From IMG/VR virus record IMGVR_UViG_3300045988_154391: a stretch of DNA of 64,000 nucleotides. One strand, given 5' to 3'. Shown one piece after another: positions 1-64,000 of this stretch. How positions within the stretch are numbered: the stretch's first letter is position 1; every line of letters begins with the position of its first letter. Below the pieces are notes generated by a model. It was not told the DNA's origin and ran no database searches. It saw only the letters and a list, made by a program, of their open reading frames with translations. Both the position numbers and the translations under genes were made by a program. The stretch comes from a virus (Duplodnaviria; Heunggongvirae; Uroviricota; Caudoviricetes).

Positions 1-387
1 CAGAAAAATACGGCTGTTTTCCTGATCGAGCTTAACGCCCTGCGGGTAGCGGAATGCATCATTCTGTCCCCGCTTTTTGAATCGGGGAAAAGCAGCCCGA
101 TTCTGGAAGAAGTTTTTGTAAGCCCGCTCAAGGTCTTTCAGTGACTGTTGCAATGGCTGTGAGGGAGAATCTTTAAGCCATTCGGTTTCAGTGTCTTTTT
201 TCCACTCAACCAACCAGGAAGCCATTTTCGTGTAAGGGATGTATTTTTTACCGGCCTCATGATTCTCATTCTGAAGCGCCAGAGCACGATTGAAAACGAA
301 ACGACATGCGCCTGCGAAGCGCCTCATTTCACGCTCCTGTTGACCATCTGGTCTTAATCGGAATTTGAATGACACCTGTTGTTTCAT
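1..387 (-). CDS. tnpB: IS200/IS605-family TnpB (OrfB, RNA-guided nuclease family), N-terminal ~129 aa only; gene runs off the window start
   Basis: Minus-strand ATG at 387; translation MKQQVSFKFRLRPDGQQEREMRRFAGACRFVFNRALALQ...LKDLERAYKNFFQNRAAFPRFKKRG matches conserved TnpB N-terminal motifs (RFVxN, AYKNFF, FPRFKK). Absent from the ORF track because it is open at the window edge. Confidence 0.6.
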   Translation of the reverse strand, partial: MKQQVSFKFRLRPDGQQEREMRRFAGACRFVFNRALALQNENHEAGKKYIPYTKMASWLVEWKKDTETEWLKDSPSQPLQQSLKDLERAYKNFFQNRAAFPRFKKRGQNDAFRYPQGVKLDQENSRIFL

Positions 388-486
388 GTCACTATTTTAA
401 GCAAAAATAGCCGGGAGGAAAACTGTGCCTTATATCCCCACTATGAGGAGCGTGGGGAGCGGCACATTGGATAAGGCGTAACAGGG
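1..486 (-). mobile_element. Partial IS200/IS605-family (tnpB-type) element; one end near 435-486, rest outside window
   Basis: tnpB N-terminus plus a 7-bp-stem hairpin (TCCCCAC/GTGGGGA, 435-458) just upstream of the tnpB start, as expected for a subterminal hairpin of this IS family. Boundary is approximate. Confidence 0.4.
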
Positions 487-3474
487 ATGAGCTTAAGCGA
501 TCAGGTGGTTATGGCCACCAGCATAGAAACGCTGATCGAGCTGCTAAAGAACCTGCCCGATTACGGGCGGGTTTCGTATGTGGTGACAGCGAAGGGAGAC
601 GAGGTAAAAACGGCGTTTGATATCGTCGATGCCTCAGCTCTTTTGGTATCCAATACTCTGGATGGGAAAATTAATCCAGACTATCCCCAGGAACTTCAGC
701 CGCGCGATCGGACCCGCGCATCCAGCCTTCTTCAGGTTAACCAGATATCCAAGGATTTGCGTCCTGCCCAGCTTACCGATTCCGGTTTATCCAGCCATGG
801 CGCGCCGATAATTGGTGAGGACAATGCCGTTGAGTCAGGTAATGGGCGGACCATGGGGATCATCAAAGCCTATCAGGACGGCAATGCGGATCGGTATCGT
901 GAGTACCTGATTGAACATGCGACCGAATTCGGCATACGACCTGAAAAGGTTGAATCAATGACGGCTCCGGTACTGGTGCGCCGCCGGTTAACTAAGGTTG
1001 ACCGCGTTCAGTTTGCCAAGGACTCAAATATTTCTGATCTTCAGGAAATGGCAGCCAGTGAAAAGGCTTTTGTTGATGCCGACAGCATAACTCCGGCGAT
1101 GATGGCGCTGTTTAACCCATCAGAAAGCGGAGATCTGCTTAGCCGCAGTAATGACGCGTTTATCCGCGGATTCATGACGCAAGTTGGTGCCACACAGGCT
1201 GCTGGCCTTGTAACGGAAGATGGGCGACCAACACGGCAACTTGTAGACCGTATACAAAACGCGATCTTTGCCAAGGCATATAAGGATGCGCGCCTGGTAA
1301 GGATGGTTGCAGAAGAACCTGATCCGGATATGCGTAATGTTCTGACGGCGCTTAATGCGGCAGCCAATGATTTTGTCCAGATGCAGGCTTTATCAGGAGA
1401 AGCGCACAAGCAGGCTGTGACAACTATCGTTGATGGCATTGAAACAGCGGATAGCCTCGATAAAAAGGCGCTGGCGGCATTGAAAGATGCGGTAGACCTG
1501 GTAAGGCAATCGAAGGAGTCAGGCCAACATATTACCGATGTTATTGCTCAGGGGGATATGTTCAGCGAAACAGCCCCGGAAGTGAAAGCTCTCGCGTTGT
1601 TCATCGTCGCGAATAACCGTAGCGCGAAGCGTATGGCCACCGCCTTTAAATTGATGGCACAACGTATAAATGATGAGTTACAGCACCAGGGCCAGGCGCT
1701 GGGGGATATGTTTGGCGGTGGTGATGTGTCGTTACAGGATATCCTTCGCCAGGTGTCTCAGGAACTGGAAAACGAAGGCATGCAAGGGATATCCGGCGGT
1801 CTTTTCGAGTCCGTTTCCGGCGGTAGTTACAACGGTGTTGCTCCATATACCAGTTTGCTATTACATCGGGCATCCGGCATCAAAGACATTATTCATCTGA
1901 TCAGGCTGCTTTCCCGTACAGATCCCCATGATGAACAGCTTGTACAAGTGCTTGCGCATTTTGTTCGAATGCCTGTTGCCGACGTGAAAAAATGGTGCCG
2001 ATTATTCGGTATCAGCAATTCGTTACTTCGCGGCTTGTTAAATCACGCATCCTCCCTTGGGCGCGATGGCTTTGACGAGATAGCGCAGGCGATAAAAAAC
2101 GGAGATATGCCACCAGCTATTGACTGGTTTTCCATTCGCCCAACCAGGGTGAAAGCATTCCTTAGCGCGGCGCATTCGGCATCACCATTGGCAGAAATGG
2201 TTCAGAGGTTGTCGCTCATATTCACAGACCATACCGCGTTGGGTGATCTGACTCTGGACGAGATGAAAGATGCCTCCATTCAGTGGGCCGATCAACAAAA
2301 TGAGGTTAACTCAGACTTCTTGACAGCATTCAGGAAGGCCGTTAGTAAAGCGGATGATGCCCGTGGAATTCTGAAGGCATTTAAGGCATTGCAAAGTCGT
2401 GTTAATAAACATGTCGGTGATATCGATGGGGTAACGGCGGAAGGCCGGGATATCCTTAAAGAGCACGGCATAACGCCAGAGTTTATTGATGAGATCAGGA
2501 CTGATATGCAGCGTGAGGTCGTATCGTCCCTGCAAATCGTAGCCAGAGCTTTGGCGGATGCTAATCCGAAGAGTGCGGCCATTGTTAACCGGGTTATTGG
2601 TGATATTGAAGCATCGGAGGGCATGGGGGCGCTGAAACTCTTCCTTTCGCGAGCGTTTAATCCTAACGGCAATATTCTCCCTGGCATTATTGGTGAGGCT
2701 AAAAAGTATGTCAGTGAAGAAGAACTTGAGCAGCTTGACCAACTACTTAAGCGATTCTCATATAACCCGCAGACACGCTGGCAAATGAATCAGCGAAGTA
2801 TGGGTTCGGTCCACGAGAAAGTGTTATCTGCCATGAACAGTGCGATCGCAAACTCATCCGTATCTGAAGAAAAAGCTCTTGAGTGGGCTGACTCTTTTAT
2901 CACAGAAGAAGTGGAAGAAGCCCGCGCTGGACAGAATGGTGGGATAGACCTGCGCAAGGAACTTGCTGATATTTATCGCCTGACCGGCGGGAAAATATCG
3001 ACCTTATCAAAGGTAGTTCACCACCAGGGAAGGGCATATGCAAATCTAAATGGTGTTGTTGCTGTCAATTTGAACGATGAAAATGCAAGTGCACTGTGGC
3101 ACGAGCTGGGTCATCATCTTGAGTACAGTAACCCTGGTTTGTTAGAGAAAGCCCGGTCATTCCTGAAGGCCAATGTTGAAGGGGATAAGCCATCTTTCGT
3201 CAATATCGGTGGGCGTGGCAAGCCTGAATGGTGCTTCAGATCTCGATTGAGTAATATTTATATGGCGAAGGTATACCCGCCAGCCTCAGTAAGTAACACC
3301 GGGAAAATTCGGCAGAAATCACCGACTATTTCCAAAACGTCAGCAACGGAAGTATTCTCTATGGCTCTTCAGTTGTATCATGACAAAGAGGCCGCTGCCG
3401 CATCACTGATGAATGGTGACGGATTGCTGGAACTGTTATTAGGTGTGGCAAAGGAGCTAAATAATGCAGATTAA
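487..3474 (+). CDS. Large (995 aa) virion/antirestriction-like protein with C-terminal HExxH motif (WHELGHH); possibly DdrB-like
   Basis: Long ORF with start after AGGG; HExxH zincin-like motif near residue 880; sits where the P1 dar/ddr head-protein genes lie relative to ssb-lyz. Specific identity not verifiable here. Confidence 0.55.
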   Translation: MSLSDQVVMATSIETLIELLKNLPDYGRVSYVVTAKGDEVKTAFDIVDASALLVSNTLDGKINPDYPQELQPRDRTRASSLLQVNQISKDLRPAQLTDSGLSSHGAPIIGEDNAVESGNGRTMGIIKAYQDGNADRYREYLIEHATEFGIRPEKVESMTAPVLVRRRLTKVDRVQFAKDSNISDLQEMAASEKAFVDADSITPAMMALFNPSESGDLLSRSNDAFIRGFMTQVGATQAAGLVTEDGRPTRQLVDRIQNAIFAKAYKDARLVRMVAEEPDPDMRNVLTALNAAANDFVQMQALSGEAHKQAVTTIVDGIETADSLDKKALAALKDAVDLVRQSKESGQHITDVIAQGDMFSETAPEVKALALFIVANNRSAKRMATAFKLMAQRINDELQHQGQALGDMFGGGDVSLQDILRQVSQELENEGMQGISGGLFESVSGGSYNGVAPYTSLLLHRASGIKDIIHLIRLLSRTDPHDEQLVQVLAHFVRMPVADVKKWCRLFGISNSLLRGLLNHASSLGRDGFDEIAQAIKNGDMPPAIDWFSIRPTRVKAFLSAAHSASPLAEMVQRLSLIFTDHTALGDLTLDEMKDASIQWADQQNEVNSDFLTAFRKAVSKADDARGILKAFKALQSRVNKHVGDIDGVTAEGRDILKEHGITPEFIDEIRTDMQREVVSSLQIVARALADANPKSAAIVNRVIGDIEASEGMGALKLFLSRAFNPNGNILPGIIGEAKKYVSEEELEQLDQLLKRFSYNPQTRWQMNQRSMGSVHEKVLSAMNSAIANSSVSEEKALEWADSFITEEVEEARAGQNGGIDLRKELADIYRLTGGKISTLSKVVHHQGRAYANLNGVVAVNLNDENASALWHELGHHLEYSNPGLLEKARSFLKANVEGDKPSFVNIGGRGKPEWCFRSRLSNIYMAKVYPPASVSNTGKIRQKSPTISKTSATEVFSMALQLYHDKEAAAASLMNGDGLLELLLGVAKELNNAD

Positions 3475-3775
3475 AATCGCAGCGCCATTAGGTGGAGATG
3501 CCATTATCGAATTTGATGATAATGAAGAAGTTTCCGGGCGTTTAAGCATTATCTCCGGTGACATTACCGAGGACATGATCGCTGAAGCCATAGCTGGGGC
3601 AAATCCCAATAGCTATATGGGATTCGTTAACACCCTTGATGCTCCCGCAAGTGATGTTCTCCGAACGCTGCATCTTTACGCTGGCTGGTTTGTTGATTGG
3701 CCAGCAGTAGATGGTGGCGATGAGGACGACGACGACGATGATTTTGGTGATCATGTAGACCAGATCGTATATTGA
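3464..3775 (+). CDS. Small acidic protein (103 aa, poly-Asp C-terminus)
   Basis: ORF overlapping the end of the 995-aa gene by 11 nt, followed by a terminator hairpin. Confidence 0.45.
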   Translation: MQIKIAAPLGGDAIIEFDDNEEVSGRLSIISGDITEDMIAEAIAGANPNSYMGFVNTLDAPASDVLRTLHLYAGWFVDWPAVDGGDEDDDDDDFGDHVDQIVY

Positions 3776-3778
3776 AGA

Positions 3779-3807
3779 AATCCCGCCAGTCGGCGGGATT
3801 TTTTTAA
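3779..3807. terminator. Intrinsic terminator hairpin between convergent genes
   Basis: Stem TCCCGCC/GGCGGGA (3781-3787/3792-3798) followed by T7 on the plus strand. Confidence 0.6.
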
Positions 3808-4586
3808 TCGCTTTCCACTTCTTCCGTGGTGTTTTCTTGCAGTTCTGTTAATGCAGCACGACATAGGTTCCGGGCATTGGCTATAGCCACACTTTTGACT
3901 TCATCCGTCATCGTGCAGGTAATGTACTGATCGAGTTCTTCAGCGCGGATGATGCTTTTGCCAATCAGAAACTGTATTTGCCAGAGCAGATCGGCATCCA
4001 TAATCAGAATTTCTGCCGGGCCTTCAGGGCCAGCCGGGAAGGAAACATAAGACTGTTTGCCCAGGCCGACAACTCGACAACTTGCTTCAAGAATTGCGCG
4101 CTTGAGGTCTGACTTTATAACGGAAACAGGTTGATTTTCACCAGTGATTACGCCGTTGACATGGAAAGGCATGTAGCTTGAAATACGCTCCACTTTCCAC
4201 ACGCCAGCAAGCGATCCTTCATGCAGCACAATGGGGGTAACCGCGAGTTTCATCTCACCATATAGCTGCTGGCAGATAGCTGGATTGCTGAATACATCTA
4301 AAGGCTCACATTCAAACAGCGGCGCAATCTGCATGAGGTCCATCATGGTCATCCCTGGGGTACGAGCAGTAATGAATCTGCGCATACCAGTATCCATTGC
4401 GCTCCAGATTGCTACACCATGCTTTTTGCTCACTTCTTCAGTAAAGCCAAGGTGGCACATGATGGTTTTTTCGATAGCCAGATCAGAGATCGAAACCTTT
4501 TCGCCAGGCACACCATCATTATTGATGGTCACTTCGACACTCTGACCATTACGCAGGCGGTATTGAATTGCTTTAGTATTTTCCAC
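3804..4586 (-). CDS. Hypothetical protein (260 aa), last gene of the ssb operon
   Basis: ORF 6 nt downstream of the DUF2829 gene on the same strand; no recognisable motifs. Confidence 0.55.
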   Translation of the reverse strand: MENTKAIQYRLRNGQSVEVTINNDGVPGEKVSISDLAIEKTIMCHLGFTEEVSKKHGVAIWSAMDTGMRRFITARTPGMTMMDLMQIAPLFECEPLDVFSNPAICQQLYGEMKLAVTPIVLHEGSLAGVWKVERISSYMPFHVNGVITGENQPVSVIKSDLKRAILEASCRVVGLGKQSYVSFPAGPEGPAEILIMDADLLWQIQFLIGKSIIRAEELDQYITCTMTDEVKSVAIANARNLCRAALTELQENTTEEVESD

Positions 4587-4592
4587 GTTAAA

Positions 4593-5270
4593 TCACTCCA
4601 CTACAAACCAGTCACATGCCAGTAAGTCGCCTACAGAAGGAACCCACGGAACAACTACACCTTGTGCATTTTTTAAGGCGAAATAAGCACCATACGGAAC
4701 GAGGTCGCCGGGGAAATATCCCTTAATGGCTTCCATTCGTGCCGGGTACTGTCCTTCAGGAACCAGCCAGCAGAATTGGTTTTCGCCGTTCCACCCGCGT
4801 CGGGCAACTTTCTTGCCATCCTTCAGCCACATCAGCGCGTCAGAAAAGTCGGCTGCTTCAAGGTCGATTTCTTCTTGTAGAGTAGCGATACCGCCAGCAG
4901 AAATAGTTACGTCCCTGGCTGTAATGAATGTCACCCCATTGTGACCTTCAATGCTGAGCGATACCCCATTTTCGAAGAAGTCGTTAGTCCGACTAAAGCC
5001 TTCTTCAAATGTTTTTTCTGGTGAATAGGACAGAGATCCGTCCTCATAAGCGACCAGATATCCGCCAATTTCTGGTCGGTGTTTTTGCAAAAATATTTTA
5101 TCAACATGGACTTTTACCCCTTCTGGCTCAACGACTTCGATGTTGCAAAAAAGGACCACATCCATTAGGGCGATAATTTCGATATCTTTGATTTTTGAGG
5201 CGCGAACTGTTTTATGGCTTTTGTATTTTGGAAGTGCCGTCAAAAGCTCTTTCGTTGTCATGTTATTCAT
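4593..5270 (-). CDS. Two-domain protein with C-terminal DUF2829 (Thoeris anti-defense Tad2-like) domain
   Basis: ATG at 5270 preceded by GAGGAAAG. C-terminal ~85 aa (ALMWLKDGKKVARRGWNG ... PWVPSVGDLLACDWFVVE) fits the DUF2829 signature. The track ORF extends to a GTG at 5438. Confidence 0.6.
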   Translation of the reverse strand: MNNMTTKELLTALPKYKSHKTVRASKIKDIEIIALMDVVLFCNIEVVEPEGVKVHVDKIFLQKHRPEIGGYLVAYEDGSLSYSPEKTFEEGFSRTNDFFENGVSLSIEGHNGVTFITARDVTISAGGIATLQEEIDLEAADFSDALMWLKDGKKVARRGWNGENQFCWLVPEGQYPARMEAIKGYFPGDLVPYGAYFALKNAQGVVVPWVPSVGDLLACDWFVVE

Positions 5271-5467
5271 AGTCTTTCCTCTGCTTAAAACCTGATGTAT
5301 TGCGCCTTCAGGTGGGTCAGGAATGTTTTCCCACCAGCGAACGCAATATCTCGGGGTGTTCTTTTCGTGAAAAGCGCGTGCCATTGCCAACTTTGGCGTT
5401 TGTTTGCGAGTTCGTGCTTTTGTCGGCGTCTGGACCACCGCTTTTCTTTCAGTCGTTTTTTACACAT

Positions 5468-5956
5468 TCAAAACGGAATATCGTCGTCAAAGTCCATTGG
5501 AGGTTCGTTATTGGCGTTGCTCTGAGGTTTACCGCCACCACTGTATTGCTGGTGGTTTTGAGGTTGGTTTGATTGCCCCCAGCCATTTGAGGACTGTGAA
5601 TCGTCACGGCGAGCGCCGATCATTTGCATGGTGCCGCCCTGGCTGACGATAATTTCCGTCGTGTAACGTTCTACACCGGCGTCATCTGTCCACTTACGGG
5701 TTTTAAGTTTCCCTTCGATGTAGACCTGAGAACCTTTTCGTAAATACTCACTCGCAATTTCAGCAAGTTTTCCGAACAAAACGACTTTATGCCATTCTGT
5801 TTGCTCTTTCTGTTGGCCCGTTTGCTTGTCGCGCCATGATTCATTCGTTGCGATGCTGAGTCTTCCGACCGCTCCGCCATTTGGTATATACCTGATCTCC
5901 GGGTCTTGCCCCAGGGTACCAATCAGGATGACTTTGTTTACACCGCGTTGTGCCAC
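5468..5956 (-). CDS. ssb: Single-stranded DNA-binding protein
   Basis: Near-canonical SSB sequence ([19 protein letters not shown] ... acidic tail MDFDDDIPF); GTG start. Confidence 0.9.
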
Positions 5957-5975
5957 TTATCTTACCTAATAAAAT

Positions 5976-5992
5976 AAATTAATTAGAGCAAT
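5976..5992 (-). promoter_or_regulatory. C1 repressor operator upstream of ssb (Op21-like)
   Basis: Plus-strand AAATTAATTAGAGCAAT, one mismatch to the reverse complement of ATTGCTCTAATAAATTT, 20 nt upstream of ssb. Confidence 0.75.
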
Positions 5993-6016
5993 AATGTATA
6001 TCTTTGAAACGTGGCT

Positions 6017-6038
6017 AACAAGTGATTTGCATTATCCT
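6017..6038 (+). promoter_or_regulatory. Late-promoter-like element upstream of lyz
   Basis: AACAAGTGA-N7-TATCCT about 90 nt upstream of lyz; same architecture recurs upstream of prt, pacA, mat-like and the 43317 module. Confidence 0.4.
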
Positions 6039-6125
6039 GTGCCTTCTAAAGGGATCGAGTCAGTCGGTATTGGCGGTGAATGAGTGTTTGTCCTGGAGCG
6101 TAAAAAATTCGCTTATGAGGTCTTT

Positions 6126-6683
6126 ATGAAGGGAAAAACAGCCGCAGGAGGCGGTGCAATTTGCGCTATCGCGGTGATGATTACCATCGTGATGGGTAAT
6201 GGCAATGTGCGAACCAACCAGGCGGGGCTTGAGCTGATTGGTAACGCTGAAGGTTGCCGACGTGATCCATACATGTGCCCGGCGGGGGTATGGACTGACG
6301 GGATCGGTAATACACACGGGGTAACGCCGGGTGTGCGAAAAACCGACCAGCAAATCGCCGCTGATTGGGAAAAGAATATCCTGATCGCTGAACGCTGTAT
6401 TAATCAGCACTTCCGGGGCAAAGACATGCCCGATAATGCCTTCAGTGCAATGACAAGCGCGGCATTCAATATGGGATGCAATAGCTTACGGACCTACTAC
6501 AGCAAAGCGCGAGGCATGCGAGTAGAAACGTCCATCCACAAGTGGGCGCAGAAAGGGGAATGGGTGAATATGTGTAACCATCTCCCTGATTTCGTGAACA
6601 GTAACGGCGTGCCCCTGCGAGGTTTAAAGATTCGCCGTGAAAAAGAACGCCAGCTTTGCCTGACGGGGCTTGTCAATGAATAA
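6126..6683 (+). CDS. lyz: Endolysin (lysozyme) with N-terminal SAR segment
   Basis: MKGKTAAGGGAICAIAVMITIVMG hydrophobic N-terminus followed by a lysozyme-like body; ATG at 6126. Confidence 0.9.
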   Translation: MKGKTAAGGGAICAIAVMITIVMGNGNVRTNQAGLELIGNAEGCRRDPYMCPAGVWTDGIGNTHGVTPGVRKTDQQIAADWEKNILIAERCINQHFRGKDMPDNAFSAMTSAAFNMGCNSLRTYYSKARGMRVETSIHKWAQKGEWVNMCNHLPDFVNSNGVPLRGLKIRREKERQLCLTGLVNE

Positions 6684-6930
6684 ACTCCGGCAGCTCCGCC
6701 GACTTTCGACAATGAAGTTATCGCTGGCGGCGATAGTTTTTGACTCGATTTTCATGGCGGTATATGTGCTCAATGAGACGTGGCCACTGGAACCGCTATT
6801 GTATGCCGGGCTTCGGCTGTGCCTGACATTTTTGAGCATGGCTGCGAGATTGATGCAGCAGAAAGAAACCGCTTCAGATTGTCCACGCCGCGCGGTGCGC
6901 AAATATATGGCACGAAGGCGAAGGCGATAA
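6670..6930 (+). CDS. Small hydrophobic, Arg-rich protein (86 aa) downstream of lyz
   Basis: ORF overlapping the lyz stop; hydrophobic stretches; ends just before a terminator. Coding status uncertain. Confidence 0.3.
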   Translation: MSMNKLRQLRRLSTMKLSLAAIVFDSIFMAVYVLNETWPLEPLLYAGLRLCLTFLSMAARLMQQKETASDCPRRAVRKYMARRRRR

Positions 6931-6943
6931 TAGTTAACGAGAA

Positions 6944-6971
6944 CCCCGGCAGCTGCCGGGGTTATTTTTGG
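6944..6971. terminator. GC-rich hairpin terminator between lyz operon and pro
   Basis: CCCCGGCAG/CTGCCGGGG palindrome followed by TTATTTTTGG. Confidence 0.6.
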
Positions 6972-6974
6972 TGG

Positions 6975-9705
<2,731 letters not shown>

Positions 9706-9738
9706 TTAATTAGAATAATTCGCATCGTGTTTGAACGG

Positions 9739-9760
9739 AATTTAACACTAGTCACTTGTT
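9739..9760 (-). promoter_or_regulatory. Late-promoter-like element for prt
   Basis: Minus-strand AACAAGTGA-N7-TAAATT, about 43 nt upstream of the prt start. Confidence 0.4.
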
Positions 9761-9771
9761 AAGGATTACCA

Positions 9772-12700
9772 ATGAACAAGCTATCTATGGGGGTGTTTCG
9801 CTGTTCAAGTGTCAGCGAAATATTGAAATATATTAGGGCAATAACATCTCACCGAGCGCCGATTAGATACGGCGTGGAAAAGGTGGAAGGCAAAAGCTAT
9901 GACCGACTGCGCCGGGAGGCGAATCAGAAGGCGATAGATTTGCTTAATTCACTGGCGGACGGCGCGACACTGACAGATGAACAGCGCCAGATCCTGGCTG
10001 GGTACACCGGTGAAGGCGGCATTGGCGGGTCCGTCTCCGAATATTACACACCAAAGCCTATCGCTGAAGGCGTCTGGGAGATCATGAAGCTCTATGGCGC
10101 GGACGTAGGTAACACTCTGGAACCATCGGCGGGCACCGGCGTTTTTAATGAGACAAAACCGGTTGGTACGGTGATGACCGCGACTGAGATCAGCAGTGTT
10201 TCCGGTCGTATAAACCAGCTGTTACATCCGGAAGACAGCGTACAGATTTCCCCGTTCGAACAGCTGGCTATAAGCACACCTAACGATTCATTCGACCATG
10301 TTGTGGCTAACGTTCCGTTCGGCGGTCGTGATAACACACGCAACATCGATAAGCCTTACGCAGAAGAAACGGATATGGGGTCTTACTTCATGCTCCGCAT
10401 GCTGGACAAGATAAAGCCAGGCGGATTCATGTGCGTGATTGTGCCGCCGTCCATTGTTTCAGGTTCAAACATGAAGCGGTTACGCCTGCGCCTATCACGG
10501 AAAGCTGAATTTCTTGGTGCCCACCGCTTGCCTACCGGTACTTTTGACGCAAACGGGACCAGTACGGTCGTTGACGTGGTGCTGATGCGCAAACATCCGG
10601 CGGAGATGGCTGAGAAAATCCCCCTGGTGGATGAAGGCACTCTTGAATCGGCAAATGTGCTTTGGCCAACGTTTATTTCTGGCAAGTGGTTTGAAAAGGA
10701 CGGCCGCCGGTTTGTTCATGGCACCCAGGAGAAGGGATTCCAGGGGCGTATTGAGGTTCGTGCCGACGGGCAGATTGATAACCAGGCTCTTAAAGCGAAG
10801 CTGATTCATCGTTTCGAAAGTCGTATCGACTGGTCTTTGCTCGATATGGCTGAACCGTCACCGACAGCAGACGTTGTTGGTGAAGGGGAAATGCGCCTGA
10901 TTAATGGCGTATGGCAAAAATATGCTGGTGGTCGCTGGATTGAAGCTGATGCCGGGAAGGAACTTAAGATCGATGCTGCCAGTTATGGCGCGGATAGCTG
11001 GGAGGCTCTTCAGCGCAACCTGACTACAACAGAAGGCCGTCTCGGCATGACATTTACCCAGATGGCAAATGTCCGCGATAAGTACACCACATCAATCAGC
11101 GACGATATGGTGCAGCTGGTGGACTGGATTAACAGCCAGCCTGAAAAATACCGTGAACGCTTGTATCGCGGGGCGATGATTGGCCGGATGTTAATTGAAT
11201 ATCAGGACATGAAGGCCGCCGGGCATAGTGCTGAACAAATCGAACAGCAGCGCCTTTCTCTGGTATCCCGTTTGCAGGCAGAGATTGACCGTTTTGGTAA
11301 CCCCGGTCGCGGTCCGATAGCGAAATTGTCGGGGAGCGGTGCGCGCGCCTGGTTTGCTTTCCGTGGTGCAATTAAGCTGGATGGCACTATTTCTGACGAG
11401 CTGACAGGGAAGCTGGTTACGCATGATTCCAGCGCAAGTTATGACTCCACCAGCTATCAGGACACCCTGCGTTATCTCTATAGCGATCTCACCCGCGATC
11501 CAATCCAGCTCGATGATTTCCGCCTTGCGTTTACCGGCGAACTGCCAGCCAGTGATGAAGAGTTGCTTAATTTATTGGCCAGCACCCCTGGTATTGCGGT
11601 TTCACCGTATGGCGGGATTGTTCCGTTCGCCCGCGCCACCAGCGGCGACATTAACGAGATAGTGGCTCCAAAACAGGAATTCCTCGCCACACTCCCCGAC
11701 GGTCCAGTAAAGAACAACGTCCTTAATCAGCTGGCAGCTATCGAAGAGAAGCGCATCAAGACGCCAGCAGAGAATATCCGGTTTAAGCTCAATAGCCGTT
11801 GGTTCGACCGTTCCGTCATTCTGGAGTTTTTGCAGGAAAACGGCTATCCGGATCTGCGCTATGTGCAGTCAGTGCAGCTGGAAGGCGACGAAATGGTTTC
11901 TGACACCTATCACGGTGGTGATGGTCTGTTCGTCGGGCACCGATACGGTGTCGTCCAGCGCAAGGATAAAGAAACAGGTGAGATTCGCTACGAGTGGGAC
12001 CGTAAATCAGGTGAAAACGCGACCGGGTTCCCGGCACAGCTGGAAAAGTATCTCAATGGTGCGCGTATCGGTGGCAAAGATAGCGCGACGGCGAACGGCT
12101 ACCGCGAGCAGATGGCACTGCTTGAGGACCAGTTCAATAAGTGGATCAAGACGCACGATCGCTACGATGAGCTGGTTGCCAAATACAACGATGTGTTCAA
12201 TAGCAATATCCCGTATGAACACTCTGGCGATCCGCTTGGGTTGAAGGGATTAAGCGGTAAGCGCCAGCCATTTGATTACCAGAATAGCGAGGTGCGCCGA
12301 CTGTCCGAAGATGGGCGCGGCATCCTGGGCTTCGGCACCGGGCTGGGTAAAACCACGACCGCGCTGGCGCTTGAGGCGTTCAACTATGAGAACGGTCGCT
12401 CCACCCGTACTGCGTATGTAGTGCCTAAATCAGTGCTGGAAAACTGGTATTACGAAGCAAAAGAATTCCTGAGTGAAGAGGCATTCAGTAACTACCTGTT
12501 CGTCGGTCTTGATGTGCTGATGGATGGCGATCAGATTCGCCAGGTGCAGGTGCTCGATGAGAACGGTAAACCTGTTCTTGGTACTGATGGCACTCCAGTT
12601 ATGCGCGATGCTCTTAAGCTGGCAGATGAAGCCACTATCACGGCGCGGATGAACGCGATCCCGCACTCAAATTACCGTGCAGTCGTGTTTACCAAAGAAC

Positions 12701-15700
12701 AATACGCCCGCATTCCGCTACGTGATGACACCGTAGATGAGCATGCACAAGACATGCTTTATGACTTCGTTGCCGCCGGGCGCGTAGCCAGCGCAATGGA
12801 TTCCGACTCCCATCGTAAAGAGGCGGCGCGTCGCCGGGTATTGTCGGAGTATTCAGATACCGGTACCGAAAAAGCAGAGAAATATCCGTACTTTGAGGAT
12901 ATGGGCTTCGATAGTGTGATCGCCGACGAAGGCCACAACTACCGCAATAGCTATAAAAATGGTCGCGAAGCGTCACAACTGGCCTATCTGCCCACCAGCG
13001 CGGTGGCGCAATCGGCGCGGGATATGGCAATCAAAAACGCGTACCTGATGAAAAAGAATGGCGGGCGCGGGCCGGTTCTCCTGACTGCAACGCCAGTCGT
13101 TAACACCCCGATCGATGCATACAACATGCTTTCTCATGTTCTGCCGAAGGAATACTGGCAGAAGATGGGGATCTACGGTCCTGATGACTTCGTTAAATTC
13201 TTCGGCAAGACCAGGCTGGAAACGGTACAGAAAATCAGCGGTGAAGTTGAAGAAAAAATGGCGCTGGTGGGCTTTGAAAACCTTGATGCGCTGCGCGGTA
13301 TATTCCATCGCTGGGTAACGCTTAAAACGGCGGAAGACGTTAAGGATACCGTGGAGATCCCGGAGCTGGACGAACACCAGCAGGATGCACCACTTACTGA
13401 AGAACAACTGGCGGCGTATGAAGAATTGCGTCAGCAGGCGGAAGCGGCGGCCAAAGCCAACAATGGCGTAACGACCTCGGTCAATGAAGACGGCGTGATT
13501 GAGCACGAGAAAGCCCGTCCGATCTTCTCAATAATCAGGGATATGGACCGCGTATGTACTGACATGGACCTGTACTATCGCCGGATCACCTATCGTTTCC
13601 TGCCGGAGTACGCCGATGCGGTGCAGCAGCTGGCGGACAGTTTGCCTAAACAAGCCACCAGCGAAGACGACGACAGTGATGATTCAATCACGCAGCAATC
13701 GCAATACTCCCTGATAGATAAGGGCGAGTTTATTCAGTTGCAGGTTCCGGAAGCGTTCGAGCAGGAAGTGAATAAGCGCCTGGCCAGGTTTGGCATTGAC
13801 GAACAGACCGTAACTCACCCCGTTACGCCGAAATACGCGAAGCTGATCGCCACGCTGAAGGAGTTTTTCCCGGAAGGTAAGCAAATCATCTTCACCGATG
13901 AAAAAACGCAGCACCAGAAGCTCAAGCGCATTATCTGCAATGCTCTAAACCTTGAACCTTCAAAGGTGGGGATCCTGAATGCTCAGACGGTTGCCGAGGC
14001 AGGTAAAACCGGTAAGAAACTGAAAGCGGTTAAACCGCCGAAAGAGCTACCGGATGAACCAACAGATGCACAGATAGCGAAATACAACGAGCAAATGGCT
14101 CTGTATGACGCCTATATCGCGCAGCAAAATGAAATGTCGTTGGGCGGTCTGGAAAAGATTGCAGCCGACTTCCAGGAGGGCCGGACTCCGATCATCATCT
14201 GCAACAAAAAGGCAGAGGTGGGTATCAACCTGCATCGAGGAACGACTGACATCCATCATCTGACGTTGCCATGGACACCAGCCAGTATCGCACAGCGTAA
14301 CGGTCGCGGTGCCCGAGTTGGTTCCAACCGTGCAAGCGTTCGCGTTCACTACTACTGCGGCAAGGGTTCTTTCGATGAATACCGACTGAAGACGCTGAAG
14401 CGTAAAGCAGGCTGGATCTCCGATATCCTCCGCTCAGATAAGTCTGAAATGGAGAACGCCGACGCCAACGATATGATCGAAATGCAGATGTATACCGCTA
14501 AGGATGATGGCGAACGTCTGGCAATGATGCAGGTTCAAATGGATAAGGCGAAAGCCGCGCAACGCGCTCGCCAGAAAGAACAGGCTACTATCGACCTTCA
14601 GAACTACATCAAGGCGCAGCACGCAGCTGGCGAGGATGTGGAGGTACTTACCGCTGAATTAGAGCGAAGCAAAGCGGAACTTGAAAAGACCACCGCCGAG
14701 GTAGCTAAATTCAAACAGGCGGTAATGGCCAAAGCAGCTGATAACGCAGACTGGAAGGCCCGCTGGGGGAGCGTCCATCACACAGACCGTATGTTGTTAG
14801 CACAGTATCGCGCGTCGTTGAAAAACGCCATTCAGCGCAAGGCTAATATCTCTCAAGCCATCTCCCGCTATGAGAAATTATTGAACCGTACTCAGAAGGC
14901 CGCGACGGATATCAAACGCCTGCGCCCGCTGGTGGAGGATGCAATAAATAAAGGCATTCTGGATGTTGATCCTGACCTGGTTAACCATGCGAGTGAGTTC
15001 CTTGTTATCGGCGATCGCTCATGGCGTGTAGGCCAATACTACGATTGTGCCGGTGATATCGTTCGCATTAAGTCGCTGGACTTCGACAGCCAGCGCGCAG
15101 ACGTGGAGATCATCTTTACCTTCAAAGGCACCAAATCGGGTAACTGGGATGTGAAGACGCTGGATAAACAGGTTGATGTAACTCCCGATGAAGATGCTGT
15201 TATGCAGAAAATCAGTGGTGGCGTCTCCATCGCCGGGATTAACGACATCATTTCCTGTGACGATTTCTACCGTTTCCAGCAGCGCGGCATGATCAAAATA
15301 ACTGACTCGTACGGCGTTCAGACTACAGAGTCAGGCTATAGCATTGATTTTGTTGGTACCTATACGGACCCACTGAAGCATGCGGTTTACCCGGATCGCC
15401 GTGACGGCGCGCTGAAGTCGTCAATTGCAAAATGGGTGCTTGGTATGATGTCGGAAGGGAATAACCGCCAGGTCCGTTTGGCAGAAGTATTCCTGACTGA
15501 ACTGTTTGGCTCCAATTATGGCGATGTAATCGCGTCATACGGAGATACGCTATCCCCTGAAGCAATTCAGGAGAAAATAGCGGATGCGATCGCCAGAATG
15601 CCGGAGAAAACAAGCCAGGGGGCTACTCGTAACGGGGATTCTGAACTTGAGGTCACCAATGCCATTTTCGGTACCCATGAGTTCCGGGCGTCAGATTATG

Positions 15701-16539
15701 AGATCACCACAGCACAGTTTGGCACCATTGGCATTTACAGCAATAAAGACGAGATCAAGCAGGCAATGGACGCAGCAAGCGCGCGCATTGCAGCAGAACG
15801 GAAAGCCAATCTGAATCATGCAGTCGCCGCGCTGACTCAATCGTGGGTAACAGCAATCAGGGAGGCCGCCACCACAGGGAAAATCACACCGGCAATTGCG
15901 GATGTCGTAAACGACGGCTCTAAATTTATGGATGCCTATCAAATGGATGCGGTGCAGTTGCCATCAGCCTATGGGCAACTCAGCTATCGCATGACCTACA
16001 ACCTGGTATCAATGTTTACCGACCTTGCCATCCTTGGGCTGGTGGACCTTAACGAGGTTACGCCGGAATTACTCAGCATGCGCAAGAATCATGTTGAGAT
16101 ATTGCAGAGAATTAACACGGTTCTTGCCGGGCGCACCGATGAAGAGAAACAGGCCGACGCTGATCGGATAAACCTGGCCCTAGGCAACATCACGGAGGAA
16201 GAAATTGCCGCCAGAAACGAGAAACAAGAAGAGTTATCATCAATACAGGGTGATGCCACCAGCATAGCTCAGTCTCTTGGGCTGAATTATCGCGTATCCA
16301 CCGCCGACCTGAAGATGATGTACGCACCAAAATTCGCCGCTGGCGAGGTATTTGGGCTTCAGGAAGCCTCCGGCATGAAAGGGGTTCTTTTCCGTGCGAA
16401 AGACGCAATCAAGGCGAAATTCGGCGCTCGCTGGTTGCCAGCGAAGGCGAAGAACAGCGACTTCCCAGGTAACTGGTGGATTATCGAGACAAAACACAAC
16501 GTGGCGGACGTTCTGGCCGTCATCCAACAATACGCATAA
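9772..16539 (+). CDS. darB: DarB-like polyvalent antirestriction protein (methyltransferase + helicase), 2255 aa
   Basis: N-terminal MTase-like motif (NVPFGG), Walker A (GFGTGLGKT), DEGH box (ADEGHNYRN) and helicase-C region; size matches P1 DarB. Confidence 0.85.
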   Translation: MNKLSMGVFRCSSVSEILKYIRAITSHRAPIRYGVEKVEGKSYDRLRREANQKAIDLLNSLADGATLTDEQRQILAGYTGEGGIGGSVSEYYTPKPIAEGVWEIMKLYGADVGNTLEPSAGTGVFNETKPVGTVMTATEISSVSGRINQLLHPEDSVQISPFEQLAISTPNDSFDHVVANVPFGGRDNTRNIDKPYAEETDMGSYFMLRMLDKIKPGGFMCVIVPPSIVSGSNMKRLRLRLSRKAEFLGAHRLPTGTFDANGTSTVVDVVLMRKHPAEMAEKIPLVDEGTLESANVLWPTFISGKWFEKDGRRFVHGTQEKGFQGRIEVRADGQIDNQALKAKLIHRFESRIDWSLLDMAEPSPTADVVGEGEMRLINGVWQKYAGGRWIEADAGKELKIDAASYGADSWEALQRNLTTTEGRLGMTFTQMANVRDKYTTSISDDMVQLVDWINSQPEKYRERLYRGAMIGRMLIEYQDMKAAGHSAEQIEQQRLSLVSRLQAEIDRFGNPGRGPIAKLSGSGARAWFAFRGAIKLDGTISDELTGKLVTHDSSASYDSTSYQDTLRYLYSDLTRDPIQLDDFRLAFTGELPASDEELLNLLASTPGIAVSPYGGIVPFARATSGDINEIVAPKQEFLATLPDGPVKNNVLNQLAAIEEKRIKTPAENIRFKLNSRWFDRSVILEFLQENGYPDLRYVQSVQLEGDEMVSDTYHGGDGLFVGHRYGVVQRKDKETGEIRYEWDRKSGENATGFPAQLEKYLNGARIGGKDSATANGYREQMALLEDQFNKWIKTHDRYDELVAKYNDVFNSNIPYEHSGDPLGLKGLSGKRQPFDYQNSEVRRLSEDGRGILGFGTGLGKTTTALALEAFNYENGRSTRTAYVVPKSVLENWYYEAKEFLSEEAFSNYLFVGLDVLMDGDQIRQVQVLDENGKPVLGTDGTPVMRDALKLADEATITARMNAIPHSNYRAVVFTKEQYARIPLRDDTVDEHAQDMLYDFVAAGRVASAMDSDSHRKEAARRRVLSEYSDTGTEKAEKYPYFEDMGFDSVIADEGHNYRNSYKNGREASQLAYLPTSAVAQSARDMAIKNAYLMKKNGGRGPVLLTATPVVNTPIDAYNMLSHVLPKEYWQKMGIYGPDDFVKFFGKTRLETVQKISGEVEEKMALVGFENLDALRGIFHRWVTLKTAEDVKDTVEIPELDEHQQDAPLTEEQLAAYEELRQQAEAAAKANNGVTTSVNEDGVIEHEKARPIFSIIRDMDRVCTDMDLYYRRITYRFLPEYADAVQQLADSLPKQATSEDDDSDDSITQQSQYSLIDKGEFIQLQVPEAFEQEVNKRLARFGIDEQTVTHPVTPKYAKLIATLKEFFPEGKQIIFTDEKTQHQKLKRIICNALNLEPSKVGILNAQTVAEAGKTGKKLKAVKPPKELPDEPTDAQIAKYNEQMALYDAYIAQQNEMSLGGLEKIAADFQEGRTPIIICNKKAEVGINLHRGTTDIHHLTLPWTPASIAQRNGRGARVGSNRASVRVHYYCGKGSFDEYRLKTLKRKAGWISDILRSDKSEMENADANDMIEMQMYTAKDDGERLAMMQVQMDKAKAAQRARQKEQATIDLQNYIKAQHAAGEDVEVLTAELERSKAELEKTTAEVAKFKQAVMAKAADNADWKARWGSVHHTDRMLLAQYRASLKNAIQRKANISQAISRYEKLLNRTQKAATDIKRLRPLVEDAINKGILDVDPDLVNHASEFLVIGDRSWRVGQYYDCAGDIVRIKSLDFDSQRADVEIIFTFKGTKSGNWDVKTLDKQVDVTPDEDAVMQKISGGVSIAGINDIISCDDFYRFQQRGMIKITDSYGVQTTESGYSIDFVGTYTDPLKHAVYPDRRDGALKSSIAKWVLGMMSEGNNRQVRLAEVFLTELFGSNYGDVIASYGDTLSPEAIQEKIADAIARMPEKTSQGATRNGDSELEVTNAIFGTHEFRASDYEITTAQFGTIGIYSNKDEIKQAMDAASARIAAERKANLNHAVAALTQSWVTAIREAATTGKITPAIADVVNDGSKFMDAYQMDAVQLPSAYGQLSYRMTYNLVSMFTDLAILGLVDLNEVTPELLSMRKNHVEILQRINTVLAGRTDEEKQADADRINLALGNITEEEIAARNEKQEELSSIQGDATSIAQSLGLNYRVSTADLKMMYAPKFAAGEVFGLQEASGMKGVLFRAKDAIKAKFGARWLPAKAKNSDFPGNWWIIETKHNVADVLAVIQQYA

Positions 16540-16572
16540 CAGGAGCGCCCGGTTCGCCGGGCGTCGCATAAT

Positions 16573-17013
16573 ATGGCCACACTATCTGATACAATAAAAC
16601 CGAATAAAACATATCTTGAGGCGGTACTCCGTACAGCGTTGTTAGGAAAGACAGAAGACGAATACGTTGATTTCTTCCTGTCAGGGCTACGCGGGCGATT
16701 ACTGAAAAATCCCCGCCTGTACCGCAGCTATGGTCCATACTGGCCGGAAATTAAAAAATTATTACTGGAGCGCGGTTATGGTAATTTCGGTCGTCTCGTT
16801 GACCGTGACGTTCGCAAAATTTACCGTTATGACCGCCCGGCGCTAACACTCATAGCCGCGACGCTCTACAGCCAGGAGCGTTTTGATAATGGTCAGATAT
16901 ACTCAGCCTGGCATTTACTGCCAGTGCCTGAAGAAGTTGACGACCAGGACTATGAGTTTGAGTCTTACGATTTGGAAGTTGAAGCCTTGGCACAGGCTGG
17001 AGAGAAAACTTGA
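16573..17013 (+). CDS. ulx: Ulx-like protein downstream of darB
   Basis: 146-aa ORF in the position of P1 ulx; identification by synteny only. Confidence 0.55.
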   Translation: MATLSDTIKPNKTYLEAVLRTALLGKTEDEYVDFFLSGLRGRLLKNPRLYRSYGPYWPEIKKLLLERGYGNFGRLVDRDVRKIYRYDRPALTLIAATLYSQERFDNGQIYSAWHLLPVPEEVDDQDYEFESYDLEVEALAQAGEKT

Positions 17014-17258
17014 AAAAGCGATACTACACAGTAAAGCATGGGACGCTACGAGCATTACAAGAGTTTGCTGACAAGCATAACGTTGAGGTGCGCAGGGAAG
17101 GGGGAAGTAAAGCTCTGCGCATGTACCGCCCGGACGGGAAATGGCGGACGGTCGTCGATTTCAAAACTAACAGTGTTCCCCAAGGTGTCCGCGATCGGGC
17201 ATTCGAAGAATGGGAGCAGATCATCATAGATAACGCATTGCTCCTGAATGCTGATTAA
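17010..17258 (+). CDS. lxc: Lxc/Bof-like C1 co-repressor (82 aa)
   Basis: 82-aa ORF with TTG start overlapping the ulx stop; size and position match P1 lxc (bof). Confidence 0.6.
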   Translation: MKKRYYTVKHGTLRALQEFADKHNVEVRREGGSKALRMYRPDGKWRTVVDFKTNSVPQGVRDRAFEEWEQIIIDNALLLNAD

Positions 17259-17297
17259 ACTTTCCGCCCTTTTGCCCGGTCTATCGCCGGGCATCTT

Positions 17298-17939
17298 TCA
17301 GAGATAATTACCTTTACCCGTCAATTCCCCTTGTGGTACTTGTTTTTGCGCCAGTGTTTGGGTTCCGCGAATTATGTTAATCAGAGGGCTTAGTAACGAT
17401 GGTTCCTGGCGTGCCTCAACTTCTCCAGCCATTGCCCTGATGTAGTCGGCGCTGGCAACGTTGTTGTATTCCGTCGCAAAGCAACATAGTAACGTCAGAA
17501 CATGCTCTGTCGTTATTTCGCTCCAGTTGATGTTGAAAAATTCATCGCCTTTTTTATCGTGTTCGGAATCGAAGATGCTTTGGTGGAGGATGTATTTGCC
17601 GGATTCCTTGCGCGGTAACTTGATTGCTTTCTGGCGTTCCAGCTCCTTATAAATCTGCATTGCCTCAATTAGTACCGGCCTGCCGTTCATGAAGGGATCG
17701 CGCAACCTTACACGCTGGCCAACTCGACCAGTAATAAAGCTGTTTTCCTCTTCCACCAGCACGATAAACCCCTTTTCCTCTTTTTCTCGCAATTCGCGCA
17801 GCAGATGGAGTTCCATATCGCGGCGGCGTTCAGGGTAGCTGGTCCGCTCAGCCATTATCAGCTCGTTATTGATCCATGCAGCAGTCATTGACGCCGGTTT
17901 GCCGACGCTCATCGAAACAACGCATATTTTCTTATCCAT
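17298..17939 (-). CDS. mat: Mat-like protein
   Basis: ATG at 17939 preceded by AGGGGG (track ORF extends to 18086); lies between ref and lxc as P1 mat does. By synteny only. Confidence 0.45.
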   Translation of the reverse strand: MDKKICVVSMSVGKPASMTAAWINNELIMAERTSYPERRRDMELHLLRELREKEEKGFIVLVEEENSFITGRVGQRVRLRDPFMNGRPVLIEAMQIYKELERQKAIKLPRKESGKYILHQSIFDSEHDKKGDEFFNINWSEITTEHVLTLLCCFATEYNNVASADYIRAMAGEVEARQEPSLLSPLINIIRGTQTLAQKQVPQGELTGKGNYL

Positions 17940-18128
17940 AGCGCCCCCTACAAAAAAGAAAAGCCACCAGCGGCGGCTTAGCAATACAACAGAAGGTAGC
18001 GCCCGGTACTCAGACTGTGCCGTCCATGGAATATTTGAAAAGGGATCCATCCGTACCGGGCGTGTGATGATTCTGACTGAAGTCACTTGTCAGTTGTCAA
18101 TCATTTATCATTAAAAATAATATATTTA

Positions 18129-18689
18129 TTAGTGCATGATGTTTGCCATCTCATAGGCGTCAGCCAGTAACTCCATCTCTGACTTGTTCAGCAGGGTGAA
18201 TTCTTTCTTGCCTCCAACCACACCATCGGCATGAACAGGGACCAGCCAGGGGTATTTTGCTCTTACTTCAGCCGGTGCTGCATGCTGGTGGTGCCATCTA
18301 CAAAGTGGCAATTGCTTTTTATGACAACCCGGCGCGGTACGACCGGCGATATGGTGCAGAGACACCTCATTAGATATTACTCCATGCATATAGCAGGCAA
18401 TGCAGGGGAGAGCGCCAAGAGCATTGGCGATGCGCCGTTCCTCCGCCGTTGGTGTTCTCCCCTTCAAGCCACGAGATTTTATTTTTACCGCGCTTTTCCG
18501 CGTTTTGCTGGCTGGTGGGCGCTCTTTCTGTTTAGCGATACGGCGGTCGATAGTATCCCGCATTTTCTGATATTGAGATTCTCGCCAGACCGGATCAGCC
18601 AACTTTTCCCGTTGCCGAGCGATCGCTCGTTCTCTGGCTGCCTTCTGCCACTTGCGGCACTGTTCAATTTTTTGTTCGATTGTTTTCAT
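18129..18689 (-). CDS. ref: Ref, recombination enhancement function (HNH endonuclease)
   Basis: 186-aa protein with HNH-type Cys/His motifs (CIACYMHG ... HH ... CRWHH); size and sequence match P1 Ref. Confidence 0.85.
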   Translation of the reverse strand: MKTIEQKIEQCRKWQKAARERAIARQREKLADPVWRESQYQKMRDTIDRRIAKQKERPPASKTRKSAVKIKSRGLKGRTPTAEERRIANALGALPCIACYMHGVISNEVSLHHIAGRTAPGCHKKQLPLCRWHHQHAAPAEVRAKYPWLVPVHADGVVGGKKEFTLLNKSEMELLADAYEMANIMH

Positions 18690-18695
18690 ATGGTC

Positions 18696-18721
18696 AAAAA
18701 AAAGGCGGCCTAATGGCCGCC
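18696..18721 (-). terminator. Terminator-like hairpin plus U8 in the ref leader
   Basis: Minus strand reads GGCGGCC-AUUA-GGCCGCC-UUUUUUUU, ending 6 nt before the ref ATG, downstream of the Op2-like operators. Confidence 0.45.
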
Positions 18722-18774
18722 TATGATGTCAAGGAGTTAAGTAATGGCACGTCTTCGTAGTTGACAAAAACTGC

Positions 18775-18804
18775 GGCTCAATTATAGCAATAAATTAGAG
18801 CAAT
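18775..18804 (-). promoter_or_regulatory. Overlapping C1 operators upstream of ref (Op2a/Op2b-like)
   Basis: Two overlapping cores ATTATAGCAAT (18781-18791) and ATTAGAGCAAT (18794-18804), about 90-110 nt upstream of ref. Confidence 0.7.
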
Positions 18805-18911
18805 TGTAGACATTTCATTTATCGATAATCACATTTTTTCTCTTCAGTGCCTGTGTGCTATACTCCTTCTTGATTGATTGGATGCGGAATACAAACCCGC
18901 TCTTTTGTGCA

Positions 18912-18938
18912 GCCTGGCTCCTTGCCAGGCTTTTTTTT
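18912..18938 (+). terminator. Plus-strand intrinsic terminator at the cra-like gene 3' end
   Basis: Stem GCCTGGC/GCCAGGC with loop TCCTT, followed by T8. Confidence 0.5.
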
Positions 18939-19248
18939 ATTTCATCATGGAAGCTGTTAACGCTTTGGACCTTGCTGAACTGATTGAAAGGGCATTGTTT
19001 ACCTTACCCAGGAGTTCGCCAAATTCCCCCATCACTCTAGTAAGCCCGCGCCGCGCTTCCTCCTCCGTTGCATTCATCACAAAATGTTCAGCACTCCGCA
19101 TGCTTTTAACGGGGAACGCAACAGATATCGAGTCGATATCAGGCATCCTATCGCTCAACTTTACGGTGACAATGACAGATGGTGACTGAATTTGAGAGCT
19201 TACAGACAGCACCACATATTTTCCGTCTATTTTGAATTCCTTCCGCAT
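18937..19248 (-). CDS. cra: Cra-like small protein downstream of cre
   Basis: 103-aa ORF 50 nt after the cre stop on the same strand, the position of P1 cra. Confidence 0.45.
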   Translation of the reverse strand: MRKEFKIDGKYVVLSVSSQIQSPSVIVTVKLSDRMPDIDSISVAFPVKSMRSAEHFVMNATEEEARRGLTRVMGEFGELLGKVNNALSISSARSKALTASMMK

Positions 19249-19264
19249 GTGTCACCATAAATAT

Positions 19265-19281
19265 CAAATAATTAGAGCAAT
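19265..19281 (-). promoter_or_regulatory. Degenerate C1-operator-like site between cre and cra-like gene
   Basis: CAAATAATTAGAGCAAT; ATTAGAGCAAT core conserved, three mismatches in the AT-rich arm. Confidence 0.4.
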
Positions 19282-19298
19282 CAAGCGCAAATGAACGG

Positions 19299-20330
19299 CT
19301 AATCGCCATCTTCCAGCAGGCGCACCATTGCCCCCGTTTCACTATCCAGATTACGGATATAGTTCATGACAATATTTACGTTGGTCCAGCCACCAGCTTG
19401 CATGATCTCCGGTATTGAAACTCCGGCGCGGGCCATATCTCGCGCGGCTCCGACACGGGCACTGTGTCCAGACCAAGCCAGGTACCTCTGGCCAGAGTCA
19501 TCCTTAGCCCCGTAAATCAATCGGTGAGTTGCTTCAAAAATCCCTTCCAGGGCGCGAGTTGATAGCTGGCTGGTGGATGATGGCGAGGCAACACCATTTT
19601 TTCTGACCCGGCAAAACAAGTAGTTATTCGGATCATCAGCCACACCAGAGACAGAAATCCATCGCTCGACCAGTTTAGTTACCCCCAGGCTAAGCGCCTT
19701 CTCTACACCTGCGGTGCTAACCAGCGTTTTCGTTCTGCCAATATGGATTAACATTCTCCCACCGTCAGTACGTGAGATATCTTTAACCCTGATCCTGGCA
19801 ATTTCGGCTATACGTAACAGGGTGTTATAAGCAATCCCCAGAAATGCCAGATTACGTATATCCTGGCAGCGATCGCTATTTTCCATGAGTGAACGAACCT
19901 GGTCGAAATCAGTGCGTTCGAACGCTAGTGCCTGTTTTGCACGTTCACCGGCATCAACGTTTTCTTTTCGGATCCGCCGCATGACCAGTGAAACAGCATT
20001 GCTGTCACTTGGTCGTGGCAGCCCGGACCGACGATGAAGCATGTTTAGCTGGCCCAAATGTTGCTGGATAGTTTTTACTGCCAGACCGCGCGCCTGAAGA
20101 TATAGAAGATAATCGCGAACATCTTCAGGTTCTGCGGGAAACCATTTCCGGTTATTCAACTTGCACCATGCCGCCCATGACCGGCAAACGGACAGAAGCA
20201 TTTTCCAGGTATGCTCAGAAAACGCCTGGCGATCCCTGAACATGTCCATCAGGTTCTTGCGAACCTCATCACTCGTTGCATCGACCGGTAATGCAGGCAA
20301 ATTTTGGTGTACGGTCAGTAAATTGGACAT
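19299..20330 (-). CDS. cre: Cre tyrosine recombinase
   Basis: 343-aa protein starting MSNLLTVHQNLPALPVDATSDEVRKNLMDMFRDRQAFSEHTWKMLLSVCRSWAAWCKLNNRKWFPAEPEDVRDYLLYLQARGL, essentially the P1 Cre sequence; loxP about 415 bp upstream. Confidence 0.97.
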   Translation of the reverse strand: MSNLLTVHQNLPALPVDATSDEVRKNLMDMFRDRQAFSEHTWKMLLSVCRSWAAWCKLNNRKWFPAEPEDVRDYLLYLQARGLAVKTIQQHLGQLNMLHRRSGLPRPSDSNAVSLVMRRIRKENVDAGERAKQALAFERTDFDQVRSLMENSDRCQDIRNLAFLGIAYNTLLRIAEIARIRVKDISRTDGGRMLIHIGRTKTLVSTAGVEKALSLGVTKLVERWISVSGVADDPNNYLFCRVRKNGVASPSSTSQLSTRALEGIFEATHRLIYGAKDDSGQRYLAWSGHSARVGAARDMARAGVSIPEIMQAGGWTNVNIVMNYIRNLDSETGAMVRLLEDGD

Positions 20331-20558
20331 TTAACACTCAGATAATGGTTTAAGTAAAGTGTACAGGATCGGCTCTGCCTTTACCTGTTTATGATTCTCG
20401 TCATAGAAACGCCAGCGACCGCGCGTGCGTTCTATTTTCTCTTCACCGCGCGATAATGACAGTTGACAACTATCACGATCAAACCCTTTTGCCCGCCAGT
20501 AACCACGGTTTTTCTCAAGCTCAAGATGAGTGGACACTTTAGCAGCTGAATATCCCAT
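20331..20558 (-). CDS. Small basic ORF (75 aa) immediately upstream of cre
   Basis: Stop TAA directly abuts the cre ATG; start preceded by GAGGTG and the recurrent CCAATCAATCA motif. May instead be non-coding cre promoter region. Confidence 0.3.
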   Translation of the reverse strand: MGYSAAKVSTHLELEKNRGYWRAKGFDRDSCQLSLSRGEEKIERTRGRWRFYDENHKQVKAEPILYTLLKPLSEC

Positions 20559-20747
20559 TTTTCACCTCTGATTGATTGGTGGTGCTAAGTGCGCTACGCG
20601 AAATCTGGAGCACTAACACTGCCAACATTTCGCAGATTTTACGTAGCGCAACCTTGATCAAATGATCAAGTGATCACTATTTGACCTGATAAGGTATTGA
20701 ACTGTATGGATTTACAGGTAAATTGATCATGTTCAATAACCCTTAAG

Positions 20748-20781
20748 ATAACTTCGTATAATGTATGCTATACGAAGTTAT
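20748..20781. other. loxP: loxP recombination site
   Basis: Exact 34-bp ATAACTTCGTATA-ATGTATGC-TATACGAAGTTAT. Confidence 0.97.
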
Positions 20782-20824
20782 TAGGTCTGAAGAGGAGTTT
20801 ACGTCCAGCTGCGCATAAAAATCA

Positions 20825-20841
20825 AGAATTATTAGAGCAAT
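20825..20841 (-). promoter_or_regulatory. C1 operator (Op99 cluster-like) between loxP and coi
   Basis: AGAATTATTAGAGCAAT, two mismatches to the operator reverse complement. Confidence 0.65.
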
Positions 20842-20907
20842 AAATTTTGAGAGAAAAATCCCACTCCACCAGCCAAAAACTGGATTGTTTTTCATAGTTG
20901 TTTGACA

Positions 20908-20924
20908 ATTGCTCTAATAAATTA
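20908..20924 (+). promoter_or_regulatory. C1 operator (Op99 cluster-like), inverted partner of 20825-20841
   Basis: ATTGCTCTAATAAATTA, one mismatch to consensus. Confidence 0.75.
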
Positions 20925-21162
20925 TAGTTTTGCCGCCGTTACGTAATACGACTTTGGATTCACTATTTAATGTGTCTTCAGCGTTGTAGAGCGGCTCAGA
21001 AGGAAATGAGCAAACAGGGAAACCTTATACAACGGCATTACAGCTATGCATTGCTCATCTTACACACAGCGCAATGTTGTTAGATTACCCCAGCATGGAT
21101 CATGGGTGAAACAGTAGGTCAGAGCTTCAGGCTCTGTGTTGTCAATACAGTGAGGCATAATT

Positions 21163-21372
21163 ATGGCTTTCATTCAACCAACCATCGACGACGTTAGACA
21201 TTGCTCTAACGCTTTATCTGTAGACCCTGCCGAAACCGACGCTGCCCGCGCCATTGCTGAACACTACTCAAAGATATCCAATCAGGAGTACCGCATCACC
21301 CAAGACGACCTGGATGACCTCACTGACACAATCGAATATCTCATGGCAACTAACCAGTTAGACTCACAATAA
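21163..21372 (+). CDS. coi: Coi, C1 inactivator
   Basis: 69-aa ORF directly upstream of c1 on the same strand, as in P1 immC. Confidence 0.85.
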   Translation: MAFIQPTIDDVRHCSNALSVDPAETDAARAIAEHYSKISNQEYRITQDDLDDLTDTIEYLMATNQLDSQ

Positions 21373-21482
21373 ATGCACTAATAAATCTATTATTTTTGTT
21401 TGATCCCTCTATAATATAGGTCAGTAATGACCGGTTTTCTCAGCCGGGCGTTATTGACCATGTCAATTCTGGAGGAGGATCA

Positions 21483-22334
21483 ATGATAAATTATGTCTAC
21501 GGCGAACAACTGTACCAGGAGTTCGTCAGCTTCAGGGATCTCTTTCTAAAAAAAGCTGTTGCACGCGCCCAACACGTTGATACAGCCAGCGACGGTCGTC
21601 CTGTACGCCCGGTTGTCGTTCTACCGTTCAAAGAAACTGACAGCATTCAGGCTGAAATTGATAAATGGACTTTAATGGCGCGGGAACTGGAACAGTACCC
21701 AGACCTCAATATCCCAAAGACTATTTTATATCCAGTGCCTAACATCCTTCGCGGTGTGCGCAAGGTTACAACTTATCAGACAGAAGCTGTGAACAGCGTC
21801 AACATGACCGCTGGCCGCATTATTCATCTGATTGATAAGGACATTCGCATCCAAAAAAGCGCGGGGATCAATGAGCACAGTGCGAAATACATAGAGAACC
21901 TGGAAGCAACAAAAGAGCTAATGAGGCAGTACCCGGAGGATGAAAAATTCCGTATGCGCGTACACGGCTTTAGCGAAACAATGCTGCGCGTCCACTACAT
22001 TTCCAGTAGCCCTAACTACAATGATGGTAAATCAGTTAGTTACCATGTGCCACTGTGTGGCGTGTTTATCTGCGATGAAACTCTCCGTGATGGAATTATC
22101 ATCAACGGTGAATTCGAAAAAGCAAAATTTAGCCTTTATGACTCCATAGAACCGATCATCTGCGACCGCTGGCCGCAAGCAAAAATATATCGCCTGGCAG
22201 ATATTGAAAATGTAAAAAAACAAATTGCCATCACTCGCGAAGAGAAAAAGGTTAAGTCAGCCGCATCAGTTACGCGCAGCCGTAAAACCAAGAAGGGGCA
22301 GCCAGTAAACGACAACCCCGAAAGCGCGCAATAA
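21483..22334 (+). CDS. c1: C1 repressor
   Basis: 283-aa protein starting MINYVYGEQLYQEFVSFRDLFLKKAVARAQHVD, matching P1 C1; strong GGAGGAGG SD. Confidence 0.95.
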   Translation: MINYVYGEQLYQEFVSFRDLFLKKAVARAQHVDTASDGRPVRPVVVLPFKETDSIQAEIDKWTLMARELEQYPDLNIPKTILYPVPNILRGVRKVTTYQTEAVNSVNMTAGRIIHLIDKDIRIQKSAGINEHSAKYIENLEATKELMRQYPEDEKFRMRVHGFSETMLRVHYISSSPNYNDGKSVSYHVPLCGVFICDETLRDGIIINGEFEKAKFSLYDSIEPIICDRWPQAKIYRLADIENVKKQIAITREEKKVKSAASVTRSRKTKKGQPVNDNPESAQ

Positions 22335-22338
22335 ATTA

Positions 22339-22365
22339 TGCCCGGCATCAACCGGGCATTCTTCC
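22339..22365. terminator. Hairpin terminator between convergent c1 and antirepressor-like gene
   Basis: Stem TGCCCGG/CCGGGCA with T-rich flanks on both strands. Confidence 0.5.
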
Positions 22366-22366
22366 A

Positions 22367-23482
22367 TTATTCAGCTGCCACCGGTTTTAACAAGCCAGCA
22401 TCGAGCAGTTTACGCGTCAACCACTGCTGGCCTTTACCCGTTAATTGAGGCGTCAACCGTATCTGGTAGCCATCTTCATCATCCAGCACCACTTCTTTCA
22501 CCGTGAAATACCCCGCGTTGATGTACTGCTGGAACGGCACATTTTTACGTCCACCGGACGCTATCAGGATGCCGTTCTCCCGTAACCAGACAAACAGCGC
22601 GTTTTGCTTAAGTCCAACAACCTTTGCAAAATTCCCAATCAGGATCCCTTTAGCTACTGATACCCGGTCGGCAAAATCGACTTTAGGAGCGGCGGCCACC
22701 AGCTGCTGATTTAGCTGGTGGGCTTTCTGTTCCAGAAGCTGCTTTTGTTCAGCCAGTTCGGCAGCCAGGCGCAGAGCTTCTGGAAGCGTCTGGGGGATTG
22801 CAACCGGTTGCTGTTCTTTTTGCCGGAAGTAGCTGTCTTCCAGTTTTTCAAAGAATGCCCATGCCTGATCGGTTTCGAGCATTTTAGCGTGGCGGGCTGC
22901 GCCGCGTTCCGTCCAGAGGATGAGTGAGCGGGCTTTAGGAGAGATAGGATTTTGTGAGTTACTTAAAGTCACCCGCAAATTGTTCAAATCATCTCCAATA
23001 ACTTTATAGAAATGCTTGCCTTCACAAAAACGTTCAGCATTACGGGAAAAGTTCTTCTTGATGTTATCCGCATCTGTCCCATACCCCTTAGCAAGGATCT
23101 TAGTTGTCACTACACGCACTCCCTGCCACTCTAGAACGGGAATTTCATCCGGCTGACTTTGAACAACCACCAGTTCTGATTCCTGAACTAAAGGTGTATT
23201 AATTTTTTCAGATTTAACGTTAGTAGCTTTCATTCTGTGTGCCTCCTTGCGTGTTTCGGCTGCGACGGTTGCGTAATTCAGATGCCCCTGTTCGAGCAGG
23301 TATTCACGGATATCAGACAGCAGGATACGGTGAACAGCGTTCTTGTCCTTTCTCCGGTAAAGTTGTTTGGTGATCATGAAGTAGTTGGCAATAACGCCTG
23401 GTATATCCCTGGTACTGATACAGGCAGTGTGCTGTTCAATTGCCTCGATCATCTCTTCACGGGTGACTAATGACGTTCTCAT
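22367..23482 (-). CDS. Antirepressor-like protein (ORF6N-like N-terminal and KilA-C-like C-terminal domains), 371 aa
   Basis: ORF6N-like region (VVTTKILAKGYGTDADNIKKNFSRNAERFCEGKHFYKV ... SPKARSLILWTERGAARHAKML) and KilAC-like C-terminus (NFAKVVGLKQNALFVWLRENGIL ... YINAGYFTVKEV). Strong internal start at 23233 (AAGGAGG) is an alternative. Confidence 0.7.
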   Translation of the reverse strand: MRTSLVTREEMIEAIEQHTACISTRDIPGVIANYFMITKQLYRRKDKNAVHRILLSDIREYLLEQGHLNYATVAAETRKEAHRMKATNVKSEKINTPLVQESELVVVQSQPDEIPVLEWQGVRVVTTKILAKGYGTDADNIKKNFSRNAERFCEGKHFYKVIGDDLNNLRVTLSNSQNPISPKARSLILWTERGAARHAKMLETDQAWAFFEKLEDSYFRQKEQQPVAIPQTLPEALRLAAELAEQKQLLEQKAHQLNQQLVAAAPKVDFADRVSVAKGILIGNFAKVVGLKQNALFVWLRENGILIASGGRKNVPFQQYINAGYFTVKEVVLDDEDGYQIRLTPQLTGKGQQWLTRKLLDAGLLKPVAAE

Positions 23483-23700
23483 AGTCCCTCCTGAGCAGAA
23501 GCGTTAACAGGGAGGCACCAGTAACTGAGAGAATTGCGTGAATCAGTGGAAAAACGGGCAGAGAAAATACATGGGGCGTCAGGAAGCTGAGAGCGGGCCT
23601 CATCTTCTGTCGGTGCAATAACGAAGTGATAGTGACGTTTTTGGCAGGAGTAAAAGCGCCAGATAAATTCAGGATGAGTTGGGGTAGGGATAGTAGCCAT
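23479..23700 (-). CDS. Small ORF (73 aa) translationally coupled to the antirepressor-like gene
   Basis: ATG at 23700 preceded by AAGGAGG; its stop overlaps the downstream start as ATGA. Confidence 0.3.
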   Translation of the reverse strand: MATIPTPTHPEFIWRFYSCQKRHYHFVIAPTEDEARSQLPDAPCIFSARFSTDSRNSLSYWCLPVNASAQEGL

Positions 23701-24018
23701 ATTGGCAGCCTCCTTAGACGTTGGTATGTAACCACCGCAGAAGAGACCAATCTTGCTGGCGGTGGACTGTACGGAGTTGGCCTTACTGGCGTCCAAGGTA
23801 ACCAGCCTACCCGAAGGTAGCCCCATACAGCCCACCATTGTAGAGGTGTGCGTGTACGCCGATACAAAAAAAGACGCGAGCGGCGTCTGTATCGCCTTAG
23901 ACTTAAGCGGGAGGCCAATCCCGGCACCCGTTTTAATGAGGTGCCTGATAAGCATAAACCGAAAATGCCTCAAGGCGCAAGAGGTCAGGTTCAATGTAAC
24001 ATCGGCAGTTAAAAAACA

Positions 24019-24035
24019 CAATTTATTAGAGCAAA
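24019..24035 (-). promoter_or_regulatory. C1-operator-like site just downstream of pacB
   Basis: CAATTTATTAGAGCAAA, two mismatches, both terminal; lies upstream of the antirepressor-like operon. Confidence 0.5.
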
Positions 24036-24038
24036 TAT

Positions 24039-25523
24039 TCATTCATTAAGCCATGCCAGAGCTTCATCAACCTGCGCTTCGTCTTCGACGCTAAGCACTT
24101 CATCCTGGGGAACATAATCCGCCAGCATAGCGAAACAATATGTATCCCAATGGTCTGGTGAGTGCAGGTTGAGTTTTTTCTTCATATCCTCCTTACTCAT
24201 CACCTTCCATTGACCTGCGGAGTTAATCCCTACAGGGATTTTCGACGCTTCCTCAATAGTTTCATTACCCTTATCCAGTCTCATACGACCAGATTTTACG
24301 GCCTCTGCGGCTTGAACGTTGGCATAAGCACGTTTATCAAAGTACAGGCTCTTATCTTCACGGCTATGCATCTTTTTACCCCAGCGTATACGCTGTACGG
24401 TAATACCATAATACTCGTACATCAGATCCGCCGTTGCTTTACCCAGCCCATCACCGTCTATCGCTATGGTGATATTTGGAAATCGCTCAGGATTACATTC
24501 TGCGAAAATTTTGGCGGCAAGCTGCGTTTCTGTAACGTCTGTGTATTCCAGCATTCGATAGTTGATTACACGGCGTTTATTTCTCTGGCCGGACACCATC
24601 ATGATATTGATAACGGACTTATCCCGTCCCGTACCACCAGCAACGTCCACACATGCAAGCCAGCCCCATCCTTTGGCAATCTTGACTTTCCGCCGCGTCG
24701 CACGTTCAACCTCATCACGTCCAAGAAGGAAGCCATCCTGTGATTTAGGGAATAGTCCGCGTACCTTAATCATGTACATAGGGTTATCACGCCCGCCGTA
24801 CTCCGCCAGCTTCATTTTGATAAATGCTGGCGTTACCAGCGGTGATTCCTCACTGTTAAGCGTGATCGCCGTATAAACGCCATCAGGGTTACCAGGACGC
24901 TTGGCCAGTTTATGGTGAGTATCGTAGAAATAGCCGCTTGGGCGTGTAGGCTGTGACAGTAATAAGATGCGGTTATCCTGTCCGGTAAGAGCACCGGTGA
25001 TGATACCGAAAGCTCTATCACTGACACCGGAGGCTTCATCGATAATATACAGAAGATGATCTGCGTGTTCACCGGCGAGAGCTTCTTCACTTCCCAGACG
25101 AAAGCCCTTCGGTACTACAGTCCATACACCTTTACCAGTAACCTCATAGAAAGCGGTTTCTGTCAGAACAAAATAATCAGCAAGCCATGGAAAACGGCTG
25201 GTGGCAGTAGCCCAGTTTATCTTGATGTACTTGAATATACCGGTCATTACCTGCTGAATTTTGTTCGCAACGATAATGGCGCGGGCACCGGGATACATGA
25301 TTATGAACAACATGATCATGATAGAAGTCATGTCTGATTTCCCGGTACCGTGACCAGACGAAACAGATGTCTTGCTACCCTGTTCCTGCACAGACTCAAT
25401 AATCAGATCCTGCTGCCAGGTAGGTGTTTTGCCGAACAAAACATCAGCGGCAGCAATCCAGTCATAACGATATAGCGCCACCAGCTCGCGCCAACGTGGA
25501 TCCGTTACGCAACTTCTGGCCAT
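24039..25523 (-). CDS. pacB: Terminase large subunit PacB
   Basis: 494-aa protein with terminase ATPase/nuclease organisation; start overlaps the pacA stop. Confidence 0.9.
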
Positions 25524-26716
25524 TAATCATCATCCCCGTATAGCTTGCGGGTAACTTCTTCGTCTTCCTCCTCGTCTTCGTCCAGGTCTTGTTCCAGCCA
25601 TGGGTCGTTTGATACACCTTCAGTATCAACATCTCCATAACCGCCTGTATCAACGATATCGGCGATTTCTTCCCTACGCTGCTCAATCCACAATGCGGCA
25701 TCGGCGCGGCGGTTGGCGGCCCGTTCTCGCGCAACTTTGTCCAGATCTTCAAGAGAAGGGCCACCGACGGCTGTTTGCCTTTCCTCATCATCGGTATTGG
25801 TCTTAGGAGCACGCAGATCGGCTTTGATTTGCTCCAGCATCAGGGGCGGCACTTTTCCGCCATGCGCCTCGATGAATTCAGCTGCTTCCAGCACTGACCA
25901 GTTATTTTCACGCTTTCGTTCGTATGCCAGCTTAACAATGCCAGCTTGCCCCATAGATAAAGCGTGCTTTTCCGCCTCCCGGCTTTCTTTTCGATAGTTA
26001 TTCCGAATGCTGTAAATGGTGTTGATCAGGCTGCTTATCTGCGCGGAACAGCTGTTTAGCATGCTCGCGATACGATATTCAGGCGGAGTCCCTTCATCAT
26101 CGTCTTTTTGCTGATCGCGCATTTCCTGCACCAGACGAATACACGTATCCCTGGCGTTCTCCAGCATAAGGAGATGAGAAAGAGACTTTTCCAGAAGAGT
26201 GGTTTCCAGAACATCGGCCCCGGACCGACGCAACATAGCGCGCGCGGCCTTCCGCGCTTCAACGTTATCTATCAGGTAATCGCCAGCTTCGAATTCAAAG
26301 CGTTCACCATCATCATCCAGGGTGTCGCGTTCCAGGCGATCACGTAAGGTCCGGTGGGCGCGGGTGATCACGTCATGATCATCAGAACGATCATTTATGC
26401 GCTTATTTTGGCGCTTCGCATTCTCGACTGCGGCACTGACAACGGCATTAACCCTTTGTTTTTCCGCTATTTCAGCCGCAATGTGATCACCTGCATGTTG
26501 ATCATTAGAGTGATCAATGATCATGCTTTTTAGTGGCTTCCTGACTGGCTTATTTGGCTTGCGGCTGTCCGCTGTCCTGGTGTCTTCTTTGAAGGCACGG
26601 AGATAACGACGTGCAGTATTAGGGTTAAGATTAAACTCGGCGGCATACTGTGCGATGGTGTAACCACCATCTCGCGCCAGGCGAGCAAAATTCTTCTTGT
26701 GATCGTCCCAGGTCAC
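25523..26716 (-). CDS. pacA: Terminase small subunit PacA (contains pac site)
   Basis: 397-aa ORF with GTG start and acidic C-terminus; the TGATCA hexamer clusters of pac lie inside it. Confidence 0.9.
26365..26523. other. pac packaging site: seven TGATCA-type hexamers in two clusters
   Basis: Cluster 1: TGATCA at 26365-26370 and 26376-26381, CGATCA at 26388-26393. Cluster 2: TGATCA at 26484, 26499, 26511, 26518. Matches the described 3+4 architecture of P1 pac. Confidence 0.75.
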
Positions 26717-26801
26717 TTATGCTTCCTTTCGTAAAAACTCTTTTTGACGCGAGGGTAACGAAAGTCACATGTCAAAAGGCCCGGAACGGGCAAGCAATCA
26801 A

Positions 26802-27254
26802 TCAGATACGTGCGGATGTGGCATTACCGTAATGACGGTGCTGACGGGCCACCTTATTGAAAAGTTGACGCGCCATTACCCAAGGCTGGTGCTCCCGGCG
26901 TTCCTTTTCGTCCTGCGTCATATAGAGTTCGTTCTGGAGTTTTTCATCAAACCGGCGCGGAGCGCGGCTACGGCGAAAGAATTCAGGATTCAGAGAGTGG
27001 ATCTGAAATCTACGTGGGCGTGTACTGTCATCAATCAAAACAGACGAATACTTAGACACAGCGATAGCCTTTAAGCGCAGATAAACATCGCGCTTATCGA
27101 CATCCAGATGCGGGTATTCCTTTTCAAGAATTGCTGCGAGTTCTTTCGCTGATAGAAGAGATTTAGTGCGGATCATGTAATCCGCAATCTCGTACGATGT
27201 TATTCGTGAGTGATTTATTTCCATGAAGTGGCGTCCCTGCCAGTTAAGTAACAT
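26802..27254 (-). CDS. lpa: Lpa, late promoter activator
   Basis: 150-aa ORF with SD AGGTGACAGG, immediately upstream of pacA; C1 operator about 70 nt upstream. Confidence 0.85.
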   Translation of the reverse strand: MLLNWQGRHFMEINHSRITSYEIADYMIRTKSLLSAKELAAILEKEYPHLDVDKRDVYLRLKAIAVSKYSSVLIDDSTRPRRFQIHSLNPEFFRRSRAPRRFDEKLQNELYMTQDEKERREHQPWVMARQLFNKVARQHRHYGNATSARI

Positions 27255-27323
27255 CCTGTCACCTACTGATTAGCCCATGTCAACTAATCAACGTGGAATA
27301 TAATACCCTCGATTAAAGAAATG

Positions 27324-27340
27324 GCAATACATTAGAGCAA
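27324..27340 (-). promoter_or_regulatory. C1 operator upstream of lpa
   Basis: CAATACATTAGAGCAAT; ATTAGAGCAAT core conserved. Confidence 0.6.
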
Positions 27341-27342
27341 TT

Positions 27343-28386
27343 TTATCTAACGCTCGACGAGTGACTTGTGATAGCGCCGACTCCAAGCGCGTAATCAAAG
27401 AACAATCGTTGATGCATCGCCAGCCTACCGTGCGTCTTCTCCCAATTATCGCGGTCACGCTCAATATCACGCTGGCATGACTGGCACAGAGGAATTGCGT
27501 AAATGTCATGCGCGCATAATCGACTATGACGAACGATATAAGGCGTAATGTGAGCGCCAGCTCCCGCCGCTCCACACCCACAGCATGGACGGGAAGCAAC
27601 AAAGTCCATGTACTCAGGTAATTTTAGCGATTGCAGTTTTGGTATTTTGAAATGCGCCATGCCAGGGTCGGAGTCAACATCCACAGGGCATACTTTTGCA
27701 CGCATCGGCGCGGCGCGTTCTTCCATCATCTGAACATATGCTGTAGCGCGATCGTCATACGGGCGAATATCCGCCTCTTTCAGAGGTCCGCTATCCTGCG
27801 TTGCGGCTTTCATCTTATTTATTGATATACGGCAAACTTCTTCCGGCATCAGGTGCATCATGTTGCGCATGAAAGCCCACCAGCACAGTTCCTGAATACT
27901 TAAATCATGGCCATCTGAAAGCCCCATTTCCTGACGGGCGACATCCAGTATCCAGTTAACGCGATTATTATGCAGCGTTTCTTTCAGCTCATTAAAACCA
28001 CGCATCCGGTAATGGTTATCGTGATGCCAGCACAACAACACCGCGCTATTGTCTCGTTCTGCGTGGACAATATGGTTGTCACACCAGCTACGATCTGCGG
28101 CCTGGCATTGCCCCTCTTTCCTGCGCAACCACGCCACCAGCGCGTCAATTCCACCAATACGGCGAAACAGTTCATCGCTGTTAAAAAACGGCTGCAACGC
28201 CTCATTTGTTGCCATGGTTTGCTCGGTAACAACGAGGCCGTCTTCCATGTGCTCGATTAACTCACGCGGCACCGGCTCCATAATAAATTTACGGCCAGCC
28301 TCCACCAGCTTTCTGACCTCCTGATCCACTTTGAACGTGGCGAGGCCAAGCTCTTTCTGTACAAAGGGAGTAATTACGGCTTTCAC
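27343..28386 (-). CDS. pdcB: PdcB-like Cys-rich protein (347 aa)
   Basis: ORF with GTG start (AAAGGTG SD) between pdcA and lpa; named by synteny with P1. Confidence 0.55.
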
Positions 28387-28413
28387 ATCACACCTTTAAT
28401 CACTGATTGGGCT

Positions 28414-28593
28414 TTATCTGCTGCCCGGCATTCTCTGTTTAAGCACAACCATTTCCTGACGGCATAACACAGCAATAGCTGTCCTGGCACCAATTTGCTT
28501 ACCAACCAGGTATTGCTTTACCTCGCGGCGACTCACGCCATCAAGAAGCATCTTTAACGCTTCACGGGACAATTTGTTGTATTTACGTGCCAT
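28414..28593 (-). CDS. pdcA: PdcA-like small protein (59 aa)
   Basis: ATG at 28593 with GGAG SD, 4 nt after the doc stop; by synteny. Confidence 0.45.
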   Translation of the reverse strand: MARKYNKLSREALKMLLDGVSRREVKQYLVGKQIGARTAIAVLCRQEMVVLKQRMPGSR

Positions 28594-28597
28594 TAAT

Positions 28598-28978
28598 CTA
28601 CTCCGCGGAACCATACAATCTACGTAACGTGTCGGCGACAGAAGATACAGATATCTCTCCGGTCGCAGCCCCTACGGTAAGGTCTGCCAGTTCAGGTGAA
28701 TCAAATACCTGCACCCCGTTACGGCGTAGAAATAGCAGCGCACTGTTTAGCGCGGTACGCTTATTGGCATCATTGAATATATGCCCTCTCGCTGTAGCCA
28801 CCAGGTAGGTGGCGGAGACTTCGAAAAGGTCGGTGATCTCTTCGTAGGCAACTCTGGCCTGAACTCTCCCGATAATGGCCTCTGCCCTACCCGGATCAGA
28901 CATTCCCGGCAGGCCGCCGTAGCGGCTTATATTCGCATCATGAAGCGCAATAAGTTCTTCCGGTGATATATGCCTCAT
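28598..28978 (-). CDS. doc: Doc toxin (Fic-family kinase)
   Basis: 126-aa protein [39 protein letters not shown] ... matches P1 Doc; start overlaps the phd stop (TAATG). Confidence 0.95.
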
Positions 28979-29199
28979 TATCGGTTAACCAGTTCCTTGT
29001 TGGTGGAGTCCAGGGTGTCAAACAGGGATGCAAATTCAGCATCCAGCGCCGCTTTTTTGTAGGCTTCGAAAGTAGCCTTGCTGACAATTACTGCTGGCTC
29101 ACGGCCTCTGCGGGTGATTTCAACCTCTTCCCCGGCTTCAACATTGTTGAGCACTTCAGAAAGGTTGCCACGCGCGGTACGGAAGTTAATGGATTGCAT
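28978..29199 (-). CDS. phd: Phd antitoxin
   Basis: 73-aa protein [56 protein letters not shown] ... matches P1 Phd. Confidence 0.95.
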
Positions 29200-29216
29200 A
29201 AACACCTCGTGTACTC

Positions 29217-29240
29217 GTTATGTGTACACAATTATAAACT
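29217..29240. promoter_or_regulatory. Candidate phd-doc operator (GTGTAC palindromes)
   Basis: TCGTGTACTCG and TGTGTACACA 20-40 nt upstream of phd. Confidence 0.45.
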
Positions 29241-29271
29241 TCACAGGCATAAAGCACCAGCACTTTGCAGC

Positions 29272-29661
29272 TTAAATAACCGGACAATCATCAAATTCCC
29301 CACTTCGGGCATCATTGATGACATGAGTGATCACACCAAAAACAGCATTACTGCCCGTGTATCCATCGTCATCTACTGGTAACGCCTCTTTCTTCCCGGT
29401 GCTTAAATCCTCCAGGTGCTGGCGCGGATACTTCCTGTATCTCTTTATGCGATATTCACCCTCCATAGCGCACACAAGCAGAGAACCATCAACCGGAGTA
29501 AGCGAGGAATCAACCACCAGCAAAGCACCCTGCAATATTCCCTCACGGTGATGGCTATCAGCTGCCCGCATGAAGTAGGTCGCTGAAGGATGTCTAATTA
29601 TCTGCTGATCAAGAGAAATTCGGCTTTCAACATAATCCGCCGCAGGAGAAGGGAAGCCCAT
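29272..29661 (-). CDS. humD: HumD, UmuD-like S24 peptidase
   Basis: 129-aa LexA/UmuD-like protein; LexA box immediately upstream. Confidence 0.85.
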   Translation of the reverse strand: MGFPSPAADYVESRISLDQQIIRHPSATYFMRAADSHHREGILQGALLVVDSSLTPVDGSLLVCAMEGEYRIKRYRKYPRQHLEDLSTGKKEALPVDDDGYTGSNAVFGVITHVINDARSGEFDDCPVI

Positions 29662-29679
29662 AGCGTTTTACCTCAATGA

Positions 29680-29699
29680 TACTGTTTATTCATACAGTA
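29680..29699. promoter_or_regulatory. LexA (SOS) box upstream of humD
   Basis: TACTGTTTATTCATACAGTA, a CTGT-N8-ACAG palindrome, 19 nt upstream of the humD start. Confidence 0.7.
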
Positions 29700-29784
29700 T
29701 ACATTGAAAAGGCATAGTTTGTGAAAGCGGGGTTTGTAGGCGCGCCACGCTGGGGGCTAATCACATTTCTCCCCCATCTTGCCG

Positions 29785-30036
29785 TTATTTTTTTGGTGCA
29801 TCCTCGTTCTGATACACCGGATCGCTCCCTTTTGGCAACTGGAGGCTTAACTGCCGATAGTGCCGTAACCGTTCCATGAAATAGGTGCGCAGGTTTTCCG
29901 GTTGCTCACGGGCCACCTGCTCTGCAATCACAGGTATATTCAGCCGTTCTTTGTAAGCAACGCCGCTGGCGGCAAGGTCTACGTTCACCTTGTCTCGCTC
30001 TTCCTGGCTTTTAGCTGCTATATTTCGATCTGACAC
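29785..30036 (-). CDS. hot: Hot, homolog of DNA polymerase III theta subunit
   Basis: [43 protein letters not shown] aligns with E. coli HolE; GTG start with GGAGG SD. Confidence 0.85.
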
Positions 30037-30403
30037 AAGAAACCTCCAGGAGTTAGTGGATCAGGCACATGCACAATAACGTTCTCAATGTTAGCCGTTC
30101 AATTCAGACAATCAGAGACTGCACCAGTGTGGTGGCATCAATCCCATTGCGGAACAGCATAGACGAACTGCAAATTCGTGTATTGAATCCGAATCAGGCT
30201 AATAAGCAATTGCGCTTTATTTTGACGCTGAAAAGTGAAACAGAGGGGATAAAGCACAGCGTAAAAGTGTTTTCTGAGGCCATTCTGCTTAATGGGAAGC
30301 TCCGGCATCTGGTAAGGCCAGAACGTCAATATCCTGACGTCCTGGCGCGTGAAAAAGACCTTCTTTCTGAAGTTCAGGATAGGGTGATCGATTTCGTCAA
30401 ATG

Positions 30404-30688
30404 CTATCCCCTGCATTGAGGGCAGGTGTTCCCTTCCGCAAAGTAGGGAAAATTGCTATCAAGTTCATCACACCATCTGCGATGGTCGTAGCACCAAAAC
30501 GCCTCCCACGGTGCACGGAAATACTTCATCCACCAGGACACTCGATCAGGTATATCTGCTGGTGGCAGTTCTTCTGGCAATAATTTGCCTGATAATTCCC
30601 TTTCCGCCCGCGACAGCATTTTTTTGAGGCTCGCGTTCTCTTTTTCAAGCTCATCTACGCGCACCTGTAATTCAGCTTTCGTTGGCAT
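30404..30688 (-). CDS. Hypothetical protein with coiled coil and C-terminal CxxC motif
   Basis: ATG at 30688 with GAGGTGG SD (track ORF extends to 30769). Confidence 0.45.
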   Translation of the reverse strand: MPTKAELQVRVDELEKENASLKKMLSRAERELSGKLLPEELPPADIPDRVSWWMKYFRAPWEAFWCYDHRRWCDELDSNFPYFAEGNTCPQCRG

Positions 30689-31610
30689 GGTCCACCTCAT
30701 GCTTTTCAGCCACCAGCGGCAATAAAGCCCTGGCCATCTTATGAACCAATAGTGCATCAATAATGCCAAGCGTATGCCCCGGCTTAATGTTTAATGCCGC
30801 CTCAAGGTGACACCTTTCCAGGTCACTTTTCTCGGCTTGTTTATGATGATCTGGTGTAATAACGTCGCCCAAAACACGGCTAATTCTTTCTCGTAATTGC
30901 TGGGTGCCAGCACACTTGATCGCTGTATCGTGGAGACGGTTAACCAGTTCGCGATAAACATGCGGCTTAATGCGGATACGTTCACCGGTGACGCCCTTTC
31001 CTGGCGCTGGCACCGAACTATCCGGAATATCCGGATAGTTGCCAGCCTCGTAAGCTACCCACAGCCAGTGCATGAATGTTTCAGTGGACACACAACCACA
31101 GTCCACATCGATTTTCCCGCGTTGCTGTTCCAGCCATTGCCCAAAATCCAACCTGTAAGTCTTACTTTCAAGTTCATCACCATTGAACTCGACTTTCTGC
31201 GACGCTATGAGAGCTGATTCGTATTGTTCGCGAGTGACAACTGACTGGTATTCATCGCTATCAAGGCCACCAATTGGAAGCTCAATCTCACAACAAAAAT
31301 TGCGCCCAAAGAAAGTGTCTTTTTTGTGGTCTGAGCCAAAAGCAAAAGTCGCGCATGGTGCCATTAAATTGACACTGGGTAGGTAACAATAACTCATTCC
31401 ATCAGGCCACCCGCCGCACTTAGGCAGCTCCTTCACTAACAAGTCGATAAACTTCATTTTTTTATCATCTTTGCAAGCCGCCAAAGCCATTTGGGCAAGT
31501 GCCAATACTTCATCTGCCGTATATCCAGCACCGTGACCATACATTTCGATACGGGAAATAATCTCTGATATACGCTCTTCAGTGATTCTGGTCATTTCTT
31601 TTTGCGCCAT
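30672..31610 (-). CDS. Hypothetical protein (312 aa)
   Basis: Long ORF in the co-directional accessory block; no motif recognised. Confidence 0.55.
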   Translation of the reverse strand: MAQKEMTRITEERISEIISRIEMYGHGAGYTADEVLALAQMALAACKDDKKMKFIDLLVKELPKCGGWPDGMSYCYLPSVNLMAPCATFAFGSDHKKDTFFGRNFCCEIELPIGGLDSDEYQSVVTREQYESALIASQKVEFNGDELESKTYRLDFGQWLEQQRGKIDVDCGCVSTETFMHWLWVAYEAGNYPDIPDSSVPAPGKGVTGERIRIKPHVYRELVNRLHDTAIKCAGTQQLRERISRVLGDVITPDHHKQAEKSDLERCHLEAALNIKPGHTLGIIDALLVHKMARALLPLVAEKHEVDHANES

Positions 31611-31966
31611 TTCTTTTCACATTCCTTAGTCCATTTTTCAATGTTCATTTTGGCAATATCAGTCATTCCATCACCTAAGAAATACTTTTTCCGGTACGTC
31701 TTGCACTTAAACCACACTACAACAGCCACCAGCCAGAAAATAAAAGGCCATACGGCAATACCAACTCCAGCCGCGATAAAGCCCAATATCCATAAATGAA
31801 GCTCTCCAACTTCTGTTTCCGGCAATATTCTTAAAGAATTAAACAGCAGGCTGAACGAATGGTCGTATGCATTGGCAGTATAAGACATGCAATCCATATA
31901 ATTAAAGTCATAGCCTGCGGCTGCCGCCCATAATGGGCGGTCAAGAAAATGTTTTAGTGTCATCAT
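31592..31966 (-). CDS. Predicted membrane protein (124 aa)
   Basis: Two hydrophobic segments and a Lys-rich C-terminus. Confidence 0.5.
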   Translation of the reverse strand: MMTLKHFLDRPLWAAAAGYDFNYMDCMSYTANAYDHSFSLLFNSLRILPETEVGELHLWILGFIAAGVGIAVWPFIFWLVAVVVWFKCKTYRKKYFLGDGMTDIAKMNIEKWTKECEKKWRKKK

Positions 31967-31972
31967 ATTAAT

Positions 31973-32266
31973 TTAAGGTTCAGACCAGTTATCTTCAATA
32001 GCAATGCTTAATCTTTGTAGCCATTCTGCTAATTTCAGCATTGCTTCTCTTTCGCTTAAACCACACGGAAAATCATCAAGCGATATTGTTGGCTTGAAGT
32101 TTCCCAAATTATCCATTTCAACGGTCAGATTTTGCTCCAGAACGGTATTTCTTACGCGGCTATTGTGCCGAAGCAAATATACTGAACGTGATTTATTGGT
32201 TTTGTGGTCGAACGTATATTCGGTAAGTATCATCTGACTTCCGCCATGATTATTACCGCGCCACAT
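31973..32266 (-). CDS. Hypothetical protein
   Basis: ORF in the accessory block; start ambiguous. Confidence 0.45.
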   Translation of the reverse strand: MWRGNNHGGSQMILTEYTFDHKTNKSRSVYLLRHNSRVRNTVLEQNLTVEMDNLGNFKPTISLDDFPCGLSEREAMLKLAEWLQRLSIAIEDNWSEP

Positions 32267-32289
32267 AATTACTCCGTGTTAATTGAAAT

Positions 32290-32571
32290 TTAGCTATTAA
32301 TCTTCACTTTTATCGCGTACACCTTTACCGGTTTATCACCGAAGTGTGGATGTGTGATTGTTTTTATTTCATATCCGTTATACGGGACGTCAATTCTGCG
32401 ACTGAAGTCTTCGCGCTTCGGATATCCCTTTGTGATAATCAGGCGGTCATACTCGCGGAACATAATTCGCTTATTCCAGTAGTCATTACACAGGCGATAC
32501 TCTTCCGTTTTCTCTCCGCGAATCATGGCATCGAAGTATTCACCTTTAACGGCAAGTTGCAGGTTAGCCAC
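32290..32571 (-). CDS. Small ASCH/PUA-like protein
   Basis: Motif pattern GEYFDAMIRGEKTEEYR ... YDRLIITKGYP resembles ASCH/DUF3850-type domains. Confidence 0.5.
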   Translation of the reverse strand: MANLQLAVKGEYFDAMIRGEKTEEYRLCNDYWNKRIMFREYDRLIITKGYPKREDFSRRIDVPYNGYEIKTITHPHFGDKPVKVYAIKVKINS

Positions 32572-32851
32572 GACCTTCCTCCTTTGGCTTGTGAATTTGT
32601 ATCGTCATGCCGCTTTGAGTGGTGACTACAACGACAGAACCAGGCTGAAGACTGTTAAGATTGAATGCTTCGTAAAACGAAGCCAAGGCCAGCGCTTTTT
32701 TATTCTTTCGGTTCCACCAACGCCATCCATTGCTACAGGCTACACTGACAATCCACTGTCCACTCCTGTAAGCCATATAAAACCAGATGAGCAAAACCTG
32801 AATGAATGCTATCCAGTCAATAATCGTATATTTCGCGAAGGAGACCATCAA
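32564..32851 (-). CDS. Small membrane protein, paralog A
   Basis: Shares the segment KKALALASFYEAFNLNSLQPGS with the 34449-34772 product (RQKALEAFYDAFELSRIEPGTT). Confidence 0.5.
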   Translation of the reverse strand: MMVSFAKYTIIDWIAFIQVLLIWFYMAYRSGQWIVSVACSNGWRWWNRKNKKALALASFYEAFNLNSLQPGSVVVVTTQSGMTIQIHKPKEEGRG

Positions 32852-33420
32852 TTAACCTCCTGCGGCGGTTCCGGTAGAGGCATCCAGTACAAGGCGTTCC
32901 CTAACCACGATAAAGTGCCGTCGCTCAACTCCACGTATTCCCCTTGTACCTGTCCTGCCATATACTCGCCGTGCTTTGAATAAATTAAAATCCAATCATC
33001 TTGAGCGGGCATTCGCTCACTACAGCTTATCCAACCATCCGGAGTTACCGGATAGTTGCCCGACAGCTCGTTCAACTTGTAAGTTTGGCTTACAGGTTCG
33101 GCTTCCAGTTCTGCAATGCGCTTCTCTGCAGCTTCCAGCTCAACGCGCAGCTTCCCTACCGTTAGCGCAATTTCCTCGTTCTCCTGGTCGCGGCGTTTGA
33201 TGTATTGCTGGTTTCTTTCCCGTTCATCCAGCAGCGCCAGCACGGTTTCTGGTCCGGTCAGAAATTTGAAGGCGTTGAGCGCATCAATATCCACACCGTA
33301 ATCCTTAAGTTCCTGTTCACTTAACAAATCATCATCAACTGGCAACATTAACAGGCGTTCCATTGCCGGAATTGCACGTTCTGCCGCCTCACGCAGTGCC
33401 TGATAGTTAATTTTGGTCAT
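32848..33420 (-). CDS. Ead/Ea22-like protein, paralog 1
   Basis: N-terminal NYQALREAAERAIP motif shared with the 34736-35611 product; central coiled coil (IAELEAE). Confidence 0.6.
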   Translation of the reverse strand: MTKINYQALREAAERAIPAMERLLMLPVDDDLLSEQELKDYGVDIDALNAFKFLTGPETVLALLDERERNQQYIKRRDQENEEIALTVGKLRVELEAAEKRIAELEAEPVSQTYKLNELSGNYPVTPDGWISCSERMPAQDDWILIYSKHGEYMAGQVQGEYVELSDGTLSWLGNALYWMPLPEPPQEVN

Positions 33421-33421
33421 A

Positions 33422-33721
33422 TCACATCCTCCTGAAGCCGTTGCATTTACGTAAAAAATCGCAGATATAGCCCTTCATTTTTTCGTGCCAATCTCGATCA
33501 TTCCCATTGCACCAACCATCAGGTGGAGTCCAGTTTTCTATCAGAGCAGCCATTTTCTTTGCTTTCGCCGGAGTAGCTGTTGCGGTATCGCAGTAATGAC
33601 GAGTGTCAACCAACGTATCCATACCATCGATATCAAGTACGCAAAACCATGTGTGATTCGGCATTTCAACAGATGGTATTTGTTGCCCACGTCGACGTTT
33701 ATCAATAAGACATACAGTCAC
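33422..33721 (-). CDS. Hypothetical Cys/Trp-rich protein (99 aa)
   Basis: ORF tightly packed between two Ead-like paralogs. Confidence 0.45.
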   Translation of the reverse strand: MTVCLIDKRRRGQQIPSVEMPNHTWFCVLDIDGMDTLVDTRHYCDTATATPAKAKKMAALIENWTPPDGWCNGNDRDWHEKMKGYICDFLRKCNGFRRM

Positions 33722-34452
33722 TGGTTGCCTCCTTTGCGAAGCTGGGCAGCAAAGTCAACTAACCACTCAGTCATTTCAACCTTCCCTACCAGGTCTGAAC
33801 CAGGGTGCATACAGCAATCACTCTGCGCCGCTTTGAAATCCTTATACTCATATTCTTGGGCCACCAGATTTTTTGCAGCTTCTATAGCAGCATCCACGCC
33901 CTGCGCCCGCACTTCAGCCAGGAAAGCATCGGTGGCTGGCATATTTCCTGTTGCCTTCATGGCCTCCAAAATAACCAGAACGCCATCTCGCCCAACCACC
34001 TCAGCGATAACCTCAGTGTTGTCGCCAACAACATCGCAGAATGCCTGAACTGCCTTACGAGCCAGCTCATTCTCCACTGCCAGCGCCGTGCGATTACCCT
34101 CCAGCTCTGCAATGCGCTGTTTTGCGGCATCCAGTTCAATCGACAATTTTTCCAACTGCTCTTGATGCTTCTTGTATTCCTGATATGCGTGCCAAGACTG
34201 ACCTTTGCGCACACTATCAGTGATATCAGTAATCTGTTCTGGTGTTAGCGTGGTCAGTGGCTGTGATGGGAAAATAAGCACTTTCCCGGAATCCCAATCA
34301 AAACCAGCGTGAATTGACTGAACCTCAACTGAAGGTGTTGAACCAATGCTGCCAGGCGAATGAACAACGATTGTTACATCCATATCGCGACGATGGCTGT
34401 GGTTGTTGGACAAAATACGATTCACCAACTCAGAAAATTTGGAAAATTTCAT
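33718..34452 (-). CDS. Ead/Ea22-like protein, paralog 2
   Basis: C-terminal ATDAFLAEVRAQGVDAAIEAAKN shared with paralog 3 (ATDAFLSEIRAEARNEGI); coiled coil IAELEGN. Confidence 0.6.
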   Translation of the reverse strand: MKFSKFSELVNRILSNNHSHRRDMDVTIVVHSPGSIGSTPSVEVQSIHAGFDWDSGKVLIFPSQPLTTLTPEQITDITDSVRKGQSWHAYQEYKKHQEQLEKLSIELDAAKQRIAELEGNRTALAVENELARKAVQAFCDVVGDNTEVIAEVVGRDGVLVILEAMKATGNMPATDAFLAEVRAQGVDAAIEAAKNLVAQEYEYKDFKAAQSDCCMHPGSDLVGKVEMTEWLVDFAAQLRKGGNQ

Positions 34453-34772
34453 GCTGATTCCCCTTTCTCTGCTCTCTCCTGTCGGAACATCACTATCATC
34501 AGGTCGCCTTTTGTCGCTATCCTGGCTGTTGTACCTGGTTCAATGCGGCTAAGCTCAAATGCGTCATAGAACGCTTCTAATGCCTTCTGGCGTAGTTCCT
34601 GTTTGCGCCGTTTTTTCCACTGTTTTAGGAAAATGGAACCCAGCCATCGCCATGTGCGGGACATGATGTAAAGCCAACCGAGAAGTGCCAGACCGGTATT
34701 TAGGAGCGTATCGATCGTTATTGTCGTGTCGATATTCACTGGCTGCTTCCTTTGCGAATCTGTTCCGCCCAT
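34449..34772 (-). CDS. Small membrane protein, paralog B
   Basis: Paralog of the 32564-32851 product; one hydrophobic helix. Confidence 0.5.
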   Translation of the reverse strand: MGGTDSQRKQPVNIDTTITIDTLLNTGLALLGWLYIMSRTWRWLGSIFLKQWKKRRKQELRQKALEAFYDAFELSRIEPGTTARIATKGDLMIVMFRQERAEKGESA

Positions 34773-35611
34773 TCTTCAAGGGATTTCTCCGCATATTCAC
34801 CAGACAGGCCATCAATCGGATGCGCTTCATTAGCCAACTCTTCTTTCGCTGACAAAATCATGCGTGTAACGTCGAAAACTTCACGCAAAGACTTATTGAT
34901 AAATCCGTGATTGAACGCAGCAGCAAGACGGCTGGCGGTATAGTTAATCCCCTCGTTGCGTGCTTCCGCACGAATTTCAGACAGGAAAGCATCGGTGGCT
35001 GGGGTTTCGACATTAGGTCGAAGCTCATAATCACAAACTCTTTCAATCCATGGTGATACTCTGTCGCATTTCCTCTTCTTGCGTTCACCGACCTTGGTTG
35101 CCTGCTGAATAATTACCCCCCAGCAAATGCTTTCGACCTCTTCGCTCCATCCATCGCAAGCATCGCCTCTATAGTCGTCAATTGCAGCCTCAGCAGCAGC
35201 GATAGCCTCCTCAGCAGTTTTGTGACACTCGAAACTAAATTCAGAGCCATATGAGAAATACATAGCCCCGGCCTTCAGCGCCGCATTCTCCGCTGCCAGC
35301 GCCGCGAGATTAGTCTCAAGCTCTGCAATTCGACACATAGCATCAATATTTGTGTCCTCCAGGCGCTTAATTTCACCAAGCAGCTCCAGTGCAACCTTTG
35401 GGTTGAACGCGGCAACATAACGAGCGTTGTTCTCTGCATTTTTCTGTCCATCAAAGCCGGTCCATTTGATAACGTCTTCACATCGTTCATCACCGGGCGT
35501 GTGCACCGCATAAGTACCAGTATCCGTCGAAATAAATGCGACCCATTCGTCTGGTGTTGCCTTTTCTGCCGCCTCACGCAGTACCTGATAGTCAATTGTC
35601 ATTCTCGCCAT
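34736..35611 (-). CDS. Ead/Ea22-like protein, paralog 3
   Basis: N-terminal DYQVLREAAEKATP and C-terminal ATDAFLSEIRAEA motifs; coiled coil IAELETN. Confidence 0.6.
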   Translation of the reverse strand: MARMTIDYQVLREAAEKATPDEWVAFISTDTGTYAVHTPGDERCEDVIKWTGFDGQKNAENNARYVAAFNPKVALELLGEIKRLEDTNIDAMCRIAELETNLAALAAENAALKAGAMYFSYGSEFSFECHKTAEEAIAAAEAAIDDYRGDACDGWSEEVESICWGVIIQQATKVGERKKRKCDRVSPWIERVCDYELRPNVETPATDAFLSEIRAEARNEGINYTASRLAAAFNHGFINKSLREVFDVTRMILSAKEELANEAHPIDGLSGEYAEKSLEEWAEQIRKGSSQ

Positions 35612-36243
35612 CCTTCACAGTTGTAATCACTACAGCCTTCAAAATCATATGGGCTGTACTGCCAGGTTATTTTTCCGCAATGCGGACAATTCCAACGCAC
35701 CTTCCCGCTTCGCGACTTCTTTCTTCTGTTTTGCTTTTTCAACCAGTCAGGCATGACCAAACCTGCGCCCTGAACCATTGTTCTGCGGTTAAAGTTATTG
35801 ATATTGAACGTCCGGCGCTTTGCTGCATCAGCAATGGAAAATGGCAACCAAACTATTCCTGGTTCGTTTTTGTTGGCGACGCTAAAGATGGTCGCTTTAC
35901 TGAAGTCATCTGTTGGCAATCCACCGTGTTGAAGCCAGTAAACATCGTTGCCGTTCCAGCTACCTTTTTTGTAGGCCACATACGCAGTGCAATCTGACTC
36001 AATCAGGCTTTCTGTAGGGATGTACTGGCAATCAACGTGCCACACAGCCATTGCATCCACGCTATCAGCGCAAACAGGCTGATCGATATCTCGTCCACAA
36101 TTCCAGGCTTTTTGGGCTGCTTCCAGCGTGTAAACATGAGCGCGATCGATATCAGAACTGTAACCATTGCCGTTATGGCAATGGAATGAGGCGTTATTAC
36201 CCACAGTTTCACGCAAGCACATCATGTAAAAGCGGTTATTCAC
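35599..36243 (-). CDS. Hypothetical protein with C-terminal zinc-ribbon (CPHCG ... C..C)
   Basis: 214-aa ORF in the accessory block. Confidence 0.55.
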   Translation of the reverse strand: MNNRFYMMCLRETVGNNASFHCHNGNGYSSDIDRAHVYTLEAAQKAWNCGRDIDQPVCADSVDAMAVWHVDCQYIPTESLIESDCTAYVAYKKGSWNGNDVYWLQHGGLPTDDFSKATIFSVANKNEPGIVWLPFSIADAAKRRTFNINNFNRRTMVQGAGLVMPDWLKKQNRRKKSRSGKVRWNCPHCGKITWQYSPYDFEGCSDYNCEGWRE

Positions 36244-36451
36244 TGGATGCCTCCCAGCAAATTTGTCTTATATAAGAACTGTTAACGCGCTTTACTTTCC
36301 CGTCGAACTCCAGTTTCTTTAGACGACGCAAAACGTATGCCGTTTTGAGTGTGCGATATTTATCCCTAAGCCAGTTGGTCACGACGTAAGTCATACAGCG
36401 CCCGTGTTCTTCCAACACCCGAACTATTTCTTCGTCGGTTGGCTTGCTCAT
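36236..36451 (-). CDS. Small hypothetical protein (71 aa)
   Basis: Overlapping-stop arrangement within the operon. Confidence 0.45.
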   Translation of the reverse strand: MSKPTDEEIVRVLEEHGRCMTYVVTNWLRDKYRTLKTAYVLRRLKKLEFDGKVKRVNSSYIRQICWEASSE

Positions 36452-36669
36452 TTTGTCGCTCCTTCAGCTTTCTCTACTTTCGCTGCCATGATTTCCAGCT
36501 TTTGTGCTGCCGATGCCGCTAACCTGTGAAATTCATCATCTGTTTCAACTGGAATTGGTACAAACCTGACACCAATTTGAGCAAGGCTATGCGCCATTTC
36601 GAGACTTGCTCTTAACTCTGCTGGGGATGCTTTATTCAGGCCGACTTCCTCACAAATAACTGATTGCAT
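36448..36669 (-). CDS. Small hypothetical protein (73 aa)
   Basis: Overlapping-stop arrangement within the operon. Confidence 0.45.
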   Translation of the reverse strand: MQSVICEEVGLNKASPAELRASLEMAHSLAQIGVRFVPIPVETDDEFHRLAASAAQKLEIMAAKVEKAEGATK

Positions 36670-36678
36670 ACGCTCGCC

Positions 36679-37284
36679 CTACTGAATACGCTCAAACTCG
36701 ATTACCCAAACCCAGGGATTAGCACTCCAGCTTTCTTCGCCGTAGATGGATTCCCACAGGCGCTGGAACGCAACCTTGGCCATTGCGAAATCCCCCTTGG
36801 GAGTAAGGAATGTTCCCGGGTGATCAGGAAGCAAACTTCCAGCAGGCGGAACGCCCTCATCCCTTGCATCGCATTCGCTGATATCGTTCAACCGCTCAAC
36901 GCGCACGTTGGTAATTTCCAGAAGAATGCGCGATGCCCAGCGCGGCATGTGAATTGATGGCGTCCACTTTTCTGATACTGGTTTATTACAAACCTCGACC
37001 GGAACCCGGTGCGTTTGTTCTGTCCAGGAGTTACGCACGCTTGCGCGATAAACCAGCGTTGCGACGTCCGTCGCTTTGCCATGTACCCGGTAGGTTTCGC
37101 GAACCCAAATACGATCGCCCGGTTGACCATATGGACAATGCTTGGCAAGCAACTCTGCGGCCACTGCCCGTCCATAGAATTTTTCTTCAACAATCCTGCG
37201 AGTCTGTGTTTTATTCCCGCCAAGAATTGCCCGGACCATCTCATCGTTAAAAATCATGCCGCGCTCTTTCACTTCGCCTTTCAT
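36679..37284 (-). CDS. ASCH-domain protein (201 aa)
   Basis: Pattern TQTRRIV ... GDRIWVRETY ... HMPRWASRILLEITNVRVERL is typical of ASCH domains. Confidence 0.6.
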   Translation of the reverse strand: MKGEVKERGMIFNDEMVRAILGGNKTQTRRIVEEKFYGRAVAAELLAKHCPYGQPGDRIWVRETYRVHGKATDVATLVYRASVRNSWTEQTHRVPVEVCNKPVSEKWTPSIHMPRWASRILLEITNVRVERLNDISECDARDEGVPPAGSLLPDHPGTFLTPKGDFAMAKVAFQRLWESIYGEESWSANPWVWVIEFERIQ

Positions 37285-37462
37285 GCATCCCCCTTACCCA
37301 TGTGCGACGATGCCGCCAAAAGTGATAGAGAACAGCCAGAAATAGATCGCGGCCATAATGATTTTGAATGCCGTGTTCATATTTTCATCTCCTGTGATTG
37401 ATTGGATACATGCCGCGCCTTGCGGCATGTTTTTATTTTCACTTTCTCTGTTTTAAAAATCA

Positions 37463-37479
37463 ATATTTATTAGAGCAAT
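37463..37479 (-). promoter_or_regulatory. C1 operator at the 3' end of pap
   Basis: ATATTTATTAGAGCAAT, one mismatch; overlaps the pap stop codon. Confidence 0.7.
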
Positions 37480-37985
37480 TATTGTTGATGGAGAAGCGCG
37501 TTTTCATACTCCCTGACCATTAACGTAAGCACGCCGTGCCTCCTGAAAACACGCGCCACTTCAATCTTATCTTCCAGCGCGAACGCGATTTTACTTAGAC
37601 CAATTTTCTTAAGGAGATCAATCTTTGCTGGGCCGTCATTTCTGTCATCGGTGGCAGGACGCATAGATAGCAAAGGCTCAGCCCCGTTTGTTACGTACTT
37701 CCGCAGCCAGGCTCGTGTTTTATCCCTTGCGATCTCACAGCGCCCGGTTACAAACCAGACCGTGTAAACGTTAAATAACTGGCGCACAATATCAATAACT
37801 GGAGTTATGGGAGTATCAGTGTCACAGGCGAGATTAAACTCGTTCCAGTCCTTTGTTAATGCACCTTTACCTGGTGGCGGAAGCAAATGCAGTCTGTCTT
37901 CAGTTGCCTCTGATATTGTTCCATCAATATCAACTATGACGATATACGGACGTTCCTGGTGTGCGTGTTTATTGAAAATACTCAA
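37479..37985 (-). CDS. pap: HAD-superfamily phosphatase (Pap-like)
   Basis: DxDGT motif (IVIVDIDGTISE) near the N-terminus. Confidence 0.7.
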   Translation of the reverse strand: MSIFNKHAHQERPYIVIVDIDGTISEATEDRLHLLPPPGKGALTKDWNEFNLACDTDTPITPVIDIVRQLFNVYTVWFVTGRCEIARDKTRAWLRKYVTNGAEPLLSMRPATDDRNDGPAKIDLLKKIGLSKIAFALEDKIEVARVFRRHGVLTLMVREYENALLHQQ

Positions 37986-38057
37986 ATGCCCTCCTCATTG
38001 GACGAAAAAAATGCTGGTGGGCGCACTCCACCAGCATTAAAAGTGACACTGTAACTG

Positions 38058-39320
38058 TCAGCGAACGTAAATAGTGCCGCCGTTCTCTTTTTCCCATGCA
38101 TCGCTACGTGCATAGCAAACATCGAGAAGTCTTCTTGCCGCTGTTTCCTCTAAACCCAATTCGACAACCAACTGCTCATGACGGCGGGTAACCACATCAA
38201 ACAGGGTATGCAGCCCTTTAGCTGCCAGATCATCAATAAATTCCGGTTCGAACGGCAGCTCTGCCTCTGCCAACATAACCTCTTGCGCCCACTCAACTCG
38301 ACGGACCAGTTCCGGGCGGCGGCTTTCCATCTCTTTACAGATCAATTCATGGAAGAACTCTACCCAACCTTCCGGCTGGAACTCGCGGAAAATGGCCAAC
38401 GGCTGGAAGTTTGGCATCAACCATTCGTTGATCCGGATATCAATGGCATAGCCCATGTCGCAGCAGAACTGATAAGCAAAGTCCAGCTTAGAAACGATAT
38501 AAGGACGCTCGTTATTGAACTCTTTAGGCGATGAGATCCCATAAGCCAGGAGGCGCGGGAAGAAGGAGATTTGCCCTAACGTCGGATGAAGTTTGCTTGC
38601 AGGGAAACGGCGCTCAGTAATGCCATACATTTCCTTCTTGAGCGTCGCAAATTTGGCATTCTCATTAACCAGCGCGGTAACCTCTGCTTTTTTATTAGCA
38701 AATGCCACGCGCGCTTCGCTTGCATCTTTAATAGTTTTTTTGAGCTGTTGGTTAAGGTCGGCGACCTGCTTACGCAGTTCCTGTCGCTCGCTTTTAGCTT
38801 TGTTATAGCGTTTCTCAAGGTTAAAAGGATCAAGTTTCATGATCTCTTTATATTGAGATTTTAGCGTTGAAATCTGTGAGTTCCGCAGTTCAACCATCGC
38901 GGTCATTTCATTGAGTTTTGTTTCCAGCTCAATGCTTATACGTTCGGCATTATCAGCACGCTGGTTGGCGTCATGCGTCGCATCGTCGATCGCGTCCTGT
39001 TGCTGGCGTTTCAAATGTTCAATTTGCAGCTGAAGCTCTTCAATTTCTTTACCCTTCAGACCGAGATCCAACTGCATATTTTCAGCTGCATCGACCAGGG
39101 AGTTATGGCTATCAGCTTCTGCGTTATAAACATCAATAAGCTGTGCGTGAAGCATCTCCGCTGACTGAACCGCATTATCAAAAAAACGTGCTGTGAGGTC
39201 ATCACAACTAACGCGGCGTTGCGCGGCCCGGATGTTCTGGATAATGGCCGGGATACCGGCATTCAGGACATCAGGGATAGATACATTTTCGATTGATTGG
39301 TTTTGTGCTGAAGTGCTCAT
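38058..39320 (-). CDS. Coiled-coil protein (420 aa)
   Basis: Long heptad-rich central region. Confidence 0.6.
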   Translation of the reverse strand: MSTSAQNQSIENVSIPDVLNAGIPAIIQNIRAAQRRVSCDDLTARFFDNAVQSAEMLHAQLIDVYNAEADSHNSLVDAAENMQLDLGLKGKEIEELQLQIEHLKRQQQDAIDDATHDANQRADNAERISIELETKLNEMTAMVELRNSQISTLKSQYKEIMKLDPFNLEKRYNKAKSERQELRKQVADLNQQLKKTIKDASEARVAFANKKAEVTALVNENAKFATLKKEMYGITERRFPASKLHPTLGQISFFPRLLAYGISSPKEFNNERPYIVSKLDFAYQFCCDMGYAIDIRINEWLMPNFQPLAIFREFQPEGWVEFFHELICKEMESRRPELVRRVEWAQEVMLAEAELPFEPEFIDDLAAKGLHTLFDVVTRRHEQLVVELGLEETAARRLLDVCYARSDAWEKENGGTIYVR

Positions 39321-39321
39321 T

Positions 39322-39540
39322 TCAAAGTTCCGTATTAGCTTGTGCTTCGGTCATTTTTCCTAAGTATGAAGGTGGAAGGACTACGCAATTTGTATCCAGT
39401 CCCTCACCTATGGCAGCCTGTAAAATTCTGGCTAAGGTGAGTCTCTTGTTGCGATACCTGGTGATGACATGCCTGATACCGCCGGTCGGCGTAACAAAGG
39501 CGATCAGCCAGTAGTGATATTTCCGTCGGAATGGCCACAT
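39322..39540 (-). CDS. Small hypothetical protein (72 aa)
   Basis: Short ORF directly downstream of the operator pair; may be leader sequence. Confidence 0.35.
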   Translation of the reverse strand: MWPFRRKYHYWLIAFVTPTGGIRHVITRYRNKRLTLARILQAAIGEGLDTNCVVLPPSYLGKMTEAQANTEL

Positions 39541-39554
39541 AGTGCACCTTGTAG

Positions 39555-39571
39555 ATTGCTCTAATAAAAAA
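39555..39571 (+). promoter_or_regulatory. C1 operator, left member of an inverted pair
   Basis: ATTGCTCTAATAAAAAA; 14-nt core conserved. Confidence 0.6.
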
Positions 39572-39603
39572 CGTGATGAGTGTACATCACGTTTTAAAAA
39601 TAT
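39572..39603. terminator. Bidirectional hairpin terminator between the two inverted operators
   Basis: Stem CGTGATG/CATCACG with a 6-nt loop, A-run on one side and T-run on the other. Confidence 0.5.
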
Positions 39604-39620
39604 GGAATTATTAGAGCAAT
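39604..39620 (-). promoter_or_regulatory. C1-operator-like site, right member of the inverted pair
   Basis: GGAATTATTAGAGCAAT; core conserved. Confidence 0.5.
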
Positions 39621-39621
39621 A

Positions 39622-40323
39622 TTATTCTGATTCTCGCTCAAAAAATGAGCTGATAAGGGGAAGCCAATCCTCTGACACTTCGCGAGGTCGCGGTTTGCCG
39701 TGGAAAAAGATTATTCGGCAGTCTTTTGGTAATGCCCCATTCCCCCTGGAGTAACGCGCGCTCGCATATTTCGAACCAGGTTCCACAACATCGGCCTTGT
39801 AACTTACAAACCATCCCGGATACAGATCCTGAAATGCTGGTGTATCATCGCCCATAACCTTTCGTAAGAACCCCTGGTCACCCCAACACTCAGTAGTGAC
39901 ACAACGAGAAATCCAACCTTCCGGATCTTGCCAGAATGCACTCCAGATATGCGCTTTAACACTATTTGGTATCCACAGGGCACCGCTGCCACGATATTGT
40001 GGATGGTAAAAATCCCTAAGCATGGTGAAGCTGGTTGGTGGATGCTCTAGGATTGGGCGTATATCACCGGCAATAACCGTGTCCAAATCCAGATAGAACA
40101 GATCATCGGTTATATCCGGTCGGAACAACTCGATTTTCGCCCACCAGCCACGGCACTTTTGCCACTGGTTGATCAATGGGACAACTTTGACGCCAGGTAC
40201 ATGTAAACGCTTCAGGTCTGTCAGGCAAATAATTTCATAGCCTTTTGGCAGTTGATTAACCAGCCACTGCACATCGGAAGCGTTATAGTCACCACCAGAG
40301 CGAAAAACTAAAGCAATCTTCAT
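39622..40323 (-). CDS. Putative glycosyltransferase-like protein (DxD-type motif YLDLDTV)
   Basis: 233-aa ORF; start overlaps the ppp stop. Confidence 0.5.
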
Positions 40324-41012
40324 GCTGCACCATCACCTTTCACTTTCATCAATGTCAGGTTTCCGCAAAATACGGCACCAGTGTCGATATACTGCTGATT
40401 CCAGAATGTCTTCGGGCTTTTCACCGGAGTGTGACCAAAGATAAAACGATCTGCGCCCGAAATTTCGCCACCAATATCATCCATCGAATCACTGATACGC
40501 TCGCGCGCCCAGACAACGTTGAAAAGCGGCACCTCCTTACCGAATTGATATTCATTATCCGGATAGTCGGCATGGGCTATAACGATAGTTTCTTGCCCGA
40601 TGTTCAACTCAATGATATAGGGCAGTCGTCTTACCAACTCCACCAGCGCCCTGGCTAATATTTCCTGATCAGCGTCCAGCATGAAGAACCATTGACCGCC
40701 ATTCATTAGCCAGTTATTCACGTTGCCATCAGGACTTAACGCATCAATCATCAGCCGCTCATGGTTGCCCATAACCGCTCTGAACCATGGCATCTGCAAT
40801 AGCTCCAGGCATTTAACATTTTCGGTGCCGCGATCGATAATGTCGCCGACCGATATCAGTAAATCCTGCGCAGGGTCAAAATCCACACGATGGAGTTCGG
40901 ACATCAGTCTGGTGTAGCAACCATGCAGATCACCAACAACCCAGACATTCCTGTATTTGGTACCGTCGATACGGTGATAAATTGTGGGTGCTATCATGTA
41001 TTCTTCAGCCAT
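40320..41012 (-). CDS. ppp: Ser/Thr protein phosphatase (calcineurin-like metallophosphatase)
   Basis: Motifs GDLHG, GDIIDRG and GNHE. Confidence 0.85.
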
Positions 41013-41620
41013 TCTTTAAGAGTCATCTGCGGAATACCTCCCATTTTCCCGCATGAAACAACGTCAATCTGTTCACGCGCAGACTGGAATAACAAAGGCA
41101 GGTGACTTAGATTTTTTGGCGTGCCGCCGGAGTGAACTCGTGGCTCTTGCGTAGCGTCAACGCCCACCAGGGCTACATGTTTGAATCCGATATGGAAAGC
41201 CAGGTTCAGAGCACCATATGCACTATTGCCGCTGGCAATTTCATTCTCATCTTCGCAAAGGCCGAAATGTCCGGACCAGCGCCACGCCCACCACTCGGGA
41301 GAATTCGTATTTTTTGGCTCCATGCCGCGTTCAGCCACACGACGGAAGCACAGAACGCCGTCTCTGACTTCACGTTCTTTAACATCGGGTAGTGCCATGC
41401 AATAACAAACACCACGGCGACGGCGGCCACGACCAACGCGCCGCATATTGTCTGGCGATGGATCAAGTGTGAAAAAATAAGAAGCGCGGTTAAGCGAGTC
41501 GATGGCCCCATTGACCGCTATAATCGGTACTCCGCGCGGCGCAACAAAGTTTGCGGCGCTTGGGCCACTGCCGACGATAATAACGCGATCACTGCCTCTA
41601 AATTTATTCTTGGGAAACAT
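40994..41620 (-). CDS. GSGPS-motif protein (DUF115/GT42-like), paralog 1
   Basis: [12 protein letters not shown] ... PIIAVNGAI ... [10 protein letters not shown]; paralogous to the next gene. Confidence 0.55.
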
Positions 41621-53794: not shown

Positions 53795-56373
53795 ATAGCC
53801 ATAACGTCATGAGCAACACCACGAGTGTCTCCCTTACAAGACACAGAACGTCTGGCAAAGAGAGGTTCCACTCTGAAGCCTCTGTCCTGATAAAGTTCTC
53901 TGACGTTTGGCGCGCCACTGTTAGTAATGAGTACCTTTGCACCTCGGCGATGAGCATCCGTCAACAGAGACACCAGGCGTTTTTGCTCTTCAAACTTAAA
54001 GTCATGACCGGAATAGTTCGTGAACCCCTCTGTATTGGGGAGCGGTTCATACGGCGGATCGCAAAAGATGACATCTCCTTCTCCGGCAGCTTCAATCACT
54101 GCTGCAAAATCACCGCATACAAACTCAGACCGCCCTTCCGCACCGAGGAAGGCTTCCATCTCCTGTAATGGGAAATACGGAGTTTTATACTTCCCATAAC
54201 CGACATTGAACTCACCGGCCTGGTTGTAGCGCGTCAATCCGTTAAAACAATGACGGTTCAGGAACAAAAACGCCGCTGCGCGATGTAAATCATCATAGAC
54301 TTGTTTGTTAAACGCATTCCGTACTGCCAAGTATCCCTCCTGGGTGTTGTAGTCCAGGAAAAAACGATGTGCCAGAGTGATAAGTGAATGCTCCTCGCGT
54401 TGCAGAGTCTTGTAAAAGTTAATCAGGTCAGCATTCACATCATTTAGCAGATTTTCCTGGTATCCGGCATTCATGAAGACAGCTCCGCCACCGACGAAAG
54501 GTTCAATCAGGCGCTTCCCTTCTGGCAAATAGCGAAAGATTTGTTCCAGAACACCAAATTTTCCACCGGCCCATTTGAATATGGACCGTTCGAATTCTGC
54601 CGCTGGTTTAACTTTTCGCTCTTTTGTTTCACTTCCTTCTTTCTGCCGACATACGGCCTTAGTAATCCGATCGCCAATCCAGCGCATTACTGGTATTGCC
54701 ATACTATTGCCGATCGCTTTGTAACGCGGTCCGTCAGCTGCAAGCATCGCGGCCTCTTCTTCGCTTAAATCTGGATAGTGATTGCGAAGATATGCCAGTT
54801 CATCTGAATTAACTTTTTTACGCTTTTCCGTCGGGATCAACGTATGCCCATCAGGAAAACCTTGAAGTCTCTCACATTCGACAGGGGTAAGACGGCGAAC
54901 ACTCATCATATGAGGTAAGTAACCATTCTCACCTAATTCGCCTTTTTCAATACTTTTCTGCCCCCCAAAAGATAACGCAACGGCGTCAGCTGTAGCGCGG
55001 GAATCAAGAGTAAAACTTATCTCTTTTTGCCACCCTTTACCTTGCGGTCCAGCATCATCTTTTCGCCCAATTTGTGCATGTTGTAGCGAATACGCAACAG
55101 CTGGTGGGCAGCCTGCATTTGGATTGCTATTAACAGAATTACCTGATCGTAAAGTCGGAGAACATTCAATAGAAACATCTTGTCCATAATCTTTGCAGGA
55201 AAAAGCTACAACTGCATTTTCTTGACCATGGTTACGACCAATAGTATGTGCCAATTCACAATTAACATCAGGATCTTGTGTTCCATGAATAGCCATCACC
55301 GCCAGATGTTCGTGACTTTCTTGTGATCTGGCACGAAGAGTGCCTGCACCTTCACGCCAACTACCAGCACCAGTACTACTGAAAACAGCTAAATCGGTTG
55401 CATCTTTAAAATCTCTGGCCTTGACAGTAGAAGCAGTCTCATCATCAGCATATTCGCCAAATGCAACCATTCGATAAGCACCAACAAGCCCACTTCCGCG
55501 CTGCGCAAAAATCTCTTGGTTACTTGCACCGATTCCGCCAGTATTGTGTGACTGGTTAAGTGTCGGGTGAGGATTTACAGGGTTATCCCAATGGCTCCCG
55601 CTTTTAATGCCATTTCCAACATTTCCGGCAACTTCCTTCCCCTCGCCTCTGCTCGGCGCAATATTCCGGCGCACGCCTTCGAACTCAAAAAGTACCGTTG
55701 CGGGATCGAGGTCTGTTCGAGCACTTGCGACAACAAACACGCGTCGGCGTCGTTGTGCCACTCCGAAGTATTGGGCATCAAGGATTCTCCAGGCCACCTT
55801 TCGCTGCGGTCCATAAATACAACCACACTGCGGCCACTTTGGAACATGGCAACCGGTTTTGCCATCCCACCGCCAGAACGCGTTGCTTTTTCCTGATTCA
55901 GGTCGATCACCTGGTTCAAATGGCACATCTTCTCCAGCCAATCCGGCAAGGAAACATCCGAAGGCGTTATCTGCCGATGACAAGACTCCTGGGACATTTT
56001 CCCAGACGATAACGGCTGGTTTGAGAAATGACTCAGCCCGTTTGTCGTCAATTGCATTTGCAAGCTCCACATACTTTAAAGTTAGCGCGCCACGCTCATC
56101 ATCAAGCCCACCACGTAATCCCGCGATACTGAATGCCTGACAAGGTGTTCCCCCGACGAGCACATCAGGGGATTCGATTTCCCCAGCCAGGACTTTTTTG
56201 GCAAGTTTTGTCATGTCGCCAAGGTTGGCGACATGGGGCCAGCGGTGCGCAAGAACGGCAGATGGAAAAGGCTCGATTTCAGCAAACCACGCCGGACGCA
56301 TACCCAACGGTTCCCAGGCAATACTCGCGGCTTCAATTCCACTGCAAACAGATCCATAGCACAGCTCTTTCAC
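53785..56373 (-). CDS. dmt: Bifunctional DNA methyltransferase: C5-cytosine MTase N-terminal, Dam-like N6-adenine MTase C-terminal
   Basis: C5 motifs ([39 protein letters not shown]) then N6 motifs (FKWAGGK, CDPPYEP); GTG start coupled to the hrdC stop. Confidence 0.85.
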
Positions 56374-57275
56374 TGCTTAGCCTCTCCACCAAGGGCATTT
56401 ACCAGAGCATCAACCAGGCACGAAATTTCACTGGTCAACAGGAAGAAATCTGCGTCCAGTCGCTGCGCTACATCTTCACTATCAATATCAGAGTTCTGAT
56501 CAAGCAATTCATCCGCAAATTTGACGCTGGTAAGGCTGAAGTTATGGTCCAGTGTAAATTTAATGCGGTTCTGCCAGTCGAGTGCCAACTTAGTGACGAG
56601 CTTGCCAGCTTCCAGGTGTGTGGAAATTTCATCGCTTCCCAAATCCTGCTTTTTCACTCGGGCAATACCGCCATCCTCAAGCACTGCCTTAAGTTCTGCC
56701 GCATCCCCCATTTGAAATCCCTGTGGAGCACTACCATCACGTACCCAGTCGGTCAGCGTTAATTCAATGGGATTTTCAACACTCAGGGGAACAACAGGAA
56801 GAGAACCCAGAGACTTACGCATAAGCGCGAGCATATCCTCTGCCTGCCGCGCGCTGGCATTGATATAGATACGTTTAGTTGAACCGTCGTAGATCGCCTG
56901 GATAACAGAAAACTTTGAAAAAGCCCGTGGCAGAAGAGAATGCAGAACTTCGTCTTTCAGGGAGTCCTTCTCTGTTTTCTTCAGTTTACGCGCTTGTTCT
57001 TGCTCAAGTTTTTCAATTTTTTCTTGAATAGCTCGCTGGATAACCGGCGGGGGAAGAATTTTTGTTTCGCGCTTTGCTTCAACAAGGATAAAACCATTTC
57101 CATGCATAGCGATAACTTCGGAATTATCACCAAATGGAGATACAAAACCGAACTTGGCCATATCCTGACTACCGCATGGCGTGAAAAGGATCATTTTCTT
57201 TTTATCTTCTAAGTCGGTCAGATCCGCCTCACGAGAAAGTTTATAAATAGTAATGTTTTTCCAGTGCTTAAACAT
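56370..57275 (-). CDS. hrdC: RdgC-like recombination-associated protein
   Basis: 302 aa from ATG at 57275 (AAGGG SD); RdgC-family sequence. Confidence 0.8.
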
Positions 57276-57615
57276 GTTGTAACCCTTGAATATCAACCAC
57301 AGAAAGCTCGTCTTTGTAGAAAAAGGCCAGGTTGTGGCACCCCCTCGTTTGAGCGTATGAGCTGGGACCAATTTCGTTCTTCCAGACAAATGGCTTCAAA
57401 TCCGTACGGCGAAGCATAAAAACGCGATTTGTTCCGCTCTGATTCCCAATGAGGCAAAAGCCTTCTTTCACCTTGATAGCCTGCAAGTTGTCGAGTTCAC
57501 CGCTGGTTACACGGCTATCGAACTCTTTGCGGCTTATTAGCTCCATCTGCATCTGACGACTCCAAACAAATGCCCATTGAAGGGCGATGGCTGAATGGTA
57601 CCGAAAATACGACAT
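57268..57615 (-). CDS. uhr: Uhr-like ORF upstream of hrdC
   Basis: ORF between the C1 operator and hrdC; no clear SD, so coding status uncertain. Confidence 0.4.
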
Positions 57616-57623
57616 AAAAAACA

Positions 57624-57640
57624 ATATTTATTAGAGCAAT
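57624..57640 (-). promoter_or_regulatory. C1 operator upstream of the uhr-hrdC-dmt operon
   Basis: ATATTTATTAGAGCAAT, one mismatch. Confidence 0.75.
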
Positions 57641-57721
57641 TTTGCAATAGTTGAACTCCATGTAGACCACAAACAACCTGAGTTAAAATAACGAAAATCA
57701 GAGCAAATAATTGGTGATGAC

Positions 57722-58006
57722 GTGGCAAGTATTGCAACAAAAGACAGCATTTGTTCGGGGCACGGAGGATTCCCATCCAGGCCTCCTGTAGAGAGTGAAC
57801 CACTACTTAAAGTCAACGGAGTCGAAGTGTTAGTTGATGGTAAGCAATATGCACAGCATACCGATGGAAACAGTACGCACGGTGGGCAAGCTATATCAAC
57901 CAGGGCATGGTTTACCGTCAATGGTAAAGGGATCGTATGCGTTGGTGACCCTGTTTCATGCGGATCTACCGTAGCGTCCGGAGACGGCCTGGTTCAGGTA
58001 AGTTAG
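57722..58006 (+). CDS. Small PAAR-like protein (94 aa)
   Basis: Gly/Cys pattern ICSGHGG ... THGG ... VCVGDPVSCGSTVASGDG resembles PAAR-type spike-tip proteins. Confidence 0.45.
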   Translation: MASIATKDSICSGHGGFPSRPPVESEPLLKVNGVEVLVDGKQYAQHTDGNSTHGGQAISTRAWFTVNGKGIVCVGDPVSCGSTVASGDGLVQVS

Positions 58007-58014
58007 GAGATATC

Positions 58015-58803
58015 ATGCTGGAAAAAGACTACCAGTTATCCGCATATAAAAAATTGGCTGCCGCCGGTGGGATGAAAACACCTGGTGCCATAACATCAGC
58101 ACGAAACAGTGCTAACACAGCAAAACTGCTTGCAGAAGAATTGACCGGATTAATTCTGGATACAATTGTCTATCCCGACACTATTACCAGCTATGTTTCA
58201 ACGATCAGAACAACCACAACCGGCTTAACGAACATTGGAGAACTGGCAACTAAGCACGCGGACCTGTTGGCTGGTTATGCAGATCTGTCAATGCTGCTTC
58301 AACTCGATATTGGTTGGGATGTTTACTGCCGTGCTAATGAGCGAGAAGTATCAGAACTGCCGATCTCTATTGCCATTGGTGATGTGACTATTACTAAATC
58401 GCTTGAGGACGCTGTAAACGCGCTTAATACATCAAGTTTAGTCGCTGCTATGGGGGAGATTAACCAGACCCTTAACACTGGCTCAGGAAGCTCGTCAGGC
58501 TCTGGTTCAGGCGGCGGCACTGCCACTCCCCCACCAGCACTAACAGAAGAGCAAATTGAATCTCTGAAAGTAGCAACTGAACAGTTTGGGGTTGTTTTCA
58601 ACCAGACAACAGCGCCCACAACTGCGTTACAACAGCAGTATGAACGAGCGAATGAAAGCGCCAATGTAGCCATAACTGCTTATAACCATGCTATCGGTAC
58701 TGCTCTTGCGGAAGCATCAGCAAATAAGGCCAGCACAGCCAGCGCAGTTGCTGCTTTGGTTCCTGATTCTGTTCTTGATGAATTAAACAAAGCGGCACAG
58801 TAA
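58015..58803 (+). CDS. Hypothetical protein with Gly/Ser-rich linker (263 aa)
   Basis: ATG at 58015 with TAGGAG SD. Confidence 0.55.
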   Translation: MLEKDYQLSAYKKLAAAGGMKTPGAITSARNSANTAKLLAEELTGLILDTIVYPDTITSYVSTIRTTTTGLTNIGELATKHADLLAGYADLSMLLQLDIGWDVYCRANEREVSELPISIAIGDVTITKSLEDAVNALNTSSLVAAMGEINQTLNTGSGSSSGSGSGGGTATPPPALTEEQIESLKVATEQFGVVFNQTTAPTTALQQQYERANESANVAITAYNHAIGTALAEASANKASTASAVAALVPDSVLDELNKAAQ

Positions 58804-58842
58804 CAAAGGACTTCATTGATAATTTTTTTTCAGGAGGAAGAC

Positions 58843-59265
58843 ATGTCATTCTTTTCTACGTTAAAAACAGCTTTGTCTTTGAAGGAGAAACTTGCTGCTA
58901 CTGGTGTTCTTGTTCTGATTTGCGCACTTGTTGGTGCTGGGTTTGCATGGGAACGTCATCAGCTAAAGCAAGCCATCGAGAAAATTGGCAGTCTTGATCA
59001 GGCTGTTAAGGAACGTGATAAGTCAATAATGGATCTTAACCAGACCATTGAGACGATGAACAAAGCAGAGCAACATTTTCACAGCCAGGAAGTGAAAAAT
59101 GAATCAGAACAAGCCAAATATGCTGACAGGCAAATGGAACGAAAAGCTGAAGTTCAGAAACAACTGGTTGCGGCGGGTAATGTTCGCCAGCGCATTCCTG
59201 CTGACACTCAGCGGTTGCTCCGGGAGTCGATCAGCGAATTTAACGCCGACGCCGACAAAGGTTAA
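58843..59265 (+). CDS. i-spanin-like protein (N-terminal TM helix plus periplasmic coiled coil)
   Basis: ATG at 58843 with AGGAGG SD; TM segment ATGVLVLICALVGAGFAW then coiled coil. Confidence 0.55.
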   Translation: MSFFSTLKTALSLKEKLAATGVLVLICALVGAGFAWERHQLKQAIEKIGSLDQAVKERDKSIMDLNQTIETMNKAEQHFHSQEVKNESEQAKYADRQMERKAEVQKQLVAAGNVRQRIPADTQRLLRESISEFNADADKG

Positions 59266-59431
59266 CCACCCTGCCCCCAAAAGTGCATTTATGTGCAGAA
59301 TGCCAGAGTTTAGCAGTGAATATTTTGATGATCTGCCAGCGTATATCCTCGATACAGAAACGATGCTGATGGGGATTAACAGGAAGAATCGCAACGTTAA
59401 TGATTACAACCGCGCTATCAGCGGTAACTAA
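59180..59431 (+). CDS. o-spanin-like lipoprotein overlapping the i-spanin gene out of frame
   Basis: Signal peptide with lipobox LTLSGC; gene starts inside the upstream ORF in another frame and extends past it. A TTG at 59168 is an alternative start. Confidence 0.5.
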   Translation: MFASAFLLTLSGCSGSRSANLTPTPTKVNHPAPKSAFMCRMPEFSSEYFDDLPAYILDTETMLMGINRKNRNVNDYNRAISGN

Positions 59432-59442
59432 AAGGGATTTTT

Positions 59443-59835
59443 ATGTCTGATAAAGTAACAGTAAAGCAAACTATCAACAAAGCGACTTCAATCTACAAAA
59501 TTGAGCACATCACTGTTGGCAAGCCAGGATCTGAACAATACCGTCATGCTTTCGAGCTTGCCGATCAGCTTGGTTTAAAACACCCGGATTGCATTGAGCA
59601 TGTATTTCCGACCTATGCTGATGAGCAATGTACTCATGTTCTTACCGAAGAGGATTTTTTCAGCACTGAAGAACGAGAAGGCGTTGATCGCTGCATTGGT
59701 GTGATTTGCTCTTCAGTGAGTTATGAGTTATTCCCTAATGTCCATGAAAATGGTGGTATTGGATACCAATTCCTGTACGAAGGCGATGAGCTTAAATGTT
59801 ATGAACATGGTCTTCTTATCGAAAGCGTAGAATAA
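59443..59835 (+). CDS. Hypothetical protein (130 aa) next to the origin
   Basis: ORF followed by a hairpin terminator. Confidence 0.5.
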   Translation: MSDKVTVKQTINKATSIYKIEHITVGKPGSEQYRHAFELADQLGLKHPDCIEHVFPTYADEQCTHVLTEEDFFSTEEREGVDRCIGVICSSVSYELFPNVHENGGIGYQFLYEGDELKCYEHGLLIESVE

Positions 59836-59876
59836 TACCCTTCCTTCCAACCGGCTATGTTGGCCGGTTTATTCAA

Positions 59877-59985
59877 CTTATCCACAGCATAGATCCAATA
59901 AACAGATCCTAAAGAGAACCCAGGAAGATCCAAAGAAGATCCCGGATCGCTGTAAGCCGCGCCATTTCTGGCCTGAAATGGGATC
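59877..59985. other. Replication origin core: DnaA box plus cluster of Dam GATC sites
   Basis: TTATCCACA at 59877-59885; GATC at 59892, 59905, 59927, 59938, 59945 and 59982. Confidence 0.65.
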
Positions 59986-59989
59986 AACA

Positions 59990-60092
59990 TTGACTATACG
60001 CGATTTTATGTTGACTGTGCACGATTTATTGTTGACTGCACGCGATTTATTGTTGACTATACGCGACAGAAACATTGACTGTACGCGATTTT
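59990..60092 (+). repeat. Five direct iterons at ~21-bp periodicity upstream of repA
   Basis: TTGACT(A/G)T(A/G)CGCGATTT-type repeats starting at 59990, 60011, 60032, 60053 and 60075. Confidence 0.75.
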
Positions 60093-60168
60093 AGAGCCTG
60101 ACTATTCACAGTTGTTGATAACTGCAATCCAGATGACGCCAGGCCGCGACACATATGGAGAAACCACG

Positions 60169-61053
60169 ATGCCGGAAGAAAATAAAGGCTTCCTTAGCGT
60201 TGAAGAAGTTGCAGGAAATACAGGAGAAATCCACAGCCTGAAACCCAATAACAATAGCACTATACAACCCATCGCTTTGTTGCGCTTAGGTGTGTTTGTG
60301 CCAACCTTAAAATCTACCAATGTGGCACTACGTCGCGGATCGTCAGTTACTACAAACACAACGAACGCAACCGAAGAACTATCAAGCCTCAAAATTGTTG
60401 AGCAGGAAGGCTATGAGGGAATTGAAATACATGGTCCACGCCTGGATATGGATACTGATTTTAAGGTGTGGGTGGGCATAACCTCCGCGTTGTTTGACTA
60501 CGCACCTGATGATGACGGCATAATCACCCTGCCATTCTCCGAGTTTGCCGATCGATGCGGCTATCCACGTAAGCGCCTTTCAAAGGCGTTCCGTAAAAGT
60601 ATTGATGACTCTCTGACACGCATTCAGCAGACAGTTGTCAAATTCCGCTTCCCGGCGGCAAAAGGTCATCTCAATAACATTAACGTCAACTTGTTGGCAT
60701 ATAGCAGCCTGAATACCGAGCTTGATGTTATCGAGATCCAGCCGCAGAAACAGCTATCTGAACTTTACTATGTTGACTATAAGCGAATCCTGAAGCTGAA
60801 GATGCTGGATAAGCTCGGGCGCAAAGAGACGGCCAAGGTACTGTATACATTCTTTGAGGCTCTACCTGCCAACCCGGCACCTGTCAGCATTGAGCGCCTT
60901 AGAGCAAGGCTTAATCTCAAATCATCCGTTAGCGTGCAAAATAGCGTTATCAGAAAAGCCATGAAAGATTTGGAAGCTATTGAATATCTTAAATTTTCAG
61001 AGATAAAAAACGGCAGGAAAATCGGCTTCCAGATCCATAAGCGCAATCCATAA
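60169..61053 (+). CDS. repA: RepA replication initiator (iteron-binding)
   Basis: ATG at 60169 with GGAGAAA SD; shares blocks with P1 RepA as recalled (IQPIALLRLGVFVP, GPRLDMDTDFKVWVG, C-terminal RNP) but is clearly diverged. Confidence 0.8.
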   Translation: MPEENKGFLSVEEVAGNTGEIHSLKPNNNSTIQPIALLRLGVFVPTLKSTNVALRRGSSVTTNTTNATEELSSLKIVEQEGYEGIEIHGPRLDMDTDFKVWVGITSALFDYAPDDDGIITLPFSEFADRCGYPRKRLSKAFRKSIDDSLTRIQQTVVKFRFPAAKGHLNNINVNLLAYSSLNTELDVIEIQPQKQLSELYYVDYKRILKLKMLDKLGRKETAKVLYTFFEALPANPAPVSIERLRARLNLKSSVSVQNSVIRKAMKDLEAIEYLKFSEIKNGRKIGFQIHKRNP

Positions 61054-61317
61054 TATTGACTATATGCGATAGCGAGAAGTTGACTATAGGCGACATTCGT
61101 TGACGCTGGTGGATTTTTGCTGGCGTCAATATTCTGCAAGCTGCTATTGAGATGGCTTTTAGGGTCATTTCATCGCGTATAGTCAACGTTTCTCCCGACA
61201 ATATCTTACATAGTCGATTTTTGGTGGAGTTAAATCGACTACAGTCAACTTTTGACTGTAGTCACATCGCGCATAGTCAACTATTCACATTAACTTTCGC
61301 GCATAGTCAACATTTGC
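61052..61317. repeat. incA-like control locus: about eight iteron copies in both orientations downstream of repA
   Basis: TTGACTATATGCGAT, TTGACTATAGGCGAC, and inverted copies CGCGTATAGTCAAC, CTACAGTCAAC, GCGCATAGTCAAC (twice). Confidence 0.65.
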
Positions 61318-61345
61318 GCGGTTCTCATCAAGCAGTGGTATTGAT

Positions 61346-62155
61346 ATGCAAGAAGAGAAACAACACTACCTCTACGTTCTGGTGCCGGAGAACGGAGATA
61401 CTTTTAAAATCGGCATTTCATGTGGTCCATTGGCACGGTTTAAAGGGCTACAAGTGAATCCCGATTTTGCGCTTTCACGGGTCTATCGTGGTACGCGTTT
61501 GGCAATAGTTAATCTTGAGCGGGCTTTACACGCAACCTTTTTCCCCTGGAATGCGCCGTGGGAGAAAAGCGCCGGTGGCGGGCATACTGAATGGTTTACA
61601 CGAGAGTGTCTTGATAAGGTTTTGGCTCATATCGAATATCTAAATGATATGTGGGGAGGGATTCTCGAGCGGATTAAGTCGAATGATTTACTTCAGCGTC
61701 CAGTAGATGCTGCTCGCTCTTTCGAAAAAGAACTGGATGTTACTTCTATCGTGACTTTCAAAGATGACGCAGGAATGAGGGATGTGGCTTATGTCTCCAT
61801 ATCTGGCTATGAACCTGACGCGATCCGCGCTCAATGTGAATTGCTGAAAGCGATGTTTACGCTTCGGACTAAATATCCCTGGGAGACAGGGCGGGTGTGC
61901 TTCCCTATGGAAGAGTTAACCGCCACCATTGATTCCCAGCTTTACCACGATAATCCAGAGAAGTTTTTTAGCCTTTTAGCCGGTAATGGGCTTAACTGTG
62001 TGTCCGGACTGGGGCGAAGTAGAATCCAACATGCCTCGCTCTTCGGTCCCTTCTTTTACGATCGAAACGGGTGCTTTGAGGCTGAACTTCCGGCGCTTAC
62101 GCGTGCTATAGATACTATCGATTTCGAACGATTATTCGCAGCTCTTAACAAATAA
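61346..62155 (+). CDS. T5orf172/GIY-YIG-like domain protein (269 aa)
   Basis: N-terminal pattern YLYVLVPENGDTFKIGIS ... R ... LERALHATF ... GGHTEWF fits the T5orf172 signature; C-terminal ~170 aa uncharacterised. Confidence 0.6.
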   Translation: MQEEKQHYLYVLVPENGDTFKIGISCGPLARFKGLQVNPDFALSRVYRGTRLAIVNLERALHATFFPWNAPWEKSAGGGHTEWFTRECLDKVLAHIEYLNDMWGGILERIKSNDLLQRPVDAARSFEKELDVTSIVTFKDDAGMRDVAYVSISGYEPDAIRAQCELLKAMFTLRTKYPWETGRVCFPMEELTATIDSQLYHDNPEKFFSLLAGNGLNCVSGLGRSRIQHASLFGPFFYDRNGCFEAELPALTRAIDTIDFERLFAALNK

Positions 62156-62162
62156 CACTGAT

Positions 62163-62183
62163 GCCCCTGAACGGGGCTTTTTT
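62163..62183 (+). terminator. Intrinsic terminator after the T5orf172-like gene
   Basis: Stem GCCCC/GGGGC with loop TGAAC, followed by T6. Confidence 0.6.
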
Positions 62184-62323
62184 GTGCCCTCCTTGCAACT
62201 CTCTATCGTGCAAAATGAACCAAACATGCAGAGAATGCTATGTACAAGCATCTACGCATACATTATTATTTTATGCAGCATTTTTAATTAAATTCAAAAA
62301 TACAGCATAAAGGATGACTTTCG

Positions 62324-63520
62324 ATGAGTGATTCCAGCCAGCTTCACAAGGTTGCTCAAAGAGCAAACAGAATGCTCAATGTTCTGACTGAACAAGTACA
62401 GTTGCAAAAGGATGAGCTACACGCGAACGAGTTTTACCAGGTCTATGCGAAAGCGGCACTGGCAAAACTGCCTCTACTGACTCGAGCGAACGTTGACTAT
62501 GCCGTAAGTGAAATGGAAGAAAAGGGTTATGTTTTCGATAAACGCCCTGCTGGCTCTTCAATGAAATATGCGATGTCAATTCAGAACATCATTGACATAT
62601 ATGAACATCGCGGAGTGCCAAAATACCGGGATCGCTACAGCGAAGCGTATGTGATTTTCATCTCCAATCTTAAAGGCGGTGTGTCAAAAACTGTATCGAC
62701 GGTTTCTCTGGCGCATGCAATGCGTGCTCACCCTCATCTTCTGATGGAAGATTTAAGGATTCTGGTTATTGACCTTGATCCGCAATCTTCAGCAACGATG
62801 TTTTTAAGCCATAAACACTCTATTGGTATCGTAAACGCAACATCTGCACAGGCTATGTTGCAGAATGTAAGCCGTGAAGAGCTGTTAGAGGAGTTTATTG
62901 TTCCTTCTGTTGTACCTGGGGTTGACGTTATGCCTGCGTCGATTGACGATGCCTTTATTGCATCCGATTGGAGAGAGCTGTGCAATGAGCATCTACCGGG
63001 TCAGAACATCCATGCTGTCCTGAAAGAAAATGTGATTGATAAGCTGAAGAGCGATTATGACTTTATCCTCGTTGATAGTGGTCCTCACCTTGACGCCTTC
63101 CTGAAAAATGCTTTGGCCTCGGCCAATATACTGTTTACACCTCTGCCGCCAGCAACTGTCGATTTCCACTCATCGCTTAAATACGTTGCCCGCCTTCCTG
63201 AGTTGGTGAAACTCATTTCGGATGAAGGCTGCGAGTGCCAGCTTGCGACTAACATTGGTTTTATGTCCAAGTTGAGTAACAAGGCAGACCATAAGTATTG
63301 CCATAGCCTGGCTAAAGAAGTGTTCGGTGGGGATATGCTCGATGTCGTCCTCCCTCGCCTTGACGGTTTTGAACGTTGCGGCGAGTCTTTTGACACTGTT
63401 ATTTCAGCTAACCCGGCAACGTATGTTGGTAGTGCTGATGCATTGAAGAACGCGCGAATTGCCGCGGAAGATTTTGCTAAAGCAGTTTTTGACCGTATTG
63501 AATTTATCAGATCTAACTGA
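62324..63520 (+). CDS. parA: ParA partition ATPase
   Basis: 398-aa protein MSDSSQLHKVAQRANRMLNVLTEQVQLQKDELHANEFYQVYAKAALAKLP ... with deviant Walker A (SNLKGGVSKT); matches P1 ParA. Confidence 0.92.
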   Translation: MSDSSQLHKVAQRANRMLNVLTEQVQLQKDELHANEFYQVYAKAALAKLPLLTRANVDYAVSEMEEKGYVFDKRPAGSSMKYAMSIQNIIDIYEHRGVPKYRDRYSEAYVIFISNLKGGVSKTVSTVSLAHAMRAHPHLLMEDLRILVIDLDPQSSATMFLSHKHSIGIVNATSAQAMLQNVSREELLEEFIVPSVVPGVDVMPASIDDAFIASDWRELCNEHLPGQNIHAVLKENVIDKLKSDYDFILVDSGPHLDAFLKNALASANILFTPLPPATVDFHSSLKYVARLPELVKLISDEGCECQLATNIGFMSKLSNKADHKYCHSLAKEVFGGDMLDVVLPRLDGFERCGESFDTVISANPATYVGSADALKNARIAAEDFAKAVFDRIEFIRSN

Positions 63521-63536
63521 GGAGTAAGAAACCCCC

Positions 63537-64000
63537 ATGTCAAAGAAAAACAGACCAACAATTGGGCGAACCCTTAATCCTTCAATATTAAGCGGATTTG
63601 ATAGTTCTTCAGCCTCTGGCGATCGAATCGAGCAGGTATTCAAGTTATCAACTGGTCGCCAGGCCACATTTATCGAGGAGATAATTCCTCCGAACCAGGT
63701 AGAAAGCGATACCTTTATTGATCAGCATAACAACGGGCGTGACCAGGCATCTCTTACGCCAAAATCATTAAAAAGTATCCGAAGCACTATTAAGCATCAG
63801 CAATTTTACCCTGCAATAGGTGTTAGACGGGCTACAGGGAAAATTGAAATTTTGGATGGTTCCCGGCGTCGAGCTTCTGCCATCTTAGAGAACGTAGGGT
63901 TGCGGGTTTTAGTCACGGACCAGGAGATCAGCGTTCAGGAAGCGCAAAATTTAGCGAAAGACGTTCAGACAGCATTGCAGCACAGCATTCGAGAAATAGG
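63537..64000 (+). CDS. parB: ParB partition protein, N-terminal part; continues past the window end
   Basis: ATG at 63537 after GGAGTAAG; MSKKNRPTIGRTLNPSILSGFDSSSASGDRIEQVFKLSTGRQATFIEE ... matches the P1 ParB N-terminus. Confidence 0.85.
   Translation, partial: MSKKNRPTIGRTLNPSILSGFDSSSASGDRIEQVFKLSTGRQATFIEEIIPPNQVESDTFIDQHNNGRDQASLTPKSLKSIRSTIKHQQFYPAIGVRRATGKIEILDGSRRRASAILENVGLRVLVTDQEISVQEAQNLAKDVQTALQHSIREI

Follow-up and report, generated by a model that had tools for sequence, protein, structure and literature searches.

Gene content of the pap-hot interval

Positions 30404 to 36243 of the window, that is, of the whole 64,000-nucleotide stretch analysed, hold 12 open reading frames (ORFs), all on the minus strand, with junctions of -19 to +23 nt, most commonly overlaps of 4 or 8 nt. 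The first-pass annotation had described about twelve tightly packed, co-directional genes here, and these are borne out at the same coordinates, while the unit itself extends beyond the limit then given, to about 37479. Four more ORFs are found upstream of 36243 (a leader small ORF, g15, g14 and g13), making a full unit of 16 coupled ORFs that runs on the minus strand from a candidate C1 operator and promoters to position 30404 (Table 1), with pap upstream and hot beyond the 30404 end. A consensus scan of the minus strand inside the block returned no further promoter-like site, and no convincing terminator was found in the block interior; the 16 translationally coupled ORFs are probably a single transcription unit of about 7 kb that ends just before hot.

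Table 1. Features of the operon, from its promoter end to its last gene, followed by the DNA islands
Feature	Coordinates	Strand	Description	Support or remark
Candidate C1 operator	37463..37479	-	C1 repressor operator ATTGCTCTAATAAATAT; P1 Op88/OpmgT, P7 Op(hea) equivalent	1 mismatch to 17-bp consensus; overlaps pap stop codon
Promoters	37435..37478	-	Two overlapping sigma-70 promoters, P2pmgT (TTGCTC-17-TAAAAC) and P1pmgT (TTGATT-17-GAAAAT) equivalents	
Leader hairpin	37408..37430	.	Perfect 10-bp hairpin, operon leader	Terminator-like on + strand reading only
Leader small ORF	37294..37380	-	28-aa single-pass membrane peptide	AGGAG ribosome-binding site; KD 2.1
g15	36679..37284	-	201 aa, homolog of P1 PmgT N-terminal 232 aa	phrog_874
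g14	36448..36669	-	73 aa, DUF1382, lambda Orf63 homolog	Pfam E 1.2e-28
g13	36236..36451	-	71 aa, possible winged-helix protein	phrog_9799; wHTH matches all sub-threshold
g12	35599..36243	-	214 aa, conserved orphan-fold protein, C-terminal four-Cys zinc ribbon; P7 Upf87.6	phrog_2457
g11	34736..35611	-	291 aa, Ead/Ea22-like: Ead N-terminus, coiled coil, middle module, PATDAFL C-terminal module	Probable start at 35602 (288 aa)
g10	34449..34772	-	DUF4752	Pfam E 2.4e-42; phrog_667; probable GTG start at 34739 (96 aa), from PGAP
g9	33718..34452	-	244 aa, HkaH-like member of Ead/Ea22 combinatorial family	phrog_368
g8	33422..33721	-	99 aa, DUF7739	Pfam E 1.7e-21
g7	32848..33420	-	190 aa, Ea22-type N-terminus and coiled coil fused to C-terminal DUF551	Pfam
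g6	32564..32851	-	95 aa, DUF4752, single-pass membrane protein	Pfam E 3e-34
g5	32290..32571	-	93 aa, ASCH-like	phrog_625; PGAP name; Pfam ASCH E 0.056, below threshold
g4	31973..32266	-	97 aa	phrog_1258
g3	31592..31966	-	124 aa, membrane protein	phrog_2638; KD 2.38
g2	30672..31610	-	312 aa, mosaic protein	C-terminal 111 aa = P1 PmgU counterpart
g1	30404..30688	-	94 aa, coiled coil and Cys-rich tail, last operon gene	phrog_3797
Island, Ead N-terminal motif	33372..33412; 35557-35597	.	41 nt, 88% identity	Breakpoints 33380, 33412/13, 35556-35596
Island, coiled-coil RIAELE/ALAAEN core	34068..34139; 33104-33143, 35284-35332	.	40-49 nt, 83-86%	Breakpoints 33131-33148, 34068, 34088, 35274
Island, PATDAFL linker	33904..33939; 34967-35002	.	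36 nt, 89% identity	Breakpoints 33893-33904, 33939, 35001-35009
Gene-junction island (..LRKGGxQ stop, CCAGTGA stop/start overlap)	33715..33744; 34733-34762, 36237-36254	.	18-27 nt, 78-89%	Breakpoints 33718 (5 loci), 34736 (3 loci), 36254 (7 loci)

Most of the 16 products are without characterised homologs, namely g1 to g4, g8, g12, g13 and the C-terminal modules of g9 and g11. Over 59 aa, the g14 protein and lambda Orf63 have 73% identity (E 2e-30), while the resemblance of g1 to lambda Ea8.5 is weak only. The zinc-ribbon protein reported earlier is g12, whose four Cys are invariant; the ASCH-like protein, g5, owes its assignment to the PGAP naming of near-identical proteins and stays below threshold in Pfam. 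PGAP also gives the name ASCH-domain protein to a longer allele of g15, and g15 itself had no match in the Pfam search. Over g3 to g5 the GC content falls to 0.40, suggesting a foreign origin.

Paralogous families and the exchange of modules

The three proteins described as Ead-like paralogs all match phrog_368 (E 2.7e-42, 1.9e-75 and 3.4e-65 across g7, g9 and g11). Pfam recognises Ead_Ea22 in g7 (104 bits, together with DUF551) and in g11 (70 bits), and finds no Ead match in g9, whose N-terminal module differs and which has in common with the family the coiled-coil island, the PATDAFL linker and the LRKGG end. The likeness within each pair is restricted to short segments: 11 of 15 N-terminal residues are identical between g7 and g11, the C-termini of g9 and g11 share 28% identity over 89 aa, PATDAFLxExRA included, and the coiled coils of g7 and g9 share 33% over 51 aa. 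Pairwise alignment upholds the paralogy at the level of the family, through phrog_368 and the shared N- and C-terminal segments, while the coiled-coil cores, said to be different, are so only in part, as a conserved RIAELE island is common to them. The g7 protein, which is 53% identical to the N-terminal half of lambda Ea22 and 100% identical in prophage CUS-3, fits the published mosaic architecture of Ea22, i.e., a constant N-terminus followed by a coiled coil and by a C-terminal domain that varies and may be DUF551 (PMC10834534). In its 288-aa form the g11 protein is identical to WP_000151166 (PGAP tables) and occurs on at least 1000 contigs.

The two small proteins g6 and g10, taken at first as paralogous membrane proteins, both belong to DUF4752 and share 28% identity (E 6e-12), which on their sequences makes them distant paralogs and not a recent duplication; a hydropathy scan of the pair gave a clear transmembrane segment in g6 only, so that the membrane assignment holds for g6 and not clearly for g10.

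The segments shared by the Ead-like genes are also DNA islands of 27-49 nt with 83-89% identity, far beyond chance. When breakpoints were taken as homology ends (BLAST HSP ends) against 21 relatives, in comparison loci picked by hand, 24 of 42 breakpoint clusters lay within 15 nt of a junction or island (16.6% expected, p = 3e-9) and so did 11 of 19 intragenic clusters (15% expected, p = 2e-5), although HSP ends tend to stop at the limits of conservation, so that part of the island enrichment could be due to purifying selection on linkers rather than to recombination hot spots. Moreover, alignment A3 contains recombinant alleles with other module combinations, in which the linkers ALAAEN, PATDAFLxE and LRKGG are invariant. 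The module shuffling suspected earlier is therefore supported on both counts: the repertoire was built by recombination at gene junctions and short linker-coding islands, which swaps whole genes as well as N-terminal, middle and C-terminal modules of the Ead-like proteins. As in the mosaicism of lambdoid phages at boundary sequences, short conserved islands at gene junctions coincide with breakpoints; in contrast to it, several islands are intragenic, in linker-coding segments, so that domains are exchanged besides whole genes, and the exchange spans phage families (Punavirus and lambdoid). The CUS-3 record annotates a "boundary sequence" elsewhere in CUS-3.

The lambdoid Ea-region origin proposed for the block is confirmed by a 1.64-kb interval (32300-33939; almost the whole of g5, all of g6, g7 and g8, and the 3' end of g9) with 99.0% DNA identity to CUS-3, where the counterparts are the last pL-operon genes and adjoin attR. 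In ST104, PAS61 and TL-2011a the order Ead, DUF4752, ASCH recurs beside xis/int or in an equivalent distal position, and in P22-like phages the cassettes lie directly downstream of abc1/abc2 and ral. The cassettes are the same exchangeable ones as those at the distal end of the repressor-controlled early-left operon of lambdoid and P22-like phages (exo-xis/ea region). CUS-3 DNA identity and the ST104 gene order link them to the "ea" genes of P22, HK620, CUS-3 and ST104 (ead, hkaG, hkaH and neighbours), but those phages are integrating lambdoid/P22-like ones, in which the genes close the pL operon beside att/int.

[quoted passage not shown] It differs in its control by CI/pL/N, whereas the operon studied here lies between pap and hot in a plasmid prophage, under predicted control by P1 C1, and has three Ead-family genes to the single one there, with DUF4752, DUF7739 and ASCH-like proteins and g12 in addition; comparison of the block with lambda found no orf60a or orf61 homolog and no clear ea8.5 counterpart.

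Probable repressor control and counterparts in P1-like elements

C1-operator-like sites number 16 in the whole window against 0.39 expected. The one at the head of the operon matches that of P7 and RCS47 at every position and that of P1 at all but 1 nt, and in the P1 and P7 records the equivalent site is annotated as a C1 operator with the downstream genes under its control. The promoter positions were transferred from the P1 annotation through a 96%-identical alignment (A1); the leader hairpin is invariant across P1, P7, RCS47 and pMTY1887, and the small ORF is kept in P1, P7 and RCS47 and annotated as "membrane protein" in SJ46. Taken as a whole, the operon head, from the operator through promoters, hairpin and small ORF to the first codons, shows about 96% conservation against P1, P7, RCS47 and pMTY1887.

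Given this identity to annotated P1/P7 sites, C1 would silence the operon in the plasmid prophage, and expression would be switched on right after infection or upon induction. Under such control, expression early in the lytic cycle or at induction is more to be expected than lysogenic conversion. The opposite reading, in which these genes serve lysogenic conversion (morons) and are expressed by the resident plasmid prophage for host benefit or superinfection exclusion, could invoke the three or four small membrane proteins encoded, the low GC of g3 to g5 and the first-pass proposal of superinfection exclusion and host fitness. It is nonetheless unlikely: the sole coding-strand promoter-like signals are overlapped by the C1 operator, the operon is one translationally coupled unit without the promoter-and-terminator framing typical of morons, and in lambdoid phages the same genes sit in the repressed pL operon.

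The hot-to-pap comparison showed that canonical P1 has pmgT-pmgU-pmgV-upfMNO in place of the block, whose genes the first-pass annotation had not recognised from P1. The region is nevertheless a known one, and hypervariable: the P7 record labels it "hea operon" and marks an Ead-like gene there (Upf88.3), and among P1-like phage-plasmids it has been described as "variable region 8" (PMC9603915). The block is missing from P1 owing to a 5.7-kb deletion that joined the first gene to the penultimate one: PmgT ends in ~77 aa that come from g2 read out of frame, and pmgT and pmgU are evidently a deletion scar, a fused remnant of the operon. The P1 and RCS47 annotations name the homologs "putative morphogenetic", but a morphogenetic role is highly improbable and effectively refuted by the origin of pmgT/pmgU as deletion-fusion products, their dispensability by CRISPRi (PMC10695390), the siting of homologs among the early, non-structural genes of lambdoid phages and the absence of any above-threshold structural-protein family match in Pfam or phrog.

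Pap-hot position, C1 operator, promoter, leader and first codons are the same in P7, P1 and P1-like elements, and g12 is the ortholog of P7 Upf87.6 (98.5% DNA identity). RCS47, SJ46, pMTY1887 and hundreds of plasmids have other cassette permutations at the locus, while the combination found here is rare: parts of the block are present in 3544 of 5426 complete E. coli genomes and are common to 565 phage and 657 plasmid records, yet it is nearly whole in one of the 5426 (97% of the query at 99.7% identity; the runner-up place covers 83%), and the phage and plasmid record searches gave no record with at least 80% of the query in one place. E. coli EC23 plasmid p2 is 99.9% identical over 29600-36967. 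The locus is genuine and clearly mosaic, but ordinary for P1-like phage-plasmids and of a kind already known.

Predicted role of the operon

From all this, the interval is best read, with a probability of roughly 0.7, as the cargo of the early accessory operon of the P1 family (P1 pmgT/P7 "hea" operon, variable region 8), controlled by C1 and assembled by recombination from lambdoid exo-xis/ea cassettes, whose products would modulate early development and host physiology without being essential. The functional part draws on lambda and Phi24B genetics. In CRISPRi screens pmgT/U/V, upfN/O and hot of P1 and ea22, orf61, orf63, orf60a and ea8.5 of lambda were non-essential (PMC10695390); Ea22 is pro-lysogenic and tetrameric, with variable C-terminal domains (PMC7093339; PMC10834534), and Orf63 is pro-lytic (PMC10869804). 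By analogy, Ea22-type proteins may push toward lysogeny and host survival and Orf63-type proteins toward lysis. As P1 decides between lysis and lysogeny via C1/Coi/Lxc/Ant, the targets of the block proteins may differ from those in lambda. The lambda phenotypes are modest and come from a different regulatory circuit.

Other P1-like elements encode at this locus PAPS-reductase-family, dATP/dGTP pyrophosphohydrolase, adenine methyltransferase and XF1762-family proteins. Proteins of these kinds typically serve in anti-restriction or host takeover. Their presence favours the tentative idea of an early hot spot for counter-defence or inter-phage competition, whose fast-turnover cassettes, among them Ead-like proteins as modular coiled-coil adaptors bearing swappable heads, would neutralise host immunity or rival phages and not adjust the choice of the phage itself between lysis and lysogeny. 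The predicted early, repressor-controlled expression, the position of P22-like cassettes just downstream of abc1/abc2 and ral, the presence in each element of two to three Ead-like paralogs whose heads are combinatorial, and the extreme cassette turnover among otherwise conserved P1-like genomes (PMC9603915) are in line with it. On the other hand, no block protein matches a characterised anti-defence protein, a published accessory-gene screen makes no mention of Ead or Ea22, and experiments on Ea22 and Orf63 have given phenotypes in lysogenisation, survival and the timing of lysis only. A counter-defence role is compatible with the early accessory operon described above, the two not being mutually exclusive.

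Extent and predicted control of the operon

The window belongs to a P1-like phage-plasmid, in which hot and pap enclose a long series of small genes, numbered here g1 to g15 from the hot side to the pap side (see table). The twelve tightly packed, co-directional genes that the first-pass annotation had placed at 30404-36243 (the block, g1 to g12) are real: the credible ORFs of the hot-pap interval all lie on the - strand, with neighbours overlapping by 4-19 nt or separated by at most 23 nt. The limits of the reported unit did not hold, since four more coupled ORFs (g13, g14, g15 and a small ORF at the operon head) continue the series upstream of 36243.

Coordinates of the genes and sites discussed
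Feature	Position	Strand	Assignment
doc	28598-28978		Landmark, like phd, of the P1-like phage-plasmid
humD	29272-29661		Landmark gene
hot	29785-30036		DNA_pol3_theta; flank of the block
116-aa ORF	30069-30419	+	phrog_2594
g1	30404-30688	-	
g6	32564-32851	-	DUF4752 pair
g7	32848-33420	-	Ead-like trio
g9	33718-34452	-	Ead-like trio
g10	34449-34772	-	DUF4752 pair
g11	34736-35611	-	Ead-like trio
g13	36236-36451	-	Upstream continuation of the coupled series
g14	36448-36669	-	Upstream continuation of the coupled series
g15	36679-37284	-	Upstream continuation of the coupled series
Small ORF, 28 aa	37294-37380	-	Operon head; membrane/hydrophobic; good ribosome-binding site
Leader hairpin	37408-37430		Perfect, 10-bp, GC-rich
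Predicted C1 operator	37463-37479		Overlaps pap stop codon and promoter
pap	37479-37985		HAD_PNKP; flank of the block
pmgS homolog	38058-39320		Landmark gene

The predicted operator at the head of the series differs at one position from the 17-bp asymmetric P1 C1 consensus (ATTGCTCTAATAAATTT). Sixteen matches to this consensus with up to three mismatches are present in the window, against 0.39 expected by chance; a perfect one at 53778-53794 overlaps a second site on the opposite strand (53767-53783), the same overlapping layout as in the bivalent operator of P1 c1. Moreover, approximately 250 bp comprising the pap 3' end, the operator, promoter hexamers, a hairpin, the small ORF and the first g15 codons are about 96% identical in P1, P7, RCS47 and pMTY1887. 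At the equivalent site the GenBank annotation of P1 lists OpmgT (former Op88) with the promoters P1pmgT and P2pmgT, and that of P7 reads 'Op(hea); predicted to regulate expression of hea operon'. By its predicted promoter-overlapping operator, conserved in position and flanks, the operon would therefore belong to the P1 C1 regulon. A consensus scan of the - strand of the block revealed no further promoter-like site and no convincing terminator; owing to this and to the conserved operator/promoter head, the stretch from 37479 to 30404 is best read as a single, presumably C1-repressed early operon, its regulation being deduced from identity to annotated sites.

The small ORF is kept in P1, P7 and RCS47; it is unannotated in P1 and labelled 'membrane protein' in SJ46. 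The leader hairpin is invariant across five P1-like genomes and resembles an intrinsic terminator on the + strand only, where it is followed by TTTTATTTTC; it might block antisense transcription, or stabilise or attenuate the leader RNA. At the opposite end, the 116-aa ORF converges on the operon, overlapping the 3' end of g1 by 16 nt. This ORF, annotated in RCS47, pMTY1887 and EC23 p2 and missing from P1, gave no match in Pfam or PADLOC; it could have its own regulation, or serve to buffer transcription between operon and hot. The hot gene is only 84% identical to that of P1, its flanks 96-98%; the sequence upstream of it is not homologous to P1, and the -22 box of the P1 late promoter LPhot has no exact match on the - strand of window 29001-38500. 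The gene lxr, which P1 carries between hot and humD on the opposite strand, is absent here, where 123 nt (29662-29784) separate the two.

Lambdoid kinship and the deletion in P1

The suspected kinship with lambdoid Ea regions was borne out at the DNA level. Across window 32300-33939 the identity to CUS-3, a P22-like prophage, is 99.0%; there the matching genes come behind N, ral, cIII, kil, erf and hkaJ/hkaH, close the pL operon and adjoin attR. The same order of Ead, DUF4752 and ASCH genes is found beside xis/int or in an equivalent place in ST104, PAS61 and TL-2011a, and in an Stx2c phage g12 is followed by two Ead-like genes. Furthermore, g14 is 73% identical to lambda Orf63, and the N-terminal half of g7 is 53% identical to lambda Ea22. 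On these grounds the block can be regarded as an enlarged, P1-borne equivalent of the exo-xis/ea region of lambdoid phages, in which CI/pL control would have been exchanged for C1/Op88. The resemblance is one of working, not of position: as in lambda, where orf63 (DUF1382) precedes ea22, g14 lies upstream of the Ead-like genes, and the predicted C1 operator heads the operon, whereas the flanks are pap and hot rather than exo and xis. Homologs of orf60a and orf61 were not found in the block by BLASTP.

The block is absent from canonical P1, as had been supposed, and only fused remnants of g15 and g2, named pmgT and pmgU, are left there. At 85183/85184 of P1 (NC_005856), a match to window 36709-36960 (3' part of g15) abuts a match to 31053-30707 (3' part of g2). 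In translation, PmgT is of the g15 type up to '...ESWSANPWV' and continues as out-of-frame g2 sequence; PmgU is the C-terminal remnant of g2, in frame. Since the junction shows microhomology of only about 2 nt, the P1 locus is the scar of an illegitimate deletion of approximately 5.7 kb. Apart from the three canonical P1 records, only 5 of the 47 matching plasmids of PLSDB have an intact match to an 80-nt junction probe; the block-bearing state is thus the norm and P1 the exception. The standard laboratory genome is accordingly a deletion derivative at this locus, where natural P1-like phage-plasmids normally hold early accessory genes of lambdoid kind in an array of 5-8 kb, and the 'putative morphogenetic' pmgT and pmgU are scars, not functional units. 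A morphogenetic role for the block products is effectively excluded.

Protein families and probable recombination joints

The three Ead-like genes show the Ead/Ea22 architecture of a short N-terminal motif, a central coiled coil and a variable C-terminus. PF13935 (Ead/Ea22, gathering score 27) matches g7 with 104.3 bits and g11 with 70.1 bits; it does not match g9, which is without any match in Pfam. All three match phrog_368 strongly and carry the coiled-coil island, one of several short conserved DNA segments repeated inside the block. The N-terminal motif is common to g7 and g11, g9 having a different module (phrog_6026), and the C-terminal domain is DUF551 in g7 and a PATDAFL module in g9 and g11. 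The proposed paralogy of the trio therefore stands at the family level, through phrog_368 and the shared islands, but not as Pfam Ead_Ea22 membership of g9. The two genes taken for paralogous small membrane proteins, g6 and g10, are both DUF4752 (PF15944; 117.3 and 143.3 bits, cut-off 27) and phrog_667, and are 28% identical; their paralogy is upheld, but hydropathy gives an unambiguous transmembrane segment only for g6. Among 79 IMG/VR loci, the gene upstream of the g10-type DUF4752 gene belongs to the Ead/HkaH family in 44; in 17 its product has 82 aa, in 14 it is an HTH/Cys protein of 139 aa and in 4 it is something else. The downstream gene is of the g9 type in 44; an obligate Ead-DUF4752 pair was consequently rejected in favour of a frequent linkage.

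Pairwise BLASTP of the trio detected short shared segments only. These also appear as DNA islands of 27-49 nt and 83-89% identity embedded in otherwise unrelated sequence. Four kinds can be distinguished: the N-terminal motif, the coiled-coil RIAELE/ALAAEN core, the PATDAFL linker and a 3' junction ('..LRKGGxQ-stop') overlapping the next start codon. The g11 search returned 4678 family members, and a 288-aa protein identical to g11 occurs on at least 1000 contigs. When representatives of this search were aligned with g9 and g11 (alignment A3), a combinatorial family emerged: P0211 starts like g9 and has the middle and C-terminus of g11; in P0207 and P0208 the N-terminus and middle of g11 precede the C-terminus of g9; and P0230 and P0238 place a g9 middle between g11 ends. 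Throughout A3 the linkers ALAAEN, PATDAFLxE and LRKGG do not vary.

Breakpoints were defined as the ends of HSPs (at least 150 nt, at least 90% identity) between window 29600-38000 and 21 fetched P1-like and lambdoid loci. With the reserve that these loci were chosen by hand and that HSPs tend to stop where conservation stops, 24 of 42 breakpoint clusters are no more than 15 nt away from an island or a junction between genes, compared with 16.6% expected (binomial p = 3e-9), and in the Ead part 11 of 19 intragenic clusters fall in islands (15% expected, p = 2e-5). A further, palindromic 28-nt island (AACTATCCGGAATATCCGGATAGTTGCC), spotted after this test and left out of its statistics, has copies at 31016-31043 in g2 and 33033-33060 in g7 that are 86% identical and encode a 'GNYPxxPD' linker; homology is lost in seven loci at 33052-33060, within the g7 copy. 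The recombinant A3 alleles and the clustering of breakpoints at junctions and islands, in hand-picked loci, speak for the module shuffling suggested at first reading. The P1 deletion endpoint at 31053 and another breakpoint at 31015 adjoin the g2 copy, and the relationship between g2 and g7 is confined to this linker (protein E 0.064; 28 nt of DNA at 86%).

As regards the remaining products, a zinc-ribbon protein had been announced and is recognized in g12. This protein is orthologous to P7 Upf87.6 and has 133 homologs, ranging from Enterobacterales to Acinetobacter; its four invariant Cys form a predicted C-terminal zinc ribbon. Its AF2 model is confident (pLDDT 92, pTM 0.83), with no Pfam domain in the sequence and no annotated match to the model in BFVD. 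The g11 monomer model, built from the shallow alignment A3, reached only pLDDT 45 and was unusable. The ASCH/PUA-like protein of the first-pass annotation survives as a PGAP name, given to g5 and to a 241-aa allele of g15; g5 scores 14.6 bits (E 0.056) against PF04266, below the gathering score of 21.2 bits, and g15 does not match that model. PDB sequence searches with g11, g12 and g15 returned nothing, PADLOC gave the block proteins no significant match, only one of the coiled-coil type for g9 (E 0.0036), and NCBIfam and Rfam searches gave nothing significant. A homology of g1 with lambda Ea8.5 (22% identity, E 0.004 by BLASTP, nothing relevant in the PDB sequence search) was dropped. In EC23 plasmid p2, PGAP splits a sequence identical to g7 (L005, 4206-4517 and 3945-4109) into an Ead/Ea22 pseudogene and a separate 54-aa ORF, probably an annotation artefact arising from gene mosaicism; in the window and in CUS-3, g7 is one intact 190-aa ORF with an Ead N-terminal half and DUF551.

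Distribution, cargo and possible roles

Parts of the block are present in 565 phage records and 657 plasmid records, none of which holds 80% of it in one place. Of 5426 complete E. coli genomes, 3544 contain parts, for the most part within chromosomal prophages. A near-complete arrangement was found only in plasmid p2 of E. coli EC23, 99.9% identical over 29600-36967. Most P1-like plasmids have two or three Ead/Ea22-like genes annotated at this locus, and the pmgT-to-humD interval varies in gene content among otherwise conserved P1-like genomes; by location and variable content, the locus is variable region 8 of P1-like phage-plasmids (PMC9603915). In kind, then, the feature is already described, by this region, by the 'hea' operon annotation of P7 and by the published mosaic architecture of Ea22 (PMC10834534). 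The first-pass observation was confirmed and its interpretation was essentially right, including absence from P1, but not the idea of an unrecognised locus. What is added here comprises the operon limits with a putative C1 control, the explicit equivalence with exo-xis, a quantitative case for recombination at islands in junctions and linkers, and the recognition of P1 pmgT/pmgU as a deletion scar. Nothing in this would surprise a specialist and no new mechanism is shown; the locus does offer a simple system for the long-unexplained exo-xis/Ea genes (one operator, one operon, an easily engineered plasmid) and, with 99% DNA identity, a case in which two unrelated lineages of temperate phages have recently exchanged genes, at short recombination joints that can be defined.

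None of the block products has a biochemically defined homolog. Ea22 of lambda and Phi24B is an early, non-essential, tetrameric coiled-coil protein that favours lysogeny and host survival, with a C-terminal domain varying between phages, of which DUF551 is one variant (PMC7093339, PMC10834534); Orf63 (DUF1382) forms a dimer and has pro-lytic effects (PMC10869804), and by CRISPRi the P1 remnants pmgT/U/V, upfN/O and hot, as well as the lambda exo-xis genes, are non-essential (PMC10695390). The best-supported reading is that the products are early-expressed, dispensable modulators of the infection/induction programme and of host physiology. Expression from the prophage as 'morons' is made unlikely by the predicted C1 operator and by the arrangement as an operon. 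A role in counter-defence or between phages, which would not exclude the modulator reading, is a serious rival because of cassette turnover and the types of neighbouring cargo: other P1-like elements carry at this locus an XF1762-family protein or a PAPS-reductase-family protein, a dATP/dGTP pyrophosphohydrolase(-domain) protein or an adenine methyltransferase (for the last three, L017 8719-9591; L018 2547-3233; JL22 (H32)), a hint of counter-defence or host-takeover roles for the hot spot. Along the same line, a bolder and rather improbable proposal is that Ead/Ea22-HkaH proteins are combinatorial oligomeric coiled-coil adaptors, whose N-terminal, middle and C-terminal heads would each bind a different host-defence or rival-phage target; the linker islands (ALAAEN, PATDAFLxE, LRKGG and the stop/start junction) would be kept as joints at which P1-like plasmids and lambdoid prophages swap heads by recombination, and the two or three paralogs per operon, often flanking DUF4752, would form an arms-race repertoire rather than lysis-lysogeny tuners.

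In L008 (7139-7360), another of these P1-like elements, the position of g14 (DUF1382) is taken by a small gene labelled RecT. Finally, the GC content is 0.40-0.42 across g3 to g5 (window 31250-32500) against 0.47-0.50 elsewhere in the block, which suggests that these cassettes came from a different donor.

Follow-up and report, generated by a model that had tools for sequence, protein, structure and literature searches.

Organization of the locus

The sequence analysed here (the window) is a stretch of 64,000 nucleotides from a virus. Close to its right end it carries a replication cassette followed by partition genes (Table 1). Phased direct repeats are located next to a rep gene, together with DnaA boxes and an AT/GATC-rich region, and the same layout is found in two lineages with 84–85% identical RepA. 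The initial annotation had proposed that the origin architecture is conserved with respect to P1 (DnaA box, GATC cluster, five direct iterons, repA, and incA-like iterons in both orientations), and each of these elements is indeed present. For comparison we refer to a related plasmid (L003), a relative in a non-P1 backbone (L004) and a divergent relative (L012).

Table 1. Features of the maintenance region. Positions are counted from the first nucleotide of the window.
Feature	Position	Strand	Basis or remark
upfA homologue, last P1-backbone gene before the cassette	59443..59835	+	126/130 residues identical to P1 UpfA
Terminator-like hairpin 3' of upfA	59847..59863	+	common to window and P1
Left DnaA boxes: degenerate TTATTCAAC, then perfect TTATCCACA	59869..59886	+	
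GATC (Dam) cluster	59892..59985		five sites in AGATCC heptamers, sixth abuts iteron 1
Five direct iterons (incC equivalent), TTGACTRTRCGCGATTT	59990..60091	+	same array in L004, L006 and L012
Two DnaA-box-like sites right of the iterons	60102..60121	CTATTCACA on +, TTATCAACA on -	one mismatch each
repA, p0111-type iteron-binding initiator, 294 aa	60169..61053	+	Rep3 domains, initiator fold, SJ46/pO111_2 identity
Iteron-like site within repA, TTGACTATAAGCGAA	60773..60787	+	encodes VDYKR
incA-like control array	61056..61310		direct iterons, variant site, inverted iterons
T5orf172-domain gene, 269 aa, last gene of the cassette	61346..62155	+	GIY-YIG-like N-terminal domain, winged-helix-like C-terminal part
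Intrinsic-terminator-like hairpin and T-run, cassette end	62163..62187	+	
Ppar promoter and ParA operator, near-identity to P1 begins	62222..62323	+	P1 annotation at aligned site
parA, P1 type	62324..63520	+	Pfam HTH_54, AAA_31
parB 5' part, P1 type, ends at window edge	63537..64000	+	

Exact matches to TTATNCACA occur just twice in the 64 kb window, and the perfect left DnaA box (59878–59886) is one of them. This box is kept in P1, L004 and L012, and at the corresponding place a DnaA site is recorded in the P1 annotation. GATC sites follow at 59892, 59905, 59927, 59938, 59945 and 59982; in analogy with P1, this cluster is presumed to be the unwinding and methylation-sensing part of oriR. BLAST had suggested a P1-derived left half of the origin with a junction at 59972/59973. 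We rejected this possibility, as the segment 59878–59989 is nearer to L004 (89.4% identity) than to P1 (77.9%) and the similarity to P1 decays from about 59700. The DnaA/GATC segment therefore belongs to the cassette.

The five origin iterons start at 59990, 60011, 60032, 60053 and 60075, corresponding to a spacing of 21, 21, 21 and 22 bp. Allowing up to three mismatches, the iteron consensus TTGACTRTRCGCGAT matches 15 times in the window (5.5 ± 2.1 expected), and 12 of the 15 matches are inside 59990–61310. The iterons are thus statistically real and clustered. Where the DnaA-box-like sites to their right align, a perfect TGTGGATAA is found in both L004 and L012. A consensus scan of the + strand did not reveal a promoter for repA. 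By eye only, a weak TTGACT–17 nt–GACTAT arrangement contributed by adjacent iterons can be seen, a candidate rep promoter that would be overlapped by iterons. As for the start codon of repA, a GGAG is read from the sequence 6 nt before 60169, and PGAP takes the 60169 start in L003, whereas the SJ46 record lets the gene begin at the in-frame ATG 60133.

Downstream of repA, the control array begins with direct iterons at 61056 and 61080, continues with a conserved variant site (TTGACGCTGGTGGATT, 61100–61115) and ends with inverted iterons at 61172–86, 61234–48, 61266–80 and 61296–310. This layout is kept in L004 and L012. An inverted repeat at 61100–61129 was considered as a repA terminator and discarded, since it reaches a z-score of only −1.6 for folding and neither L004 nor L012 conserves its second arm.

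RepA is a full-length homologue of P1 RepA

The RepA protein is 100% identical to that of SJ46 and matches that of pO111_2 in 293 of 294 residues. Only short blocks of similarity to P1 RepA had been noticed initially. This view has to be corrected, as the two proteins align over their full length with 119/291 identical residues (E 3e-71). The identity to the RepA proteins of P1 and P7, which are 100% identical to each other, is 41–43% (42.8%); for SJ46 RepA and P1, 42% has been published (PMC5241659).

Among the Pfam profiles, Rep3_C scores above its cut-off (27.1 bits), and Rep3_N just under (21.8 bits, cut-off 22.4). A sequence search against the PDB yielded nothing below E = 0.39, so that a fold search was needed. 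With an AF2 model of moderate quality (pLDDT 71, the N-terminal 80 residues being unmodelled), Foldseek retrieved RctB (E 5e-8), RepE, pi and pPS10 RepA, with a probability of 1.00. Profile scores and fold matches together reveal the WH1 and WH2 domains of a Rep_3 initiator. Phage D6 was considered as the host of an 85%-identical RepA relative and rejected: tblastn against phages gave only records of the p0111, SSU5 and P1/P7 types.

The iteron-like site within repA is the sole run of at least five identical codons across three diverged RepA lineages, in which only 25% of the codons for the same amino acid are identical. As a lesser possibility, this intragenic iteron, conserved at synonymous sites, may be a new regulatory site for RepA.

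A p0111-type cassette between P1-type flanks

The initial annotation regarded the region as a mosaic, in which a replication module of non-P1 type (oriR, repA, incA-like array) is joined to Ppar, parA and parB of P1 type. Comparison with P1 bears this out. Identity to P1 amounts to 96% in the left flank and to 99.3% in the right one (from 62,222: Ppar, parA and the 5' end of parB). Between them, BLAST aligns only one 59-nt stretch in repA (76% identity) to P1, and the cassette (about 59,870–62,221) is found in place of oriR-repA-incA. The mosaic would have been in doubt had RepA and the iterons proved identical to those of P1; direct alignment clearly separates both.

The right junction at 62221/62222 corresponds to P1 locus position 4998. 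On the left side, the identity to P1 is 96–100% per 50-nt bin up to about 59700 and decays beyond, so that the 3' third of upfA is within a graded recombination zone. The segment 59700–59860 is P1-like in SJ46, but not in the window. In plasmid L003, a tract without any mismatch (59692–62297) is embedded in diverged flanks. We conclude that recombination exchanges the cassette between P1-like backbones, with a sharp boundary on the right and one on the left that varies within upfA/oriR.

The complete 3,644 bp region (59877–63520) shows 98–99% identity to SJ46, RCS47, JL22, phi456 and Ro157c2YLVW. Plasmid pO111_2 (AP010962/NC_013370), whose sequence AP010962 is the p0111 reference in PlasmidFinder, is 99.16% identical at the nucleotide level to window positions 59000–64000 (5 kb). 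The rep gene is thus nearly identical to the reference, and its location between upfA and parA in a P1-like backbone, as well as the gene order, correspond to pO111_2 and SJ46; positions 1–25000 of the window are likewise SJ46/P1-like. With high confidence, we regard the region as the module by which a P1-like phage-plasmid of the SJ46/pO111_2 lineage (Punavirus) is maintained as a plasmid prophage; it consists of a p0111 replication cassette and a P1 partition operon.

The correct name of the cassette is p0111-type, while IncY, RepFIB and IncHI1B are all wrong. An IncY replicon would have a RepA essentially identical to P1 RepA, which is not the case here (42.8%), and 19-bp GATGTGTGCTGGAGGGAAA-type iterons in incC and incA, none of which are present. 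The initial statement that the iterons differ from those of P1 is correct, as TTGACTRTRCGCGAT and GATGTGTGCTGGAGGGAAA have no similarity. An identical plasmid carries the wrong label ‘IncHI1B’ from MOB-suite.

A p0111 cassette in a P1 backbone is real, common and already published. PLSDB contains 404 plasmids with the cassette. Among 5,426 complete E. coli genomes, 419 carry it, and the IncY cassette of P1 is less frequent (361). Replacement of repA(IncY) by repA'(p0111) and an unknown ORF has been described, 24 of 55 P1-like elements being p0111 (PMC9603915), and a tree of Salmonella phage-plasmids points to repeated switching, with about 17 replicon switches (PMC11165635).

Partition genes and co-residence

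As stated in the initial annotation, ParA and the ParB N-terminus are close to P1. ParA shares 397/398 residues (99.7%) with P1, 58.9% with P7 and 100% with SJ46, the ParB N-terminus 151/154 (98.1%) with P1 and 48.4% with P7, so that both are of P1 and not of P7 type. Alignment to P1 places the −35 and −10 elements of Ppar at 62241–62246 and 62264–62269, and a promoter-like match spans 62241–62269. The parS site is located beyond position 64000. In the closest relative, plasmid L003, ParB is identical to P1 ParB (333/333), and all ParB boxes of parS are intact and identical to those of P1. Judging from such relatives, the partition specificity is probably that of P1.

The iterons had been taken to imply a different incompatibility group. 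As judged from the sequences, this would hold for replicon typing only. Both cassettes, p0111 and IncY, occur together in 2 genomes versus about 28 expected, which is about 14-fold rarer than under independence. Because the P1-type par genes are retained and co-residence is rare, a different replicon type does not imply coexistence; a replicon swap is not equivalent to free coexistence of both kinds of P1-like elements.

The T5orf172 gene

The Pfam T5orf172 profile matches the last ORF of the cassette with 26.2 bits (cut-off 20). The conserved Tyr, Arg and Glu core and a GIY-YIG-like fold, both characteristic of the superfamily, are found. Its position at the rep/par seam was correctly recognized in the initial annotation. 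In the window the gene is intact, whereas nonsense mutations interrupt it in pO111_2 (S111*) and SJ46 (Q228*). Because of these nonsense alleles, we consider it dispensable for maintenance.

The gene is strictly linked to p0111 repA (401 versus 404 plasmids), and there is no E. coli record in which it accompanies an IncY rep. In the divergent L012, this slot is taken by a homologue with 44% identity. Wider relatives are rare: a single full-length protein was found among 5.8 billion, and remote relatives match the N-terminal domain only. The protein was also considered as a member of a defence system, but there were no PADLOC and no NCBIfam matches. A chimera of the Odn type was rejected too, since BLASTP and phmmer detected no similarity of the C-terminus to RepA of p0111, P1, RepFIB or SSU5, or to ParA or ParB.

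Alternative interpretations

A hitherto undescribed mosaic or a new type of incompatibility might be suspected from a RepA only 42.8% identical to that of P1 and P7 and from the unrelated iterons, and the MOB-suite label is an example of how automated typing can mask the nature of a replicon. This reading is highly improbable and in fact already refuted: published phages and the p0111 reference plasmid have nearly the same sequence, and hundreds of database records contain the cassette. The swap is also explicitly treated in the literature (PMC9603915, PMC11165635, PMC5241659). It is hardly conceivable, too, that another replicon maintains the element and that the cassette is merely what is left of a decaying one. 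The occasional inactivation of the T5orf172 gene might be read in this way, but 394 plasmids have an intact repA with at least 99% conservation, the iteron arrays lack no part and are kept in different lineages, and P1-like elements have either this or the IncY cassette at the locus (PMC9603915).

Less improbable, but still unlikely, is that the T5orf172 gene encodes an active selfish nuclease, homing-endonuclease-like or origin-directed, whose target would be the competing IncY cassette or an empty site. If IncY-type P1 DNA were cut at the P1 iterons or close to the rep/par seam, repair from a p0111 element would co-convert the replicon; if true, the cassette would be a homing-like unit, and both the exclusion of IncY elements and the high frequency of replicon switches would be explained. 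The gene is located at the right junction, which is sharp, whereas the left one is graded and variable, as expected of a co-conversion tract, and its strict linkage to p0111 repA, the homologue in the same slot of L012 and the scarcity of genomes with both cassettes would fit. There are also precedents, as phage T5orf172 homing endonuclease genes mark exchange boundaries (PMC10448857) and the T5orf172 nuclease Odn of ICP1 cuts an iteron origin (PMC8263062). On the other hand, the C-terminus differs from that of Odn in that its sequence resembles no Rep or Par protein, and the gene never moves without repA, unlike an independent homing gene. Nonsense alleles exist, the translation signals look weak, a PADLOC match is missing, and rare co-residence is explained equally well by shared P1 immunity and shared parS.

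Proposed mode of maintenance

The cassette is an iteron-controlled theta replicon of the P1-RepA/RepFIB (Rep_3, WH1-WH2) family. Its mechanistic steps (binding of DnaA and RepA, autorepression, handcuffing) we infer from knowledge and annotation of P1. DnaA would bind the flanking DnaA boxes and RepA monomers the five phased iterons, whereupon the adjacent GATC-rich segment would be opened. Once at the origin iterons, RepA probably acts as a repressor of repA as well. The downstream direct and inverted iterons are predicted to titrate RepA and to pair with the origin, resulting in a low copy number. The T5orf172 gene, which is not needed for maintenance, closes the cassette. Ppar with its operator, parA, parB and, beyond the window, parS constitute P1's own partition operon.

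P1-like phage-plasmids have two standard types of plasmid replicon, and p0111 is one of them; as a finding, its presence here matters little. These elements are of practical interest as carriers of ESBL and other resistance genes.

Comparison with known systems

With the T5orf172 homing genes of phages and with Odn of ICP1, the T5orf172 gene shares a T5orf172/GIY-YIG-like domain combined with a separate DNA-binding-like region, and the location at a boundary of genetic exchange (PMC8263062, PMC10448857). It differs from them in the reversed domain order, the nuclease-like domain being N-terminal here, and in having no detectable sequence similarity to Rep DNA-binding domains.

The RepA proteins of RepFIB (IncF) and SSU5 belong to the same initiator family and are slightly nearer (45–49% identity) than that of P1. 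The SSU5 origin contains a similar segment with DnaA box and GATC heptamers (74% identical). Iterons are different (approximately CTGACTACAGCTTATAT in RepFIB and AACCACTGTAGAGAG in SSU5), as are the genetic contexts, and the T5orf172 gene is absent from both.

P1 and P7 (IncY) have the same locus and flanking genes, a RepA homologous over its full length, and the same set of DnaA box(es), five GATC sites, five phased iterons, repA and a direct-then-inverted array. In contrast to P1, with its unrelated 19-mer iteron, the control array described here has six clear iterons instead of the nine of P1 incA (three direct and six inverted), an additional T5orf172 gene is located between the array and Ppar, and repA contains a conserved iteron-like site.

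The closest counterparts are the p0111-type elements pO111_2, SJ46, RCS47 and JL22, in which upfA, oriR, repA, iteron array, T5orf172 ORF, parA and parB follow each other in the same order. Differences are allelic only, and compared with SJ46 the left recombination endpoint in the window is about 150 bp further left.

A p0111-type replicon joined to P1-type partition genes

The region is a replicon of the p0111 type, which has been published and is very common among P1-like phage-plasmids. The mosaic proposed in the initial annotation is thus supported but already known, as follows from published descriptions and from the match to plasmid pO111_2 (NC_013370 = AP010962; 99.16% over 5 kb, RepA 293/294 identical). 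PMC11165635 takes AP010962 as its reference for 'p0111' rep, phage JL22 has the same arrangement, with repA' (p0111) and an unknown ORF in place of repA (IncY) (PMC9603915), and the 42% identity between the RepA proteins of SJ46 and P1 was given in PMC5241659. The 3,644-bp region is 98.2–98.8% identical to phages Ro157c2YLVW, SJ46, JL22, phi456 and RCS47. The cassette, consisting of oriR, repA, an incA-like array and a T5orf172 gene in place of the IncY cassette of P1, occurs in 404 PLSDB plasmids (391 nearly full length) and in 419 of 5,426 complete Escherichia coli genomes; P1's own cassette was found in 361. Published surveys list 24 p0111 and 31 IncY types among 55 P1-like elements (PMC9603915) and infer about 17 replicon-type changes in a Salmonella phage-plasmid tree (PMC11165635). 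Automated names for the type are misleading: plasmid NZ_CP098199.1, with a 100%-identical cassette, is labelled replicon 'IncHI1B' by PLSDB/MOB-suite, and some phage records name p0111 RepA 'RepFIB' or 'replication helicase'.

P1 (NC_005856) and P7 (NC_050152), whose RepA proteins are identical, were fetched and aligned as references. RepA had been thought to keep only short blocks of similarity; the alignment instead revealed full-length homology (119/291 identical, E 3e-71; 42.8% identity by local alignment). The iterons, as initially annotated, do not resemble the P1 iteron GATGTGTGCTGGAGGGAAA, and direct alignment thus found neither RepA nor the iterons identical to those of P1. The closeness of the partition proteins to P1 was borne out: ParA is identical to P1 at 397/398 positions (58.9% to P7) and the ParB amino terminus at 151/154 (48% to P7), so the partition system is P1-type. 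PMC5241659 repeats a claim that RCS47 ParA/ParB, equated in that paper with those of SJ46, match P7 exactly and are only distantly related to P1. This does not fit the sequences: SJ46 ParB has 99.7% identity to P1 but 44% to P7, and for ParA/ParB together the values are 99.7% and 44–59%, respectively.

Features of the maintenance region (window positions)
Feature	Position	Remarks
DnaA box	59878-59886	perfect, TTATCCACA
GATC sites	59892-59948; 59982	five; sixth
Direct iterons	starts 59990, 60011, 60032, 60053, 60075	five; spacing 21/21/21/22 bp
repA	60169-61053	most likely start 60169: GGAG 6 nt upstream; same start in PGAP annotation of identical plasmid
T5orf172 ORF	61346-62155	Pfam T5orf172 match
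parA	62324-63520	
parB	3' of parA	first 154 codons

Origin, iterons and RepA

Every origin feature named beforehand was found: DnaA box, GATC cluster, five direct iterons, repA, and incA-like iterons in both orientations (two direct and four inverted, 3' of repA). With up to three mismatches, the iteron consensus TTGACTRTRCGCGAT has 15 matches in the 64-kb window (5.5 ± 2.1 expected), 12 of which cluster in 59990-61310. No repA promoter was called by a promoter scan; a weak TTGACT-17 nt-GACTAT arrangement, formed by adjacent iterons, can be read from the sequence. Within the incA-like array, a variant half-iteron (TTGACGCTGGTGGATT, 61100-61115) is near-invariant across the window, Logan contig ERR2144811 (L012) and E. 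coli plasmid NZ_CP085065.1 (L004), varying less than the surrounding true iterons; its inverted partner at 61120-61129 showed no conservation among the three.

The SJ46 record uses an alternative repA start, an ATG at 60133. RepA contains Rep_3 WH2 and WH1 domains, the latter near threshold. A fold search with its AF2 model (pLDDT 71) matched initiators that bind iterons: RctB, RepE, pi, pPS10 RepA and TrfA. An iteron-like site, TTGACTATAAGCGAA, lies inside repA at 60773-60787 (codons VDYKR). Where three RepA lineages encode the same amino acid, they share the codon in only 25% of cases, and VDYKR is the only run of at least five fully identical codons in repA. This codon identity suggests selection at the DNA level, and the site is possibly an additional RepA-binding site.

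Extent and exchange of the cassette

In a BLAST comparison with P1, the left arm (96% identity) extends to 59972 and the right arm (99.3%) begins at 62222, 19 bp before the Ppar -35. The left-arm figure is misleading: identity to P1 falls off from about 59700 and is only 74–77% at 59850-59950. For the DnaA-box/GATC segment (59878-59989), identity is 77.9% to P1, 89.4% to L004, which has a non-P1 backbone, 85.6% to L012 and 74% to SSU5. As this segment is closer to L004 and L012 than to P1, the whole oriR is part of the incoming cassette, and its likeness to P1 reflects family-level conservation that extends to SSU5. The cassette thus spans about 59,870-62,221, with a sharp right end and a left end graded within the end of upfA. 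The T5orf172 gene lies at the rep/par seam, as initially annotated.

Compared with NZ_CP098199, the window shows not one mismatch over 2.6 kb (59692-62297), between flanks that differ by about 1.5% (65 positions), suggesting that the cassette was exchanged recently between distinct P1-like backbones. At 59700-59860 SJ46 is P1-like but the window is not; left endpoints therefore vary among elements, an indication that homologous exchange has occurred repeatedly. Dense substitution clusters relative to SJ46 and NZ_CP098199 occur upstream of the maintenance module, at 57600-58400 (upfC/upfB region); this stretch resembles a hypervariable or recombinant local patch within a backbone otherwise about 99% identical.

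The T5orf172 gene

The T5orf172 protein forms its own small family (phrog_2876), with just one divergent full-length homologue among 5.8 billion proteins; in remote relatives the match is confined to the N-terminal ~100 residues. Invariant residues are Y10, K21, G23, R31, E58, H62 and E82-W-F. We found no sequence similarity to Rep and Par proteins and no defence-system match. Linkage to p0111 repA is strict in PLSDB (gene in 401 plasmids, repA cassette in 404), and among E. coli records the union of 781 (419 + 362) means that none pairs the gene with an IncY rep. The gene is intact in the window. Since SJ46 (Q228*) and pO111_2 (S111*) carry independent nonsense mutations, it is dispensable for maintenance. 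T5orf172 nucleases of phages include homing-endonuclease genes at exchange boundaries (PMC10448857), and that of ICP1 is an origin-directed nuclease (PMC8263062); by analogy a comparable role could be imagined here, but we consider it improbable.

Replication control and incompatibility

The window, L004 and L012 (RepA 84–85% identical) share an origin layout of left DnaA box, GATC heptamers, five phased iterons, inverted DnaA-like box, repA, and direct plus inverted iterons. Transferring the mechanism from P1 annotation and established knowledge of P1 oriR/incC/incA, RepA and DnaA would open the GATC-rich segment, RepA on the origin iterons probably represses repA, and the downstream array would cap copy number via titration and handcuffing.

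The replicon type differs from IncY, and according to PMC11165635 p0111 and IncY 'can theoretically be compatible'. A concatenated query of both cassettes against complete E. coli genomes returned 778 genomes with either cassette, compared with 419 and 361 separately. Only two genomes thus carry both, where about 28 would be expected under independence (subject to sampling structure), and no single record has both. The window keeps P1-type ParA/ParB, and its closest relative has an intact P1 parS. This makes it likely that partition-mediated (incB) incompatibility and P1 immunity keep p0111 and IncY elements apart despite their different replicons.

Relatives of the replicon

Outside the p0111 cluster only few RepA relatives were found (84–94% identity). 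NZ_CP085065.1, an E. coli phage-plasmid of ~94 kb with phage tail genes and an unrelated non-P1 backbone, encodes an 85%-identical RepA in the same origin layout (77.3–78.9 kb); its rep locus lacks a T5orf172 gene and adjacent parAB. MOB-suite types this plasmid as 'rep_cluster_2164'. The 95.7-kb contig L012 is a divergent P1-like element (backbone 68–76% nucleotide identity to the window) lacking upfA. Its iterons are the same, its RepA is 84% identical, and the same slot holds a T5orf172 homologue of 44% identity; the pairing of rep with T5orf172 is therefore old within P1-like elements. All other RepA relatives are at most 53% identical, with RepFIB and SSU5 types at 45–49% and P1/P7 at 41–43%, and the RepFIB, SSU5 and P1/P7 replicons have iterons different from those of the window.

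What the first reader, a model, noticed from the sequence alone, without database searches (positions are those of the whole stretch)
61346..62183. Stand-alone T5orf172/GIY-YIG-like gene at the junction between the RepA replicon and parAB
A 269-aa gene with its own terminator sits between the incA-like iterons and the parA promoter. As far as I recall, P1 has only non-coding DNA there. Its N-terminus carries the T5orf172 pattern (YxYVL ... KIGIS ... R ... GGHTEWF), a nuclease-like domain; the C-terminal ~170 aa is uncharacterised. Its placement at a module seam next to a diverged replicon suggests a cargo gene acquired with the replicon swap, possibly a defence or plasmid-competition function.
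Basis: partly seen in the sequence, partly recalled or inferred. Interest (0 to 1): 0.6.

Follow-up and report, generated by a model that had tools for sequence, protein, structure and literature searches.

The report
Replicon-linked T5orf172 nuclease gene
A real 269-codon gene for a GIY-YIG-type (T5orf172) nuclease lies between the plasmid replication gene and the partition genes of this P1-like phage-plasmid; it travels with the swappable replication cassette, evolves fast and is often broken, and so looks like a selfish or competition nuclease, whose function nobody has tested.

Summary
ORF 61346-62155 (+, 269 aa) with terminator 62163-62183 passes Pfam T5orf172 (26.2 bits, cut-off 20) and keeps every core residue of that family. 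Canonical P1 has only a 172-bp spacer at this position.

The gene is not new as an ORF. It is in 412 of 5,426 complete E. coli genomes, where RefSeq calls it "GIY-YIG nuclease family protein". Two papers mention it only as an unknown gene.

What this analysis adds:
- Only four lineages of the full-length protein exist in the databases searched. All four sit 20-35 bp after the last inverted incA-type iteron and before parA of P1-like elements, across three iteron types and two par types.
- One lineage has a P1/IncY-like RepA, so this is not incidental cargo of one replicon swap.
- In two independent genome pairs the swapped cassette ends 63-84 bp after this gene's stop codon.
- Constraint is weak: dN/dS is 0.30, against 0.02 for repA and 0.001 for parA. 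Eight of 46 alleles are broken.
- The C-terminal ~165 aa is an acidic orphan domain that diverges fastest.

Best reading (confidence about 0.4): a homing-endonuclease-like nuclease that cuts rival P1-like genomes. Defence, replicon-accessory and relic readings remain open.

The parts
59973..62221 (.). Swappable replicon cassette: the segment not homologous to canonical P1. It holds the iterons, repA, the incA-like iterons, the nuclease gene and its terminator.
   Evidence: In blastn of the window against P1, 94.6% homology ends at 59972 and 99.3% homology resumes at 62222.
59988..60088 (+). Five direct iterons with core TTGACTATACGCGA at 21-22 bp spacing (origin side, incC-like).
60169..61053 (+). 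repA, a Rep3-type initiator of the p0111 type, 41-43% identical to P1 RepA. The mechanical ORF starts at TTG 60112.
   Evidence: Pfam Rep3_C 27 bits and Rep3_N 21.7 bits; annotation of RCS47; identity matrix
61054..61316 (.). incA-like iteron array: two forward copies (61054-61069, 61078-61093) and four inverted copies (61171-61192, 61233-61254, 61265-61286, 61295-61316).
61346..62155 (+). The T5orf172/GIY-YIG nuclease gene (269 aa), intact in this window.
61346..61657 (+). N-terminal nuclease domain (residues 1-104) with Y10, K21-I-G23, R31, E58, H62, G79, E82 and F84.
61658..62152 (+). C-terminal orphan alpha/beta domain (residues 105-269), acidic (pI 5.1) and the fastest-evolving part of the protein.
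   Evidence: No Pfam or PDB sequence hit. It is found only in the four lineages. pI. dN is 0.73, against 0.27 for the N-terminal domain.
62163..62183 (+). Intrinsic terminator of the nuclease gene.
   Evidence: a comparable terminator follows the homologue in L006
62222..63520 (+). Right flank shared with P1 at 99.3% identity: Ppar (62241-62269) and parA (62324-63520).

Best explanation
The gene encodes a free-standing T5orf172-type (GIY-YIG superfamily) DNA endonuclease that belongs to the exchangeable plasmid-replicon cassette (iterons, repA, incA iterons, nuclease) of P1-like phage-plasmids. It behaves like a homing endonuclease or marker-exclusion gene.

Proposed mechanism:
1. In the plasmid-prophage state the gene is made at a low level. 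It has no promoter of its own, and transcription probably runs through the RepA-bound incA iterons.
2. The N-terminal domain cuts DNA.
3. The fast-evolving C-terminal domain chooses the target.
4. The target lies in co-resident or superinfecting P1-like genomes that carry a different cassette at this locus.
5. The cut rival is either destroyed (exclusion) or repaired from the nuclease-carrying genome, which copies the whole cassette across. This would produce the replicon swaps whose right edge lies just past this gene.
6. Without rivals the gene is dispensable and decays.

Shown here: domain identity, intact catalytic motif, conserved position, cassette boundaries, weak constraint and pseudogenisation. 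Inferred: nuclease activity, the target, the expression route, and homing or exclusion.
For: 1. The catalytic core is intact. Pfam T5orf172 is above threshold in all four lineages. Y10, K21, G23, R31, E58, H62, G79, E82 and F84 are conserved in at least 93% of 144 relatives and are all present here. The predicted fold matches SLX1 and phage T5orf172 proteins, including Odn. In Odn the equivalent glutamate is needed for cleavage (PMC8263062).
2. The position is conserved. All four lineages lie between Rep3-type repA plus iterons and parA of P1-like elements. The start codon is 20-35 bp after the last inverted iteron in each, despite three different iteron sequences.
3. The gene sits at a recombination boundary. 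Between the window and P1, homology resumes 67 bp after the stop codon. L003 and L004 backbones are 94-98.6% identical but carry different cassettes, and their homology resumes 84 and 63 bp after the stop codon. The right flank of p0111-type elements is as close to P1 (mostly 99.0-99.6%) as to each other, whereas the left flank is differentiated.
4. The gene is dispensable and decays. In 45-46 natural alleles dN/dS is 0.30, against 0.02 for repA and 0.001 for parA. There are three independent nonsense sites (W68*, S112*, Q228* in SJ46) and one 1.76-kb insertion. Truncated or frameshifted products also form database clusters; P0003 has 229 members.
5. It diverges fast. Between the window and L003, dN is 0.51 for this gene (0.73 for the C-terminal domain), 0.13 for repA and 0.07 for parA.
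6. There is a precedent. T5orf172 genes in ICP1 and other phages are inferred homing endonucleases that sit at boundaries of genetic exchange next to essential genes (PMC10448857).
7. The nearest non-family relative, P0012, sits among HNH homing-endonuclease genes in a phage contig. Others lie directly after plasmid initiator genes: TrfA plus five iterons in L060, and an HTH_36 gene in L061.
Against: - The C-terminal domain is acidic (pI 5.1 in all four lineages, 5.4-5.6 for the whole protein) and has no recognisable DNA-binding family. To my knowledge, classical homing endonucleases carry basic DNA-binding domains.
- The putative winged-helix segment rests on a moderate model (pLDDT 74, five sequences).
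- Within the p0111 type the gene is almost always present (391 of 404 PLSDB records). There is no clean plus/minus polymorphism on one replicon type, so recent homing is not demonstrated.
- The long co-divergence with RepA could simply reflect vertical linkage.
- No target site is known, and no promoter was found.
- Recombination boundaries could be set by the limits of functional modules rather than by a nuclease.
- A dN/dS of 0.30 together with pseudogenes also fits any costly accessory gene.
Confidence: 0.4

Rival explanations
1. Anti-phage defence effector carried by the prophage-plasmid. A single-gene nuclease whose fast-evolving C-terminal domain senses an infecting phage component and releases the nuclease, in the manner of abortive infection or direct cleavage.
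For: GIY-YIG nucleases do act in defence: SNIPE is an example, and its catalytic Glu is required (PMC13190303). An acidic, rapidly diverging, non-DNA-binding-looking C-terminal domain fits a protein sensor. Frequent loss-of-function alleles fit a costly defence gene. One relative, P0013, lies next to Mrr and WYL genes on a chromosome. The gene is outside C1-operator control, so it is plausibly expressed in lysogens.
Against: There is no hit to any of the 5,027 PADLOC models. The strict position inside the replicon cassette in four lineages is not a typical defence hotspot. The family is confined to P1-like elements among 5.8 billion protein clusters, whereas defence genes usually spread widely.
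Confidence: 0.2
2. Non-essential accessory factor of the iteron replicon. It would act as a nuclease, nickase or DNA/protein binder on its own iteron-RepA complexes. Possible roles are resolving handcuffed or paired iteron arrays or branched intermediates, or tuning copy number.
For: The gene always directly follows the incA-type iterons, with its start codon 20-35 bp after the last one, and has no promoter of its own. Analogous initiator, iterons, T5orf172 order occurs in an unrelated TrfA replicon and after an HTH_36 gene. The top structural neighbours are the structure-specific nuclease SLX1. There are weak fold hints to Rep WH1 domains.
Against: P1, P7 and all IncY plasmids in PLSDB replicate without it. 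Nonsense and insertion alleles occur in complete, maintained plasmids, including SJ46. Its constraint is about 15 times weaker than repA's. Its C-terminal domain is only 31% identical between the window and L003, although their RepA proteins (83%) and iterons are nearly the same, so it does not co-evolve with its own RepA or iterons.
Confidence: 0.13
3. Decaying relic: a formerly mobile nuclease gene that now has no function in E. coli P1-like plasmids and persists only through linkage to repA.
For: About 17% of sampled alleles are disrupted (8 of 46), dN/dS is far above that of its neighbours, and the ribosome-binding sites are weak.
Against: dN/dS of 0.30 is still well below 1. The full-length ORF and all catalytic residues persist in four lineages that have diverged to 27-44% identity with saturated dS. 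This requires long-term purifying selection.
Confidence: 0.1

Closest known systems
T5orf172-family putative homing endonucleases of vibriophage ICP1 and other phages (Barth, Dunham & Seed 2023, PMC10448857)
   Same: Same nuclease domain family. A free-standing intergenic gene next to essential genes, located at a boundary of genetic exchange. Variable and often frameshifted or truncated alleles. A two-part build, with the nuclease at one end and a specificity domain at the other.
   Different: Here the host is a temperate phage-plasmid and the neighbours are plasmid replication and partition genes. The C-terminal domain is none of the DNA-binding domains listed for those genes in the parts of the paper read here (CapR, DUF723, DUF4397, RepA_N); it is an acidic orphan domain. 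The gene is nearly fixed within one replicon type rather than sporadic.
Odn (ICP1 gp88), the origin-directed nuclease (PMC8263062)
   Same: A T5orf172 nuclease with a conserved catalytic Arg and Glu, in a conflict between mobile elements that centres on an iteron replicon. Odn is a structural neighbour of the N-terminal domain in BFVD.
   Different: Odn's specificity domain is recognisably a RepA_N domain copied from its target's initiator. Here neither hhalign (probability 0.2%) nor blastp finds similarity to any of the five RepA proteins. Only sub-threshold fold hints to Rep WH1 exist. In addition, this gene is encoded beside a replicon, not in a lytic phage that attacks a satellite.
Free-standing GIY-YIG homing endonucleases of T-even phages (I-TevI, Seg proteins); from general knowledge, not tested here
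   Same: GIY-YIG superfamily catalytic domain, intergenic position, and marker exclusion or co-conversion of flanking DNA as the expected outcome.
   Different: A different subfamily (T5orf172, with K-I-G in place of Y-I-G). No basic DNA-binding domain with a zinc finger or helix-turn-helix. Homing is not demonstrated.
SNIPE, a membrane-bound GIY-YIG defence nuclease (PMC13190303)
   Same: A single-protein GIY-YIG nuclease whose non-nuclease part gives specificity.
   Different: No DUF4041 domain, no PADLOC hit and a different architecture. SNIPE is much larger, since its catalytic residue is E414.
SLX1 structure-specific endonuclease
   Different: The match covers the GIY-YIG core only, at 11-16% identity. 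There is no RING domain and no SLX4 partner.

Membership tests
T5orf172 (PF10544) / GIY-YIG superfamily | Profile match above the curated threshold | tested here: met
   26.2 bits against a cut-off of 20 over residues 8-85. The three other lineages score 25.1-27.8 bits. MUG113 is below its threshold in the window protein.
T5orf172 (PF10544) / GIY-YIG superfamily | Core motif residues: Tyr of the first strand, K-I-G of the second, catalytic Arg and catalytic Glu | tested here: met
   Y10, K21-I22-G23, R31 and E82 (plus E58, H62, G79, F84) are present. Each except I22 (88%) is conserved in at least 93% of 144 aligned relatives.
T5orf172 (PF10544) / GIY-YIG superfamily | GIY-YIG alpha/beta fold | tested here: met
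T5orf172 (PF10544) / GIY-YIG superfamily | Metal-dependent DNA cleavage | not testable with these tools
   Requires purified protein and E82A/R31A mutants.
Free-standing homing endonuclease gene | Nuclease domain joined to a sequence-specific DNA-binding domain | tested here: inconclusive
   The nuclease domain is present. The C-terminal domain matches no family, is acidic at pI 5.1, and shows only a predicted beta-alpha-alpha-alpha-beta-beta segment with sub-threshold winged-helix hits.
Free-standing homing endonuclease gene | Presence/absence polymorphism between otherwise homologous genomes, at an intergenic site beside conserved genes | tested here: inconclusive
   The gene is absent from P1 and P7-par IncY elements and present in p0111-type and three rare lineages. 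But absence always comes with a different or diverged cassette, and within the p0111 type the gene is nearly universal.
Free-standing homing endonuclease gene | Recurrent degeneration (stops, frameshifts, deletions) | tested here: met
   Three nonsense sites and one insertion in 46 alleles. Truncated or frameshifted products in the databases are P0003, P0005, P0007, P0008 and P0010.
Free-standing homing endonuclease gene | Cleavage of the gene-less allele and copying of the gene into it | not testable with these tools
   Needs in-vitro cleavage mapping and mixed-infection or superinfection crosses.
Odn-like origin-directed nuclease | Specificity domain homologous to a replication initiator's DNA-binding domain | tested here: not met
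Known anti-phage defence systems (PADLOC-DB 2.0) | Match to a model of a known or candidate defence protein | tested here: not met
   0 families at E <= 1.

The most novel reading that the evidence does not exclude
These genes are a previously unrecognised class of replicon-linked 'incompatibility nucleases'. In this reading, each iteron-replicon cassette of P1-like phage-plasmids carries its own T5orf172 nuclease. Some unrelated plasmids, such as the TrfA-type replicon in L060, may do the same. The fast-evolving, possibly Rep-WH1-like C-terminal domain would direct the nuclease to the origin or initiator complex of rival replicons. Replicon identity would then be enforced, and replicon swaps driven, by nuclease attack rather than only by iteron titration.
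Probability: 0.15. Interest if true: 0.75.

Novelty: new member of a known kind. Interest (0 to 1): 0.42.

Why it matters
P1-like phage-plasmids are common carriers of resistance and virulence genes in E. coli and Salmonella. They come in two main replicon types, IncY and p0111, and typing schemes rely on these types.

If this nuclease drives or polices the exchange of the replicon cassette, it would explain three things: why near-identical backbones carry different replicons, why the swap always ends at the same point, and how resident prophage-plasmids resist displacement by superinfecting relatives.

It would also extend the idea that nuclease genes sit at boundaries of genetic exchange from lytic phages to plasmid replicons. 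If instead the gene is an ordinary decaying selfish gene, it is still a useful marker of cassette boundaries but of limited wider interest.

Tried and rejected
- **Odn-like chimera** (C-terminal domain copied from a RepA): rejected at sequence level. hhalign gives probability 0.2% and blastp finds nothing. Only sub-threshold fold hints remain.
- **P1's 172-214 bp spacer as a remnant of the gene**: rejected. tblastn and short-word blastn give chance-level matches only.
- **Known defence system**: no PADLOC or NCBIfam hit.
- **C-terminal domain found elsewhere**: not found by an exhaustive HMMER search of 1.84 billion representatives, two profile word-index searches, Pfam on all four members, or a PDB sequence search.
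- **Own sigma-70 promoter between repA and the ATG**: none at the scan threshold, and none convincing by eye.
- **C1 operator control**: the nearest operator is at 57624.
- **Structured RNA in the region**: only a chance-level Rfam hit at E 0.52.
- **Foreign base composition**: the gene is 47.3% GC against 48.5% for the window, which is unremarkable.
- **P0009-type gene in curated collections**: PLSDB and INPHARED hold only the p0111-type allele.
- **General rule that relatives follow initiator genes**: true for 2 of about 8 informative contexts. Others are in a phage HEG cluster, a chromosomal Mrr/WYL island, or the accessory regions of conjugative plasmids. This is kept as a lead only.
- **Model and library limits**: the first AF2 run with 3 sequences was too poor to use (pLDDT 60.6). 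The afdb50 fold library was unavailable.
- **Truncated copy in pLR-46_1**: an IS1 artefact, not a natural recombinant.

Full report
**1. What is there.**
The window is a P1-like phage-plasmid. The ORF at 61346-62155 (+, 269 aa, ATG start) is real. Upstream lie a Rep3-type repA (60169-61053; Pfam Rep3_C and Rep3_N) and an incA-like array of six iterons. The last iteron ends at 61316, 30 bp before the ATG. Downstream is a good intrinsic terminator at 62163-62183. After that come a Ppar-like promoter (62241-62269) and parA (62324-63520; HTH_54 plus AAA_31).

No sigma-70-like promoter was found on the + strand between repA and the ATG. The ribosome-binding region is weak. No C1 operator is nearby.

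**2. Domain identity.**
- Pfam T5orf172 is above its gathering threshold (26.2 against 20 bits, residues 8-85).
- PHROGs has a dedicated full-length family of unknown function, phrog_2876, and a weaker hit to an 'endonuclease' family.
- PADLOC and NCBIfam give nothing.
- In an alignment of 144 T5orf172 relatives, Y10, K21, G23, R31, E58, H62, G79, E82 and F84 are each at least 93% conserved. The window protein has all of them.
- An AlphaFold2 model built on five sequences (pLDDT 74.2) has two domains joined by a low-confidence linker at residues 117-126.
- In Odn, the glutamate equivalent to E82 is required for cleavage in vitro and in vivo (PMC8263062).

**3. The C-terminal ~165 residues.**
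- They match no Pfam family and no PDB sequence.
- A full HMMER scan of 1.84 billion representatives, and two profile searches of 5.8 billion clusters, find this domain only in the family itself.
- The model shows a long helix followed by a beta-alpha-alpha-alpha-beta-beta segment (residues 157-231), which could be a winged helix.
- Profile-profile and pairwise comparisons with five RepA proteins are negative.
- The domain is acidic (pI 5.1) in all four lineages, which argues against a classical DNA-binding module.

**4. How widespread is it.**
The gene is not new as an ORF.
- It is in at least 12 phage records (SJ46, RCS47, JL22, Ro157c2YLVW, phi456 and others).
- It is in about 400 PLSDB plasmids and in 412 of 5,426 complete E. 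coli genomes.
- RefSeq usually names it 'GIY-YIG nuclease family protein'.
- The pSvP1 paper notes '2 orfs inserted between repA and parA' (PMC6906374).
- No functional study turned up in the searches made.

**5. Family and position.**
Only four lineages of the full-length protein exist in the databases searched:

| Lineage | Source | Locus |
|---|---|---|
| p0111-type allele (P0001 and the window) | E. coli and relatives | window |
| P0004 | sequencing-run assembly (Logan, ERR2144811) | L003 |
| P0009 | Salmonella enterica draft genome | L004/L005 |
| P0011 | faecal metagenome | L006 |

All four lie between a Rep3-type repA with iterons and parA of a P1-like element. The ATG is 20-35 bp after the last inverted iteron in each, although the three iteron sequences differ.

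Pairwise amino-acid identities:

| Pair | RepA | Nuclease |
|---|---|---|
| window vs L003 | 83% | 44% |
| L004 vs P1 | 83% | P1 has no gene |
| L004 vs L006 | 43% | 40% |
| other pairs | 41-49% | 27-30% |

So an IncY-like replicon (L004) also carries the gene, and L006 combines it with a P7-type par. Among complete IncY plasmids, the P1-type has a 172-bp spacer and the P7-par type about 115 bp. Neither has a gene there. P1's spacer is not a remnant of the gene.

**6. Cassette boundaries.**
- Between the window and P1, homology ends at 59972, about 16 bp before the first iteron. It resumes at 62222, 67 bp after the stop codon.
- L003 and L004 have backbones that are 94-98.6% identical but entirely different cassettes. 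Their homology resumes 84 and 63 bp after the nuclease stop codon.
- The left part of oriR is shared by all types (window 59869-59990 is 77% identical to L004).
- The exchanged unit is therefore the iterons, repA, incA iterons and nuclease.
- Among 42 p0111-type elements, the right flank (Ppar-parA) is as close to P1 as to each other (mostly 99.0-99.6%). The left flank is differentiated from P1 (about 95-96.5%). Distances in the cassette correlate poorly with those in either flank (r = 0.33-0.34). This indicates free recombination at the nuclease-proximal edge.

**7. Selection.**

| Gene | dN/dS in 45-46 natural p0111-type alleles | dN, window vs L003 |
|---|---|---|
| repA | 0.02 | 0.13 |
| parA | 0.001 | 0.07 |
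| nuclease | 0.30 | 0.51 (N-terminal 0.27, C-terminal 0.73) |

(dS is saturated in the window-L003 comparison.)

- The sample contains 25 different nuclease proteins, against 5 for repA and 2 for parA.
- Seven alleles carry premature stops at three independent sites: S112* in five, Q228* in SJ46, and W68* in one.
- One further allele has a 1.76-kb insertion.
- Truncated or frameshifted products also form database clusters; P0003 has 229 members.
- The gene is therefore dispensable for plasmid maintenance. Yet it has been kept full-length, with an intact active site, in four deeply diverged lineages.

**8. Relatives outside the family (N-terminal domain only).**
- P0012 lies among HNH_3 homing-endonuclease genes in a phage-like contig.
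- P0022 lies directly after a TrfA initiator gene and five 22-bp iterons.
- P0023 directly follows an HTH_36 gene, with a ParA-like gene and a second T5orf172 gene upstream.
- P0016, P0021 and a PLSDB plasmid are in mobile-element accessory regions.
- P0013 and P0025 are chromosomal. P0013 is next to Mrr and WYL genes.
- The tie to replicons is a lead, not a rule.

**9. Interpretation.**
The best-supported reading is a homing-endonuclease-like, selfish or competitive nuclease tied to the replicon cassette. This matches the published picture of T5orf172 genes at boundaries of genetic exchange next to essential genes (PMC10448857).

The main weaknesses are:
- the acidic specificity domain, which cannot be recognised as any known type;
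- the lack of a clean presence/absence polymorphism on a single replicon type;
- the absence of any known target.

Defence, replicon-accessory and relic readings cannot be excluded. The Odn-like version, with a Rep-derived targeting domain, failed its defining sequence test and survives only as a speculative fold-level hint.

**10. Verdict.**
- The gene is an already annotated but uncharacterised member of a known kind, with a new domain partner and an unusual, conserved home inside a plasmid replicon cassette.
- Interest is moderate.

Noticed in passing
L003 and L004 (whole loci): Two P1-like elements are 94-98.6% identical over their backbones, one from a sequencing-run assembly (ERR2144811) and one from a Salmonella enterica draft genome. 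They carry completely different replicon cassettes: one p0111-like, the other IncY-like. This is a second, independent instance of the swap seen between the window and P1.
   Followed up: partly
L060:788-2758: An unrelated small AT-rich contig shows a TrfA-family initiator gene, then five 22-bp iterons (1701-1813), then a 275-aa T5orf172 gene. This is the same order as in the window. L061 has a T5orf172 gene directly after an HTH_36 gene, with a second T5orf172 gene before it and a ParA-like gene upstream.
   Followed up: partly
window 60773-60786 (and L003:7613-7626): A near-perfect iteron copy (TTGACTATAAGCGA) lies inside the repA coding sequence. It is conserved in the 83%-identical RepA gene of L003.
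   Followed up: no
window 61100-61129: A short inverted repeat, TTGACGC...GCGTCAA, sits between the forward and the inverted incA-like iterons. A related direct repeat is at 61213-61233. Its role is unknown.
   Followed up: no
L001:3827-3998 (canonical P1): The P1-specific 172-bp spacer between incA iteron 1 and Ppar is open in one frame for 59 codons, ending just before the homology boundary, and has no start codon near its beginning. It is unrelated to the nuclease family. IncY plasmids with P7-type par have a different spacer of about 115 bp, so this slot is variable in general.
   Followed up: partly
window 59869-59990: The left part of oriR is rich in GATC and resembles the DnaA-box region of P1. 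It is conserved across replicon types (77% to L004, 94.6% to P1), while the iterons immediately to its right are type-specific.
   Followed up: no
window 60112 vs 60169: The mechanical repA ORF starts at TTG 60112 (313 aa). Annotated homologues (RCS47) start at the ATG at 60169 (294 aa).
   Followed up: no
window, whole: There are sixteen matches to the P1 C1-operator consensus (at most 3 mismatches), against 0.4 expected by chance. One is a perfect copy at 53778-53794, overlapped by a second site. None is in the replicon/par region.
   Followed up: no
NZ_AP027538.1 (L067:5001-5258): In a 231-kb cointegrate plasmid, IS1 has removed repA and the 5' two-thirds of the nuclease gene. Only its last 258 bp remain, next to an intact parAB.
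   Followed up: yes
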